Source of the DNA: Sphyrna mokarran
Taxonomy: Eukaryota
Direction: 5' to 3'
Assembly (NCBI GenBank): GCA_024679065.1
Contig: JAGIQG010000004.1
Location: 31,620,001-31,684,000 of the forward strand
DNA: 64,000 nt
Shown here: positions 1 through 64,000 of the stretch, one piece after another
How positions within the stretch are numbered: the stretch's first letter is position 1
Layout of the letters: each line of letters starts with the position of its first letter
Program-made: the position numbers and the translations under genes
The notes under the pieces: generated by a model
The model's input: only the letters and a program-made list of their open reading frames with translations
What the model was told of the DNA's origin: nothing
Databases searched by the model: none

Positions 1-1104
1 TCAATAATCCAAACTCCTTAAAGTATTAATAACCAAAACCACAAGCTCCCGAAACAATTTAACCTTGTGTAAATAAACATTGTGAAATTGACAGCATACA
101 TTAGAGAGCAGAAGCTGATGATCAAGCATCATTTAACCTGGGATGCAGATGTTTCAACAAAAATAATGGATGCCATGAGATTTTGCTAAGAGTCCAGACA
201 TCTATTTGTTGAGACACCTATATAACAAATGGACATGAAAGTATGATATCATGGCATAGGGGCATGAATTCCACAGGGAATAGGTGGACTGTCATAGCTT
301 AGTATGGGACATGAGAGATTATGGGAGTCAGTGGGAGGCATACTCCGGAATTGAGGCATGGATGGGGCCTGGGGAGCATGTTAGAGGAGACGGGCTACAG
401 GGGTGTGAGTAGAAGGGTCTTTGTGCGTTAATTGAAATTGGAACAAAGTTGCACAGCACTGGGGTAGATCTTTGAAACAGCCTGCCTTGACTGCTGGCAG
501 CCCCTGTGGTTACCTCTGCACATCTTCATGGGTTGGCTGTCCCAGCTCCATCCTTTATCCCCTGAAATGAAGAGCCCATTCTTACAAGTGCTTTCTACCG
601 AGGTGGGCAGGCTGAGTAAAAATGTTCCTGCGTCCCCTACCCACCTTTAAAATATCAATAATGGAAACAGCAAGTCCTTGAAACACTTAACCTTGTATGA
701 ACAAACATTGTGAAATTGACAGCAAAGATTAGAGGGTCTGAGCTGTCAATAATATAACATTTTCTTTGGGGTACAACTGGTTTGACCATAGTAATGGATA
801 ACTGAACTCTCAGCCAGGTATACATAATGAAGCTTGGCTGAGACTCTAGATTGCCTTTGGATATAAAACACAATCCATTAACAAGTATTAACAGTTTTGA
901 GATTGAAATACTTTGATTGTATTTTGTTTTTCTAATAATTCTGCCATAATTTGGTGAAAAGTTAATTTGTTCAATTTATATGGTGAACCATTGCAATAAG
1001 CAGTGGTGTGATCAGGTCATAGAAACCTTTCAACATGATTTCTAGAGACACACCTTTAGATTTCTTCTGAGCTTACTACCACACACTAAATATAGGGAGT
1101 TCAC

Positions 1105-1627
1105 AACAAAGAACAAAGAACAAAACAGCATGGGAAACAGGCCCTTCGGCCCAACAAGCCCGCACCGCCACCTCAATGTTCCCACTTCTACATGCGATCC
1201 CTGTCCATGTTTATAGATCTATGGATTAAAAACCAAATTTGAGACAATTTAGGGAGAATTTGTTTTGCCAATTAGCCTAAGAGCACATCTTTGGGATGTG
1301 GGAGGAACCGGAGCTCCCGGAGAAAACCCACGCAAGCACGGGGAGAATGCGCAAACTCCCACAGACACAGGCCCAAATCCATGTATCTGCACAGCACAGC
1401 GATAGTCACTGAGCTGTCGTGTTGCACATCAGATGGTCCAGGTCAAGCATACACTAACGATGTGAAGCAGTAGGATACTCTCGAAGAAGATCCAAGAGCA
1501 GTCCTCTCACGACCCATCGCGTGTATGCCCCTCATTAGACAACAAGGTGGACCAAAGCACCTGTAGGATAAAAACAAGTACATCATCTATTTACACACTT
1601 CCCAGGGACTCCCAAGGCTCATGATCC
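1105..1627 (-). other. CR1 3' UTR containing an embedded V-SINE-derived module (remodelled tRNA head, V-domain, CR1 tail)
   Basis: 1250-1370 matches the central core of the free HE1-type SINEs in this window. The same arrangement lies directly downstream of the ORF2 stop at 29047-29507 and in the copy at 7762-8235. Confidence 0.88.
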
Positions 1628-4430
1628 CTATTTTAAATCAGTTTTCTATAACCCTCCATTCCCATTCTGTTCATGTGCCCATCTAAGTATTTCTTAAATA
1701 ACTCCAGAGTACCTGCCTCCACCACTTTACTTGGCAGCGCATTCCATACCCCACCACCCTCTGTGTGAAAAAACTCCCTCTAGCATCCAAATTATACCTT
1801 ACCCCCCCTCACCCTAAGCCCGTGACCCCTCGTGCTATTTGAGTCCATCCCAGGAAAAAGCTTAGCCCTGTTTACTCTATCTATCCCCTTCAAAATCTTG
1901 TACACCTCTATCAGATCTCCTCTAAGTCTACGTCTTTCTAAGGAAAACAGTCCCAATTTGCCTAATCTCTCCTCGTAACTCAGATCTTCCATACCAGGCA
2001 ACATCCTGGTAAACCTCCTCTGCAGTCTTTCCAGAGTCTTCACGTCCTTCTGGTAGTAAGGCGACCAGATCTGGACACAGTATTCCAAATGAGGTCTAAC
2101 CAGCGTTTTATACAACTGCAACATTAAAGGCCAGCTCTTGTACTCTATACCCATTCCTATAAAGGCTAGCATACTATATGCTTTCTTCACAACCTTCTCC
2201 ACTTGCTCTGCCACCTTCAGAGACTTGTTCACCTGCACCCCCAGTTCCCTCTGCGTTTCTATACTCCTAATAGGTCTACCCTTTATCATATACCTCCCCC
2301 CTACATTTTTTCTCCCGAAATGCATCACCTCACATTTATCAGGATTGAATTCCATCTGCCATCTGTCTGCCCAAGCTACCAGCCTATCTATGTCCTGCTG
2401 CATCGCCTGACAATGCTCCTCACTATCCACAAGTCCAGCCATCTTTGTATTGTCTGCAAACTTGCTGATCACTCCACTTACTCCCTCTTCCAAGTCATTT
2501 ATATATATTACAAATAGAAGAGGTCCCAGTACCGAGCCCTGCAGCACTAGTGACCGACCTCCAGCTAGAGAAACACCCTTCCACTATTACTGTCTGTCTC
2601 CTATTACCAAGCCAGTTGCTTATCCATCTCGCTACCTGTCCTCGTATCCCATTTGCCTTGACCTTCTCGACTAACTTCCCATGAGAGACTTTGTCAAACG
2701 CCTTACTAAAATCCATATAGACAACATCAACAGCTCGCCCTTCGTCCACCGTTTTCGTCACCTCCTCAAAAAATTCTACCAGATTTGTAAGGCACGACCT
2801 CCCCTTAACAAATCCATGCTGCGTATCCCTAATCAGATTGCAACACTCTAAGTGCCTATACATCCTATCTCTAAGAATCCCCTCCAACAGCTTCCCTACC
2901 AATGACGTCAAACTCACCGGCCTATAATTTCCAGGGTTATCCCTACTACCCTTTTTAAACAACGGTACAACATTAGCTATTCTCCAGTCCTCTAAGACCT
3001 CACCTGTGTCCAAGGAAGAGACAAAGATTTGCATCAGAGGCCCAGCAATTTCACCTCGCACCTCTCTAAGCAGTCTGGGATAAATGCCATCAGGCCCTGG
3101 AGATTTATCAGTTTTAATGCTACCTAGAAGCTCTAACACTTCCTCCCTCAGTATGGATATTTCCCTCAACTGGTCCACAGCTCCCTCAGAGACAGGAGCT
3201 GTCAACAAGCCCCTCTCCTTCGTGAATACCGACGCAAAGTATTCATTCAGGATCTCCGCCATTCCCTCGGGCTCTAAGCACAGTTCCCCTCCTCTGTCCC
3301 TAAGAGGTCCGATTTTTCCTCTAACCACCCTTTTATTCCTAACATAGGAGTAAAAAGCCTTTGGGTTTTCCTTAATCCTATCCGCCAAAATCATTTCATG
3401 CCCCCTTTTTGCCCTTCTAACTCCCTGTTTGAGATCCCTCCTACTCTCTCTATATTCCTTCAATGCTGTCTCGGTTTCCAGCTGCTTTGACCTATCATAC
3501 ACTTCTCTTTTCTTCCTAACCAAGTCCTCAATATCCCTAGTAATCCACGGCTCTCTAATTCTACCTTTCCCATCTTTCCTCTTGGCTGGCACGTACTTAT
3601 CTTGCAACATTTTCAGTATTCCCTTGAAAGAGTCCCACGTGCCTAGTGTGGACTTACCCTCAAACAACCATTCCCAATCAATTTCCCTAAGTTCCTGCCT
3701 AATTCGACTGTAGTTAGCCTTCCCCCAATTCAGCACCCTGCCCCTAGGGCAACAAGCATCCTTTTCCATCTGTATCCTAAAGTAGACAGAATTGTGGTCA
3801 CTGTTAGCCACATGTTCCCCCACTACAACATCAACCACCTGCCCTGGCTCATTACTCAGAACTAAATCCAATATAGCCCCTTCTCTAGTCGGGCTAGCCA
3901 CATACTGTTCCAACGATCCTTCCAGTACACATTTTACAAATTCCTGCCCATCCAAACCCCCAGCTCTAAGTACTTTCCAATCCACCCTAGGGAGATTAAA
4001 ATCTCCCACTATAACGACTCTGTTCTTTCTGCACCTATCCAAAATGTCTTTACATATGCCTTCTTCAACTGCCCGTGGGCTGTTGGGTGGCCTATAATAC
4101 ACCCCTAGCATTGTTATTGCCCCCTTTCTATTCCTCAACTCCACCCACAGTGACTTCACTCCTAACTCCTCTGTATTGTCCTCCCTCTGCACTGCCGTGA
4201 TACTCTCCTTAACTAACAACGCCACTCCCCCACCTCTTCTGGACCTTCCTCTGTCACGCCTGAAACACTTATACCCAGGAATGTTCAGTTGCCACTGCTC
4301 CCCTTCCTTTAACCACGTCTCTGTCACTTCAACCACATCCAAGTTCCTCGCAAACATTAAGGCCCTAAGTTCATCCGTTTTTCCCATTACTCCTCCTCGC
4401 ATTGAAACAGACACACTCCAGATCTCCAAG
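1628..4430 (-). pseudogene. CR1 ORF2 (APE endonuclease plus reverse transcriptase), frameshifted
   Basis: Motifs TETWL, YYRPP, GDFN, SDH, KSPGPDG, NYRPVSL, QHGF, DFSKAFD, QGSVLGP, FADN (FADD expected) and RPHLEYC. Frameshifts lie near 4395 (CFNAR/GVMGKTDEL), 2545 and 1800; the natural stop is at about 1628. Confidence 0.95.
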
Positions 4431-4540
4431 ACCACTCGGAACCTCCTTCTCCCTGGTGCATCTCTTCTCATCCAAGCTTACTCTATCTCCCATCTCGCTC
4501 TCTACCGAGAGATTGGTCTCATCCCCTCCCCCCCTCCATA

Positions 4541-5485
4541 TTAGTTTAAATCCTGCCGAAACATTCCAGCTAACCTCCCAGCTAAGATATCCACACCCTT
4601 CCCATTCAAGTGTTTCCCATCCCTTCTGAACAGGTGCCCTTCTTTTACAAAGACTTCCCAGTTATCCACAAATATGAAACCCTCTGCCCTACACCAGTCC
4701 TTCAGCCACACATTCAGCTGTAGGATCTCATTTCTCCTGGCCCCGCTATTACCCGCACCTGGAAGCAGCCCTGAGATCGTCACCCTCGAGGCCCTGTTCT
4801 TCAGCCTGCCCCCCAACTCCCTGAACTGCCTTCTTATATCTTCCCTGCTCTTCCTTCCTACATCCTTCTCTCCTATGTGAATAATCACATCCGCCTTGGC
4901 CCCCTCACCCTTCAAAATGCCCTCTACCCTGTCTGACACATCTTGCACCCCTACTCCAGGGAGGCAAACTACCATCCTGGAATCCCGCCTTGGACCACAG
5001 AAGCGCCTATCTATTCCTTTAACTCTCCCATCCCCCACCACTATCTCCCTTCTAGCCCCTTTCCTCCCCTTTGAGGTACTCTGGTCCTTGAGCCTTGCCT
5101 TTTTTAACCCTCTGCCCTCGACATTTTGGGGGCTGCCACTGGGGAAGTCTTTGGACTGTCTCCCCTCTCCTTTTTCCCCTTCCTGACAGTAATCCACCTG
5201 TAAGGGTCAGGTTTCCCCCCCTTAGGCTCCGGGTCTGCTACCTTACTTTGCCTCCCTTCCAATGATTGCCTCGTTCTCCCTGACTAAAAATGCATCTTCC
5301 AATTGGCGCTCTAGTTGCTTGACCCGAGCCCTCAGATGCTGCAGCTCCAAACACTTGGCGCATACATGGACTTTCTGGAGAGGTCTCACCTCCAGGAACT
5401 CCCACATGTGACACCGTACACAGGTGAGGCGTCTTCTCTTAATCCCTGCCATTGTCATGGACACCTTTGGAGGTGTGAATTCCAA
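4541..5485 (-). pseudogene. CR1 ORF1 (CxxC...CxxC zinc finger, coiled coil, SGNH/GDSL esterase-like domain), frameshifted
   Basis: ORF 5243..5485 has CVRC...CAKC followed by LELQHLRARVKQLERQLE. ORF 4541..5197 has VVGDGRVKGIDRRFCG, CLPG, IHIGEKD and FRRDGKHLNGKG, matching the esterase blocks of vertebrate CR1 ORF1. The two pieces are in different frames. Confidence 0.9.
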
Positions 5486-6109
5486 TGGAAAACCAGTAGC
5501 ACACTGTGTCTAAGCCTGCTCTAGCCCAAGTCCTGGGAGCCAAAGCCCTTGTATCTCTCACTCTGCCTCCTTATTCACCCCGCTGCCCGCTCCCGACGCT
5601 GCCCGCTGTTTACTGCCACTTTCTCTTTATACTCCCCGGTTCCCTTCCCAGCTAGCCCCAGGCCTAACTACAGCAGCAAAAAGCACTCAAAAAAAGAGAG
5701 AGAAAAAAAAGCAAATTGAAAAATTCACTCAGCCACCAGCACTTCCAAACACTCTGTCCCAGAGAACAACATCAACATATTGATCCTAAATTCCCCAAGA
5801 TTTACAGAGCATGAATGTATCAGCCTACTGTAACACAAGGGAAAACTGGATGATATGTCTGACTTCCAGATTATCAACAATTGGGTGCAAAAATATCTGA
5901 AAAACATGGATGTTATCATCTAAGGATAATATGTGTTCATATTAGGCTTGCAAGCCTTCATGTGAGGCTACAGAGGAATTATAAAAGGAAATCAGGATTA
6001 TAGAGAAGAAGAAATGCTTTTGCTCATGGGGCTTTATTTGAAGATGCCTGCCACTGATGGCCACTTGGTCTTTTTGGGAAAAGCCCTTATTCTAGGAGGC
6101 TGAAGATGC

Positions 6110-6660
6110 CTGCCTCAACCTGCCATTCTATGTGATATCCGGATATGACAGAAGGCACTGGATGCTGCAAATACTGCAAAGATCTGCTCTTCCAAACTTG
6201 CCACACCCCTTGACAAGCTGTTCCACTACAGCTATAACACTGGAGTCAAACCGGCAAGGTGGAAAATTTCCCAGGTGTGTTCTGTACACAACAAGCAGGA
6301 CAAATACACTGTGGTCAAAGTATACACTATCTACAAGATGCACTGCAGACACTCATCAACTCTCCTTAGGCAGCATCTTGCAAATCCATGACTGCTACCA
6401 TCTAGAAGGTCAAAAGCAGCAGATACATGGGAACATCACCACCTGGAAGTTCCCCTCCAAGCCACTCATCTTGACTTGGAAATACATTGTTGTTTCTTCA
6501 TTGTAACTGGGTCAAAATCCTGGAATTCCCTCCCTAAAAGCACTATGGGTGTACCTATACCACAGGGACTGCTGTTGTTCAAGAAGGCACTGCATTCACA
6601 TGGGTAATTAGGGATGGACAATAAATACTAGCCTTGATGCCCACATCTCTTAAATTAAAA
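6110..6660 (+). mobile_element. Old LINE fragment (CR1/L2 group), 3' end, internally deleted
   Basis: The 3' end (GGGTCAAAATCCTGGAA...AAGAAGGCA...AATTAGGGATGGACAATAAAT) is shared with the tails of the tRNA-type SINEs at 13745 and 17660 and with antisense copies at 20520-21420 and 58210-58700. Confidence 0.7.
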
Positions 6661-6779
6661 ATAAAATATACACATAGATACACTTATATATCTTTGCAGT
6701 GGAAAGACTTTACAGTGACAATTTAAATTTACAGTGTTTAAAATACTAAACTGCCTATTCCTTTTGAAATAAAGAAGAA

Positions 6780-7760
6780 TTTAAGTCAATACATTCAGTT
6801 TCTTTATGGAAGAAGTTAGTGAAACATGACTTGCCTTTAACAAGCATGATGACTTCCATTTATTCTTATACCTTTCCAAATGGTAATTAATTTTGTTCCA
6901 GAGTATTGCCTTTAAAAGATTCCTCAGTACTGACATTACGTTGACTGTTTTTGTTTCTTTAATCTTTTTAAATAATGTAAAATTTACAATCTACCAGTCC
7001 TCTGGCATCAGTTCTAAGGTGAGTTGAAATATTGTGTCTAGGATCTCTTCAATTTACGCCACCACTTTCCTCAGAAATCTAGAATGGTTCCTGCTTGGAC
7101 TAGGTGACTTTTCTACTTTGAGGACTGCCAACATTTTAATTGCCTCATCTTTATCTATTTTTATCCTGTCTATTATTATTACTGCCACTTCTATTACTGC
7201 TATATTGGCAACATCCTATTCTCTGAGAAGACAGATGCAAAGGTCTAGTTTCGTACCTTAACCATATATCTCTGACTCCGTAAGATGGTTTCATATGAAC
7301 ATACAGGTTAGGAGCAGAAGCAGGCTACTTGGCCCTTCAAGCCTCCTCCATCTTTCAATAAGATCAGGATTGATCTACAATAACCTAAGCTTCACATTAC
7401 TGTTTACAACCGGTTAACTTTAATCTCAGTGTTAATCAACAATAATCTAACCTTGCCTTAAAAATATTCAAAGATTCTGCTTCTACCATCTTTGAGGAAC
7501 AGATTTCCAAAGGCTCAGTGCTCTCTGTGAGAAAATATGTTCTCTGTATCTCTATCTTAAATGGGTGACCCCTCCTTTTAAACAGTGACCCCTAGTTCTA
7601 GCTCATTCCTAAAATTAGTTTAATAAACCACCTCTGAACTGCTTCTAATGCATTCACATCTTTCCTTAAACAGGGAGACCATTACAGTATACAATACTCC
7701 AGAAGGGACCTTTCAGTGCCTGGACAGCTGAAGCATATCCATCCCACTTTTGTAATCATC
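6780..7760 (-). mobile_element. Old degenerate CR1 fragments
   Basis: Decayed RT-region sequence, and a CR1 tail start (CATATGAACATAC...GGAGCAGAAGCAGGC) at about 7292 that resembles the tail at 14961. Confidence 0.7.
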
Positions 7761-7761
7761 A

Positions 7762-8235
7762 GTACTTGTTTTTATCCTATAGGTGCCTAGGTCCACCTTG
7801 TTGTCTAACGAGGGGCATACACGCGATGGGTCGTGAGAGGGCTGCTCTTGGATTTTTTTTTTCAAGAGTATCCTGTGCTTCACATTGTTAGTGTATGCTT
7901 GACCTGGACCATTTGATGGGCAACACGACAGCTCAGTGACTATCGCTGTGCTATGCAGATACATGGATTTGGGCCTGTGTCTGTCGGAGTTTGTGCATTC
8001 TCCCAGTGCTTGCGTGGGTTTTCTCCAGGTGCTCCGGTTTCCTCCCACATCCCAAAGATGTGCTCTTAGGCTAATTGGCAAAACAAATTCTCCCTAAATT
8101 GTCTCAAATTTGGTTTTTAATCCATAGATCTATAAACATAGACAAGGATCACGGGTAGAGGTGGGAGCATCGGGGTGGCGGCTTGGGCTCGTTGGGCCAA
8201 AGGGCCTGTTTCCCGTGCTGTTTTGTTCTTTGTTC
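7762..8235 (+). mobile_element. 5'-truncated CR1 copy consisting only of the V-SINE-containing 3' UTR
   Basis: Reverse complement of 1105-1581 with high identity, ending in the (TTCTTTG)n tail. Confidence 0.93.
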
Positions 8236-8289
8236 AATACCCTCACAGTAGCTAGCTATAGAAAATTGATGTCAAGAAATAAGTCAATA

Positions 8290-9480
8290 GAGATGCAGTG
8301 GCAGACATCCAATAAAATTCAGTAAGCGATAATGTTTTATTAGCTTTTCTAATTACTTGCTATTTTCCAATCCAATGGAACCGACCCCAAATTTCAGGAA
8401 TTTGGGAAAATTAAAACCAGTGCATAACTATTATTAGCCACTTTGTCAAAACTCTGGGATGAATTCTTTTCATACCTGGAGACTTGTTACCCCATAGCTC
8501 CAACAATTTGCTCAATACCACTTCTACAGTGACTGTATTTTTTCTGAGGTCTTCCATCCTTTCCATTTCCTGGATTACAGCTATTTCTGGCATATTACTT
8601 GTACCCTGTATAATGAAGACTGGAGCAAAATGCCTGTTTAATTCAGCTCCTTACTTTCTGTTATCCATTCTTCAAACATACTTTCTACAGGACCAAAGAT
8701 CACTTGTTAACTCTTTTCTCATTCAAATTGCTATGGGAACTTTAACTATCCACCTTTAGATTTCTAGGTAACTTCCTCTTGTATTCTAATTCCTCCCCTC
8801 CCACCCCTCCCTCCCCTTTTATTAACCTTTTTGTTTCTTTGCTGTTTTTTATATTCTGTCTAATCTTCTAACCTATCACCTGCCATTAAGCAATTATTTA
8901 ATTTTGATACTGTCTTTTTTATGGGCGCACATTGGCACTGTGGTTAACATTGCTACCTCACAGTGCCAGGGACCCTGGTTTGATTTCCAGCCTCAGGTCA
9001 CTGTCTGTGTGGAGTTGTATGTTCTCCCTGTGTCTGTGTGAGTTTCCTTTGGGTGCTCCGATTTCTTCCCATAGTCCACAGATGTGTGAGCTAGGTGAAT
9101 TGGCCATTCTAAATTGCCACTTGGTATCATGGGGACTTGCCAGGGAAATGCATGGGTGGGATTGTGGTCAATGGGCCAAATGGCCTCCTCTTGCACTGTA
9201 TGATTTTATAATTCTAGTTAACCAGGCATGGTGGACCCTTCCCTTGGAATTTTTCTTTCTCATTGGAATGTATCTGTCCTGTATATTCTGAAATATTCAA
9301 TCAAATAACTGCCACTGTATCTCTATTAATCGATTCCTTAACCTCAGTTTTTATAGATAGCTCTGTTTTTATGCCCTCAAAATTGCCCTTATTTAAGTTT
9401 AAAATACTAGTCTTGGACCCACTCTTTTCTCCCTCAAACTGAATATAAAATTCAATATTATGATCGCTGCTACCTGTAAC
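8290..9480 (-). mobile_element. Old CR1 ORF2 fragment interrupted by a SINE
   Basis: ORF 8411..8593 (-) contains NKSPGMKRIHPRVL, a decayed KSPGPDGIHPRVL. Confidence 0.75.
8922..9215 (+). mobile_element. HE1-type V-SINE with CR1-derived tail
   Basis: tRNA-like head with A box (TGGCACTGTGG) and B-box-like GGTTTGATTTCC, V-domain (GGAGTTGTATGTTCTCCC...GGGTGCTCCG), and tail GGGCCAAATGGCCTCC...TATGATT. Confidence 0.88.
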
Positions 9481-9719
9481 ATCGCCAGAGATTTCACTAT
9501 TTTCTGTTCCTAATTTAGCAATTAAAAATTTATATACATTGGAGAGAATGAATTTTTTAAAAATTTGATAGAGATTTTGAGATCAAATTAACTCATTTGG
9601 CTTTGCCATAAATATACATTTTTTATGCTTTGTTTTAAATAGGTGGATCATGAATCACAGAAATAAAAATAATTCAAGCACTAAAAATTCACTTAAAAAC
9701 AACTTGAGTTGCTTTGTCA

Positions 9720-11620
9720 CTTTAAGAAGCTGGAGGTGGGTCATGAAGAACATGCTCCATGGGTTATCCGTTGTGGTGGTATAGTTGGATGATGCTCTGG
9801 TCAAATGGAGTTTGGAACGAAAGCACTTGGCCAACTTAGAAGAGGTCTTGTGGAGATCTTCAAGTGTTTGCATATGCCTGAGGAGGGAAAAATGTATTTT
9901 TCAAACAAATGAAGTGATCCGTCTAGGATATCAGGCAGATGGCAAAGGTTTACATCCAGCAGATGGCAAGATAAAGAGTATCAAGGAAGCATAAACTCTG
10001 GGAAATACCACAGAGTTAAAATCTTTTCTGCGAATAATAAATTATCATGGAAAAATTATTCTGAATTTGGCCTCCTTATTGACCACTTTGCATACCATAC
10101 TCCAGAAATAGTAAAGATGTTCTTGGGAAGCACCACAGTTGGAGGTTTTCAATGAAGTTAAACAACAACTACTATCATCCAACATATTGGTCTATTTTGA
10201 CTCCAGGAAGGAACTCGTTCTGACATGTGGTGCTTCCCCTTTATGGGGTTGAGGTAGTACATTCTCACTCCTGGAAAGTGGGAATGGAAAACTCTATCAC
10301 AGACACGTCCAGGCACCTTTCACTTGCTGAGCAAAGGTATCACAAATTGAGAAAGAGAGATTGGCAATTGTATTTGGTGTAAAGAAGTTTCATCAGTTCA
10401 TCTGCAGCAGACATTTCATAATAGTAACCAAAGAGAAACTATTGTTGGAACTTTTTAAAGATGATAAGGCTGTTCTCCCTATAGCTTCCACCCAGATACA
10501 GCATTGGGCCTTGCTATTTGCAGCTTATAAAAACCTTCTGGAAAACAACCCTGGAATTTGGATAGTTTTTGCTGATGCACTCAGTCATCTTCCACTGCCC
10601 ACAATACTTTACCAGGGGTTGTGATGATCCTAAATTTTAATGAGACTCTGCTGGCATCCACGAGGCAAATTGAGGCCCGGACACAAAAAGATCCAACTTT
10701 GTCTAAACAAAAACATATGATCCTGAATAGCACTTTCCAAGGACCACTTTCAAAGAAAATAAAACACTATCTGACTAAGAAAGACAGCTCAGTGTTGAGT
10801 AGGGTATCATTCTTTGTGGGTTCTAAGTAGCCGATCCTTGCTCAGGGTGGTGTCCGATACTTATGAGACTGCATAATATTAAAAATGAAAATGCTTATTA
10901 AGGGCTTTGTCTGCTAGCCTGTCCTCTCAATTCAGACATCATAGACTTGGTGAAGCAATTTGATTTATGCCAAGAGAATCAGGAACTCCCTCCCTCAGCC
11001 TCTCTACATCCATGAGAATAGGATTGTGTGTGGACTTTGCTGAGTCTTTTGTGAGTTTCATGTTTTTGATCCTGGTAGATGCATACTCCAAATCCTCCAC
11101 CACCCCTCCCACCATTGAGAAATTATGACCGTGTTTCTTCACGTGTAGAATTTCAGAAGTCCTGGTTTCCAACAACTGCATTACCTTCATCAGCAGTGAG
11201 TTCCAAAACAACATCAGAACTACATCCTGTCACCCATTGTCAAATGAATTTGCAGAATGGCTGGTGCAGACTTTTAAAAATAACATGGAGAAACAACCTC
11301 TAGCACCCAGAGAGACTAAATTGGCATGCTTGCTTTATGATCACAGGAATTGTCCCAGTGGGCATTCTTAATGAGATGGCAGCAACAGTGAAGACTGAGT
11401 GTACTTTTTCCAAACCTTGAGGAGTCCCAACACAAAAACCAAAAAAAAAATTATGAATTTGCACAGTCAGAAAGAGCATTCAGAAAAGGAGACCTGAGTC
11501 ACATGAGGAACTTTGGAAATGGTCCCATCTGGGTCCCTAGGATCAAAACGGGACCAATGTCTCACAATTAAAAGTTCAGAGAAAAGTTATGAGGAAACAT
11601 CTGGATCACCTTAGGGATGG
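9720..11620 (+). pseudogene. Decayed Gypsy/Ty3 pol (RT, RNase H, integrase)
   Basis: Fragments LDDALV...HLANLEEVL, LGYQADGKGLHP, EKERLAIVFGVKKFHQF, ADALSHLPLP and MFLILVDAYSK, broken by many stops and frameshifts. Confidence 0.88.
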
Positions 11621-11979
11621 GAGTCTGTCCCAGAATAGACCATCAGAAGTATGGAGGTGGACACCACCAGTATCAGGCAAAAACTTGAAGTCAACTCAGT
11701 GCCTGTCCCTTCAGATAATGAAAATGCAGACTCTGAGGTTGAAATGGTGGAAACTGATGTCTCCAGTAGAACCTGAGGAAGAATCTGACTCAGTGACTCT
11801 ATGATCCTTCTGGAAATGAAGATCTTCAATTTGGTTCACACCAGCAAATTCTGTGCCACCTTCAACCAACCACAGGCCAATCACCAAGCAGCAGAAAGGA
11901 CATTCTCACAGTGGGGTTCTGGAGAACAACATACTTAAATGAGAAGCACACAGAGGATCTCCCCATGATTTTTGCAGCG

Positions 11980-12823
11980 TGACTCTAGTGCACCTTACAA
12001 AAATGTTTTGTTTTTTGAAATCATGTTCATTGCAGTTTGTAAGCAGGCCTTTTGGTTTCATTTTAGCATCGACTGCCTGTTTAGAAGTCCTTTTATTATT
12101 GTTTGAATGGTTTAAATTGAGTTTTTTTTTATTTTCACTCTGGGCCTCAGATACCTTCTGGGATTTTTATAATCTTGCATTGTTTGGGGGAAGACTGATT
12201 GATAAGTCAAAGTCAGGTGATTCCCCCCTAGAAGATTCACTTTCAGCTTTGGTTTAGCATCAAATGCTCTCAAGTTGTCAAGTGGAATGCAGGATTTCTC
12301 TCTGTCTCCCTGGTATTGGAAATTCTGCTGGTCAGCTGGAAACAAGGCTTCTTGCCTTCTTGGAGTGAAAATGCTGCCATTGGTGTTTACTAACTGATAC
12401 CTAGAGTCTCTCTTTCCTTGGTGTTTTGAGAAGCTGTTCAGACTTTAAGCTTGTCTGTGTGTGTACCTGCAGCATCCAACCAAAGGACTAAGTTCCAGCA
12501 TCGTGTCAGCATTCATATTTTCAGTGTTAAACCTACGACAAGGGTTTTGTTCGTGGGATTTGTTTGGTTTGAATGGTGTTTAGCCTTATACAAAAATCTT
12601 TTCTTTTCTTGTTTGTAATTGGCAAAAGTTATTGCTAATCTTCTTTTAACATATATTAATTGTATTCTTAAATAAACTTTGCTTGATAAAAGGTCCCTAG
12701 TGGGTCATTTGAATCATACCTGAAGTGAAACATCTCTGCTTATCCTAGCCAAATTCAAATTGCAAAACTTATGATTCAGGAATCTTCATAAAATACTTTG
12801 GAATTCCTGACCTGAATTATAAC
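11980..12823 (+). mobile_element. LTR-like sequence downstream of the Gypsy pol
   Basis: AATAAA at about 12672 followed by a U5-like segment ending ...TTATAACA at 12823. The start is uncertain and no partner LTR was seen. Confidence 0.45.
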
Positions 12824-13744
12824 AATGGAGTATGAACTCCCTCACTGAGTGAGCAGTGGCCCATCAAATAAGCAATGGTGGCTTAAAATCTGCTGCTTCA
12901 AGCCAGAGCAGAATCCTGTAAGATTTTGGGCTTGGACTTGTATGCTGTAAGCTGTAAGATTCAACACTTCTCATTTTGTAAATAAAGGATTGTGATGATG
13001 GAAAACTGGCCTTGGCAAGATTGCTACAATTATATTCCATCCAGTCACATACACACATTCCATGTCCATCTCCACTGCACATCATTATTTTTCAAGGCAT
13101 TTTGTTATTTGCTTGCAGCCAATAGAAATCTAACATCAGAAAAATCACTTTTCAGGAGCTCTCGATAATATAGATTTAATCATAGATTTGGCAGAAAGTC
13201 AAAGTTTCCTTTGGCAATTTGCAAACGCTTTAAAAAGTTAATTTGCAGTACATCAGCTTGTAGGTTGTCACTAATGAGAAGGGACATATTGGACATGTGA
13301 TAGAGAAACATTATAGAAATGTGTCTGCCAATATGTAATAAAATTATGAATATTTTAGTTAAGCACAAGTTTCAATTTTTTCTGTGGTAAACTTGAATCC
13401 AAAGGGTGAAGCCTGCCAGTGTGAAAATATGTTTCAACTTACAATCTTAGGGTTCTGATAAATTCATGAATCAGTCAGGTTTCCTTGAAATACCCTCTAT
13501 CAATCTCTTATTTTTGAAGGTCAATAAGTTTGCTACTAAATGATGAATAATGTTTCTGAGACTTGCAGTCTCCTTGCCAGGCATGTATATTTTGGTACTA
13601 ACTCTTGGCATCACTCCATGGTTCTCCTCAAGCAAAAGCAGTTTCAGATCAATCTATACACATTTGGTAATCCAAAATGGCTATTTGATTTGTTTTAAGA
13701 TGTGTTGCATTTTTGGAGGATTTTTCATGCATGTGATGGAGTGA

Positions 13745-14143
13745 CATGGTTATAATGCTATTGGATTTGTCATCCAGAGGTCTGACTCTTCCAAAGACAT
13801 GAGTTGAAATTCAACCATAACAGCTGGTGAACTTAGATTCAAGTCATTAAAATGAACTGGAATATAAAATTAGTGTCAATGGTGACCATGGAACTATCGG
13901 ATTGTCACTAAAATCCCAAGTAGTTCAATTATATTCATTAGGGGACGAAATCAGCCATGCTTACCCAGTCTGGTCTTACGTAACTCCAGGCTCATGGCAA
14001 TACGGTTGACTCTGAAATAGCCCAGCAAATTGCTCAATTATATTCATGAAGGCAGCTCACCACCAACTTCAAGGGCAATTAAGATTGAGAATAAATGCCT
14101 GTCTTATCATCAATGTCCACATCCTGCAAATGAATAAATAAAA
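13745..14143 (+). mobile_element. tRNA-type SINE (non-V family) with LINE-derived tail
   Basis: Recurrent family in the window (17660-17955 +, 26605-26920 -, 27600-27890 -, 56490-57080 +) sharing GGTGACCATG...GAAGGAAATC...CTCCAGAC...AAGGGCAATTA and the tail of the LINE at 6110-6660. Confidence 0.75.
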
Positions 14144-14960
14144 TGTTCCAAAGAGTAAATCAGACCTAAATGAAGGAGACAAGTATCCCTCCCCAAGGCA
14201 TTAGCATGGAAATTGCTGTTGGCTTCAAGCCTAGAATCTATAATATTGGGAAATTATTGGTCTTGAGTTTCACAAGTGCAGTTTAATGCACATCTTTTGC
14301 CTATTTCTTGCATTACACAGTGTTCCTGGCACATTATCAGCTCCCACTATGATGGAAGACGGTAGTATCAGATACAGCTGCCTGGGAATGATGAAAGAAA
14401 TGTGCTTAAAGAAGCAGCAGAGATTATGATATAGCAGAAGGTATGGGGAAAGAGGAGGCGAGTGGGACTAATCGGATAGCTCTTTCAAAAATCAGTAGTG
14501 AAATAGCTTCATTTTGTGTTGTAAGAATCTTGTCACCTTTTTCTGGTAAGCTCCTGCTCAAGTTTTATATATCTATACAGAATGGTCGGTAACAAAGAAA
14601 CACATCATGACATTCACTTCAGATGGTATTATAGATGTTGGTATGGAGTTACACCAGAAGTGGTGCTTTCACCAACCTGATTCATGCAAATGAAATGGTC
14701 ATCTCATGGGTACTGCAACTTTAAGCAGCTCTGGATGTCACCATGAGGTGGAATCTTAATCTAGACAAAATGTGACAAGGATGTTTGAGGCCACAATATA
14801 TATCTATAAAATGTAACTTGAATGTTCATTCCCTCTATCACCAATGTACTCTGCATGATATACAGGATGCATTGCAGTGAGTTTCTATGATTCTTTGGTA
14901 GCACTTTCCAAACCCACAATCCCTATCATATAGATCAGCAGATGCACACCATCTCAACTT

Positions 14961-16297
14961 AAGAACATAAGAACATAAGAAATAGGAGCAGGAGTAGGCC
15001 ATACAGCCCCTTGAGCCTGCCCCGCCATTCAATAAGATCATGGCTGATCTGTAGTGGTTCAGTACCACTTTCCCGCTTTCTCCCCTTAACCCTTAATTCC
15101 CTTGTCAATTAAAAACCTATCAACTCTTGACTTGAAGATATTCAGTAAGGAAGCCTCCATCACCTCATCAGGCAGAGAATTCCAAAGGTTCACCACCCTC
15201 TGCGTGAAGAAACACCTCTGATCTGAATCGCCTCCCCCAATCTTGAGGCTGTGCCCTCTAGTCCTGCTATCTTTGTTAAGCGGGAAGAGTCTCTCAACCT
15301 CTACCCTATCCATCCCCTTCATTATTTTTAACGTTTCTATAAGATCCCCTCTCAGCTTTCTAAAGTCCAAAGAATACAAACCTAGCCTATTCAGTCTCTC
15401 CCCATAATTCAAAGCCCTCATCTCTGTTATCAGCCTACTGAACCTTCTCTGCACTCCCTCCAAGTCCAATATATCCTTCCTCGAATACGGCGACCAAAAC
15501 TGCACACATTACTCCAGCTACGGCCTCACCAGCACTCTCTACAGCTGCAACAGAACCTACCTACTTTTATATTCTATCCCCCTAGCTATAAAGGACGACA
15601 TTGCATTTGCCTTCTGAATCACTTGCTGCACCTGCATACTGTGTTTTTGCAATTCGTGCATAAGGACCCCCAGGTCCTTCTGCATCATCGCCTGCTGCAG
15701 GTTTTCTCCATTTAAATAATAGCCTTCCTACCATTATTCCTACCAAAGTGGATAACCTCACACTTGCTAACATTATACTCCATCTGCCAGGTCCTCACCC
15801 ACTCACTCAACCTGTCCAGATTCCTTTGCAGGCTTTCCACACCCTCCACACAATTTGCTTTTCCACTCGTCTTCGTGTCATCGGCAAATTTCGTCACCCT
15901 GCACTCTACCCTTCCTCCAAATCATCTATGTAAATGGCAAGTAGTTGAGGCCCCAGCACCGAACCTTTGGGCACTCCACTAGTCACGGCTGCTAATCAGA
16001 ATAGCACCCATTAATACCCTCTGCTTCCTATTAGACGACCGATCCTCTATCCAGTCTAACACCCTACCCCCGACTCCCTGCACCTTAACCTTCTGCAGCA
16101 ATCTTTTGTGAGGCACCTTATCAATCACTTTCTGGAAATCCAAAAACACCACATCCACCGGTTCCCCTCTATCTACTGCACTAATCACTTCCTCATAGAA
16201 CTCTAATAAATTCGTCAAGCACGACTTCCCCTTAATGAATCCGTGCTGCGTCTGCCTGATCAAACCATTCATATCCAGGTGCCTCATTATTTCTGCT
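14961..16297 (-). mobile_element. 5'-truncated CR1 LINE (RT C-terminal half, short 3' UTR), inserted in an older LINE
   Basis: ORFs 15979..16287, 15712..15897 (KFADDTK) and 15086..15505, with a (TTCTTATG)n tail at 14961-14981. The flanks (14830-14960 and 16298-16470) join into an older LINE 3' end. Confidence 0.95.
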
Positions 16298-16636
16298 TTG
16301 ACTACATCATTCTTCCTTCATGACTGAGTCAAAACCACACAACTCAGTGCCCAACAACATTGTGGAACTACCTTTACTGTACAGGTTGCAGTAGTTCATG
16401 AAAGTCTGATTTCATCGCTTCAGATGTAACCAACGACAGTCATTAAATGCTAATTTTGCCAGCCAAACACACAGATGTTAAACTGTTGCAATCTTGTTTG
16501 AACCATATCCTCCTGTGCAGTTGCTCAATCCTTGTCTTTTGAAGGATTATTGCAAGCAATTAGTGATGAATACTCATGGCACTGTTCAAGTGTGTTTGTT
16601 GAAACCGTTATGTTGGGTATGAAAGTTGTTATTGAT

Positions 16637-17488
16637 GTTATGACCAGTTGAGAATGGGGACAAGGATACCTGTTTTTCCTACTCCACTGATCATAACAGG
16701 GCTTTTGGAAATTTATAAGGATAAATTTGCCAATTCAATGCATGTATTGAATTATACATTCAGTATAACTGAATTCAGTATGTACTGATTGCAAAGAATT
16801 CAGTCAGACAGGCTTAAATAAGATTCACCAATAAAAGGAAAAGGTATAAAGAGTTTACTAATGATGAATCCTTTGCTGTTATTCATGGCTGAAGCAGCTC
16901 TTAGAACAGTTGTCCTTGGTTTTATTTTCCTAGAATTGTTGCCTTAGAACTTGAAATTTTCTTTAGAATTTCCTTTATCTGCTGTTCACAATATGACTTA
17001 AGCAAACAGAGTCCAACTTAGCTGTGTGAGAGAGAGAGAGAGAGAGACAGAGGGGCAAGAAATCATTTTGCTGCTTTCAGATGATCTTTCTCTAGAGTGC
17101 CTTAAAGCCAGCATTAAAGAATTTAGAATTAAAATTCAAAATCAAAGTGTTTGGTTGTGTGATAGCTCACTATCAATCTGAGATGGAAAACAATCAATAG
17201 TTATTCATGTTAATAAAGGGATTTCCACCTCCCATGGTCAAAGCCACCAACATATCAATAAAGGAAGATTTCTCCTTTGTTACCTGATAACTCTGCAGAC
17301 ATGCTGGAAGAGCACAATCTTAGCCTCCATTGAGTTATCAACTTTAGATTTTGACTTTTCTTATTTTAAATCACCTTTTTAAACATCCCATACATGTATT
17401 GTCTCAATGCAAACCCCACCTCCCTTCCCATCAGACTATCTGTCTTCTGGTCCCAAAGCTGTTCAACATGGTTTTTATAATTCTAACA
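16637..17488. mobile_element. Possible solo LTR-like element containing a (GA)n tract
   Basis: TGTTA...TAACA inverted termini and (GA)n at 17028-17046. No clean target-site duplication. Confidence 0.35.
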
Positions 17489-17504
17489 TATTCTCCCTTG
17501 CTTC

Positions 17505-17650
17505 CATTCTGATGAAGAGTCAAAGGACTTGAAATGGGGAAAATGTGCAAATTCCACACAGATAATCCTTGAAATGACCGACCTACTGATTTTACCTGAT
17601 GACCTTTGTTCCTGTTTCAGATTCCAGCATCTGCAGCATTTTGATTATTT
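17505..17650 (+). mobile_element. Penelope-like pLTR remnant (family A) with hammerhead core
   Basis: CTGATGA-A-GAGTC-AAAG-GACTT-GAAA at 17509-17534, followed by the family end TTTCAGATTCCAGCATCTGCAG. Confidence 0.75.
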
Positions 17651-17659
17651 TCATAATCC

Positions 17660-17955
17660 AGAGATTTGGGGTAAAATTTTGTGGACCATAATTCAATCTC
17701 ACCATGGCAAATGTTAAACTTTCAATTCATTAAAGATCTGGAATTAAATTTAATGATAATCACGAAACCATTGATGATTATTCCAAATGCACAACCTTAC
17801 CTGGTCTAGTTTATATGCAACTCCAGATTCACAGTAATGTTGTTGACTCTTAAATGCACTCTGAAATAGCCTAGCAAGTCATTCAGTTTATGGATGGTCT
17901 ATATACACTGGCCAATCCTGCGAAGCCCACGTCCCATGAAAGAGTAATAAAACAA
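17660..17955 (+). mobile_element. tRNA-type SINE (non-V family)
   Basis: Similar to 13745-14143. Confidence 0.65.
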
Positions 17956-18312
17956 AATGTTTTTTTGTAATCTAGTTATGGAAACTTGACCAATTTGCAG
18001 ACCCAAATATCAGGTGGCAGCCATCCTTTTCAACTTTTGTTTTAACATTTATTTTAACTTTTGAAACTGCTCTTTTGAAAAATATAAATGTGAGGCCAAC
18101 AGATAAAATTGAAATTTAATATTTGACATCTAACTTCTGTAACACTATGATTTGATTCTGTGATTAAAGGAGGTTGTGAGGCTGTTGCTTGGTGTGTTCA
18201 CCTACCACTACTCGTTAACTTAAGCAATCACCTTCATGCATCACTTTCCTCCCATTTCAGTCTGTGTAATACTGTGCCTGTCAATTTTAGACTTTTGGAA
18301 CTGTAACTGTAG

Positions 18313-18532
18313 ATGGGATTCTCCCAACTCACCATGTTGTATTTTCAGTGGCAGAGGATGGCTACTAGGTCACTGATGGGATCTTCCAATCCTGCCGATG
18401 TCTATGGTGTTTTGTGTGGGTCATTCTTCCCACTGCAACTGCTGAAGCAGTGGGGGGTGGGGGTTGCGATGGTGTCACCTTTGGCAGGTTTGAAAGATCT
18501 TGTTAGTGAGAAGGGGTGGAAAATCCCATCCA
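18313..18532. mobile_element. Harbinger-type MITE
   Basis: Inverted ends GATGGGATTCTCC...GGAAAATCCCATC with an internal TIR-like repeat. Confidence 0.6.
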
Positions 18533-19252
18533 ATGTGTCCGTGCAACAATCCATAATAAAATTACCAGGATGTTAAAGGACCTGCCCTTAATTGAAATAA
18601 AAGTCTGGTTTCACAGTTGCCCACATCCTCAATGCTATTACTTCTAACAACATTGATGACAAATTTCACAAAAGGTTTCAATGGTTTAAAGTATTTCAAG
18701 CTATCTCCTGTTTGTGTCTGATAGCAATCATCAAATGCTATTTTGCCAATAGAACAAAGCAATTGAAAGTGGATAAAGCTGTGTCAAAGTTATACAGTTT
18801 CAGAAGCATACTGCATGATACTAATGAAAGATACAAATAATTTTTCTGAATTTAAGGATCATTGCTGTGAGCACAGTTTGTTATTGCACTCCCTAATTGT
18901 AACTATAACCGACATGATAATATCGCCATTAAAATGAAGCAGTCTCACACTGACACAGTGTAACCAGAGTGCAATGAGTTTAGTTCCCCATGGTCAATCT
19001 CACAGCATTTCCCTACTTTTCCCATTAATCCTTATAGACAGCATAGGAACCCAGCCTTCACTGGGCACACTTTTAGAAGCATAACTGAATGGGGAAGGAG
19101 CAAGAAATTGTGAAATGATCAGTCTGATGGAGGTGCATTCAAAATCTAAATGAATGCAGCATGTGGCAGCCATTCCTTTCAAAAGCTGCAGAAATTTTAT
19201 ATGTATTTATCAATTTCTCATAAGGCTGTATGGAGCAAAATAAATGGTTAGA

Positions 19253-19570
19253 GGGCAGCACAATGGCACAGTTGTTAGCAATGTTGTCTCACGGTGCCAG
19301 GGGCACGGGTTCAATTCTCCTTGGGGAACTGTTTGTGTGGAATTACACATTCCCCCCATGTCTGTGTGGGTTTCCTCCGGGTGCTCCAGTTCCCTCCCAC
19401 AATCCAAAGATGCGCAGATTAGCTTGATTAGCCATATACATTGCCTCTTAGCATCAGGGGGATTAGGACTATAAATATGTAAGGTTATGGCATTGGGACC
19501 TAGGTGGGATTGTTGTCAGTGCAGGATTGATGGGCCAAATGGCCTCTTCCTGTACTGTAGCTTCTATGAA
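19253..19570 (+). mobile_element. HE1-type V-SINE (CR1 tail)
   Basis: Head GGGCAGCACAATGGCACAG, B box GGTTCAATTC, V-domain and CR1 tail. Confidence 0.88.
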
Positions 19571-20179
19571 AATGTAAATTTGGAGGCAGAAATTGCAATC
19601 TGTTGCCTTGTGGTAAAATATCAGCATTCAAATCACCTCTTTGGTGACTTTTCATTGTAGCAATAAATTCATTCAGTGGCCATGGTTAGGACTCAAGCTA
19701 GATGAAATCAGAATTTCGATCTAAGCTTAACGAAATGCAAATATTGGAAATCTTGTCACTTGTCTGCAAAACTTGAGGGAGCAGAAAAGCTCCTTTCAAA
19801 TAATCATGGACTTTGTAACCTGTTCACTTAGATATGACAGTCAATTATTTTCTGAATGTGGTTGACAGATACTTATATCCACAAATTCTAGAAATATTTA
19901 AGGAACTGAACTGCTTAAATCTCAAGGGTTGTTTTTAATGTGGAGTGGAAATTTGTTGGTGGGAGTATGGGACAGACATCAAGGCCCATGGTGTTGCTGT
20001 TGGCATCAGGCCTAAGCCATTTTAACTTCTTTCCTCATAAGCATTTGGAGAATAGGCTGTCCTCCCAATGCCTGAAAAACCAAGCCATCCCCATGCTACT
20101 TTCTATGTAATTCTTGAGGCTATTTTAAAGCAGGAATACAATTCTCAAACAGTAAGTTTGTATCTTCTGTTTTTATTTC

Positions 20180-20430
20180 TTATTGAACAACAGAGATGAA
20201 TATACCGGCAATCCTCTGCTATAAGATGCCGAATTGGATGTTCTAAAGGGGGAGTTGAGACCAAGTAGAGAGATATCTTTCCCGACCTCCAAAGATGATG
20301 TTCAATGATACTTTGAAGCAATGCTGGACAGAGATGATTGAAAGGGCCAGTGTTAAAAAAACTTAAACCTCAGAACCTAGACTTAGTGGAGAAAGAGGTT
20401 TAATGACTTTGTAAGAACAAGATGGGTAAA
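20180..20430 (+). pseudogene. Probable Harbinger Myb/SANT-like ORF remnant
   Basis: Decayed reading DAELDVL...RDIFP...VEKEV*-L resembles Harbinger DNA-binding proteins. A related remnant (RRQILYP...CKMFQGL) lies at 31050-31230. Confidence 0.45.
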
Positions 20431-20519
20431 CACATTTCTTCACCTTTTCACCTTGTCAGTGGCTCCATTCATCCTCAACTGCACTTCCATGTCTGTCTCT
20501 ACAATTTGCTTATTTGGAT

Positions 20520-21420
20520 CTTTTTTTCACATATTTATGGGAAGTGAACACTGAGGGCAAGGCCAGAAGTTACTGTCCATTGTTAATCATTTGTGAGAAA
20601 ATGGTGGTGGTAGACCTCCTTCTTGAACTACATAGGCCTAGTGCTCTAAGCATATCCACAGTGGTTTTAGGGTGGGACTTCCAAGATTATGACTCAGTGA
20701 CAATGAAGGAAAAGTGATATATTTCCAGTTCAGGATGGTGTGTGACTTGAAGGGGAACAAATGAATGTTTAAGGTAGTAGAGTGGGGTGACAGTAAAATG
20801 GGCTATTTAGTCATTAATCGTGTCAAGCTTTCTGAGTGTTGTTAGAGCCACCCTCATTCAAACAAGTAGAAAGTATTCCATCACACTCCCAATTTGTATC
20901 TTGGAAATGGTGGATAAGTTCTGAGAAGGTTAGTTACACACTGCAGTATACCTAACCTCTGACTTATTCTTGTAGTGACAATGTTTATGTAACTGGTCCT
21001 GTGAAGTTTCTGGTGAATGATAACCCCATAGGATGTTGATGGCTAATTAAGTGGTAATGCTAACATGTTCCAAGGGGAGATGCTTAGGCTTTCACCTGCT
21101 GGAGATCATCATTGTCTGTGCTGTGAAAACATAACTTGTCACTTATTAGCCCAAACTTTTTCCAGGTCTTGCTGCAGGCAAACACAGACTGCTTCAGTAC
21201 CTGAGGAGTTATGAATGGGGCTGAATACAATGCAATCATCCGCAAAACCCCAATTCAGATGTTAGGATGAATGAAGTACACAAAGATGGTTGGACCTAGG
21301 ACACTACTCCTGAGGAACTCCTGCAACAAAGTCCTGGGACCTGAGATGATTGACCTGAACAATCTTCCCTTGTGCTAGGTATGATTCCAGACAATGAGGA
21401 GTTTTCCTTCATAATTTCCA
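20520..21420 (-). mobile_element. Old LINE 3' portion (same family as 6110-6660)
   Basis: Antisense match to the tail and RT C-terminal region of that family. Confidence 0.7.
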
Positions 21421-21460
21421 TTAGCTTTAATTCGACCATAAATTGCTCATGTCACATATT

Positions 21461-21590
21461 AGGGGGAATTTTCCTGCCCCACCTGCCTCAGGAATTGTAT
21501 CAGTGTGATGGGGTGGGAGGGTGGAGGGAAGATAGAAATGGGCCATGCAAATGTCTGTTGACTTTGGGCAGGATTTTCCAGTTTTGGGAC
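21461..21590. mobile_element. Harbinger-type MITE truncated by a CR1 insertion
   Basis: GGGGGAATTTTCC start and internal GTTGACTTTGGGCAGGATTTTCC. The last 25-30 bp and the second TIR are missing. Confidence 0.6.
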
Positions 21591-21592
21591 GA

Positions 21593-22651
21593 CATAGAAC
21601 ATAGAACATTACAGCACAGAACAGGCCCTTCGGCCTTCGATGTTGCGCCAACCAATTAACGAAAAGCAATGACCCTCTAACCTAAACCATTTCCTTTTCA
21701 TCCATAAACTTATCTACTAACCTCTTAAACGCCACCAAACTTGGCACATCTACAACTGACGCAGGCAGGGCATTCCATACCCTTACCACCCTCTGGGTAA
21801 AGAACCTACCTCTGACATTCGTCCTATAACTACCACCCCTTAATTTAAAGCTATGTCCCCTCGTGCTAGCTTTCTCCATCCTAGGAAAAAGGCTATCACT
21901 GTCCACCCTATCTAAACCTCTAATCATCTTATATGTTTCAATAAGGTCTCCTCTTAGCCGCCTCCTTTCTAACGAAAACAACCTCAAATCCCTCAGCCTC
22001 TCTTCATAAGACCTGCCCTCCATACCAGGCAACATCCTGGTAAACCTCCTCTGTACCCTCTCCAATGCCTCCACATCTTTCTTATAATGTGGGGACCAGA
22101 ACTGCACACAATACTCCAAGTGCGGCCGCACTAGAGTTTTGTACAGTTGCAACATGACGTTGCGGCTCCGAAATTCAATCCCCCTACCAATAAAAGCTAA
22201 GACTCCGTATGCCTTCTTAACAACCTTATCGACTTGATTGCCAACTTTCAGGGATCTATGCACATATACACCAAGATCCCTCTGTTCATCAACACTATTA
22301 AGAGTCCTACCATTAGCCCTATACTCTACACATTTGTTATTCCTGCCAAAGTGAATTACCTCACACTTTTCCACATTAAACTCCATTTGCCACCTCTCGG
22401 CCCAGCTCTGCAACTTGTCCAAGTCTCTCTGCAAACTATAACACCCCTCTTCACTATCTACCACTCCACCGACTTTAGTGTCATCTGCAAATTTACTAAT
22501 CCATCCTTCAATACCCTCATCCAGATCATTTATAAAAATTACAAACAGCAGGGGCCCCAAAACAGATTCCTGAGGTATACCACTAGTAACCGAACTCCAC
22601 GATAAATAATTTCCATCAGCCCGAACTCCATGATGAATAATTTCCATCAAC
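21593..22651 (-). mobile_element. Young 5'-truncated CR1 with uninterrupted ORF2 C-terminus
   Basis: ORF 21682..22653 (SGIPQESVLGP, KFADDTK, RPHLEYC), short 3' UTR and (TTCTATG)n tail. Confidence 0.97.
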
Positions 22652-22879
22652 ATACATGGAACTTATGAGGAACTTACATGGATTCTCTATCTGTAAACTA
22701 ATCAGGATTTTAATTGCTCACCAATTTTTGTTCCAAAACTGCATCCGTGAATTAAATTTCTGCTTGCCAATTGCAGAATGAGAATTAATTTTTGTTAATA
22801 GAAAGGGAAGAAATCTATGGCAGGAATTTCTTGGTGAGGGCCAGAGGAAATGTATCATTTTGGCTTTGATCCTCTTGCC

Positions 22880-22998
22880 TGTTGTGATCAGTTGTCAGAA
22901 AAGACACAGTAGCATCTGATGAAACATCACAGCCTGGTTTCTCTCACACTAATACTGCCAGACCTGCTGAGTGTTTCCATCATTTTGTTTTTTTTTTG
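22880..22998 (+). mobile_element. Penelope-like pLTR remnant (family A)
   Basis: CTGATGAAA followed by CTGCCAGACCTGCTGAGTGTTTCCATCATTTT, matching the arms at 27980-28178. Confidence 0.6.
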
Positions 22999-25314
22999 TG
23001 TCTAATGATACGATGATCACTATTGCCCAGATATTGGATAGACCATATTGAGATAATTAACATCCTGGAATCATGGTTGAGACCAAAGGCCAACAGATTT
23101 GTTTTCCTTTGTATTTTCCTTGACAGGTTGAGTAAGAACAGCAAATATTTGTCTTTCTCCTCTCAGGGTCCTGCTTATGGAGGCCAATATTATATTCTCA
23201 GGGATTGACTTTGGATGACTATCTCCGAACCTGGGCTATTTCAGATGATTAACTGGCTTCTAAATTCAGTTCATAGGTGTTTATCTGGGTCCTTGTTCCA
23301 TTGGATTTCTACTCTGTGGACTTTCAAATGCATGTTTTCGGACCCACACTGAAAGTAGTAGTTGCATCTGTTAAAGAACTTCTTTAAAATCCAGAATAAT
23401 ACTTAGATGACCTCTCTTGATGCAACAGTAACAATTTCTGGCTATTACTTATAGAAATTATCTTTATTCATCGAGCCCTCATCAAAATGAAAAGCAATTG
23501 GGAATTAGCTTGACAGAGAAAAATTGACAGCCATCTAAGGCAAGTTGTTAAGAACCAACCTAATAGCATAGGAAGGGAGCAGCAAAATTTAGTAACAGTT
23601 TTAAATATCATTCATTGTTAGTGCTGACACCAATAATATTTGAATTATTACAGATATAAAGTTATAACTTTCACAATCTATTTATTGAAAAATCAGTGTC
23701 TTTATGACTAATTCATCTCCACTGGATAAGGCCCATTAGCTGTTGTGTTGTTGAAGAAGGAATGGATTGGATCGCCATTCGTAATGATGAGGAAATTGAC
23801 AATTTTCTTGATGCACAATTAAACATGGAAATCCAAATGTTGCTATCTGAACGAGTTTATGCTTTTCTATCAAGTTGAAATCTTTGAACAGATGATATCT
23901 TTCACTTTTTCGCTATTAACCTCACTATAAAAGCTGTTGGAAAAGTTATACCTTGTAGAGTAGGGAATTAGTTAGTTTTAAATGGTGTACTACTCTATAC
24001 TTATTGCTGAACAGCCTCACTAGCCCTGAAAGACTAATGTATTTGTAGAATGACCAGCTCTATTCTAATAAAAAGATTCCACATATTTTTGAAACAATAT
24101 TTTTGAAATTTTGCTTGTTATGTTTTAATATTGTATGCACATCTCAAACATTTATTTCCCTCTTTGCAAATTTAAATTAAAATTTAAGAGTTTTATGTTA
24201 CTTTTGCTTCCTGGTTTGCTCTCTGTGGGAGTACTTCAATATTATTGGTTGTTTATCTTGCTTGAGGGCACCACTGTGGTAGGTTCTTGGAGATTCCCTT
24301 ATCTTAGTGCCAGACTCAAGCTTGCTTAGAGAAAAGGGAAACACGCGTCACAAAGATTGCTGGATATTTGTGGGAGTTTTCTTTGAAGTCAATAACAAAT
24401 GCCACTGTTTTGCCACTGACCATGAAATCTGGGTGGTTAAGGTGTAAATTAAATCAGTCAAGGGAATATCTAACTAACCCCTGTGGGAACAGAATCATTC
24501 ATTTACAAATGAGTCAATCAAAAGTAATTTAAATTCAAAACAAGTCCACAATGAAGTGGTGCAAAAATAATTGGAAGTGATATGTTAACAGGCGTTGTGC
24601 TATAAATCTTTCAATGCATTTGATTAACTTTTGTCGGTTGAACTGAAAGATTATTTTTTGACCAGATGTAAAGATTGTTTGCATTTCTAATTGCAAACAA
24701 CATTAACAGCTAATGTAAATAAAAATTCTAAAGAAGCAATAATCGGCTGAAGTCTTCAAATAATTAATTTCTTGAAAAGCCTTAATGCAATTTGTTAGAT
24801 TTAATTACGTGGATTATTGTTATGGTTAGATGCCTTTTCTTAAGCAAAAACCTATTGAAATTAGACCAGAGTTCATCAGTTCTTTCTCTCGTGCTTCCTT
24901 TAATTTCAACTCATCTCATGCTTTGTGCTAAAATAGTAAATTCAACAATGAATCCACTTAGATTGTGAGTTGTGTAACATGCAAAAGATTATCTTGCATC
25001 TCAAAATGTGACCTTTTTTAATTAAGAAAGAAGAACCTAAGGATAGGGAATCAATACATGACTAGAACCAATTAAAAACACAGCTAATTGCAGATGCAGT
25101 TTTAAATGGATTGACTAAGTAGCTGTCAATATTAACATCTTCTGCCAAGTAAATTATGCAGAATACCTGAAAAGAAATTCTTAAAGGGTCTTTTCCACAT
25201 GGTTGCATATTCCCTCCTTCAAAAATACTTCAGCTACAACATGAAAACAATGGTGATAATTTCAGTATTAGGAAGAAGTGCAGTATAATTAGACAACTGA
25301 GGAATGTATGTCTC

Positions 25315-25575
25315 TTAAAGTTTATTTATTAGCATCAAAAGTCGGCTTACATTAACACTGCAATGAAGTTACTGTGAAAATCCTCTAGTCACCCCACTCC
25401 AATGCCTGTCAGGTACACTGAGAGAGAAGTTAGCATGGCCAATACCAGCATGTTTTTCAGATTGTGAGAGGGAACTGAAGTACTCGGAGGAAGCACATGC
25501 AGACACGATGAGAACATGCTGGAACCACACAGACAGTGCCCCAAGCTGGGAATTGAACCCAGGTCCCTAGCCATG
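25315..25575 (-). mobile_element. V-SINE with alternative (type B) tail
   Basis: V-domain followed by ...GGATTTTCACAGTAACTTCATTGCAGTGTTAATGTAAGCC...AATAAATAAACTTT instead of the CR1 tail. Confidence 0.8.
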
Positions 25576-25769
25576 TGATACCTATATTCTACCTTGCAAT
25601 GAGTTGCATTCATTCACATCTCTATGCTCACTAATTTATGACAATCTCATTAGCTCAGATTTAAAATGCTCATTTTGATCAAATCCTTTTGAGGCCTTAT
25701 CCCACCCGAACGTTGTCACCTCATTCAGCCCTACAGTTTTCCTCCTTTTTATTCCTGACTCTTCTTTAG

Positions 25770-26162
25770 TGCCTTGGCAGGTTGGAGCAAGCTCTGGGAT
25801 CTGTGATGAGGAAATGTTTTTTAATGGTAGTGTGTTGGTTCCATTCTTGTTACCACCAATGCCACTGATATTATTCCTTGGTTAAGACCATGCAATGAGA
25901 GATGAGCAGGAGGTGGACTGATCAGATTTTTATTGCACTCCTCAACCACTTCTGCATTGGCTATAGCCATTGTGCAGCAAATCAGCACAAGTGGGGCCTT
26001 GCAGGCGATCCAGACTGTAGCTGTAGTACATCCCTGTCAATGATATACATCACCGAAAGCTATCTCCTGAAAAAATTCAGCAGAAGCCTCAAAGAGTTTC
26101 ATTTAGCCACCATGGAAGCTGTTGCCTGGTTTGGCGATTACTGCACATGCTAAAATAAAAAT
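25770..26162 (+). mobile_element. Vingi/ingi-like non-LTR retrotransposon 3' end
   Basis: ORF 25902..26153 LNHFCIGYSHCAANQHKWGLAGDPDCSC...MIYITESY resembles the LNRxRTGxGR...HxWG...CxCG...QTxxHI...C zinc-knuckle end of Vingi-type elements, followed by a TAAAATAAAA tail. It sits within an L2-like fragment. Confidence 0.65.
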
Positions 26163-26604
26163 GCATTCCTCAGTCCTTTCACACCATTGAAAACTGTGTC
26201 ACCATGGTGCATTGGGATAATGTTTACTACTTCACACTTCTTGCTCCTCTTGTAAGACATACCTTGTAACCCAGCTTTTGGTCATTCCTCCTAATCTCTC
26301 CTTCTTTAGTACCGCATCTATTTTTACCTTCTATCACCTATGTGTAACACCATGCAACACTTAACTAGATTAAAACTGATTTACAGATTGAAAGTGTTAT
26401 TGCTATCCATACCTTGCAGCACTTAAGTAGTTTATTATTGTTCTCTGAATCCTTTTCCAATTAAAAGATCCTTCATAAACTAAATTGTTCAAAACTTAAA
26501 ACAGCAAATGTAAGCTCCAAATGACAAACAGGTGGAAATTTTAATCATTAAAAAAGCAATGGTTTGAATTGGGGGCAAAGTGAAAATCTTTTAAAAATCG
26601 TGAT

Positions 26605-26920
26605 TTTTCTTCATTCACGGGACATGGGTGTTGCTGGCTGGCCAGCCTTTATTGCCTATCCCAAATTGCCCAAGGGCAGTTGAAAGCCAACCACATTGCT
26701 GTGGCTTTGGAGCCACATTAAGGCCAAATCAGGTAAGGGCAGCATATTTCCTTCCCTGAAGGACATTAGTGAGCCAGGTGGATTTTCCAGACAATGGTTT
26801 CATAGTCAGCAGTAGATTCTTAATTCCAGATTTTTTTTATTGAATTTAAGTTACACCACTTCAGGATTCAAACGCAGGTCCCCAGAACGTTAGCTAAGTT
26901 TCCAGCAATAATGCCACTAT
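26605..26920 (-). mobile_element. tRNA-type SINE (non-V family)
   Basis: Antisense copy related to 13745-14143. Confidence 0.7.
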
Positions 26921-27077
26921 GCCATCATCTCTCCTCAAATCAAACTGCCTTCCATCTCTTACTGGACTACTTTGTGTTTCAATGGCAATGACTCAGATAA
27001 GTTCTCAGGAAGCAGGTAATTTAAATATTATAATGAGTCTGTTTGCCTTAGACTTAACCAACCTTCCACTTTTAACC

Positions 27078-27297
27078 AAAAACAGAAAATGCTGGAAAAT
27101 CTCTGCAGGATGGGCAGCGTCTGTGGGGAGAAAATAGACCACCATTTTGAGTCTAGATGACCTTCGTTAAGAGTTGAGTCATCCAGACTTGAAAAGTTGG
27201 TTCTATTCTCTTCCTACAGATCCTGTCAGGACTGCTGAGATTTTCCAACATTTTGTATCTTTGTTTCAGATTCTAGCATCCACAGTATTTTGCTTCC
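27078..27297. mobile_element. Fold-back Penelope-like element (family A) with hammerhead remnants on both strands
   Basis: Arms at 27078-27140 and 27200-27265 are inverted. The centre holds GAGTCATCCAGACTTGAAA on + and a GAAGGTCATCTAGACTCAAAA remnant on -. Confidence 0.75.
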
Positions 27298-27979
27298 ACT
27301 TTTAATTCTAGCTGGCTGTGTTTCTCATTCTTTAGAAAACCTGACAGCTGAAGAGAGGGGAGGACTGCTTTGTGGAAATTGCCAGTGCCTTCACAGCACT
27401 GCTGGTGGATCAGGAGGGGAGTCCACTCAGCTTATGTAGATCATCAAGATTATCAAGGGATTTATTGAAAGGTTATGATCTGAAATGTTAACTGTTTCTC
27501 TTCTACAAATACTGCCAGATCTAATGATCTATTTCCAGCAGTTTCAGTGTTTATTTCAGCTTTTCAACATCTGTAGTATTTTGCTTTTGTGTTGTTACCT
27601 TCATCCCTTCCTGCCATTAAGCTTCTACCCCCAGGATTGGAGGTATCCAGAAAAAAGTTGGGGGTAGTTGCAGTTTCTGTGTCTACCTTTTTCCAAAAGA
27701 CACCAGTAAACCAAATGGGCTTTCAGTACAATCCTGATAGTTGCCATGGGTGCCATTTTGAGACCAGCTTTATATTCCATATTAATTAATTGAATTTAAA
27801 ATCTACCAGCTTTCATGGTGGGATTTGAACCCTTGCTTCCTAAGCATTACCCTAAGATTCTGGATTATTAATCTAGTCACACTACTATCTCCCAAAAATT
27901 ATGGCCTCACATCATCACCATCTGCAGTTTCTGCTAGGATCATGTACGGTTGTGTGCTTTCCACAAACCTGTTAGGCAT

Positions 27980-28178
27980 ACAAAAACAGAAAATGCTGGA
28001 AAATCTCAGCAGGTCTTACAGCATCTGTGGAGAGAGAATAGAACTCTGATGAAGGGATATCAAATGAAGGGAATGTTGGCTCTATTCTCTCTCCACATAT
28101 GCTGTAAGACATGCTGAGATTTTCCAGCATTTTTTGTTTCTGTTTCATATTCCAACATCCGCAGTAATTTGCTTTTAT
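27980..28178. mobile_element. Fold-back Penelope-like element (family A)
   Basis: Roughly 60-bp near-perfect inverted arms (27981-28043 and 28079-28140) around CTGATGAAGGG, with an asymmetric 3' extension TTCCAACATCCGCAG. Confidence 0.8.
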
Positions 28179-28299
28179 CTGTCGTGCACACTGTTTGCTG
28201 CAGTAATGCTTGAGGATTCAAGATATGCAATAGGGGAATTTGTATTCAGTGTTGCAAACAATGGCATCTTTAACCTCTGTTAGCTGTGTTCTAAAATCA

Positions 28300-30235
28300 A
28301 ATTATTGCAGATAATCATTTGTGTTATGCTTTTATCAGTTTGTTTGTCCAACATCCTGTCCTCAATGAGATGCAATTTCCAATTGTTAAATATTGAGAAA
28401 ACTAAAGCAATCATTGTGTCCCCATCACAAATGTGGTACCATGCCGCTATTTCATGCCTGGCTATCACACTGAACCAGACTATTCATAGCCTTGGTGATC
28501 CATTCTGCTCCAAGCTGAGTGATTGACCTCAGAACACCTTCATTTATATGGAAAGCTTACTTCACCTCCTATCTCTGCCTCAGCATCTCCTTTGCTGAAA
28601 CTTCTATCTATATTTTTTTTTGCCTCCAGACTGGGCTGTGCCAATGATTTCTGTGGTGGATTTGCTCATTTAACCATCCGCAAATTTTGACTCATGTTAG
28701 CAATCCCCTCAACTATCACCTCATATCTCTGTTGGCTCACATTAATTTAAAATTTTCATGTTTGTGCTTTCCTAAGTCTGTTCAATGGTCTCAATTTCCT
28801 ATCGTTTTAACCTAGACACTCAGTAACTCTGTAACATCTGTTAACTCCCCCTCAGAAGACTGCGTAGCTCTGGCTGGCTGCTTAGGCCTCCACCCTTGGT
28901 GGCTAACCCTACCTCTAACCCTACACCTTCAATCACCCAGGTACTCTGCTGTAGAATTGCCTTCATAAGTTTCTCTGTCACTTTCATCACCCAATCTTCT
29001 TTAATATTGTTCTTCTGCCTTAATACAAATTTATGAAGTTCTTTTTAGAGCAACACAGCACGGGAAACAGGCCCTTCGGCCCAACGAGCCCGCGCCGCCG
29101 TCATAACTATATAGTAACAATTCCATTATCCTATTCTAATTTTAGGTTATTCCTAATATGGAAGAGTCTCAATGTAGGGACAATTTGTTCCCCAATCAGC
29201 CTAAGAGCGAATTTTTGGGATGTGGGAGGAAACCGGAGCGCCCGGAGAAAACCCACGCAACCACGGGGAGAACGCGCAAACTCCCGCAGACACCGGCCCA
29301 ATTCCAAGTGTCTGCACAGCTACAGTGATAGTCACTGAGCTGTCATGGTGCCCTTCAGATGGTCCAGATAAAGCACTCATTTACGACATGAAGCACCAGG
29401 CAACCCATGAATCAACATCCAAGAGCTGTCCTCGCACCACCTGCCGAATGCATGCTACTTGTTGGTCAAGTATGGACCGAATTACCTGTGGAAAAAAAAA
29501 GCCATAGTTAAACAGTCCTACTATATCCCTCTATCTGCATAACGCTCATGTGGCTGTCCAAGAGACCCTTAAACAGCCCTAGCGTGACTGCTCCCACCAC
29601 CTTACTCGGCAGTGCATTCCACACCCCCACTACCCTTTGTGTGAAAAACTGCCCTCTAATATTCGTCTTATACATAGCCCCCCTCACCCTAAGGCCATGA
29701 CCCCTCGTCCTATCCATTTCTGAAGGTGGAAAAAGTTTACCACCATTTACTCTATCTAAACCCCTTATAATCTTATACACCTCTATTAGATCCCCTCTAA
29801 GCCGACATCTTTCAAGGGAAAACAACCCCAGTCTATTCAATCGTTCCTCATAAGACAGTCCTTCCATACCAGGCAGCATCCTGGTAAACCTCCTCTGCAC
29901 TCTCTCCAAGGACTCCACATCCTTCCAATAATACGGCGACCAGAACTGGACGCAGTATTCCAAGTGAGGCCTAACCAACGTTCTATACAATTGCAACATC
30001 AAACTCCTACTCTTGTATTCTATACCCTTTTCTATGAAAGCTAACATTCTATACGCTTTCTTTATCACCTTCTCCACCTGTGAAGACACCTTCAGAGACT
30101 TGTGAACCTGCACCCCCAAGTCTCTCTGCGTCTCTATACTCCGAATAGTTTTACCTTTTATCCTATAACTCTCTTCTACATTTTTGAATGTATTTACACA
30201 TTAATGGTGCTAAATAAATGCAAGTTATTGTTTTT
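28300..30235 (+). mobile_element. Old L2-type LINE 3' part, interrupted by the CR1 at 29047-30180
   Basis: Decayed LLNIEKTKAI...SRLGCAN motifs; an L2-type tail GGTGCTAAATAAATGCAAGTTATTG resumes at about 30200. Confidence 0.6.
29047..30180 (-). mobile_element. 5'-truncated CR1, second subfamily with V-SINE-containing 3' UTR
   Basis: Intact ORF2 C-terminus 29508..30119, then a roughly 460-bp UTR with the same hairpins, V-domain and CR1 tail as 1105-1627 but unrelated spacers. Confidence 0.95.
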
Positions 30236-30839
30236 GAATTATCTGAATAATTTATGCCATGGAACCATAATAAATAAATTGTTCTTTTAGGGATTTACAT
30301 GATGACATTTATATTGTGTTTATAAATTTTTCAGCATCTTTTTTTTTATTATGTTGCACAACATGATCTTCATTGAATTGTGCTTGGAGAAAAAAGTCAA
30401 TTATTTTAACAATCCTTTATCTGCAACAGAAATTGCTCTGCTAAATTCCAGCAGTGTTCAGAGCTTTGGAGAGGTTAATGTTTTTTTTAACGGGACAATC
30501 GAGAGATACAGTTTCAAATAAGCCTGTTCTATTTTCTTGAAGTAAACAGTTAGAGTTGCAGAAGAAATGGAGCAGATAATTTTCATGAGGTTTGATCAGG
30601 CCTGAAAACAGACATGGGGAATTATGAGGCTCGATTAACTCGCGATTAACTTTGTGCTGCCTACTCATTACCATGATAGTCACAAGCACTCAGTGCTAAA
30701 TGCGCTGCTGACTGGTTGTATGCCTGAACAAGTAAAGCAAAGTTGTGAGAGGTTAGAATAACTTGAAGTTAGCTTGCGTTATTGGTGTATTTTAACTGGA
30801 ACATGAATTGTCTGAGAAAATATCGCGCAAAAAGAAGAA

Positions 30840-31050
30840 TGGGTTTCTTCCGAGTGCTCTGGTTTCCTCTCACAGTTCAAAGGGTGTTTTAGTTACGTGC
30901 ATTGGCCATGTTAAATTACCCCTTAGTGTCATGGGAACTAACTAGGGTTAATGCATAGAGTTCGAGGATAGCGCCTAGTGGGATTGTGGTTGGTGCGGAT
31001 TCTATGGGCCAAATGGCCTCCTTCTGCATTGTTGGATTCTATGATTCTCT
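30840..31050 (+). mobile_element. 5'-truncated HE1-type V-SINE inside a Harbinger-like remnant
   Basis: Half of the V-domain plus a CR1 tail (GATTCTATGATTCT). Confidence 0.8.
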
Positions 31051-31369
31051 AGGAGGAGACAGATCCTCTATCCACAGGAAACCATAGGAAACCCTCTTGT
31101 CAGACACTGTGAATGAGGTTGATGAGAGCAGATAACTATCACAGTCAATATCAGCTCTATGGACATGGATGCACTACTGCAAGATGTTCCAAGGTCTCAC
31201 AGGAGTGATCAAGATCAGTAAATACATCTTCAAATTCCATTTCCTGCAATTGAACTATTCGCCTCACACATGGCTCAACTTATCACTGCCACATCATTCT
31301 CCACTACCAACCTCATGTGTGACTAATACGTTAAAATCATACCTTCATCTCACATCTGCACTCTCACAA

Positions 31370-34300
31370 AGAATATTTCTAGAGATTACTGAGGTAAGGA
31401 AAACACTAACTTTATTCAGAAACAACTTCCTGTGGCTTCATCTTGCCAGGGGGTTCAACAAGAGACAGAGATGTGTCACTTCCTGTTTTGTATCATTCAC
31501 ATATTATACAGTTAGAACTAACTCCTTATACTAAATTTCCCCCAAGTCTCTGACTATGATTTTGTTGCAGAGGAATGATAGCAGTGGTGGTTTTACGAAT
31601 CTAGCCAACCGGGTCAACTGGGGGATTTGAGGCTTGCATGTGGTTATTCAGGCTCTGCTACCCATAAGGAGAATTGGTAGATGCTTCCAGTTTGGCAATC
31701 TGATTGTCATTGGATTTCTCTATATATGTAGCACCTCTGGTCTTCTTGAACGTGCAGATGACTGCTTTGACTAGGCAGGGGACTACATCAGTGTGGCAAT
31801 CAATGCACATATGTTCCATCACATCATTCCATTTTCTATTTGGATAAGGCAGGATCATAGATGTGGTGTCCGATTATCTATATGTCCACAGTTAGCCTCT
31901 GATCCAACTATTCTCCTGCTCAGAAGTTGAGCTGGTTTCATGCTTTGTCAAATTTGTCATAGTTCCAATCTGGCTGGAACACAATGCTTATCCTTCTTCT
32001 CCCTACCTTCTCCAAGTAATCAGCATGTGCCCACAGCATGAGTGTGTGTAGGAGAGTAGGGAGATGAGTTGCCGGTCTTAATCACATTAGGAGTTCACAT
32101 GGTGCCAAACCATCAAGGAGTAGAGTTGAACAGTAGCGCAATTCAAATGTAATTGTCCTTTGTTAGCATTTTTTTCACAGTACGCACTCCTCTTTCAGCT
32201 TCACCATTGGTTTGAGGGCATCTTGATGAGCTGGTAATATACGCAATCATATAATGCCATGAACGCTTTGTCATTGGCAAAATGCTGTTTACTATCTGAG
32301 ACTACATGGTCTGGGATTCCATTTGTTGTAAATACCTCCTTCAGCAATGTAAGCACTGCTTCAGAACTATCACCATGCAATTGTTTGACTTCTGTCCATC
32401 TTGACTAGTTGTCTGCAATGATTAAGAACATCTTATCTCAATGTTCCAATAAGTTGATCCCAAAATGTTTCCATGGTCTTAATGGAATTGTAGATGATAT
32501 CAATGGTTCTCTTTTCTCAGGACAATGAATAGCACATGTAATATAGTTTGACATCATCTCTTCCAATGACGTTTAGTCATCTGGCAAAATACAGAGCTCT
32601 GGTTCAAAGTTTTCTAATGTCCAAGTATTCTTGGCACAATTGTTGCAGTCTGTAAAGTCTCAGAACTCCAGGAATGACCATTCTTTTGTTATCGATGAGT
32701 AATGGGATTGTGTGGTATGTCTGTAGGCCATTCTTTGATGCAGTATTCTCTAACCCGAATGCATTCTTTATCAGATTTCTGTAAACCTCTGATTTCATTC
32801 AGTCTCTGAGGAAATGTTGGAAGAGTTGTGGTTCTTGTTTAATCAAAGGTTTCTACACTTTCAACAATAGCTACATCACCTTATTCAGGGTTTGCCTCTG
32901 GGATAGAGGACAAATACCTGCTGTAATCCATTGTTTTCCTGGAACATCTGTCTTTGCAACACCTCATCATCCTGTAATTGAATTGTTGTACTCATGGAAG
33001 TATTTTGTTAACTCCTTAGAATTCAAACGTATCACTGAAGGTTTGTGATCTTCTTTATTTTAAAGTGGGGACTAAGAACACAATCTGCAAACTTTTCACA
33101 AGTCATGTGATATCTAATGCTTGTTTTCCTATCTCTGCTCAATCTGTGTCAGGGATGTGTAGTAAACTAGTCTTACGCTTTCTATCTGTCTATATTTGAT
33201 AAAGTGCATCTTTCTATCCTGTAGAAAGTGCATCTGCAACGATGTCAGCGGATAATCATAACAGCTGGCATAATGACTCATTGACAACAGCTAGTTTGGG
33301 CAAGAACTTGCCAGCTTCATTTACCATATCCATGAATCTCTGAAGATTAGTCACATTGCATTTTGACTACCACTATCTTCTGTGGATCAACTCTGGCACA
33401 GAATACATCCACAATATGTGCAAGGAACTTTACAGTAATCTGTGAGGCCTCACATTTGTTGTTGAGTGTAAATCTTGCTTCCTGTAGACGTTACCGAACA
33501 ACTCATGCTCTGTCTGAGTGAATCCATGGATTAGGACATCATCCATCTGACATATGACTTCAACCAGTCCTTGTAAAGTTCTTGACATTGACCTCTGGAA
33601 GATTTCTGGTGTTGATATGATGCTGATGGGAAACAAAAATTCCCAAACGCTGAAATAAACGTTACAAGTCAGTTAAATCTTCATCCATTATTTTCATCTA
33701 AGCTTCATGAAGACTGATTTCTTCCTGAACTTTGTTAAACTCTTGTCCACAGACAGCATGAGATGAATTTTGTGTTCAATTGTTCTACCCAAATTATGAA
33801 TGGCTTTTGGCCTGGGACAATGCCTGAGCACCAGCCAGGTGACAGAAACAATTTTTTTCTTTATCTTTAGTACAATTGGGTGTGATGATTTGCTGGTTGC
33901 AAGCTGGCTTTATTTCAGGATTTGGAGTGATATGATGCGCTGTCTTCAGGTTTTCTATCCTGTAAGTAGCTGTGGAAATTCAGCTCTGAAGTTTGGAGTC
34001 TGATGTTCTCAGCTTTCTATTTTCTCTGCCAATCTGATGGAAGTTGATACAGGTTTTCCTGCTTAAACATAGAATATTTATGGTGCAGAAAGAGGCTACT
34101 CAGCCCATTCCGTCTGTACCGGCTGAAGAGGAGACAATTCTGGTTCAGGATCACTTATACAGTTTAGTGATTTTTTTTTCTGTATTGAAGAGTTGTTTAC
34201 AATTGTCCTACACCCTTGAGTTCTATGCTTCCTGGAGGATGACTAAAGAGAAGTTTTCTCCAAACCATTGTTAGTACCAGAAAGAACTAAAGCTGCTGTG

Positions 34301-35632
34301 CCTGTGTCTAACTTAACATGTTTTTTTATCTCTCTATGAGGATATCAGCACTCTAGCAGATTCTACTCGGTTCCTGGATCTCTACAAAGAATAATATCAT
34401 ATATTCTATTTCATGGGTTGTGGACTTTTAAAGATTTATCTTATAGCTTACTATAGTTGGTGTGACACGTAACCAGAAAATAATAATTCTTTCTGCAAAA
34501 ATTGGCATTCAGCCTCTTTGGTGAGGCAATCTTTGCATCCATATTTTTTCCTGCTGCACCGTTAGCTGAGAAGGTTGATGGATATTCTTCCTGCCTTCTC
34601 CGCTTTTGTACCACCACCTCTCTGCTTTTCATTTTAACATATGTGTCAGTCATTTTTTTTTGGAATATGGTTCCACCTGTCACTTCAAATCACTGATCGA
34701 TTTTCCTTCCTGACCTCAGCTTGTCTGCACAACTGAATTGCCTTTGTTGAGATTAGATCATCTCTCAACTAGAAGTGGTCAGACAATGTTTCATCCAAGA
34801 CTCCCGACAGCAACTTGGTCTCTGATTAGTTCATCTTTTGAGCTGCCAGTTCCCTGCAAGTCTATACATGTTGTTGATAAATGTATCAATGCTTTCACCT
34901 TGTCATCGAGTACGCTTGTTAAATTTAGTCCACTGGACAATCATATTCTTTTGCAGACTGTAGTCGGCATCGACAGTGCTTTAATCTCTTCATTGTTTCC
35001 TCTTGTCATTGAGTACAATAGTTAATGCGCTCTTATTACTTCATTATACATAGTATTTTCCTCGTTGATCCTTTGCCTGACTAGGATATCATCTGCACAG
35101 TCACCCATCAAAGACAATAGTGTACTGACCATTACTGCTTGGCTTCACCGTAAGATCCATTATTGTATGACATCTGGCAAATATTTGGTACCAGTTCAAC
35201 AATGCTCCTGCGTGGTTGAGACATGCGATGTGCTTGAATTTTCCTGATAATGACAGAGACTTTTCCATATTGTTCTTTCACTCAGTGCCAACATACAATA
35301 TGGTCTTGTTGTGCGAACAAGGAATATTTACTGTTGAATTAATGAAAACTCTAACTTTATTCAGAAATGCCTTACTGTAGCTTTATCTTGCCACAAAGCT
35401 CAACAAGAGAGAACAAGATCATGAGGTATTGTATCACTTCATGTGATGGTGTACACTGTGGGTGGAATTTTACGACCTTGCTCAGGTGAGGCTCATAAAA
35501 TCCTGCCTGAGGCCAATGGAAAATTCTGTCTTGCAAGGCTCATCAGCCCCGGAATCAAGACAGTAAAATTCCAGCCTGTATCTCGTTAGCTAGGAAATCT
35601 GGGAATTATAGAACTGCTAGCCTAACATTAAT
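31370..35632 (-). mobile_element. Decayed Gypsy/Ty3 LTR retrotransposon with both LTRs
   Basis: Direct repeats at about 31395-31500 and 35340-35440 (GAAAAC.CTAACTTTATTCAGAAA...TCTTGCCA...CAACAAGAGA). Purine tract near 31535-31545; protease KLDTGT at about 34300; RT PEIFQRSMSRTLQGL...CQMDDVLIHG; integrase remnants at 32200-32550. Confidence 0.85.
35460..35576. mobile_element. Harbinger-type mini-MITE with 3-bp TSD
   Basis: GGGTGGAATTTTAC...GTAAAATTCCAGCC flanked by TGT/TGT. Confidence 0.75.
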
Positions 35633-35932
35633 TGTAGTGAAAATACTAGAATCTATAATAAATGGTGTGATACAGGACACTTAGAAAATAATGGTCGATT
35701 AGGCTGAGTCAACATGGATTTATGAAACGGAAATCATGTTTAGCAAATCTGTTGGAATTTGTTTGAGAATATGATGATCAGAATAGACAAAAGGGAAACA
35801 GTAGATAGTATATTTAGATTTTCAGAAAGCATTTGCAAGGTCCCACACAGAGGTTAGTAAACAGAATTGAAGTGTGTGAGATTGGGAGAAAAATACTGGC
35901 ATGGACTGAGGTCTGATTAATGGACAATTAAC

Positions 35933-36315
35933 AGGGATCTTGGCTTCATGACACACTATCTGTAACCCCCGTAACTTGCCTGGGTTAGCAAAAAACCTCA
36001 CTTACTGTGCTGTCTGGAGAAAATACACAACTCTCTAACAATGCTCAGGATCCCCTTCACACACATTGTTAGCCACTTTAACACTTGAATAGCAGGTTAG
36101 ATGTAAGGATTCGCATTCTAATCAGCAATCTCTGACTGTCTGTGCTGATGTGTGCTATTGCAGACCAGAACACTGCACTTGCCTGATGAAGACACGGGAG
36201 TGTTGAAAGCTCGCTTTTTTACTATCAAATAAATCGGTTGGATTAATAATTGGTGTTGCTAAATTCTTACTGAGTTCTTACCACTCCAATCCAACGCCGG
36301 CATCTTTACATCATT
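35933..36315 (+). mobile_element. Penelope-like element 3' end/pLTR (family B) with intact-looking minimal hammerhead core
   Basis: CTGATGA-A-GACAC-GGGA-GTGTT-GAAA-GCTC at 36183-36212, then AATAAA and the family end CAACGCCGGCATCT..ACATCA. The CR1 text AATGGACA is repeated on both sides. Confidence 0.8.
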
Positions 36316-36785
36316 ACATAATGGACAGAAAACAGAGAGTTAAAATAAATGAGCTATTTTAAGGTTGGCAGTCTATCACAAGTAGGGTACTGCAATGATC
36401 AATTCTTGGGCCGCAGTTATTTGCAATCTATTTCATTGATTTGGGTGTGGGGACTAAATGTAATATTTTCAAATTTGCAGATGACACAAAACTCGGTTAA
36501 AGTATGAGCTGTGAAGAGGATGCAAAGATGTTAAAAGGGGATTTGGAGAGGCTAAACAAGTAGGCAAAAAATTGAAAATGGAATGTAATGTAGAGAAGAG
36601 TGAGGTCATCCACTTTGATAGGAAAAAAATAGAAATACAGAGTATTTCTTAAATGGTAAAGTGCTGGAGAATGTTGGCCTTCGAAGAAGCTTGGTTGTCC
36701 TTGTTCATGAGTCACTAGAAAATAATATGCAGCTACAACAAGCAATTAAGGGGGCAATGGGCATTTTGGCCTTTATTACAAGAAG

Positions 36786-37001
36786 TTTTTTTTTCATTTG
36801 ATTTATTATTGTTGCATGTATTTGTGTATAGTGAACAGTTGTTTCTTGTTCATTGTACAGATAAAGCATACCATACATAGGAAAGGAAATAGAAAGGAGA
36901 GAATGCAGAATGTCGTGTTATCGTCATAGCTTGGCTGCAGAGAAAGGTCAACATAATGCGAGGTGAGTCCATTCAAACATCTGATGGCAGCAGGGAAGAA
37001 G
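36786..37001 (-). mobile_element. Rex1/Babar-type LINE 3' end
   Basis: Antisense FFPAAIRCLNG (Rex1-like C-terminus) and tail TTCACTATAC...TACATGCAACAATAATAAATCAAAT. AGAAGTT occurs at both junctions. Confidence 0.7.
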
Positions 37002-38569
37002 TTAGAGGAGTAAAAATGTCTTACTGCAATTATTTGGAGCCTTGGTGAAACCTCATCTGGAATATTGTGTTAGGTTTTGGTCTCCTTACTTGAGGGATAT
37101 ACCTGCATTGGAAGCAGTTCAGGGAAAGTTCATTAACATGATTCTGGAGATGAAGGTTTTAACTTACGGGAGAACCTTAAACAGGCTTGGCCTGTGCTCA
37201 ATGGGGTTTGGAAGAATGAGAGATGATTTGAATGAAATATATAAATTCTGAGAGGGCTCAACAGGATAGCTGTTGAAAAGCTGTTTCCGTCAAGCTAGAA
37301 CTAAGAGGCACAGTTTGAAAATATAGACACAGATGAGGAGGAATTTATTTTCTCAGGGGGTCATTACTCTTAGAAATTCTCTTTCCCACTGAGTAGGAAT
37401 GGCTGAGTCATTGAATACATTCAGAGCTGATGTTACAGGCAGGATTTGTGTCATCCCTTCCAATCCATAATCAGAATATTTCTCCTCCCTCTGAGTGAGT
37501 TGGCTTAAGTTAAAATAAACTCAAGTTGCAGGATTCCTGGTAATTTTTAAAAATTAAGGATATTTGTTCTCACACACTTGTTTGAAAGCAAGATCTCGAA
37601 TCACTTGCCTCACTCATACTGTCACACACACAAAGATCAAATAAAGATGAGGTTAAAACTGTAATTATAAAAATGGTTCTAACTCAGTGTTTACCTCGAT
37701 GCAGAACTAATGTCTTTGTTGAGTTGATTTTCAGTTGGAGTGCTGATTTTTTTTTTAGAAACAAAGGGTTGTCAATAAGCTCTGAAGCCTCTTGTAGCCA
37801 AATAGCCAAGAAGCTAGTTCTGAGATGGATTTGGAAATCTAGTGATGTTGTGGCTGATGTACCTCTTTTTGTTGTTTTTGGAAACAGTCTCTTTTATCCA
37901 ATGAATGTAACAATTCATAAGCAAATCTTTAGCGTCTTTGTCCAGATGTATCTAAATGTTGTTTTTTCTCAGTTACAACTGGAAATAGTATTCACTGCAC
38001 TGAATGTACTGGCAACTGAGAGGAAACGTTCCAGGTTAGAGTATTAAGTGGCTGTATAGATTGAGATTGAACATCACAGATTAAATCAGAGTTTAAACCT
38101 GCTATGCTAATACTGGCAGATCATTTGATCTAGTACAAAGCATTTTATGGATATGGCACAGTATCGATGTCAGCACACTTTGATCTGATAACAGTCACTG
38201 ATAGCAAAGTGTTTTGTTTCGGAGTTTGCTTGATCAAAGTTATTAATGTCCACGCTTTCTCAAGGCTGTTGTGCGCCACAGAATAGAAGCCAATATATAC
38301 TTCTCCATGTGTGATCATGTTCCAGATTGGAAGAGTACCAATATTTATGGGTTTTTATCCTGTATTTATTATGAGATTGGTTTAATCTCATGCTTTTGTG
38401 ATAATTGACTGTGTCAAGGCTGGAGAAGATTGAACAGAAGATTAACAGCTATTCAAGTGAGCAAAAGATACACAGAATTTTCCCAAATATTCTTCTACTT
38501 ATGACAAGAATGATAATGTTGGCATCTTTGAACTCTATCAGTGATTTCTTTGAATGTTGAAAACAAAAG

Positions 38570-38696
38570 GAGCAGGATTTTTCTGGCCATGCTCACCCCA
38601 AGACCAGAAAATCCTACCTGAGGTCAATGGATCTTTGCATGGTCCTGTCCTGCCTTGCTACAATTCCCATATTGGTCTGGCCAGAGAATTCCACCC
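38570..38696. mobile_element. Harbinger-type mini-MITE
   Basis: GAGCAGGATTTTTCTGGCC...GGCCAGAGAATTCCACCC with an internal GAAAATCCTACCTGAGGTCAATGGA. Confidence 0.7.
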
Positions 38697-38807
38697 AAGG
38701 TGATAAAATAGGAAATTACAGATAGAGCAGACTCAGAAACAATGTGAAGGGCAAGTGTGAGAATAATGACTTCATGTTTGCAATGGTGCACGCAATATTA
38801 TTTTCTA

Positions 38808-38810
<3 letters not shown>

Positions 38811-38862
<52 letters not shown>
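38811..38862. repeat. (AC)n microsatellite
   Basis: About 26 perfect AC units. Confidence 0.99.
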
Positions 38863-38865
<3 letters not shown>

Positions 38866-39864
38866 AACCAGTTTTTCATTTGGTTTTTATATTCCAATCT
38901 TTGCATATTCCTGGAAGATGAAGTCCAAAACTCTATCTTGGACATTTCACTCAGGATATTTCTTATGGAGATTACCCTGGTTTCCCATTGTTATACAGCT
39001 TTAATATAAACACCTTCTAAGCATTCCAGTTTAATGAGACAAACAAAGGCAGTAATTCAGTTATTCCTTTATTTAACATTTCTAGTACCAACTCATTAAC
39101 TCTTTACCAAACTTTAACTTGAACTGAACATCAGCTCTCAACTAAACATTAACTCTTAAACTGCACTGAATATTAGTTTTAAGTATTTAACTGAAAACAG
39201 ATGATGCTGAGTTAGGAAAACCTTGGCTAAAAAATAACCTCAATGTAGAATCTACCTTCTTCTCTCTGAAGCATTCTTCAGAGACAAGCCTTATTGTGAT
39301 GGTTGTTCTCTTGGAGCTATCGCTGCCAAACAAGGGACTCAATAGTTCTCCACTTGCTTCTGGAAGATTCTCTATCATCCAGCCAACTGTGTCAACAGAA
39401 ACCGATCACATGGTTCAAACGTCCAATGAAATTACTTTTGAACACTGCCATGATAAACAACTTCCCTGACCTGACCAACACAGGAAACTTAGATCACAGC
39501 TCCCAGACCAGAGCTCCTTTTCAACTTGCACTTGGTTTTAATCTATAAATTGACTAAAATTCCCAGCAGGCTTGACTCCCTGCCAGAATACTCATTTTAA
39601 AGCCACCATTGCCATTATTGTTGTATCATTTAGTGGAGATGGGAATTAGTTTCCATATACTTTAGAAAAATCTTTGTCTGGAAACAGGGTGTGTTTCCAT
39701 TGTCTCACAGAGTATGTCACTCACTAACAATTCAGCCACTAACTGATTTTACACCGTCTGCTATCTTTGGCTTGTATGTCCATTACAAAAACTCACAGGC
39801 CTTATCTAAAGTTCAATATTTCCAGACATAATTCAGTGCATTTCCTTCATTGTTATGACACTGA

Positions 39865-40983
39865 GGGCCTGATTTTACCATTTTTATTCTAAGTGCTGAA
39901 TCTAGATGTAATTCAGATCCGATTTGGAAATCTGCTTTCAGGCGTCCCCATTAGCATTCAACCTGGGAAAAAAAATTGCAAGTCTGAAGCGCGCTGTGGG
40001 CAGGGCCTAGCACGCCCAAAACACTCGGAGCTCTGAACTGCACATACGCAGTTAGAAAATAATTGAAAAACTGCGCCGCTGTCAGCTCGCTCCCGAGCCA
40101 CAAATAGCTGATAAAGCAATCTGGGAGTGAAATGCAAGAGCAATGGCTCCCACAGACATCACTGTCCCTCTGATCCACACCTCCCCCCATTACCCACTGA
40201 TATCACTGTCCTCCTTATCCACCCACATCTCCGCCCTCCAGAATGATCGTGACCCCTGACGCCTTCCCCCCACCAATCCCCCCCAAAAACCCCACCTGGC
40301 CTCACTCCCCCACCGCTGGACAATGATCCTGTCATGTCTCCGTTCCCCTCCCCCGCCCCAGAAAATGACCTGGCCTCACTTCCTCCCTGCTTCCCGGAGA
40401 ATGATCTGGACTCACTCCTGCACCCGCCCTCCCACCCCTACTAAGAGAATGATCTGACCTCACTCCCCCTGCAAGAGAATGATCTGGTGTCACTCCCCCA
40501 CCTGCCCTCCCCACCCCCTCATCACCAGACAACGATTGACCTCCTCCCTACCCCCCGAACAACAATGGTCTGGCCTCACTTCCCTCCCCCCCCCCCCCCC
40601 CCCCCCAACCAGAGTATGATCTGACCCCACCAATCTGAGTCAGGGAGCCATTGGAAGCTCTGAACTCACTTCTTCAGCAGCTGGACTGCCCAAAACAGAG
40701 TTTCATTCAGCAGGTCCATTTCGGCATGATTCCCCATTGATGAATGCAATGCTAAAGGGGGAATGCTGATAAAGTTGGGCGGGCATTTTGTTAATTTAAT
40801 TTAAATGCGAGCAAATGCATTTAAATTGCTGTTATGCCCATTTCGGGTGCGAATCTGATCATGCCCATTCCTGGGGTCCAGTAAAGTGGCCATCTGGGTG
40901 GGCATGGGTTGCATTAATGGCTTCACACCTGACTTTATTTCTGCACCCTAAAACAAGTGCAACACAATGGTAAAATAGGGCCC
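39865..40983. mobile_element. Non-autonomous PIF/Harbinger-type DNA transposon (1.1 kb) with internal C-rich minisatellite
   Basis: TIRs GGGCCTGATTTTACCATT / AATGGTAAAATAGGGCCC and a 3-bp TSD TGA/TGA. Confidence 0.85.
40240..40635. repeat. Degenerate tandem repeat (AGAATGATCTGGCCTCACTCCCC-like) with a C21 run
   Basis: About 9-10 variable units; poly-C at 40586-40606. Confidence 0.85.
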
Positions 40984-41477
40984 TGATAATAATTGAGAAG
41001 CTCCAGAATGTCAAAGTTTCAGTAGAGAAATGTTTATTTTGTGTTTACAAGATAAAGAAGAATTTATCAGAAATGAAGGCCAGTTGAGGTCATATACAAT
41101 TAGAAAATGCCTACAGACAGTTCCCATTGAAATCTTCAAATTAAAAATAGAAAAAATTGATGTTATTATTTTGATGCAAATTAAAATCTGGAAGAGGATG
41201 CTAATTGGAGTCTTGTGGGAGAAGATGACCCATGAAAGGACATTTACAAAATATGCAGCATGGATGAAATTGAAGACTTGGGTTTGTATTACTAATTGAT
41301 TACTTTAAATTTGCCAACTCACTAAAGTGATTTGTGTGTGTCAGAAGTGTGGGTGAGATGCTGCTGAAATCTGATCTGCACGGGTTTAACATCAAGACAC
41401 AGCCACAATGCCGAGAAAAGGACAGCAATGTCCAGGTCCACCATCCCCATACTGGCCAGTGATCTTTTATTAGTGGC

Positions 41478-42058
41478 CTGGTGGCACAGTGATTAGCATT
41501 GCTGCTTCACAGTGCCAGGGACCCAGGTTCAATTCTTAGCTTGGGTCACTGCCTGTGTGGAGTCATAGAATCCACAGTGTAGAGTCCTACAGTGCAGAAG
41601 TAGGCTATTCAACCCATCAGGTCTGCAATCCCACCCAGGCCCTATCCCCATAAACCCATGCATTTACCCTAGCTAATCCCCCTGACACTAAGGGGCAATT
41701 TAGCATGACCAATCCACGTAATCCACATGTCTTTAGACTGTGGTAGGAAATCCATGTCGACACAGGGAGAATGTGCAAACTCCACACAGAGAGTGACCCA
41801 AGCCAGGAATCAAACCGGACTCCTGTGCTGCGAGACAATAGTGCTAACTAATGTGCCATCATGCAACCCCAGTCTGCACATTCTCCCTGTGTCTGCATGG
41901 GTTTCCTTCCAGGGACTCCGGTTTTCTTCTGCAGTAAGAAGACATGCTGGTTAAGTTCATTGGCTATGCTACATTTTCTCTCAGTATACCCGAACAGGTG
42001 CTGGATTGTGGTGGCTTGGGGATTTTCACAATAACTTCATTACAGTGTTAATGTAAGC
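41478..42058 (+). mobile_element. Type-B-tail V-SINE interrupted by an antisense CR1-tail V-SINE (41565-41865)
   Basis: The head ends at TGTGTGGAGTC (41564) and resumes at AGTCTGCACATTCTCCC (41871). The inner element is a complete minus-strand HE1-type copy. Confidence 0.85.
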
Positions 42059-43029
42059 AGAATTCTGATTGCTTCTGGATTTAATAGATTAGAAGCTTAC
42101 TGCTTTGGAGCATATGGCCATTTCTAACAGATTCAATGACATCTTCAAGATTAAAGTGCTATTTTAATATCCTCGTTAGTGGATTGCGTTGTGCCTTCCA
42201 AATCCAAATTTCTTTAGACCAATAAATGCCAAGGGAAGACTTTGTTCAAAGACTCATTTATTTCCTCCAAAGAAAATGAACCATTTCTGCTTGCTCTAGT
42301 TGCTGTAATTTAATCAATAGCTGCCATAACAAGTTACTATCTCTCTCATCTGATCTGATAATGCTTAGAACTTGAAAAAAATATAAAGATTGAATTACTA
42401 ATAAATATTTCCAATGCTAATCATGGCCTTAATCTCCTTTCCTAGTCACTTTTTTTAAAATTCAAAGGATATCCTCAGCATCAAATGCTGATATAGCAAA
42501 ATGTAAATGGTATTCAGTGAGACAACACCAGAAACATATGTAAATAGGCTTTAATACCATGATTACAGAAAAGATTTGAAATGATTGAAACCTAAAACAT
42601 GAATGGAGTTAATTATTATATGGTTAGACCACCCACATCTGATCTCTCTAAGCCAAGTTCTTTCATCATTCGTCCAACTATCAGCTGAATGAAGAATTGG
42701 ATCAAACCATGAAAAATTAAATCAATTACGGCAATTCAATTTTTGAAATTAAATTGCAGAGTACAAAATGTTTTCCTTTAGTACTTTTGGGATAGAAAAA
42801 TTGACAATACGGATTAATTATGCAGTCATACCAATTCATATTCTCCCCTTGATATGGATAATCATTAAATCACATAAATGTATATTTTGAGATTCTAGTT
42901 GTCCCAGTTTTACCTTTAAGTAATCAGTTTTAAACCTTGTCAAAATCCAATTTGATTTATCAGTTTATATCACTGAAGAGGTGTTCTCTACTTCTGCAAC
43001 TGTGAGCAATATCTGATAAAATTTATTAC

Positions 43030-43800
43030 TGTTATGGTAACCCTCACCAGATTCATGGGAATCACTACTTGATCTCCCTGTGGGATTCTTAGAGTATGAG
43101 TTCCCCTGGTAGCAGGCAGTGGCCTGCCCAGCTGGACCTCATTGCCTGAGGCAGGTCCGGGAATAGATAGTAGCAGACATTAATGTGTGTATACCACGGT
43201 AGTGTTTTTATTTTGTCCTCTCTAATAGACTATGTTCCTATTTGGTCAGACGTCTTGAGTCATTATATTGGCGATAAGGAACAAGAAATATTTTGGAAGC
43301 CATTGCCTTTCAATGAACTCTGTAAGACAGTGATGGGAATATATTGAAAATGCCACTGTTTGGGAAACAGGAAACTTATAATGCGGGTGTGGAGGATTAA
43401 GCTGAAAGAGTACAATATTTCTGCACAAACAAAATAGAAAAGGCAACCGGTAAAGAGTCCTCATGACCTCTTGAGGGCTGTGACTTTCAGCATCATGAAA
43501 GGTTTGACCTACTTGGCAAACTTTTTTAATAAAACAGGGTTTGAACCATTATGACACTAAACCATTTGTTACATTGCAATGCTATAGGTTTACCATGGCA
43601 ATAGACTCTCTGGGGAAGCAATCTCTGAATTCTTGTCAGGACTTTGGAAATTGGTGGAACATTGAGTATGGGCCAGCACTTCTGGAAATAGTAAGGGATT
43701 ATTTAGAATATGGAATTAATAATATTTTGACCCAAAGGAAGTTATTGATTGAACCAATTCCATAAAGAAAGCCATCGAACTGGCCCTTTCACACAAAAAT
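43030..43800 (+). mobile_element. Gypsy 5' LTR, PBS-like site and gag remnant
   Basis: TGTTATGG start, TGGCGATAAGG PBS-like site at about 43269, and decayed gag-like readings HYDTKPFVTLQCYRF and KAIELALS. Confidence 0.55.
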
Positions 43801-44187
43801 TCGAAATAATGGGCCCAGGAGATCCAGGTATTGTCCTTAGCCTTGGATAAGCCTCATAACACAGTCCCCAGGGGATAATGCACGCATCTCCCATTTGCTA
43901 TCAAGGAAGAGTGATTGGCATCAGAAATGGTTTCTCTCCAGCTACCCTATCAGTTCTCCTTAGCATCATAAAAATGTCAACCAAATCACCTCTTAACCTT
44001 CTAAATTCTAGGCAATACAACATTAGTCTGTGTCATCCTAAAACTTGGAATCCAGGCATCGTTCTGCTACATCTCTGCTGTATTTGCTTCAAGACCAATA
44101 CATTGTCTCAAGAGTGTGGTGCTCAGGAATGAACATTGCTCCAGGGCATTTTATAGTGTAGCGTAGCTGCCATCCTCTCATATAGAG

Positions 44188-44478
44188 GATGACACAGTGG
44201 CACAGTGGTCAGCATTGCTGCCTCACAGGTTTGATTTCTGGCTTGGGTCACTATCTATGTGGAATCTACACGTTCTCTCCATGTCTGCGTGTGCTTGTTT
44301 TGGGTGCTGTGGTTTCCTCCCACAGTCTGGTTAGGTGCATTGGCCGTGCTAAATTCTCCCTTTGTGTACCCAAACAGGCACACAGGCTGCGTGTGGCAAC
44401 TAGGGGATTTTCACAGTAACGTCATTGCAGTGTTAATATAAGCCTACTTGTTACGTTAATAAATAAACTTGAACTTAA
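44188..44478 (+). mobile_element. Type-B-tail V-SINE inserted in an old antisense CR1 (about 43960-45290)
   Basis: Head, V-domain and tail ending AAGCCTACTTG...AATAAATAAACTT. Confidence 0.82.
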
Positions 44479-44789
44479 ACCATCGTAGTCGTACAGATAT
44501 AAAAGCTAGTACTCCTCTTGGCTTTTTGATCAATAATATTTTAGTGATCTATGGACTCAGACCCCACCTCTCTTTGGAGTTCCATGCTTCTCACTTTTCA
44601 TCAGTTAAAAAGTGAGGTTTAAAATGGGTGAGCTTATACAAGCCAACACTGAAATTCACTAGATATTCCCCATATCCACCACTTTAGCTATCGCTTCAAC
44701 AATTCAGCCAGGTGTAGCATAACCAACCCTTCACAAATCCATGCTGGTTCTCTCTGATCAGCCAGCCATTTCCAAGATGTCCACTCATT

Positions 44790-44913
44790 GGCCCTGATTT
44801 TACCGGCATGGCTACCGAGGCTCGTAAGATCATGCTTAAGGCCAATGGGGAATGCCAATCTGCGAGTCTCACTCATCCCAATTTTGGGGCGGCCGTGCTG
44901 GTAAAATAGGGCC
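44790..44913. mobile_element. 124-bp MITE sharing TIRs with the 39865-40983 element
   Basis: GGCCCTGATTTTACC...GGTAAAATAGGGCC. Confidence 0.8.
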
Positions 44914-46237
44914 TTTTTATCTCTATTATAAACTTGAGTAGTTTCCCGATAACAGATATTGAGCTATCTGGTAAGCAATTGGCCTTCTCCAGTTGTTTTT
45001 GTATATTCAAGAGTGACAATTTAAAGGAACGGTTCCTGAATTGAGAGAATTTTGGAAGATTGCAGTTAGAACACCAGCAATGTTCTCTACTATTTCTTGT
45101 AAATCCTGAGATGGAAGCCATTTTGTCTGGGAATTTATCATCCTTCAGTTCCATTATGTTCTTCATTCATGCTATTTTGCTTTGGTTAATTTTGGTAAAT
45201 CTGTGTCCCTGATTCCATGTTAGTTTCTTTGGGATGGCCGGTATGTATTGGAATACTGAAGCAAAGTAATTGCGCAAAATTTCAACCTTCTGGCCTCATT
45301 CGATCTGATGTACACGTCATTTTAGTATCAAGCTATGTGCTTGACCTTTAAATGTTAGGCCCAGGAACCAAAGTCATTATTTCTGCTGTTTATCATAACA
45401 TTTTAAATTCTTCTTCACGACCTGTACTGCATTTACTAAGACTTGATTGTGTGGAAGAGTAATTGTGAAGTTGTCAATGTTTACCATCATTATGGAGTAA
45501 ATAGGCAGCAACCTCCTGCATTTCACACATGGGCAGGTAAATGAGCTAATTGCCCTGGGACCATCCCTTTCCCACTCCTTATCTCATTTTCTGCACATGA
45601 TTTTACATTGAAGTAAATATTCCTACTCATACTTACTGATTCAGAGTTTGTGAAGGGCATTCTAATGCCAAAACCAAATGGGTTTGAATCAGGTGGGCTA
45701 TGAAGTCTTTTAAAATCTCAAATGGAACCCAACTCACCTCAAACATCTTCATTTTTTTGAAGAAGAATGGGAACAGGAACTAACCTGCTCCCAAGTGGGC
45801 AGTTTGGTCATCCAAATATTACAATGAGTCTGTGCGCCTCCGACATTATCCGTTTTCCACCTTTAACTCAAGGTCTCAGGAAACTCTGAAGCTAAAAGGG
45901 CAGCTGAGTGCAATAGTGAGAGCTTTATGTGATGCTTCTGAATCAGTTGGGGCAGGAGTTCTTCTTTGCAGCCCACCAAACCTACATGATTTCCCCCCCT
46001 ATGAGTTTGTTGTTTCCTCCCTGTTCAAAGGCCAGATATCTCCCTCCCATATTCCTCCCATCATTCCTCCCATATTCAGTGTTTTTGTAGAATGGAACTT
46101 TCCAGAGGTTAATGGTTGTTTTGTGAGGCAACTTTGCACGCAGAAATGTGTTTGTAAATGTCAGCTCAGAAGTACATGGTATACAAGATTGTTTTACACT
46201 TTTGAAGCTGCGATGCCTAGAGTGTGAAGTAGAAGTA

Positions 46238-46480
46238 GTGGGCAGCATGGTCAGCATTGCTGCCTCACAGCAATAGTTCAATTCCAGCCTTGAGTAACCA
46301 TCTGTGTGGAGTTTGCTCATTCTCCCCGTGTCTGTGTGGGTTATCTTCAGGGGCTTTGATTTCCTCCCACAGCCCAAAGATGTGCAGGTTATACTATATG
46401 GGATTACAAGGATAGGGCAAGAGAGAGGGCTTGGGTAAGATACTCTGTCAGAGTACTCAATAGGCTGAGTAGGGATTTTG
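46238..46480 (+). mobile_element. HE1-type V-SINE
   Basis: Shortened head, V-domain and degenerate tail. Confidence 0.75.
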
Positions 46481-47049
46481 TGAAGTACAATATGGCAACA
46501 TTGCTAAATAAGACAGCTCTCCACTGTGACAGTGTCACCGGGAGTGATAGTTGCTGCCGGTAATACAATGAGGTTTACAAGGGGTGATAGTGGAATCCCT
46601 GGAGGGAGATGAGTGGGATGAGATGGAGGTCACGGGGAAGGCCATAAGAAGGAGAAGATGGTGGATGCAAGGGCACGTGGGAAGGCATTCAGCAGGCACC
46701 CACTTCCTGAGCTGAGTTTGCCAATTGGGCACTGAGTAGTTTTGAAAGAGGTACCACGTGAAAGGCCATTGGCAAACTCGGCACGGTTTTCTGGATGACC
46801 TTCAGGAGACATAGAAAGCCGATGCAAGAACCATCATTATCTCCTGGTGGGCTCACTAGTGAGCCTAATTTGACAGCGGCTGGGTTCTTGTATCTACCCA
46901 TTCCTGCCACCGACATAATAGGGGTCAGTTTTCCCACTGGTGGGAAGGGAATGTGTGATGATGTGGGCCCATGTCCACACATAGCTTTCTACTCCACTCC
47001 ACCACTACCATCCCATTTTGGGAGCCTCCATTAGCTAATATTGTTCTTA

Positions 47050-47232
47050 TTTTTCCCTTACATACCCAAACCCCCACCCATAATCCCCAATCCGCCCCCC
47101 TTCTCCACTCACCTGATGGAGAGGCAGTGCTCCGAAAGCTTGTGCTACAAAATAAACCTGTCGGATTTTAACCTGGTGTTGTGAGACTTCTTACTGTGCT
47201 TATCCTAGTCCAACACTGGCATCTCCACATCA
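47050..47232 (+). mobile_element. Penelope-like pLTR (family B) with mutated hammerhead
   Basis: CAC-CTGATGG...GCAGTGCTCC-GAAAGCTT-GTG, then AATAAACCTG...CATCTCCACATCA. A family A remnant follows at about 47290-47405. Confidence 0.78.
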
Positions 47233-48961
47233 CCTTCCCCTGTACTTGCCTAAAAACTATTTAATCTTTAAACCTTTAACTTTGCCAGCACTGAGAAATG
47301 ACCTGAAGCAATCACTTTCTTCCCATAGATACTGCCTGGCCTGTTAAGTATTTCCAGTGATTTTTCTATTCTAATTTCTATCCAACATCTACAAGATGTT
47401 GCTCTTTTCCCTCATTTTAGAAAATTTACCCCAATTTTTGTAATCCCTATCCCTGAAAGGTGCTAGAACAATGAACAAATATGAATAATAAGGAATGGAA
47501 ACTTTCATCCCATCATCCCATATGTCCCATAGTAGTAGAAACAACACTACTCCAGTCTAATGGGACAGTTCTTGTTATGGACATTCCCTACTGGCATGCT
47601 TCTGCTGTCCCAGCAGCCCTGAGATTTACCCACCTTCAGATATAGCATTCTTATAGTGCAGAAGGAAGCCATTTAACCCTTCGCATCTGCACCAACAACA
47701 ATCCCACCTAGATATTTCTACAGTATGTTCTTGAACAATGGGAGCTTTCTCCTCTTTGCCAGATTTTCTCCACTTTCTTCTCCATCTACAGTGAATGTTT
47801 ACACCTCCTCTGTAACTTTTGTTTCACTTGTCTCCTTAGGCATATCCCCCTGTCCCATCAGACTTATTGTCATTTAATAACTTCTGTTTTCTATGCGAAC
47901 ACAAAGTTCCCTCTCAATTCTTTGTAATCTTCTCTCTCACTGTAGATTTGTGTCAGTGCACCATTCTTGTTCACCATCCTGTCCCAGTTCTTCAGGATAG
48001 GAAATTTGGATAGGATGGCTTATGGTACTCACAGAATCCTTACAGTGCAGAAGGAGTCCTTTTGGCTCATCAAGTCTGCACTGATCACAATCCCATCCAG
48101 GCCCTATCCCCATAACCTCTCGTATTTACCCTACCAATCCCCTGACACTAGGGCTAATTTAACAAGGCCAATCAACCTAAGATGGTCACCTTGTGGGTGT
48201 GTCTCTAAAGTTACACCTGATTGCCCAAGAGAAAAAGGAGTTGAAAATAAAATCAGCACTATTTTTAACATTGATTAAATATTCAATAAAGTTTTGCAAG
48301 TTTCCTGATAACTCTGAAGCGATGTGGAGAATTATAATGCCTTGGTCAGTTCCTACAGAGAATCCCAACAAGCTAGTGTCTGCCTGTACAAAGACTGATA
48401 ACTATGTATGTGAGTGGGTGTGAAGAACTCAACTGTCTTACAGTTAATGAATTGCACACATCTAGTTTTGCCTATCACAAGAGGACAGCTGTGGGAGGAG
48501 AAGGACTCAATCCAGAGAAAATACATGTAATTGTCAAATTGCACAGAGACACAAAGGGTTTGTATGCCGCTGAATGATTAATTCTTTTCTCTAATGACTG
48601 GGAAGCTGATGAGAATACAATGTCGCCTTCATTTCATAAATGTTTTGCTTTCACTTTTATAAAAAATTCCCATGTAATAGTAATACATTTCTTATGTTAG
48701 CTGAATTAAAATGAAACCAGGGCTTGGTGTAATTCAGATTTCAGTTTCTGGTTCCAGGGAGATGATATAGAGAGCATTCCGACAGTTGGAATCACACTGC
48801 TTTCATTACACGGAAGCATGCTGATGTATAATTTAGAGCTGGTGTTATGCAAGAATGTGTGAGAAACAAATATCAATGCGTTTACCATACTGAGTGAACG
48901 ACTGCACAATATTTTTCAGCAAATGATAAATGTTCTTCCAGTACTTTTTATGTTATGCATC

Positions 48962-49159
48962 CACAATTTAAATGTGAAGTGTGCAGGTCCAGAGCCACCA
49001 GTGCAACAACTACAGTGCCTATGCAAGTCTGTCCAACATGTGCCAGGGTATTCCATGCCCAAATTGGACTGATCAGTCATCTTTGGACACATCACATCCA
49101 GCCTCAAAATGACTAATGGTGCCGAGGTCCTCATCGACGATGATCGACGAACAACAACA
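48962..49159 (+). mobile_element. RTE-clade LINE 3' end with C2H2 zinc finger and (CAA)n tail
   Basis: 49021-49116 reads MQVCPTCARVFHAQIGLISHLWTH...*, with tail GACGAACAACAACA. A possible TSD is TGTTATGCATC/TACTATGCATC. Confidence 0.8.
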
Positions 49160-49194
49160 TACTATGCATCAGTTTGTGCCAGGATGTTAGTACA

Positions 49195-49455
49195 GGTGGC
49201 ATGATGGCACAGTGGTTAGCACTGTTGCCTCATGGTGCCTGGGACCAAGACTCCAGACTGGCTGTGTGGAGTTTGCATGTTCTCCCCATGTCTCCACGGT
49301 CCAAAGATGTGAAGGTTGGAAGGATTGGCCATGATAAATGTGCAGGGATAGGGCAAAGGGGAGGATCTGGACAGGTTGCCTTTTTGGAATGCTGGTGCTG
49401 ACTTGATGGGCTGAATGGTCTATTTCTGCACTCAGGATTCTGATGTTCTATGGTA
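49195..49455 (+). mobile_element. HE1-type V-SINE (deleted variant)
   Basis: A box TGGCACAGTGG, partial V-domain and CR1 tail. Confidence 0.75.
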
Positions 49456-49638
49456 CATTAAAATATCACTTGTTCATATGGACAACCATAACTTAGCCAC
49501 ATAGTCTTTGCATTTGCAGTGACACTATTGATATTAAGTATGGCCATTTGTTATTGAATCATGTCAATTTGTATGTGTCTATAATCAAATAGTTTCTGCA
49601 AACTTTAAATTTCAATCTAAAGTTAAAAAAAAAACAAA

Positions 49639-50427
49639 GGGTGGGATCTTGAGCCCAGGCTCTCTGTACATGAGATTGCTCTGGGATTGCCGATTTTCCC
49701 CTGACCCTTGCCAGCAACAAAGGCAAGAGCCTGATTTTAATACATTTGCATGAATTTCAATCTAATTATACAGCTGCCATGCCACATGTCCCCCAATTCC
49801 AATAAATATTCATACCTCGTCGAAGTGACATGATGTTGGCATGGTTTACAACAGGTTTGGTCAAATATAAACCTGTTAAGGGCAACTCCTGGGAATGGTA
49901 AGGTAAGTAGAGCCCCCAGAGAAGAGGGACTGACCAGGAAGTGCCCTGGAACTGCTGCTGGCACTGGTCGACATTGTCAATTTGGTACTGAAGTGCCAAC
50001 TTGGTAGTGCCAACCTGTGCTGGGGTAGATCCTAGTGGAAGCCCCTTGGTGGGGGTATGCATTTATGTGTGGTGGGGAGAGGAATAAGTTAACTGAGGGG
50101 TTAAAATGCCTGCAATGATTGATATGGGGGGGGGTGATCTGTTAGGAGAATCCCCAATATCTCCGCGGTGTGGTTAGAGCTGGGGTGGTGGAGGGGTGTG
50201 GCTTATATTTATTTCTGATCGGGGTGCTCTTTAAAGATGACACTTAACCTCTGTGGAGCTTGTTTCTGGCTGTTAATGTCTCTGCTATAGTGACAGCACA
50301 AACCAGGTTCACTCATTTTTCTTCTTTAAAGAAGCTAAAAATTGGCAGAGAAAACTACTCTGTGCAACTGGAAAGTTACACACTCATTTTCTGACTCAGC
50401 CTGACAAACTCTGGTAAGATCAACCCC
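49639..50427. mobile_element. Non-autonomous Harbinger-type element
   Basis: GGGTGGGATCTT...AAGATCAACCCC ends, with a G-rich interior similar to 51860-52330 and 53240-53950. Confidence 0.55.
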
Positions 50428-50574
50428 ACGGTAACTGTTCTTTTTAAACTTGTAATTAAAAAGGAGGATTGCTTACGATAACACTTATATATTTATAAAT
50501 GTGACAACACACACGGAAAAAGATCTTATTACCTTCATTTGTTTATGTAGAAGTGAGTTAGAGTTAACACTCGT

Positions 50575-50882
50575 GTGATCCTACAGTGTAGAACGAGGCC
50601 ATTCAGCTCATCAAATCTGCACCAAAATCAATCCCACCTAGGCCCAATCCCCTTAACCCTATGTATTTAGCCTATTCTGACACTAAGGGGAAATTTAACA
50701 TGGTCAATCCACCTAACCTACACATACTTGGACTGCGGGAGGAAACTGGAGCACCCAGAGGAAACCCACACAGAGATGGAGAGAATGTGCAAACTCCACA
50801 CAGACAGTGGCCCATACTGGGAATTGAATCTGAATCCATAGCACTATGAGGCAGCAGTGCTAACAACTATGCCCCCCTGCCA
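50575..50882 (-). mobile_element. HE1-type V-SINE
   Basis: Complete antisense copy. Confidence 0.85.
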
Positions 50883-51625
50883 CTTTTAGTGGATTTCATT
50901 ATCTGAGCAATTTATTTAATATGAAAAAGAACGTATAACCAAATATTGTTGTAATTGTTAGTCTAAATGCTGGAAATAATAACTTCTTTGATAATGGTGT
51001 GGCCTTTTTAACTGTGACAAATTCTGAATTGATTACATGAATACAAACATTTATTGTGTGTTATCCTGAGTTAGGGGAAATATCAGCGAGTCTTTTTACA
51101 AACTGTGTTGATGTATGCATTGTAGATCAAACCATATTAAACTGTTTGACTGAGGTATTTGATTTCTTTCTTGGAATGTAGATTGGATCACTTTTTCGCA
51201 ATAATAGACGTTAGAATTGTCGTATACTTTTGGAGCATCTGATAACATTCTGACATCAGATATTGCGAATGCTATTCAATTCTCTTAAATATGGCAAACA
51301 GAATGTAACACTTTCAAAATATTTTTATGGAATTGTGTGGATTCAGTGCAAAATTTGTTTCACACATCCTAAGACCTGGTCAAGACTGTAAAAATACTGA
51401 TCTTCAGGATGATTCAATGCAATGTTAAAATGAAGTATTATCAGAATGGAGAAATCACAGAAGAAAAATTCCATGGGGCAGATTTTGGTGCTTAATAAAT
51501 TTAATTTGCTTTTTGCAAATTAAAATCTGTGACAGATCAGTAGTTATCAATAAAATCAATAATGTGCAAGAAATATGCATCCTTCATTGAATCATACAAC
51601 ATAGGAGGAGAATATTGAGTACGTT

Positions 51626-51832
51626 GGAGGGAATTCTCCAGCCATTCATGCTGGCAGGATTCTCCAGACCTGCCGCCAGCATACCCTTGCTTTTGGGTTT
51701 CCCACTGGAGTGCGGTGGTGTCAATGGAAATTCCCACTACAGTGGCGGGACCAGAGAATCCCTTCGCGAGCAAACAACATGCCATCACCTGTTAGCAGGA
51801 CACAAGTGGCTGGGATGAGGGAAGATCTCACC
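51626..51832. mobile_element. Harbinger-type MITE nested in a larger TIR element (about 51475-52422)
   Basis: Repeated GGATTCTCC/GAGAATCCC motifs around GTCAATGGA. Confidence 0.55.
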
Positions 51833-54800
51833 TATTGTGTCTGTCCGGAGGAGGGGCAAAGTTTATAGGGGCAGGGCCTTTGAAAAGAGAGATTGGTGAG
51901 GGTGGGATATCTCTCTGCCCAATCTGCACTTTGGATCAGTGACAGAGGGAGAGGGAGGGAGGCCAGCGATCGGAACCAACCATTGAAGTGGGGAAGAAGG
52001 GTGGGTGGATGGTTGGCCGGAGTTTGGAGGTGGGTGTCAAGGCTGCGAGTTGGGGAGCGGGAGGAAAGATGTTGGAACTGCAGGGAGAAAAGGAGTCAGG
52101 ACTGCCGAGGGGAGGGTGATTGAGGTAGTTCAGGGGGAGTGTGGAGGGTCAGCGATGGTCCCGACACATCCAGCTGGCCAATGATCATGTGCGCCTGTGT
52201 GGAATTCCAGGGTGATAGATTGGCGCATGCGCAATGGCCCGCTCAGCACTATGCTGCCAGACTCTCTAGTGGGAATATGCTCTGCCCTTTGATTTTTAAT
52301 GAGATTCATGCTAGTGCACCCTGCAGTTCACAGAATGTGGGAGATCCATTTTGAAAATGCCACTGAAATAGCCTGAGGAGCATTCATCCAAAATGTACAA
52401 ATTATCTTCACAAATTTGGCTCTATTTTTCTTTTTAAATTGTGTTGGTACATTTAAGATACACTATTTAAAAATCTTCAGCCTGTGGAAGGAGAGATGCC
52501 AAGGGGTTTTGAATATGAGATAAACAAATCTTCTCAAGCAGAACAAGTACTCTGGAGAACTGAGTTGTCAGCATTACCACTCCCAACGATTCTGCACAAT
52601 GACAGGATCCTGTCCCAGGAGATCTCATCTACATAGCTCTGTTCAATCAATGTTTTTATCTTATTACTGTGACTGAGTTGCTGGGTTCGTGGTTGCATTC
52701 CACTGAACTTTTTCTTCATATTTCTACAGTGCTGTGTGAAATGTAGCTTTCAAAGTGATCTATTAAATAACAATGTCACAATGCTCACCGTGTGAATATT
52801 TGGGAAAATGTATTTGAATAAAAAGTGACGCTGTAGCTACTCTTGGGCAAATCACATAAATGCCTTTTAATAAATCAGTGCGTGCATCTCAAACAAAAAA
52901 CATTCTGCGACAAATACTTAAAAACATTGTTGCCATCAAAGCTCGTGTTCATAGCAAGCAAGCGCACAATTTGTTTTTCTGCTATGTTATTTTGTACCAA
53001 CTCCTTGTTTAAAGTTAGTCTTATTTGTGTGAACTGCTTGAGTTAAATAACACTTTGGAGGTGGTCTTAAGATTGCACTTTGCTGGCCAAAGTATAATAA
53101 AGGTTATTCAGGAAAATAACCTTTTCTGAGATGAGCTGGTAAGATTGTGAGAGAGCTGAGAAATCAGCCAATTTCCGGCACGAGGATGAATAATTTATTT
53201 AAATAATATATCAGTGTTATTTTGCATCGATTTAATGAGCCCAGGATGTTATTGTTTGGGGTCGCTTGACTGTGTGGCCTCACCGGGAGAGGTTCTCTTT
53301 GGGGAGAATCACAGTTGGTTCCTCAGTCATGGGGACCAGTCATGATGGCCTCACTGGTTGAACTGGAGAACTTTGAAGGCTCCTTGAGGTTAGGAGCAAG
53401 GAAGGGTGCCCCTTTGGCAGTCCCAGAATTCTGCATTGGGATCCTTGGTGGGAGGGGAGGGGGAATCCGCTGTAACTCTGCATTGGGATCAGTTGGGAGG
53501 AGTGGCGTTCTACTGTATCTCTGCAATAGGATTGGTGGGGGAAGGGCAAAGATGCAGGGATAGGGCTGAAGATCACAAGGGGATTTAGCCAACAAGCATG
53601 GGGGAGAGAAGTCGGATGGCTGATCATGAGGAGGGGGGGCTTATGATAAGCCTCAAATCCCTGCGGTAGCTGGGGGTGGGGAGATGCTGTGATTAAGCCA
53701 CGGAGGCAGGCTGAGTGCAGTAGAGGCTGTGTGACAGATCACTGCTGCTACAGTGTTGCGCATGTGCAATAACACTCTCTGCTGCTCTCAGCCAGCATTC
53801 AGGCAACTGAAGACCCTCTCCCCCATCAGCAGAAACCTTTTCTGCTGATTTTTCATACACTGAATGGTTAAGATAGCAGATTTCAGTTCACCCAAAAAAT
53901 GGATCAGAAACTTTCCCATTTTCATGCCCATCCTGAGCTTAGAGTTTTTTTGGTAAGATCGCCTCCTCTTTATTGGGCACACAATGAAGAGTCCACTTCT
54001 GATTCTCAAACACAACCATGTCAGGGATATCTAAGTCATTGGCAAAGAAACCTCTGACTTTAAAGAAAACTGATCTTAAAGTCCAGCAATCTGTGTTGTG
54101 GAATTCCCTTTTCCCAATGTTTGAACCTGACCCCAAATCAAGAAGATTGCCAGATATCCAACAACAATGATGACATTGAGCAGCAAATCACATTGAAGCA
54201 TTCTCACAGAGTACAAACTAGGAAATTAAAAGCACTCAATTTTTGTGAAGTTTTAATTGAAAGTTTACAGAGAGAAATGATTGGGACTTCAAACTGAATT
54301 AAGGTAAAACCTGAGATATAATTAAAGAACAAAATTGAAAAGATGAATTTTTATAATGTTTAAGAAAATGTGGCGTTCAATTCGGTTTTCAAGACTAATG
54401 AGTCAGTAGTTATGAATTTGGTATGCTGTTAAAAACCCAGTTACATCTCTTTCAGATAATCAAAGATTGTAATTGTAGATTAATAGTAAAAGGACATTTT
54501 TTTGGTCATTTTTGATTCTGAGAAAGACCTGGGTATACGAGTGCACAAAGCATTACAGATGGCAGAGCAAGTTGAGAAAAATAAGGCAAATAGCATCCTG
54601 GCATTTATTAACAGAGACATAGAGTGCAAAAACAAGGAGGCTATGGACACACTGGGATAACTGGCCTGTTTATGGGCTATAATGATGTGTGATTCAATGG
54701 TTTCTATTTGATTGTAATTTGGGCTGCTTTCAACAACTTATTCTATGGGCAAATATAGATAGAATCTTTGGATTTCCGTGTTTAAATGCACATATGTGGA

Positions 54801-55204
54801 CTCAAAGCATTGTTGGCAGTTTCAGAGGAGCTGTGACAGTGAACACTGACAGCTTCACCATTATTACTACTGCAAAACTCAGTTCAAGTAATTTTCCTGA
54901 ATTATACTTTTTTATTATACTTTTAAAGGGAGGATCTTACACAAATTGAAACCAGAATCACTATTAGTTGCAAATAAGAATTGAAGTAATGGTAGTGTTC
55001 TATTAGGATGTCAAAATGTTAATTTTAATGTGCAAAAGATTTCCAAATCAATTTGTTCTCTATGAATTAACAGTGAACTAATAAAAAAAATTAGAGCCAT
55101 AATGATTCAGGATTATATGTCCAAAAATGATTATATATCCAATTCTAAATCTCAGTATTGAGTTCACAAATAAATATGTTAAAGCTGAAATTGGACATTA
55201 AGCT

Positions 55205-55510
55205 TCTTGAATCATTGAATCCTACAGTGCAGAGGAAGGCCATTCAGCCCATCAAGTCTGCACTGACCATAACCCCACCCAGCCCTATCCCTAGAACCTC
55301 ACGCATTTACCCTACTAGTCCCCCAACGCAAAGTGACAATTTAGCATGGCCAATCATCCTAACATCTTTGGACGGTGGGAGGAAACCAGAGCACCTGGAG
55401 GAAACTCACACAGACAAGGGGAGAATGTGCAAACTCCACACGGACAGTGACCCAAGCCAGGAATCGAGCCTGGGTCTTTGGCACTGTGAGGCAGCAGTGC
55501 TAATCACTTT
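55205..55510 (-). mobile_element. HE1-type V-SINE
   Basis: Complete antisense copy. Confidence 0.85.
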
Positions 55511-56304
55511 GCTTTAAACTGAAAGCATGCCTGTTGAGTAAATCATTTGAATCCTAAGGCAGGCTTTGGGATTCTGGCCTCATATAGAAATGCAGATCCT
55601 GAGCCAGCACTTGTTGGTAATGCGACCAGTTTGGCAAGTTTACCACATGTGGCCTCTCCCTTGGCATTCTGTAGCCTTATCATCTGATGAAGGATGGCAG
55701 ACATGCTTCTGATGCAGCTGGCTCAGTCAGAGGACTGGAAGGTCTGAGTCCTCGGCACTGCTGTCAGGAAATGTGTGTGCTGCTATGGCAGGCAGGAGAC
55801 CTCTGGAGCTTGGACCTACTCTGGAGTAGGTTTTAAAAAATAAAATTCATAGGTAGATGGGGAAAGCCCTCTGGGAGATTGCTGAGACAACCTGGACTGC
55901 CTTCCCTGCCCAAAGCCCGCTCTTTAATCCAACAAACTTCTGGCTCTGATGGATCTCAGTATCTAACGGGAAGGTCACCTCTATTAAATTGGCACCTCCC
56001 TGAGTACCCACCATTGGCAAAGTGCCAGCAGGTTTGTAATGCGGCCCTTATTTATACTAATGGTGAAAAGTCCTAGTAGCCAGACCATTCTGGGAGGCCC
56101 CCACATTATGATTCCACACTATTTTGCTAACTCACTCACCACCCAGCAATCCCCCTGCTCCTGCTCTTAACTTCACGGGCACATGAAGTTAAAAGATATT
56201 TTGGTAGATTTTCAACTTGGCATCTGAGCATAAAACTGAAATTACAGGTTAGTTTATATGATAGAAGCAGCCCAATTTTGATTCCTATTGATTTCAATGA
56301 AAGG

Positions 56305-57290
56305 AAAAGAAAGAAGAAACTTGCCTTTATCCAGCACCTTTCATGATTAAAGTTCATCCCAAAGTCGTTTACAATCAATGACATATTTGTGAAGTTAGTC
56401 ACTCTTGTAATGTTTGCTATAATGCAGTTTATTTGTACACAGAAAGGTATCACAAATGATATTGTGATAATGACCAAATAATATATACAAGATGGTGGCG
56501 TTTCACTGGACTGGTAACCCACACCAATGCTCTGGAGACCTGGATTCACAGAAAATGGTAAAATTTGATTTTAATAAAAATGAGATTAAAAGTCTAATGG
56601 TGACCATGAGACCATTGTCAAATGTTATAAAAATCCAGGTTTCCTAACAAACTTTAGGAAAGGAAATCTACTGTCCTTACACGTGACTCCAGACCCATTG
56701 TAAATATGTGCCATTTTATTTTATCATTTTCCCTCTGAAATGGTGTAGCAAGCCACTCAACTCCAAGGCAATAAGGGGTGGACAACAAATCTGACTCAGC
56801 CAGTAATACCTTTGTGGAGTTTGCACATTCTCCCCGTGACTAAGTGGGTTTCTTTTGGGTGCTCCGACAGAAGCACCCAACAGAATAATCCAAAAATGTG
56901 CGGGTTAGGTGGATTGGCCAAGCTAAATTGCCCCTTCATATCAGAAAGATTAGTAGGGTAAATACATAGGGTTACGGATAGGGTTTGGGGAGATTGTTGT
57001 CAGTGGAGGCTCGATGGCCCCTTTCCACACAGTAGGGATTCTATGATTCTATGGATACCCACATCCCATGAACTAATAAAACTGTTTAAGTGGTATAGGT
57101 TATACTGTGAATATTGGCCAGAGAACCAGAGTGGATTTCCCTGCCCTTCTATGAAATAAAGCCATGGTGGGATTTTTTATCCCACAATAGAGTAGATAAG
57201 GCTTTGATTAATGTTTCATCCAAAAGACAGCATCTCCAACAGTGCAGCACTGCTTCAGTACTGCAAGGGGTCAACTTCACCAGGGTAACA
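56305..57290 (-). mobile_element. DeuSINE (SacSINE1/AmnSINE1-like) split by two nested SINEs
   Basis: L2-type tail at 56305-56345 (AAACTTGCCTTTATCCAGCACCTTT) and Deu-domain-like TTAATGTTTCATCCAAAAGACAGCATCTCCAACAGTGCAGCACTGCTTCAGTACTGCA at 57208-57266. A nested tRNA-type SINE (56490-57080) contains a V-SINE (56812-57053). Confidence 0.75.
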
Positions 57291-59582
57291 AGAGTCTACC
57301 TTTAAAGGAATGCTTTTACTAATGAAGAATTGAATTTATTGAATGTGTCCGTGAAAAAAATCTCATTACAACCTTAAAAGAATATACGCGCTGCAGGCTT
57401 CAAACCTAATTTATGCATATTATGCCCTCTGGTACAATGTGCATGAATTATACATTTCATCACATTTATATTTCTTAAAACTGTGAATAAACATTCCAGT
57501 ATAATTTACTGTATGCTTAATATTTGCATATTTCAATATACTTTTCCCTAAAATACTAACTATTATCAACTTCTTTCCCATCACAATATATTATACTTAC
57601 AGCAACATATTAAACCTATTTAAACTTTTATGTTTTAACTAGTCTTTGCTCCCTTGTGAAAATTTTCAACTTGTGAAATGATTGCACCTCATTCACATTT
57701 TTTTCTATAAAAGAACTGCTTCATATAAATCTACTTCATAACATTTTTTTTCAGATATTTGCACTATTTCATTCTTTATAATGTATGCATGTTTTTTCAC
57801 GTTGCTTTGTCTTAGGTCACAAAAGGTGACAGAACTGTGATTGAAAAGAAGAAATAATAAACCAGTGCATCACATTTTGACCTCTGCTACTCAGCCACTG
57901 TGCTGGAATACAAGGGCTAAGATTGAAAAGCAAAGCAGCACAGCATGGATGAGCCTCTGTAAGAGTAAATCTGCAGCTTCATGTATGCATCACCAAGCCT
58001 ATAATCTGTTTGGTTGAGAAAAGAGAATACACTTGATATTATAGTCTGCTGGCAGTTTTGTTTACAAGAGATAATACAACATGACAATGGAAGATAGTTT
58101 TTAATAACAAGTACCATGGAATTTTGCGGTGGGGGGGGAGCAAATTTTTCTTTGAATGTGAAAGATTACAATGTATTCAGTAAGGTTTCTATACTTACGT
58201 TCTGGCATGTGAACTTTTTATTAATTCATGCATTCAGGGGATGTGGGTATTTTTGGCAAGACCAACATATTTTCCTTATCCCTATTTCCATTCAGTAGAC
58301 GGCAGTGAGTTACTTTTTTGAACTATTGCAGATTGTGTGGTGTAGATGTACCTACAGCACTTTGGGGAAGGCGTGATGATATTGAATCAATAACAGAGAA
58401 GAGATGGAAATATATTTCTAAGCTAGGGTGGTGCATGATGTGAAGGATGGGAACCAGCAGGTTGTTCTAGCAGCTTTTGTTGCATAACTAATCTCAATCT
58501 CAGTGGTAAATTCACAAGTTAAGGATGTGCTGGTGATACAAGTAACTGCTATGCCTCTTGTAACTGATAGACACTATAGCCATGTAACAGCATTAAGTGG
58601 GCTGCATTATTCTGGTTGGTGTCAAGCTTCTTGAATATTGTCAGAGCTGCATTTGTCCAAGCAAATGGAGGATATTCAAACATACATCTTTGGAAAGGCA
58701 AGAACCAAGCATATTCATTGTAGAATACCACAGATGGAGTTCTCCCAACTCATCCACAATGGGATTGGTGACAGATGAGCATGGAGAATCCACTGGGAAT
58801 CAAAAAGTTGAAAATCCGCCAGCAAAAAATTATGTCGCAATCCTCCAATGATAAGCCTGATTGTTAAAGAGTAGCATGTGCAAGTCGGTATTCAGTTAAT
58901 AAGAGACTTTGAGGTGACTGCAACAAAAGTTTTTCAATCATGAGCACTCCCACTGCACTTCACACTCTGCCAGGGCAGACCAGTTCCTGCTCTCCATCTC
59001 CATGTCAAGCTGGTATTCATGGACAGCACTGTGCTGTTGCACACATGGACCCACCCTATCACTCTCTTGGTTCAGTAGTGTGCCTAGGGTTGTAGAGTAC
59101 TCCTGCCTCCCCGCTGTCACGCACCAGTGTCTATCTGGACATCATTGCGCTGAGGGACTCATACAGTCCCCATAATAAAGATTTTAAGTTCAACCGGGGG
59201 TGGAGTGTGACATGAGGAGGTGGGGTGAGGTTTGGGGATGGCCTGACAAAAATAACGGCGGGGTGGCAACATGGATGTCGGGGGTTGGTTTGATAAAAGC
59301 TCCTGATGGCAGGCTGAGGGGCATGGAGGTGTGTGAAGAAGGAGAACAGTAGAAGACAGAGGGCAGGCAAGAAGAAGAAAGCTAGGCCCCAGCAAGTCTG
59401 TAAGAGGGTCAAAGGCACACCACATTGTTTACTGGAAGGTGATGGATGAAAATTCCAGAGACAAGTGAGGAATGGACATCTCGCAGATGACAGGCATGAG
59501 CAAAAGGCGATTCAATCGAGGAATAGACTTATCTTCGAGGATATGATTCTCCCTCTGAGTTGCTGGCACCCTGCATAGTCTG

Positions 59583-59736
59583 GTGAACACAGTAAGAAGT
59601 CTTGCAACAACAGGTTAAAACCAACCAGTTTATTTGATAGTGGGTTTACTGTCAAATGAACTAGTTGAACTTTAACCTGGTGTTTTGAGACTTCTTACTG
59701 TGTTTACTCTAGTACAACACCGGCATCTCCACTTCA
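59583..59736. mobile_element. Fold-back Penelope-like element (family B) inside a Harbinger-like remnant
   Basis: Roughly 59-bp inverted arms (59583-59641 and 59648-59707), a 6-nt loop and a 3' extension CAACACCGGCATCTCCAC. Confidence 0.82.
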
Positions 59737-60274
59737 TGGTCCGGTGAAGATTAGTGGGTTGGACACAGTGATATGAGTGCCAATCTGATATTTAAATATG
59801 GCACTGGGACCTTCTAACTCATCTGATGAGGGCAGGCAAATGAAGCAGCTGCCAGCCAGCAGGAGTGTCAGAGGAGAAATTGCCTGTGTATAATTAATGA
59901 GGTTCCAAGTGAAGGATTTGATGCAGGAGCACACCATACAGCAGGACAGACAAAGCCAGCCACCATTGCTCTACTCTCAAAATGGGAGAATTCCACCTCT
60001 AGTTTCTGACCTCTTCTTGTCGTCACAATGTCGGTGTAGTTGGTTCAGTTACATTTTTGAAGAATCGTGATATTGATAGCAAGTGACATGAATGTCACAT
60101 TTCAGCCTCAGCTTGAATGCTAACTAGGCTTAGCTGTATTGAGGTATGGACTGTTTCATTAAACATTCCCATTTCTGGCCTGATGATGGAGGAAAGGTCA
60201 TTGACGAAACAGTTGCAGATGTTTGGATCCAGGAGTAATGCCCAAAGGCTGTGAGTGGCCATCAATTGCCACAA

Positions 60275-60555
60275 GTTATTTATTAGTGTCACAACTAGGC
60301 TTACATTCACATTGCAGTGAAGTTATTCCCTAGTCGCCACACTCTAATGCCTGTTAAGATGCATTGAGGGAGAATTTAGCATGGTCAGCGTATCCAAGCA
60401 GCATAGATCTTTCAGACTGTTGGAGGAAACTGGAGGAAACCCGTGCAGACATGGGGAAAACAGGCAGACTCTGCACAGACATTGGCCCAAGCTGGGAATC
60501 AAACCCAAGTCCCTAATGCTGCGAGGCAGCAGTGCTAACCACTGTGCCACCATGC
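60275..60555 (-). mobile_element. Type-B-tail V-SINE inside an old LINE
   Basis: Antisense head, V-domain and type B tail. Confidence 0.82.
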
Positions 60556-60764
60556 CTTTCCATCTTCCTTCATGCTAACAATAACTTTAAGCAATGCAGA
60601 GTTTTCATCTTGACTCATTCATTTAAATTTTATGAAAGCTCCTTGACGTCACACTTGGTCAAATGTAACTTTGATATCAAGAGAATCACTTCTTGAAATA
60701 AGCCTTTTTGCCCATTTTTGGACCATGGCTGAAAGGTCCTGGCATAACGCAAACTGAGTATCAG

Positions 60765-61838
60765 TGGGTGGGGTTTTCCAGTCCCGCCCTTGCCCACCTT
60801 GGAACCAGAAATTCTTGCTTAAAAGTTAGTAAACCTTTAGTTGGTCTGTCAAATTTTCTGTTCCGCCCGCAACAATTGCTGCAGTGAATAGGACCAAAAA
60901 ATCTTGCCCAGTGAGCAAATTATTAGGGAGTAAATGCCAGTTGACAGCATCGGCAATAGCACCTTCCATTACTTCGACAATGATTGAGAATAGGCCAATG
61001 GGACAGTAATTGGTCAGATTGGATTTATCCTGACAGTACATGCCTGGGCAATTTTCCATATTGTCGGATAGGTGCCAGGGTTGTAGCTGAACTAAAATAG
61101 CTTGGCCAAGGATGTGGTTATTTCTAGATCACTAGTCTAGCAGCACAGCTCAGACATTGTCAGGGTTTATAACATTTTCTGTATCCAGCACACTTAGACC
61201 TTTCATGATATCCTGCTGAACAGTGACACATCTCAACTTTCTTCATTGTTTGTACCTAGTTCATTTCAGTCTGTGACATCTTTAAATGTTTTTGTGCACA
61301 CATGGGCAGCTTAAGGGGAGACAACTTATGAGCAGCTTGAAAAGTAACTTCCAGACTTAGCTTAGAGGAAATGGATGGGATTTTCCAGCCCCGTGGGCAC
61401 ATCATCATCATAGGTGAGACAAGAAAACTTGAAGAGCCCTTCTCCAAATGTTCCTGGCCCACCCTGACAATGCCCACCAGTGTCAGAGCCAGAAAATCCA
61501 GTTCATTGAATCAGACTGGGTAACAACTGACATCTGTGATGATGGAAGCCTCAGGAAAAGGCTAAGATGGATTATCCATTTGTTTTTGGCTCAAGATCCT
61601 TGAAAACATCTGCGCTTTACCTTTTCATTTATTGGCTGCATGCTGGTATTATCGAGGTAGATGAATTTCATAGAGGTTTCTCTTCTAATTAATTGTTCAG
61701 TTCGTTATTGTCATTCTTTACTAACAACGGGAGTGGAAAAGTGTGTTACTTTTCCACGTCGAAGTGAAGTATTATCCGGCTGTTCTTGCGAGACTTTCCC
61801 CTCCTATTGCCCAATACAATCAGGAGTAGAAAATCCCA
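60765..61838. mobile_element. Three Harbinger-type mini-MITEs (about 60765-60909, 61376-61501, 61729-61838) amid old LINE sequence
   Basis: GGG.GGGATTTTCC...GAAAATCC-type inverted ends. Confidence 0.55.
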
Positions 61839-62830
61839 GGCCCTGTCTTTACTTGGTCAAAGTCCCTTTAAGAAAGTTCAATATACATCTCACTAGCTGA
61901 TGAAATTAAAGGTTAACATTGCACATCACACATCGTTTTGACACAAAGTCTAGTCATGTCAAAATTTTAGTCTGTCAAAATTTTGAATAATATCAGATGA
62001 CATTGAGAGCAGTAAATATCATATCATTGGGATGCTGACATCACGTTTTAATAAAATCATAATTGGTAAGCTTCACAGAACCATTTTAGAGTACCAAACT
62101 ATCTCTCAACAAACCTCTGATTTGTCAATATTGATATAATGAAGTTACCCAAGTACCAATATACATTTTACCATCGGGCACAATATGCATGATTACATTG
62201 GCAGGCTAACATAAAGTGTAATCACATTTGAAATATTTATGTGGTAGTTACAGAGTCAGATCAAATATTTAAAAATAAAGCAGAATGAAATGAACATTCC
62301 CTCCCAAAGGCGCTCATTGCCATAAATATGTTTTCATTAAGATGTCCCAGCTTGTTAGAGAATATCAGTTGGTAAATGTAGGCCAGGTTTCAAGCTTGCT
62401 TGTACAAATTAGAGGGACAGGCACTAAAGGTGCATCATTGGCAGGAAATTGATGCCCTGCATTATGACAAATGACAACAGTAAGTCAATATTACATCTGA
62501 TCACAGTAAGCTTCCTTAACGTCTTTGACATTGATTCCTGTAATCTCTCTTGAACTCATTATTATTATATTGACTTTAGTTGAAAAGTAAGGGGTGTATT
62601 TCCCACTGTGGATTCATTTTCCAAATATGAGGAACAGATGGACAAGAGCAATAGCAAGGAATGGATTTTCTTCCTTTTTAGGTACGTTTAAAATGAAAAG
62701 TTGTCAAAGAACTATCTTGAGAAATTCTGGTGGAACTGTGCAGAAGGAATAATAATAGAAATAGATTTGCAGCCTTTTGGATCAATGTTTAAATAAAGGA
62801 TTTTTTAAAAATTTGCTTGTGAGATATGGG

Positions 62831-63945
62831 TCATAGAGTCACAGAGGTTTACAAAATGGAAACAGGCCCTTCAGCCCAACTTGTCCATGTCACCCTTTGT
62901 TTTTAAAACCCTTAAACTAATCCCAATTGCCCGATTTGGCCCATATCCCTCTATACCCATTGTACCCATGTAATCACCTAAATGCTTTTTAACAGATAAA
63001 ATTGTACTCGCCACCACCACCACCTCTGGCAGCCCATTCCAGACACTTACCACCTTCTGTGTGAAAAAATTGCCCCTCTAAACACTTTTGTATCTCTGCC
63101 CTCTCACCTTAAACCTATGCCCCATACTTTGGGAAAAGATATCTACCTTGTCTATGCCCCTCATTATTTTATAGATCTCTAGAAGGTCACCCCTCAGCCT
63201 CCTACGCTCTAGAAAAAAAAGTCCCATATTCAGCCTCACCTTATAACTCAATCCATCAAGTCCCGGTAGCATCCTAATAAATCTTCTCTGCCTTCTTTCT
63301 AGTTTAATAATATCCTTTCTATAATAGGGTGACCAGAATTGCACACAGTATTTCAAGTGTGGCCTTGCCAATGTCTTGTACAACTTCAAGAAGACATCCT
63401 ACTTCCTGTTAATGTTCTGACCGATGAAACAAAGCATGCCGAATGCCTTCTTTACCACTCTGTCCATCTGTGACTCCACTTTCAAGGAGCAATGAACATG
63501 CACTTCTAGATCTCTTTGTTCTGTAACAATCCCCAATGCCCTAACATTAACTGAGTAAGTCTTGCCTAGTTCAATTTACCAAAATGTATCACCTCGCATT
63601 TATCTAAATTAAACTCTGTCTGCCATTCGTCAGCCCACTGGCTCAATTGATCAACATCCCACTGTAATTGGAGACAACCTTCCTCAGTGTCCAAAATGTC
63701 TCCAATCATCTGCAAACTTACTAACCATGTCCCCTATATTCTCATCCAAATCATTAATATAAATGACAAATAACAGTGGGCCCAGTACCTATTCCTGAGG
63801 TACACTGCTGGTCACAGACCTCCAGTTTGAAGAACCACTCTCTACAACCACCCACTGACTTCAGTCAAGATGCCAATTTTGTATGCATTTAGATACCTCA
63901 TCTTGCAACCTGTAAGACTTAACTTTATGCAACAACTTATCATGC
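62831..63945 (-). mobile_element. 5'-truncated CR1, moderately decayed
   Basis: ORFs 63078..63389 (RPHLKYCVQFWSPYY) and 62871..63053, SVPQE*VLGP, and tail CTCTGTGACTCTATGA. Confidence 0.93.
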
Positions 63946-64000
63946 TGCAGGCAAGGCCAGCATTGGTTGCTCATCCCTAATTGCCTTTTAAGAGCAGTTT

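What the first reader, a model, noticed from the sequence alone, without database searches (positions are those of the whole stretch)
1105..1627. A CR1 LINE lineage that has absorbed a whole V-SINE as its own 3' UTR
Seen: directly after the ORF2 stop, the UTR reads spacer, degenerate tRNA-like head (GGGCAACACGACAGCTCAGTGACTATC in the 7.9-kb copy, versus free SINE GGGCAGCACAATGGCACAGT.GTTAGC), full V-domain, spacer, CR1 tail. The same layout occurs in three separate insertions (1105-1627, 7762-8235, 29047-29507) and in two subfamilies with clearly different ORF2 sequence, so it travels with the LINE rather than being a local SINE insertion. The CR1s at 14961, 21593 and 62831 have short UTRs without it. 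Established: HE1-type V-SINEs borrow the HER1/CR1 3' tail. Inference: the flow has reversed here, with an autonomous LINE recapturing its parasite. The V-domain stays alignable between subfamilies while the adjacent spacers do not, which suggests selection on the V-domain in cis, a domain whose function is unresolved. I do not know of a description of this chimera but cannot search for one.
Basis: partly seen in the sequence, partly recalled or inferred. Interest (0 to 1): 0.85.

Follow-up and report, generated by a model that had tools for sequence, protein, structure and literature searches.

The report
Shark LINE keeps captured SINE core
A family of self-copying jumping genes in this shark-type genome carries, in the untranslated end of tens of thousands of copies, the front half of the small parasite element that normally exploits such genes, and keeps its conserved core nearly unchanged while the parasite's promoter decayed, which likely means this long-unexplained core helps the RNA get copied.

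Summary
Confirmed, with corrections. One clade of CR1 LINEs in this 2.77-Gb shark-type genome carries a fixed 3' UTR module: a ~127-nt hairpin, a V-SINE tRNA-like head, the V-domain, a variable spacer and a LINE-type tail. All 60 loci found with ORF2-only queries have it; an exact 21-nt module motif occurs 27,679 times. Five subfamilies share it. One older subfamily (F) still has the head's B-box arm; the other four lost the same 18 nt. That intermediate supports transfer from SINE to LINE. The V core is 90-97% identical between subfamilies, against 60-85% at fourfold ORF2 sites. Inserted copies decay at the ordinary rate, so selection acts on the replicating lineage. Head and V-domain are predicted to fold as in the free SINE, with one compensatory pair. 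Corrections: it is not a whole SINE (promoter boxes broken, tail LINE-type), the upstream 'spacer' is a conserved hairpin, and the 7762 copy has no ORF2. Most likely the module is a cis-acting RNA element that aids retrotransposition; this is inferred, not shown. Nine completed paper searches found no description; Repbase, Dfam and other sharks could not be checked.

The parts
1105..5760 (-). Near full-length CR1 LINE copy, subfamily A (5' UTR, esterase-type ORF1, endonuclease-RT ORF2 broken by frameshifts, 3' UTR module)
   Evidence: Pfam: OSK 36.4 bits, Lipase_GDSL_2 32 bits (just under its cut-off 32.9), Exo_endo_phos, RVT_1. The 5' end is read by eye
1633..1635 (-). ORF2 stop codon (TAA)
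   Evidence: last residue at 1636; aligns with the subfamily B stop
1586..1632 (-). Variable linker; stop-to-hairpin distance is 21 nt in B, 81 in A, about 105 in B2, about 175 in E
1561..1585 (-). Pyrimidine tract ending in CAG, resembling a splice acceptor; no trace of use found; the CAG also pairs as the base of the hairpin
   Evidence: kept in five subfamilies; no spliced copies or joints; basal stem
1434..1560 (-). Long three-way hairpin of unknown origin, found only in module copies
   Evidence: z -4.9 (A), -3.8 (B); 28 of 29 predicted pairs kept in four subfamilies; 19 profile hits in 864 kb, all module copies; no significant Rfam match
1387..1427 (-). Remnant of the V-SINE tRNA-like head, A-box with 2-3 mismatches
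   Evidence: free-SINE matrix finds it at a fixed offset; 0-2 of 1000 shuffles as high
1360..1386 (-). Shortened second arm; 18 nt holding the B-box are missing near 1379-1380 compared with subfamily F and free SINEs
1290..1359 (-). V-domain core; its 5' part is predicted to pair with the head, its 3' part (1298-1331) is the 'Vhc' hairpin
   Evidence: Vhc described in PMC4758252
1251..1289 (-). SINE-like stretch after V; end of similarity to the free SINE
   Evidence: 24-27 of 37-39 letters match the free SINE
1173..1250 (-). Unconserved spacer
   Evidence: 11 of 55 columns invariant in four subfamilies
1105..1172 (-). CR1 3' tail stem-loop and short repeat; LINE-type, not the free SINE's tail
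   Evidence: (46 of 52 invariant)
7762..8235 (+). 5'-truncated subfamily A copy, no ORF2 (hairpin 7783-7911, V 7986-8056, tail 8174-8225)
   Evidence: (92% to 1111-1581)
29047..30185 (-). 5'-truncated subfamily B copy (stop 29508-29510, hairpin 29360-29485, V 29214-29284, tail 29051-29099)
19253..19569 (+). Free V-SINE used for comparison (others at 55209-55512 and 50578-50881, - strand)
21593..22662 (-). CR1 of a young module-free clade, short UTR (contrast; likewise the copies at 14961 and 62831)

Best explanation
One ancestral CR1 LINE likely picked up the first ~200 bases of a V-SINE inside its own 3' UTR, five descendant subfamilies still carry them, and the head-plus-V-domain likely works as a folded RNA element that helps the LINE's own transcript get reverse-transcribed. 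Shown: linkage to one ORF2 clade, co-linearity with the free SINE, decay of the Pol III boxes (point changes in all five subfamilies, loss of the B-box arm in four), slow change of V, head and tail between subfamilies, ordinary decay of inserted copies. Predicted: the same fold as the free SINE (head 5' end paired with the 5' part of V, closing three arms, then the Vhc hairpin). Inferred: capture by reverse-transcriptase template switching or by SINE insertion into an active master copy followed by loss of the SINE tail; binding of a host or LINE protein that stabilises, exports or delivers the RNA to ORF2 protein. I put single capture plus lineage-level purifying selection at about 0.85 and the RNA-level cis role, given that, at about 0.7.
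For: 60 of 60 ORF2-selected loci carry V. In eight 100-kb blocks plus the window, 14 of 100 CR1 ORF2 ends carry the module, and they form one branch (98/97; 94/80; 91/89). Subfamily F: 28 of 30 loci keep the B-arm segment, which matches the free SINE at 37 of 48 letters with one gap; 18 of 30 have an ORF2 end upstream, one of them a nested insertion. 24 letters are shared by all five subfamilies and differ from the free SINE. V core 64-69 of 71 between subfamilies versus fourfold sites 52/84, 53/89, 66/91, 90/106, 56/80, 57/89; Fisher p 0.01 to 3e-8. Inserted A copies decay alike: non-CpG 2.7% in V, 3.4% in ORF2, 3.6% in the spacer, 13 copies. Separate alignments of LINE modules, F and free SINEs give the same topology. 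One head-V pair is G-C in 16 of 26 parsed free copies and A-U in 33 of 33 parsed A, B2 and E copies and 24 of 26 F copies.
Against: No functional assay. A module-free CR1 clade in the same genome is just as young, so CR1s do not need it in general. That compensatory pair is a C-U mismatch in all 23 B copies. In single-sequence folds the head-V helix has median probability 0.99 in B but 0.07 in B2 and is split in A; in free SINEs it is only about 0.5. V alone folds no better than shuffles (z -0.9 to 0.4), and has too little variation to show covariation. F is not resolved as basal; it groups with E (91/93), so the B-arm loss needs repeats or UTR exchange, or the 330-nt tree is wrong. The six pairwise tests are not independent. 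Only one genome was examined.
Confidence: 0.6

Rival explanations
1. The V-domain is kept as a DNA element (a transcription-factor site or enhancer) that keeps master copies transcribed in the germ line; the RNA fold is a by-product.
For: V is conserved in sequence in loops as well as stems (3 variable columns of 35 in Vhc) and folds no better than shuffles alone. PMC4824008 lists transcriptional activity among the proposed roles.
Against: Position is fixed between two RNA hairpins; head and V change together at one pair and keep one predicted topology.
Confidence: 0.15
2. The module has no role in replication; V looks conserved because it is a recombination hot spot that is repeatedly exchanged between subfamilies or with the abundant free V-SINEs.
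For: Hot-spot role proposed for such domains (PMC5499810; PMC4758252). Hairpin identities (A-E 86%, B2-E 88%, B-B2 82%) do not follow the ORF2 tree well, B2 has one V letter like the free SINE, and F is not basal.
Against: 24 LINE-only letters are shared by five subfamilies, two of them in the V core. Conserved blocks (head, V, tail) alternate with unconserved ones (linker, spacer), which one swap would not give. None of 132 free V copies has the module's tail.
Confidence: 0.12
3. The module is a terminal exon: the pyrimidine tract plus CAG is a working splice acceptor, and splicing or spliceosome binding there is what is selected.
For: Tract plus CAG-G is kept in five subfamilies while the linker before it varies from 21 to about 175 nt. 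In A, 6 of 60 loci start 7-23 nt before it.
Against: No copy starts at the exon G among 90 loci; none of 30 loci with foreign upstream sequence is joined to an upstream sense donor of element A; only 2 of 81 broken copies end exactly after the AG; no such joint among those listed from four runs; B shows no cluster (0 of 30); the CAG pairs in the hairpin base.
Confidence: 0.08
4. Reverse direction: the V-domain arose in this LINE's UTR and was donated to SINEs.
For: LINE parts do supply some SINE bodies (PMC5786205).
Against: The module includes a tRNA-like head with decayed A and B boxes; it sits in one nested CR1 branch; V-SINEs reach bivalves and cnidarians (PMC4824008).
Confidence: 0.03

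Closest known systems
HE1 V-SINE / HER1 LINE pair of sharks and rays (table row in PMC3747384; originals Ogiwara 1999 and 2002 not read)
   Same: tRNA-like head, V-domain, CR1-type tail; shark-type genome
   Different: Here head and V lie inside an autonomous LINE's 3' UTR, the Pol III boxes are broken, and the tail is LINE-type. Identity with the HE1 and HER1 consensuses could not be tested.
Ingi-3_AC of Aplysia with a Ceph-SINE-like piece in its 5' UTR (PMC5786205)
   Same: A LINE holding a piece similar to a SINE conserved domain; recombination with a SINE was suggested
   Different: That piece is ~70 nt, in the 5' UTR and itself RTE-derived; the passage read gives no head remnant, subfamily series or test of selection
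SINE module exchange by template switching (PMC4824008, PMC5499810)
   Same: Likely the same process joins head, body and tail
   Different: Products described there are non-autonomous SINEs that gain LINE tails; here the recipient is the LINE
Vhc subdomain hairpin (PMC4758252)
   Same: A 37-40-nt stem-loop with an internal loop in the most conserved part of V; the module keeps it (32 of 35 columns invariant across five subfamilies and the free SINE)
   Different: That paper says the hairpin did not appear preserved in fish V-SINEs (data not shown); it is predicted here in both the shark SINE and the LINE, and the paper's passages mention no head-V helix

Membership tests
CR1 clade LINE | ORF2 with APE endonuclease and reverse transcriptase | tested here: met
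   best-scoring relatives are bird and turtle CR1-type proteins at 41-51%
CR1 clade LINE | ORF1 with esterase domain (vertebrate canonical CR1, PMC13343379) | tested here: met
   OSK above cut-off, Lipase_GDSL_2 E 2e-7 just under cut-off
CR1 clade LINE | 3' stem-loop tail with short repeats; frequent 5' truncation | tested here: met
V-SINE (the module as a SINE) | Central V-domain | tested here: met
   63-66 of 71 letters match the free SINE; the Vhc part matches by eye a published bivalve V-SINE row; the full vertebrate consensus was not available
V-SINE (the module as a SINE) | tRNA-derived head with intact Pol III A and B boxes | tested here: not met
   A-box 2-3 mismatches in all five subfamilies; B-box 3-4 in A, B, B2, E and 2-3 in F; 15 best free copies 0-2 (box patterns recalled)
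V-SINE (the module as a SINE) | Own LINE-derived tail as in the free family | tested here: not met
   module tail is nearest V-negative CR1 tails; 0 of 132 free copies have it
V-SINE (the module as a SINE) | Moves as a short unit starting at the head | tested here: inconclusive
   the few short copies in the blocks start at scattered places (+72, +124, +158); queries that include the hairpin cannot see head-start copies
HE1 / HER1 | Identity to the published consensuses | not testable with these tools
   Ogiwara 2002 not held; Ogiwara 1999 not looked up; no Repbase or Dfam
Spliceosomal 3' splice site | Use in splicing (joined copies or RNA junctions) | tested here: inconclusive
   no trace; one search had contigs only and listed part of the joints
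Known structured RNA family | Rfam match for the hairpin or head | tested here: not met
   one match at E 8.4; none for a free SINE; ARAGORN none

The most novel reading that the evidence does not exclude
The V-SINE head plus V-domain is a portable RNA fold that boosts retrotransposition whatever polymerase made the RNA. A shark LINE took it from its parasite, stripped the promoter and has depended on it through at least five waves of amplification, which would explain why V-domains are conserved across animals.
Probability: 0.4. Interest if true: 0.85.

Novelty: new variant of a known kind. Interest (0 to 1): 0.7.

Why it matters
Why SINE central domains stay conserved across phyla is stated as unknown (PMC4824008 abstract). 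Proposed answers include Pol III transcription, tail swapping, host benefit and RNA stability. Here the V-domain stays conserved inside a LINE that has lost the Pol III boxes, has its own tail, and whose inserted copies decay neutrally. That weakens the first three and points to a role during replication. Because the carrier is autonomous and has very young subfamilies (B2 hits 99-100% identical over the query), the domain can be deleted in a one-plasmid retrotransposition assay, with module-free CR1s from the same genome as controls. In practice, repeat annotation would count tens of thousands of LINE ends as SINE copies.

Tried and rejected
Branch-point stop of reverse transcriptase: four A copies start at -20 to -23, but B has none within -69 (0 of 30) and starts spread over -1 to -13. 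Retrocopied excised intron: one block copy ends exactly at the AG, but only 2 of 81 genome-wide broken copies do. Spliced short derivative: none. The 7762 copy as founder of a short family: its nearest relatives have scattered 5' ends. Hairpin as known RNA: no Rfam match. A first head test was faulty (profile too long; A and B2 not detected) and was redone. First fourfold counts used a wrong frame or failed and were redone. Other species: one search lists the stretch in several coded organisms and odd metagenomes; two DNA runs had contigs about 98% like A across the ORF2-hairpin junction, but only 63 and 106 records were laid and no listed piece reaches V, so contamination is possible and nothing is concluded. 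Metagenome pattern scan: 35 hits, none with V, hairpin or CR1. A V-headed LINE as donor: 5 of 304 free V hits had endonuclease sequence nearby; the four on the same strand, and two more with long open frames, were chance neighbours. L434 looked like module transfer to another CR1 clade but is a nested insertion. No long internal partner for the edited region. The sigma-70 scan is not relevant to this genome.

Full report
Observation. On the minus strand ORF2 stops at 1633-1635 and is followed by a linker, a head-like stretch, the V-domain, a spacer and a CR1 tail ending at 1105. This copy is near full length (to about 5760), with an esterase-type ORF1 and an endonuclease-RT ORF2. The 29047 copy is a second subfamily, B; the 7762 copy is a truncated A without ORF2. 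The genome is 2.77 Gb. I call it shark-type from its repeats: V-SINEs with CR1 tails, listed for sharks and rays in PMC3747384, and a 64% shark protein among the closer ORF2 relatives.

The module travels with the LINE. Queries holding only ORF2 returned loci of which 30 of 30 (A) and 30 of 30 (B) have V at a near-fixed distance downstream; each set includes the window copy and is ranked by likeness. For an unbiased view I took eight 100-kb blocks. With the window, they hold 100 CR1 ORF2 ends; 15 have V downstream, one by chance adjacency, so 14 carry the module (12 of 94 outside the window). On trees of the last 330 nt of ORF2 the carriers form one branch (98/97, 94/80, 91/89; weak or short hits were left out, 55, 43 and 49 rows). 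The one V-negative member is an A copy broken just before the hairpin. Other clades have UTRs of about 50-100 nt. An exact 21-nt hairpin motif of A, B2 and E occurs 27,679 times, control 0. Nineteen LINE-type V copies in 800 kb extrapolate roughly to 66,000.

Five subfamilies. A (94% mean pairwise identity over the module), B (98%), B2 (96% over the module, 99-100% over the query), E (86%) and F (88% over head and V) share the architecture. F was found through a pattern for a hairpin joined to a SINE-like head (3 hits) and a second held copy. In F, 28 of 30 loci keep the B-box arm, which matches the free SINE at 37 of 48 letters with one gap; A, B, B2 and E lack the same 18 nt. Eighteen of 30 F loci have an ORF2 end upstream; one is a nested insertion of another CR1. 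The A-box has 2-3 mismatches everywhere and F's B-box 2-3, against 0-2 in the 15 best free copies (patterns recalled). A matrix from 34 free heads finds the LINE head at offset -68 to -70 from V, against about -88 in free copies, with 0-2 of 1000 shuffles as high. Twenty-four letters are shared by all five subfamilies and differ from the free SINE (7-8 copies each, 15 free). This supports one capture from SINE to LINE followed by promoter decay. F is not resolved as basal, so the order of the arm loss is open.

What was captured. Similarity to the free SINE runs from the head to about 40 nt after V. The tail is LINE-type: after module copies, the best hits to a module-tail profile are V-negative CR1 tails and orphan tails (E 1e-7 and weaker), free V-SINE tails score E 1e-3 or weaker, and none of 132 free copies has it. 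Upstream lies a 127-nt three-way hairpin (z -4.9 and -3.8; -0.9 in a decayed E copy), found only in module copies (19 hits), without Rfam match. So it is a SINE front half inside the LINE's UTR, not a whole SINE.

Selection. Between A and B, fourfold ORF2 sites match at 107 of 181, the V core at 67 of 70, head 40 of 43, tail 48 of 49, hairpin 88 of 125 (p 0.053) and downstream spacer 28 of 76 (30 A and 29 B copies, one B with an insertion left out). Over four subfamilies V exceeds fourfold sites in all six pairs (p 0.01 to 3e-8, pairs not independent); the head does in five, the hairpin in three. Thirteen block or window A copies, two hyper-edited ones left out, decay alike in V, ORF2 and spacer. 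The constraint therefore acts on replicating masters, not on inserted copies.

Fold. Three separate alignments (12 copies of four subfamilies, 25 free copies, 8 F copies) predict the same plan: head 5' end paired with the 5' part of V, closing three arms, then a hairpin with an internal loop. That last hairpin is the Vhc subdomain of PMC4758252; a bivalve V-SINE row in the supplement of PMC4824008 matches it by eye. One head-V pair is G-C in 16 of 26 parsed free copies (127 examined) and A-U in A, B2, E (33 of 33) and F (24 of 26), but mismatched in B (23 of 23). Support is uneven: the helix is about 0.5 in free SINEs and weak in single B2 sequences. These are predictions.

Mechanism. Shown: linkage, single clade, promoter decay, lineage-level conservation. 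Inferred: capture by template switching or by insertion into an active master, and a role of the folded module in stabilising, exporting or delivering the LINE RNA to its reverse transcriptase. A module-free clade is equally young, so this is a lineage-specific dependence. Rivals are a DNA-level element, homogenisation by recombination, a splice-acceptor role and the reverse direction. The acceptor-like motif is kept in all five subfamilies but left no trace of use.

Literature. Nine completed full-text searches (less one that returned nothing, 52) found no description of a CR1 with a V-SINE in its UTR; I judged most hits from listings only. I read PMC5786205 (abstract, passages, parts 2-4 of 5 of the main text), passages of PMC4824008, PMC3747384, PMC5499810, PMC11481361, PMC4758252, PMC13343379 and PMC1513397, and searched supplements of PMC4824008 (2 of 3 files) and PMC11481361 (8 files, no hit). 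The nearest precedent is Ingi-3_AC with a Ceph-SINE-like piece in its 5' UTR. The 2026 CR1 survey mentions UTRs once and not this; its supplements were not seen. Ogiwara 2002 is not held; Repbase and Dfam could not be checked, and an uncommented consensus may exist there. Earlier scan notes had no look-alike of this stretch; two describe SINE-headed LINEs in other shark genomes, which I did not see here.

Verdict. A real, abundant and apparently undescribed SINE-to-LINE capture with an intermediate still in the genome; a new variant of known module exchange; interest 0.7.

Noticed in passing
L158 (G000:C446 block, 71560-71980) and L148 (G000:C938 block, 75760-76460): Two A copies carry dense A-to-G changes (21 and 19, versus 0 and 1 T-to-C) from the end of V to the tail, like ADAR editing before insertion; 2 of 154 A copies held, but both among about 15 unranked ones. 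No long internal partner strand found.
   Followed up: partly
window 1561-1585 and relatives: 5' ends seem enriched just upstream of the hairpin in A (6 of 60 loci at -7 to -23; 225 of 27,679 motif hits with foreign letters at -11 to -13), not in B (0 of 30); possibly reverse transcriptase falling off after the hairpin.
   Followed up: partly
held loci and blocks: Free V-SINEs use at least two tails: 113 CR1-type, 82 another type, 109 unassigned of 304. The partner LINE of the second tail was not sought.
   Followed up: partly
P0082, P0104: CR1-type ORF2 proteins 65-67% identical to the window's are filed under bacteria on 1.6- and 3.0-kb contigs, likely contamination.
   Followed up: no
runs X12, X16-X18: Words of element A occur in money, soil and metatranscriptome runs; contamination with shark DNA is one explanation.
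   Followed up: partly
window 27074-27295 and 27980-28174: Two copies of a ~200-nt repeat with terminal inverted arms, MITE-like.
   Followed up: no
window 40294-40626: C-rich degenerate tandem repeat of about 60-75 nt units.
   Followed up: no
L179, L223, L397, L434: Several module copies are interrupted by later insertions of other CR1 families.
   Followed up: no

Follow-up and report, generated by a model that had tools for sequence, protein, structure and literature searches.

In the 64,000-nucleotide stretch of the Sphyrna mokarran genome analysed here (the window), two LINE copies each carry, on the minus strand, a pair of RNA hairpins derived from the tRNA-like head of a SINE. The question raised by this locus is whether a former Pol III promoter has been turned into a structured RNA element that serves its carrier, as proposed in a first-pass annotation, and what such an element might do.

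Two hairpins within a larger predicted fold

The minus-strand strings on which the proposal was based were confirmed at 29286-29343 and at 1361-1417. Each locus was predicted to fold into two adjoining hairpins, with z-scores of -3.7 (29286-29343) and -2.4 (1361-1417) against 200 dinucleotide shuffles. Both copies sit in the 3'UTR of CR1-type LINEs with an endonuclease-reverse transcriptase (RT) ORF2 and an esterase ORF1. The substitutions noted between the two copies, together with the one-base difference in the loop, proved to be the majority state in 30 family-A and 20 family-B genomic copies. Since the differences are seen in the majorities of both families, they are family-level: they are fixed between families and do not reflect decay of the individual copies.

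Pairing in the stems, which had been described as kept, is not complete in every family: the upper stem of hairpin 1 is mismatched in 3 of 13 (two mismatches in A2, one each in C1 and C2). As for the double U-G to A-U change, it concerns the terminal pair beside the loop, where A.A is found in D1 and A.G in D2. Hairpin 1 (29316..29343, minus strand) corresponds to the D-arm/A-box region of the SINE head, and hairpin 2 (29286..29315, minus strand) has a SINE-derived base.

As a unit, the two hairpins account for only part of the fold: both form, but the predicted structure extends further. In 141-nt windows, a four-way junction followed by a further hairpin was obtained, with z-scores of -4.0 and -4.1. 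In this model, the closing helix P1 joins the 5' end of the SINE to the V domain; hairpin 1, hairpin 2 and P4 lie inside it, and P5 comes after it. The two hairpins are thus arms of this predicted four-way junction. In the copy at 29 kb, on the minus strand, the 5' strand of P1 (the 5' end of the SINE head) lies at 29344..29351, the V-domain hairpin P4 (29266-29285) and the 3' strand of P1 (29257-29265) together occupy 29257..29285, and P5, predicted as a V-domain hairpin with an internal loop, lies at 29222..29256.

This fold belongs to a module of ~300 nt, whose boundaries can be read directly from the sequence and which runs in the 3'UTR from a splice-acceptor-like site through an upstream domain, domain U, to the SINE head and the V domain. 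In the same copy, again on the minus strand, the candidate 3' splice-site-like start (YTRAY, pyrimidine tract, CAG) lies at 29486..29512, domain U, predicted as a three-way junction with a long irregular hairpin, at 29361..29478, and a remnant of the SINE body 3' of the V core at 29175..29221. The module lies ~190 nt upstream of the CR1 tail, whose 3' motif (29046..29096, minus strand) is common to module-less CR1 families. This copy, of family A1, is 5'-truncated and keeps the 3' end of ORF2 (29508..30200, minus strand) as a 230-aa stop-to-stop frame, for which Pfam gave no match; a longer A1 copy, L221, carries both endonuclease and RT. The hairpins at 1361-1417 belong to a near full-length family-B copy (1101..5700, minus strand, 5' boundary approximate) with an ORF1 esterase at 4541-5206, a broken ORF2 at 1792-4477, the acceptor AG at 1561-1562 and domain U at 1435-1553. 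A third copy of the module, also of family B, occupies 7762..8235 on the plus strand. A single pattern running from domain U into the V domain gave 39,315 matches in the genome, against 0 for the reversed control. Contigs of three other organisms (J, F and G) covered the module; H yielded none, and the run of E did not reach it. Depth being low in F and G, an absence carries no weight here. Metagenome contigs gave 0 matches for one pattern.

A probable route from a free V-SINE to the CR1 3'UTR

A majority sequence of the free SINE was established from 92 copies, those scoring at least 70 among 112 SINE-class matches, and was corrected by hand for CpG sites. This local SINE, which we take to be the V-SINE HE1, its domain presumably being the V domain, reaches dozens of copies in 264 kb. 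About ten copies or fragments lie in the window; the one at 55349..55455 (minus strand, matched part only) represents the comparison class. At 41761-41927 two free SINEs lie tail-out on opposite strands, the second beginning beside the head of the first.

The fold predicted for the free-SINE majority comprises P1, hairpin 1, a long arm with a B-box loop, P4 and P5. The suggestion that the structure was built after capture is not supported by this fold: equivalents of hairpin 1 and of the base of hairpin 2, enclosed in the same four-way junction, are already formed in the free SINE, an outcome that the first-pass annotation had itself named as a refutation. These two parts thus existed before the capture, and only the distal half of hairpin 2 is new in the CR1 families. 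In families D, B, C and A of CR1, the B-box arm has undergone a 19-nt deletion and a bulge has been absorbed to give a helix of 8 bp, which remodelled hairpin 2. In 7 families, 55 of the 56 cells of this helix are paired, and U-G, U-A and C-G all occur at one of its positions; in intermediate copies the B box has decayed but the long arm persists.

Relative to the free SINE, the A box has changed and the B box is missing, as had been noted. The A box is altered in 13/13 LINE-borne families, the B box is decayed in six and deleted in seven, the T-loop is lost in seven, and a T4 run occurs within the V region in 12/13. A V-SINE is recognized by a tRNA-derived head in which both Pol III boxes are intact, and the LINE-borne copy lacks such a head; its V region is near-identical to the body of the local free SINE, with which it was compared. 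Because the Pol III boxes are lost and 12 of the 13 families carry the T4 run, the promoter role is gone. Of the proposed conversion of a promoter into a structured RNA, the origin from a captured tRNA-headed SINE, the decay of the boxes and an apparent selection on structure stand, but the post-capture building does not.

The module was not confined to CR1. A variant in the contig of another organism led to 18 genomic matches, two of which had a fuller SINE head, and these two copies led to 46 distinct copies in six further families, five of which (E1-E5) are not CR1. In copy L335, an intact ORF of 1346 aa matches R2 structures (PDB 9nl2, 9dou and 9nl3) with E~1e-217, against 1e-30 for L1. 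The single ORF of the element includes an RT and is related to R2 proteins, its zinc-finger, Myb and endonuclease motifs having been assessed by visual inspection only. Its copies were not found inserted at the 28S rDNA site: no Rfam rRNA match was obtained in 10 R2-like loci, rDNA arrays possibly being missing from the assembly, and the 3' flanks are diverse beyond TAG, with which 20 of the 28 flanks recovered from 30 loci start. A short motif at the start of the copies is presumably 28S sequence from upstream of the R2 site. On its sequence features, the element is classed as R2-like, dispersed and non-site-specific. The lineage comprises at least five subfamilies, with a 3'UTR of ~830 nt and one intact ORF (L335:2473-7400; G000:C783; also L319-L338 and L399-L428). 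Several R2-like copies are inserted inside CR1 ORF2 at recurring positions, one site being occupied in L320, L323, L337, L338, L408, L410, L411 and L428 and a second region in L409, L418, L416, L327 and L334; these positions would be either a preferred target or a re-copied composite.

The host LINE was assigned, by what we take to be diagnostic features of ORF1, ORF2 and the tail, to the CR1 clade. Its ORF2 matches PF03372, PF14529 and PF00078 (apurinic endonuclease and RT), and its ORF1 matches the esterase-like PF13472 and PF17182 on window positions 4541-5206, as found in CR1. Domain U is common to the R2-like element and missing from the free SINE. The link between the clades is found in family F, a CR1 in which, between the end of ORF2 and the CR1 tail, come in turn what is left of the R2 coding end, the module and the R2 3' end; its three R2 blocks are collinear and 82-90% identical to an E1 copy. 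Because family F still carries both R2 coding and 3'-end remnants, a route from SINE to R2-like element to CR1 is favoured, and the SINE-derived module likely reached CR1 by way of an R2-like element. The head and body of a V-SINE would have entered the R2-like 3'UTR; one 5'-truncated R2-like copy would then have inserted between the ORF2 and the tail of a CR1, and deletions would have stripped nearly all of the R2 sequence but the module, shortening the B-box arm to hairpin 2. The R2 remnants of family F, the presence of the module in the dispersed R2-like element and the loss of the Pol III boxes are direct sequence observations, while the order of the steps comes from nesting rather than from ancestral reconstruction. 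As the donor SINE may differ from today's, some of the SINE-to-E1 changes may predate the capture.

The composite with the module founded at least eight CR1 subfamilies. In the CR1 ORF2 tree the module is confined to one side of a branch, its label changing once (support 97/96), the rows being 28 module-bearing (at most five per family, from 44) and all 33 module-less ones, with a midpoint root only. Since module-less CR1 lineages exist in the same genome, where they share the 3' tail motif, CR1 as a class can do without the module. In the window, module-less CR1s with short 3'UTRs and related tails, which constitute a natural control class, are seen at 21589-22662 (minus strand) and in the 15640 and 62858-63479 regions; the copies at 21.6 kb and 63 kb share the tail motif of the module-bearing families. 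L346, L352-L354 and L363 represent one or more further old module-bearing CR1 subfamilies, which have a distinct upstream spacer and stand outside the 13 families. L114 and L152 combine SINE-type sequence 3' of the V core with a LINE-type tail motif and are possibly tail-swapped SINEs.

Probable selection on pairing

Conservation of pairing was evaluated on reference folds obtained from single sequences, namely the free SINE for V, E1 for U and D2 for the short hairpin 2. Over the 13 families, 584/636 and 525/594 cells were paired, against 36-49% for slid partners. Changes between families were then counted on a minimum spanning tree built from 14 majority sequences, gains being counted against and 8 mismatch-to-mismatch changes omitted, and were compared with the private post-insertion mutations of 208 copies, from which 568 cells with shared variants were skipped; the 16 of 185 CR1-type copies left unassigned to a family were dropped. 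Pair-keeping changes represented 63/120 of the changes between families and 253/736 of the private mutations (p=2e-4), and pair-keeping double changes 12/120 and 10/736, respectively (p=6e-6). By region, the excess was found in domain U (p=0.008), P1 (p=0.04) and hairpin 2 with the long arm (p=0.013); the 13 families being related, these tests are not independent trials and the shuffle counts are not probabilities.

Furthermore, alignments of real copies, one per family, were analysed. For domain U, whose structure was predicted from that same alignment, 95.4% of positions were paired, 9 of 42 pairs had changed on both sides and the covariation term was -3.35. For domain V, 92.8% were paired and 5 of 36 pairs had changed on both sides; the slid controls of these alignments gave 36-56%. 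In addition, domain U (~120 nt) folds with z-scores of -2.8 to -7.3 across the 13 families. When families A1 and B are compared, differences concern 3/65 positions in the V core, 9/66 in the P1-hairpin region and 34/120 in domain U, and 114/255 four-fold (silent) sites of ORF2.

Evidence against selection was also obtained. Hairpin 1 alone shows 4 kept against 7 gained or lost pairs, that is, no excess of pair-keeping changes. RNAalifold, one of the checks suggested in the first-pass annotation, gave domain V a covariation term of +0.52, hence no net bonus, and its structure no longer contained the upper stem of hairpin 1. Randomisation of base identity was non-significant at the observed transition bias (22/30 of the changed sites), with p=0.06 for U and p=0.62 for V at 0.7. 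Drift simulations reached p<0.05 in 9/9 comparisons when positions were free and in 3/9 when they were restricted to variable columns. The V core is mostly invariant and therefore uninformative about pairing, and since the tests compare present-day families, the changes are without direction. From these comparisons, the module can be described as moderately covarying, the covariation in the two hairpins alone appears weak, and the RNA structure has likely been kept by selection.

Possible roles of the module and comparison with known systems

We tentatively favour, at slightly under an even chance, the reading in which the module, inherited from a V-SINE via an R2-like element, is a putative cis-acting RNA element whose V core is offered to a candidate host factor. 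The near-invariant V core would be presented to this factor, which would stabilise or route the RNA of the element, while the tRNA-derived arms would act as a tolerant scaffold. The persistence of one core under three distinct transcription and reverse-transcription systems favours a host-side RNA step; the binding of Alu by SRP9/14 provides an analogy. A broader version seems doubtful, though a real possibility: the V domain and tRNA head would together make a portable RNA device, shaped as a four-way junction, that binds a conserved host factor and boosts the RNA of its carrier retroelement. A Pol III SINE, an R2-like element that had moved out of the rDNA and a CR1 LINE with a retained splice acceptor would have co-opted this device one after the other.

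This acceptor-like site suggests another role, in which the module is a structured terminal exon: its 3' splice site would be spliced or would attract splicing factors, yielding a short non-coding RNA or improving 3'-end formation and export. YAG|G is present in 13/13 families and a branch-point-like YTRAY at -23 to -27 in 11/13, despite surrounding bases so variable that the -32..-1 sequence differs at about half of its sites between lineages. With a crude, home-made score, the acceptor-like AG ranks first of 497 sites in a CR1 B copy and first of 329 in an A1 copy, but only sixth of 380 in an R2-like copy. The deletions in families A and C stop just upstream of the site. In the R2-like element, a donor-like site at the stop codon is found in 9 of the 12 copies matched, and the two sites may outline a 3'UTR intron; this donor is however located inside coding sequence and is lost in CR1 family F. 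In L335:6555-6745 the overlap between the donor-like site and the stop codon lies ~180 nt upstream of the acceptor-like site, and a TACTAAC branch-like motif is seen in E3 and E4. No recurrent spliced retrocopy was found: families E2-E5 of the R2-like element gave 0 matches, and none was present among 30 of 169 matches. Among 30 of 65 further matches, one join of ORF2 to the acceptor (L358) and one nested insertion (L368) were obtained; L358, a single copy with 5-nt microhomology and unique among 40 scored matches, was rejected as a spliced retrocopy, as was L368 on account of its nesting. The recurrent CTAAG variant was likewise discarded as a splice product, being a one-base deletion that changes the acceptor CAG to AAG (L166, L170, L174, L176, L178, L179 and L188, family B); it occurs in ~28 of 100 among the matches listed, and the AAG copies are possibly a small sub-lineage with a weakened site. 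Among the joints listed, with four contig-only runs tentatively labelled RNA, none linked an upstream donor to the acceptor, and only 2 of 78 copies have their 5' end at the site. Evasion of HUSH by the splice site was set aside, splice sites alone having given no protection in the published assays seen (PMC8770142). A terminal-exon role is unlikely in our view.

Still less probable is conservation of the V core as a DNA element, such as a transcription-factor or enhancer site, with the hairpins as inherited by-products. The core is near-invariant in stems and loops alike, with little covariation, and enhancer roles of conserved SINE domains have been discussed (PMC6887750, in the part seen), but double changes occur in P1 and domain U, three pair types occupy one position of hairpin 2, and domain U folds in all 13 families. 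The module could also be a near-neutral passenger, its V core homogenised by gene conversion with free SINEs and its apparent covariation produced by transition bias. The great density of free SINEs, the non-significant identity-randomising tests and a SINE-type base at one diagnostic site in family C2 agree with this; on the other hand, LINE-specific bases of the V region persist in 12 or 13 of 13 families, domain U has been kept though it has no SINE counterpart, the module has remained where the captured R2 sequence beside it has diverged or been deleted, and the test against real private mutations was significant. We regard it as improbable, to much the same degree or slightly more so. Binding of ORF2p by the hairpins, as proposed at first, or their use in template recognition, would fit the position of the module in the 3'UTR, ~190 nt upstream of the tail, and R2 proteins have been assayed with their own 3'UTR RNA (PMC12247875, in part). 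However, it is very unlikely, because module-less CR1s share the tail motif and the module persisted alongside two unrelated RT proteins; recognition in L2-type LINEs is moreover reported to map to the 3' tail (PMC1636434 and PMC4176376, as far as their text was seen). Hardly credible, finally, is a self-cleaving ribozyme or tRNA-like processing signal, which a compact multi-way junction of tRNA origin might recall. Cleavage would part ORF2 from its tail, yet 57 of 78 copies extend upstream through the module, and the 5' ends of the 78 show no pile-up; self-cleavage is unlikely for these reasons and from the Rfam result. The Rfam search found no family for the module, with 0 matches at gathering score in the window and a best E of 4.2 in 29000-29600; snoRNA and pre-miRNA readings, with best E values of only 4-6, were rejected, ARAGORN detected no tRNA in the window, and the T-loop is lost in seven families.

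The V domain has here been freed from Pol III transcription and from LINE parasitism, yet remains near-unchanged in two unrelated autonomous retrotransposon clades, which points to a host-side RNA function. The system offers a structure model, natural variants and assayable carriers for this domain, and if the portable device existed, these two elements of the shark would provide the first autonomous systems in which to test why V-SINE domains are conserved in animals. In the relay from SINE to R2 to CR1, a 3'UTR module is seen passing from one retrotransposon clade to another; it also brought to light a vertebrate R2-like lineage that is dispersed and has kept at least one intact ORF. Taken by themselves, the two hairpins are the least surprising part of the finding.

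The reason why SINE domains such as V are conserved is treated as an open question in the parts seen of two papers (PMC6887750, PMC4758252). In the literature, Repbase and Dfam being outside the scope, no description of a V-SINE within a CR1 or R2 3'UTR was found. The HE1 V-SINE and the HER1 CR1 LINE of sharks and rays have been tabulated together (PMC3747384, in part), and, as here, a tRNA-headed V-SINE then stands beside CR1 LINEs in one genome. In that known system, the SINE borrows the tail of the LINE, whereas here the LINE 3'UTR holds the SINE head and V domain, the head being without working Pol III boxes. Spread of the V domain by another class of mobile element is also known from MER6/MER6A, a Mariner-type MITE with a V-SINE (PMC6887750, same part); that element is, however, a non-autonomous DNA element with a headless SINE, while in the present case the head is kept as a predicted structure, two autonomous RNA-intermediate clades are involved in series and signs of selection on pairing are observed.

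With regard to structure, P5 is probably the published Vhc stem-loop, with which it was matched by description and not by sequence: Vhc is a predicted hairpin with an internal loop in the 3' part of the V homology, apparently not preserved in fish V-SINEs according to the text seen (PMC4758252). In contrast, the stem-loop is predicted here in the SINE and in all 13 LINE families, and it adjoins a four-way junction from head to V domain, no description of a junction having been found in the part of that paper seen. Among R2 elements, R2NS-1_SMed and R2NS-1_CSi are non-site-specific flatworm families, and some R2s carry 28S-derived sequence in their 3'UTR (PMC5035012, in part). The R2-like element resembles them in its R2-clade protein, dispersed insertion and foreign 3'UTR sequence, and differs from them in its occurrence in a cartilaginous fish, a weak TAG preference, frequent landing in CR1 and a SINE-derived module. 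Lastly, LINE-1 chimeras with U6, tRNA or Alu are likewise fusions of RNA or SINE sequence to a LINE, and those with U6 are described, in the part of the source seen, as not self-propagating (bioRxiv 10.1101/2025.02.02.635956); the composite described here, unlike them, became the founder of several CR1 subfamilies (at least eight).
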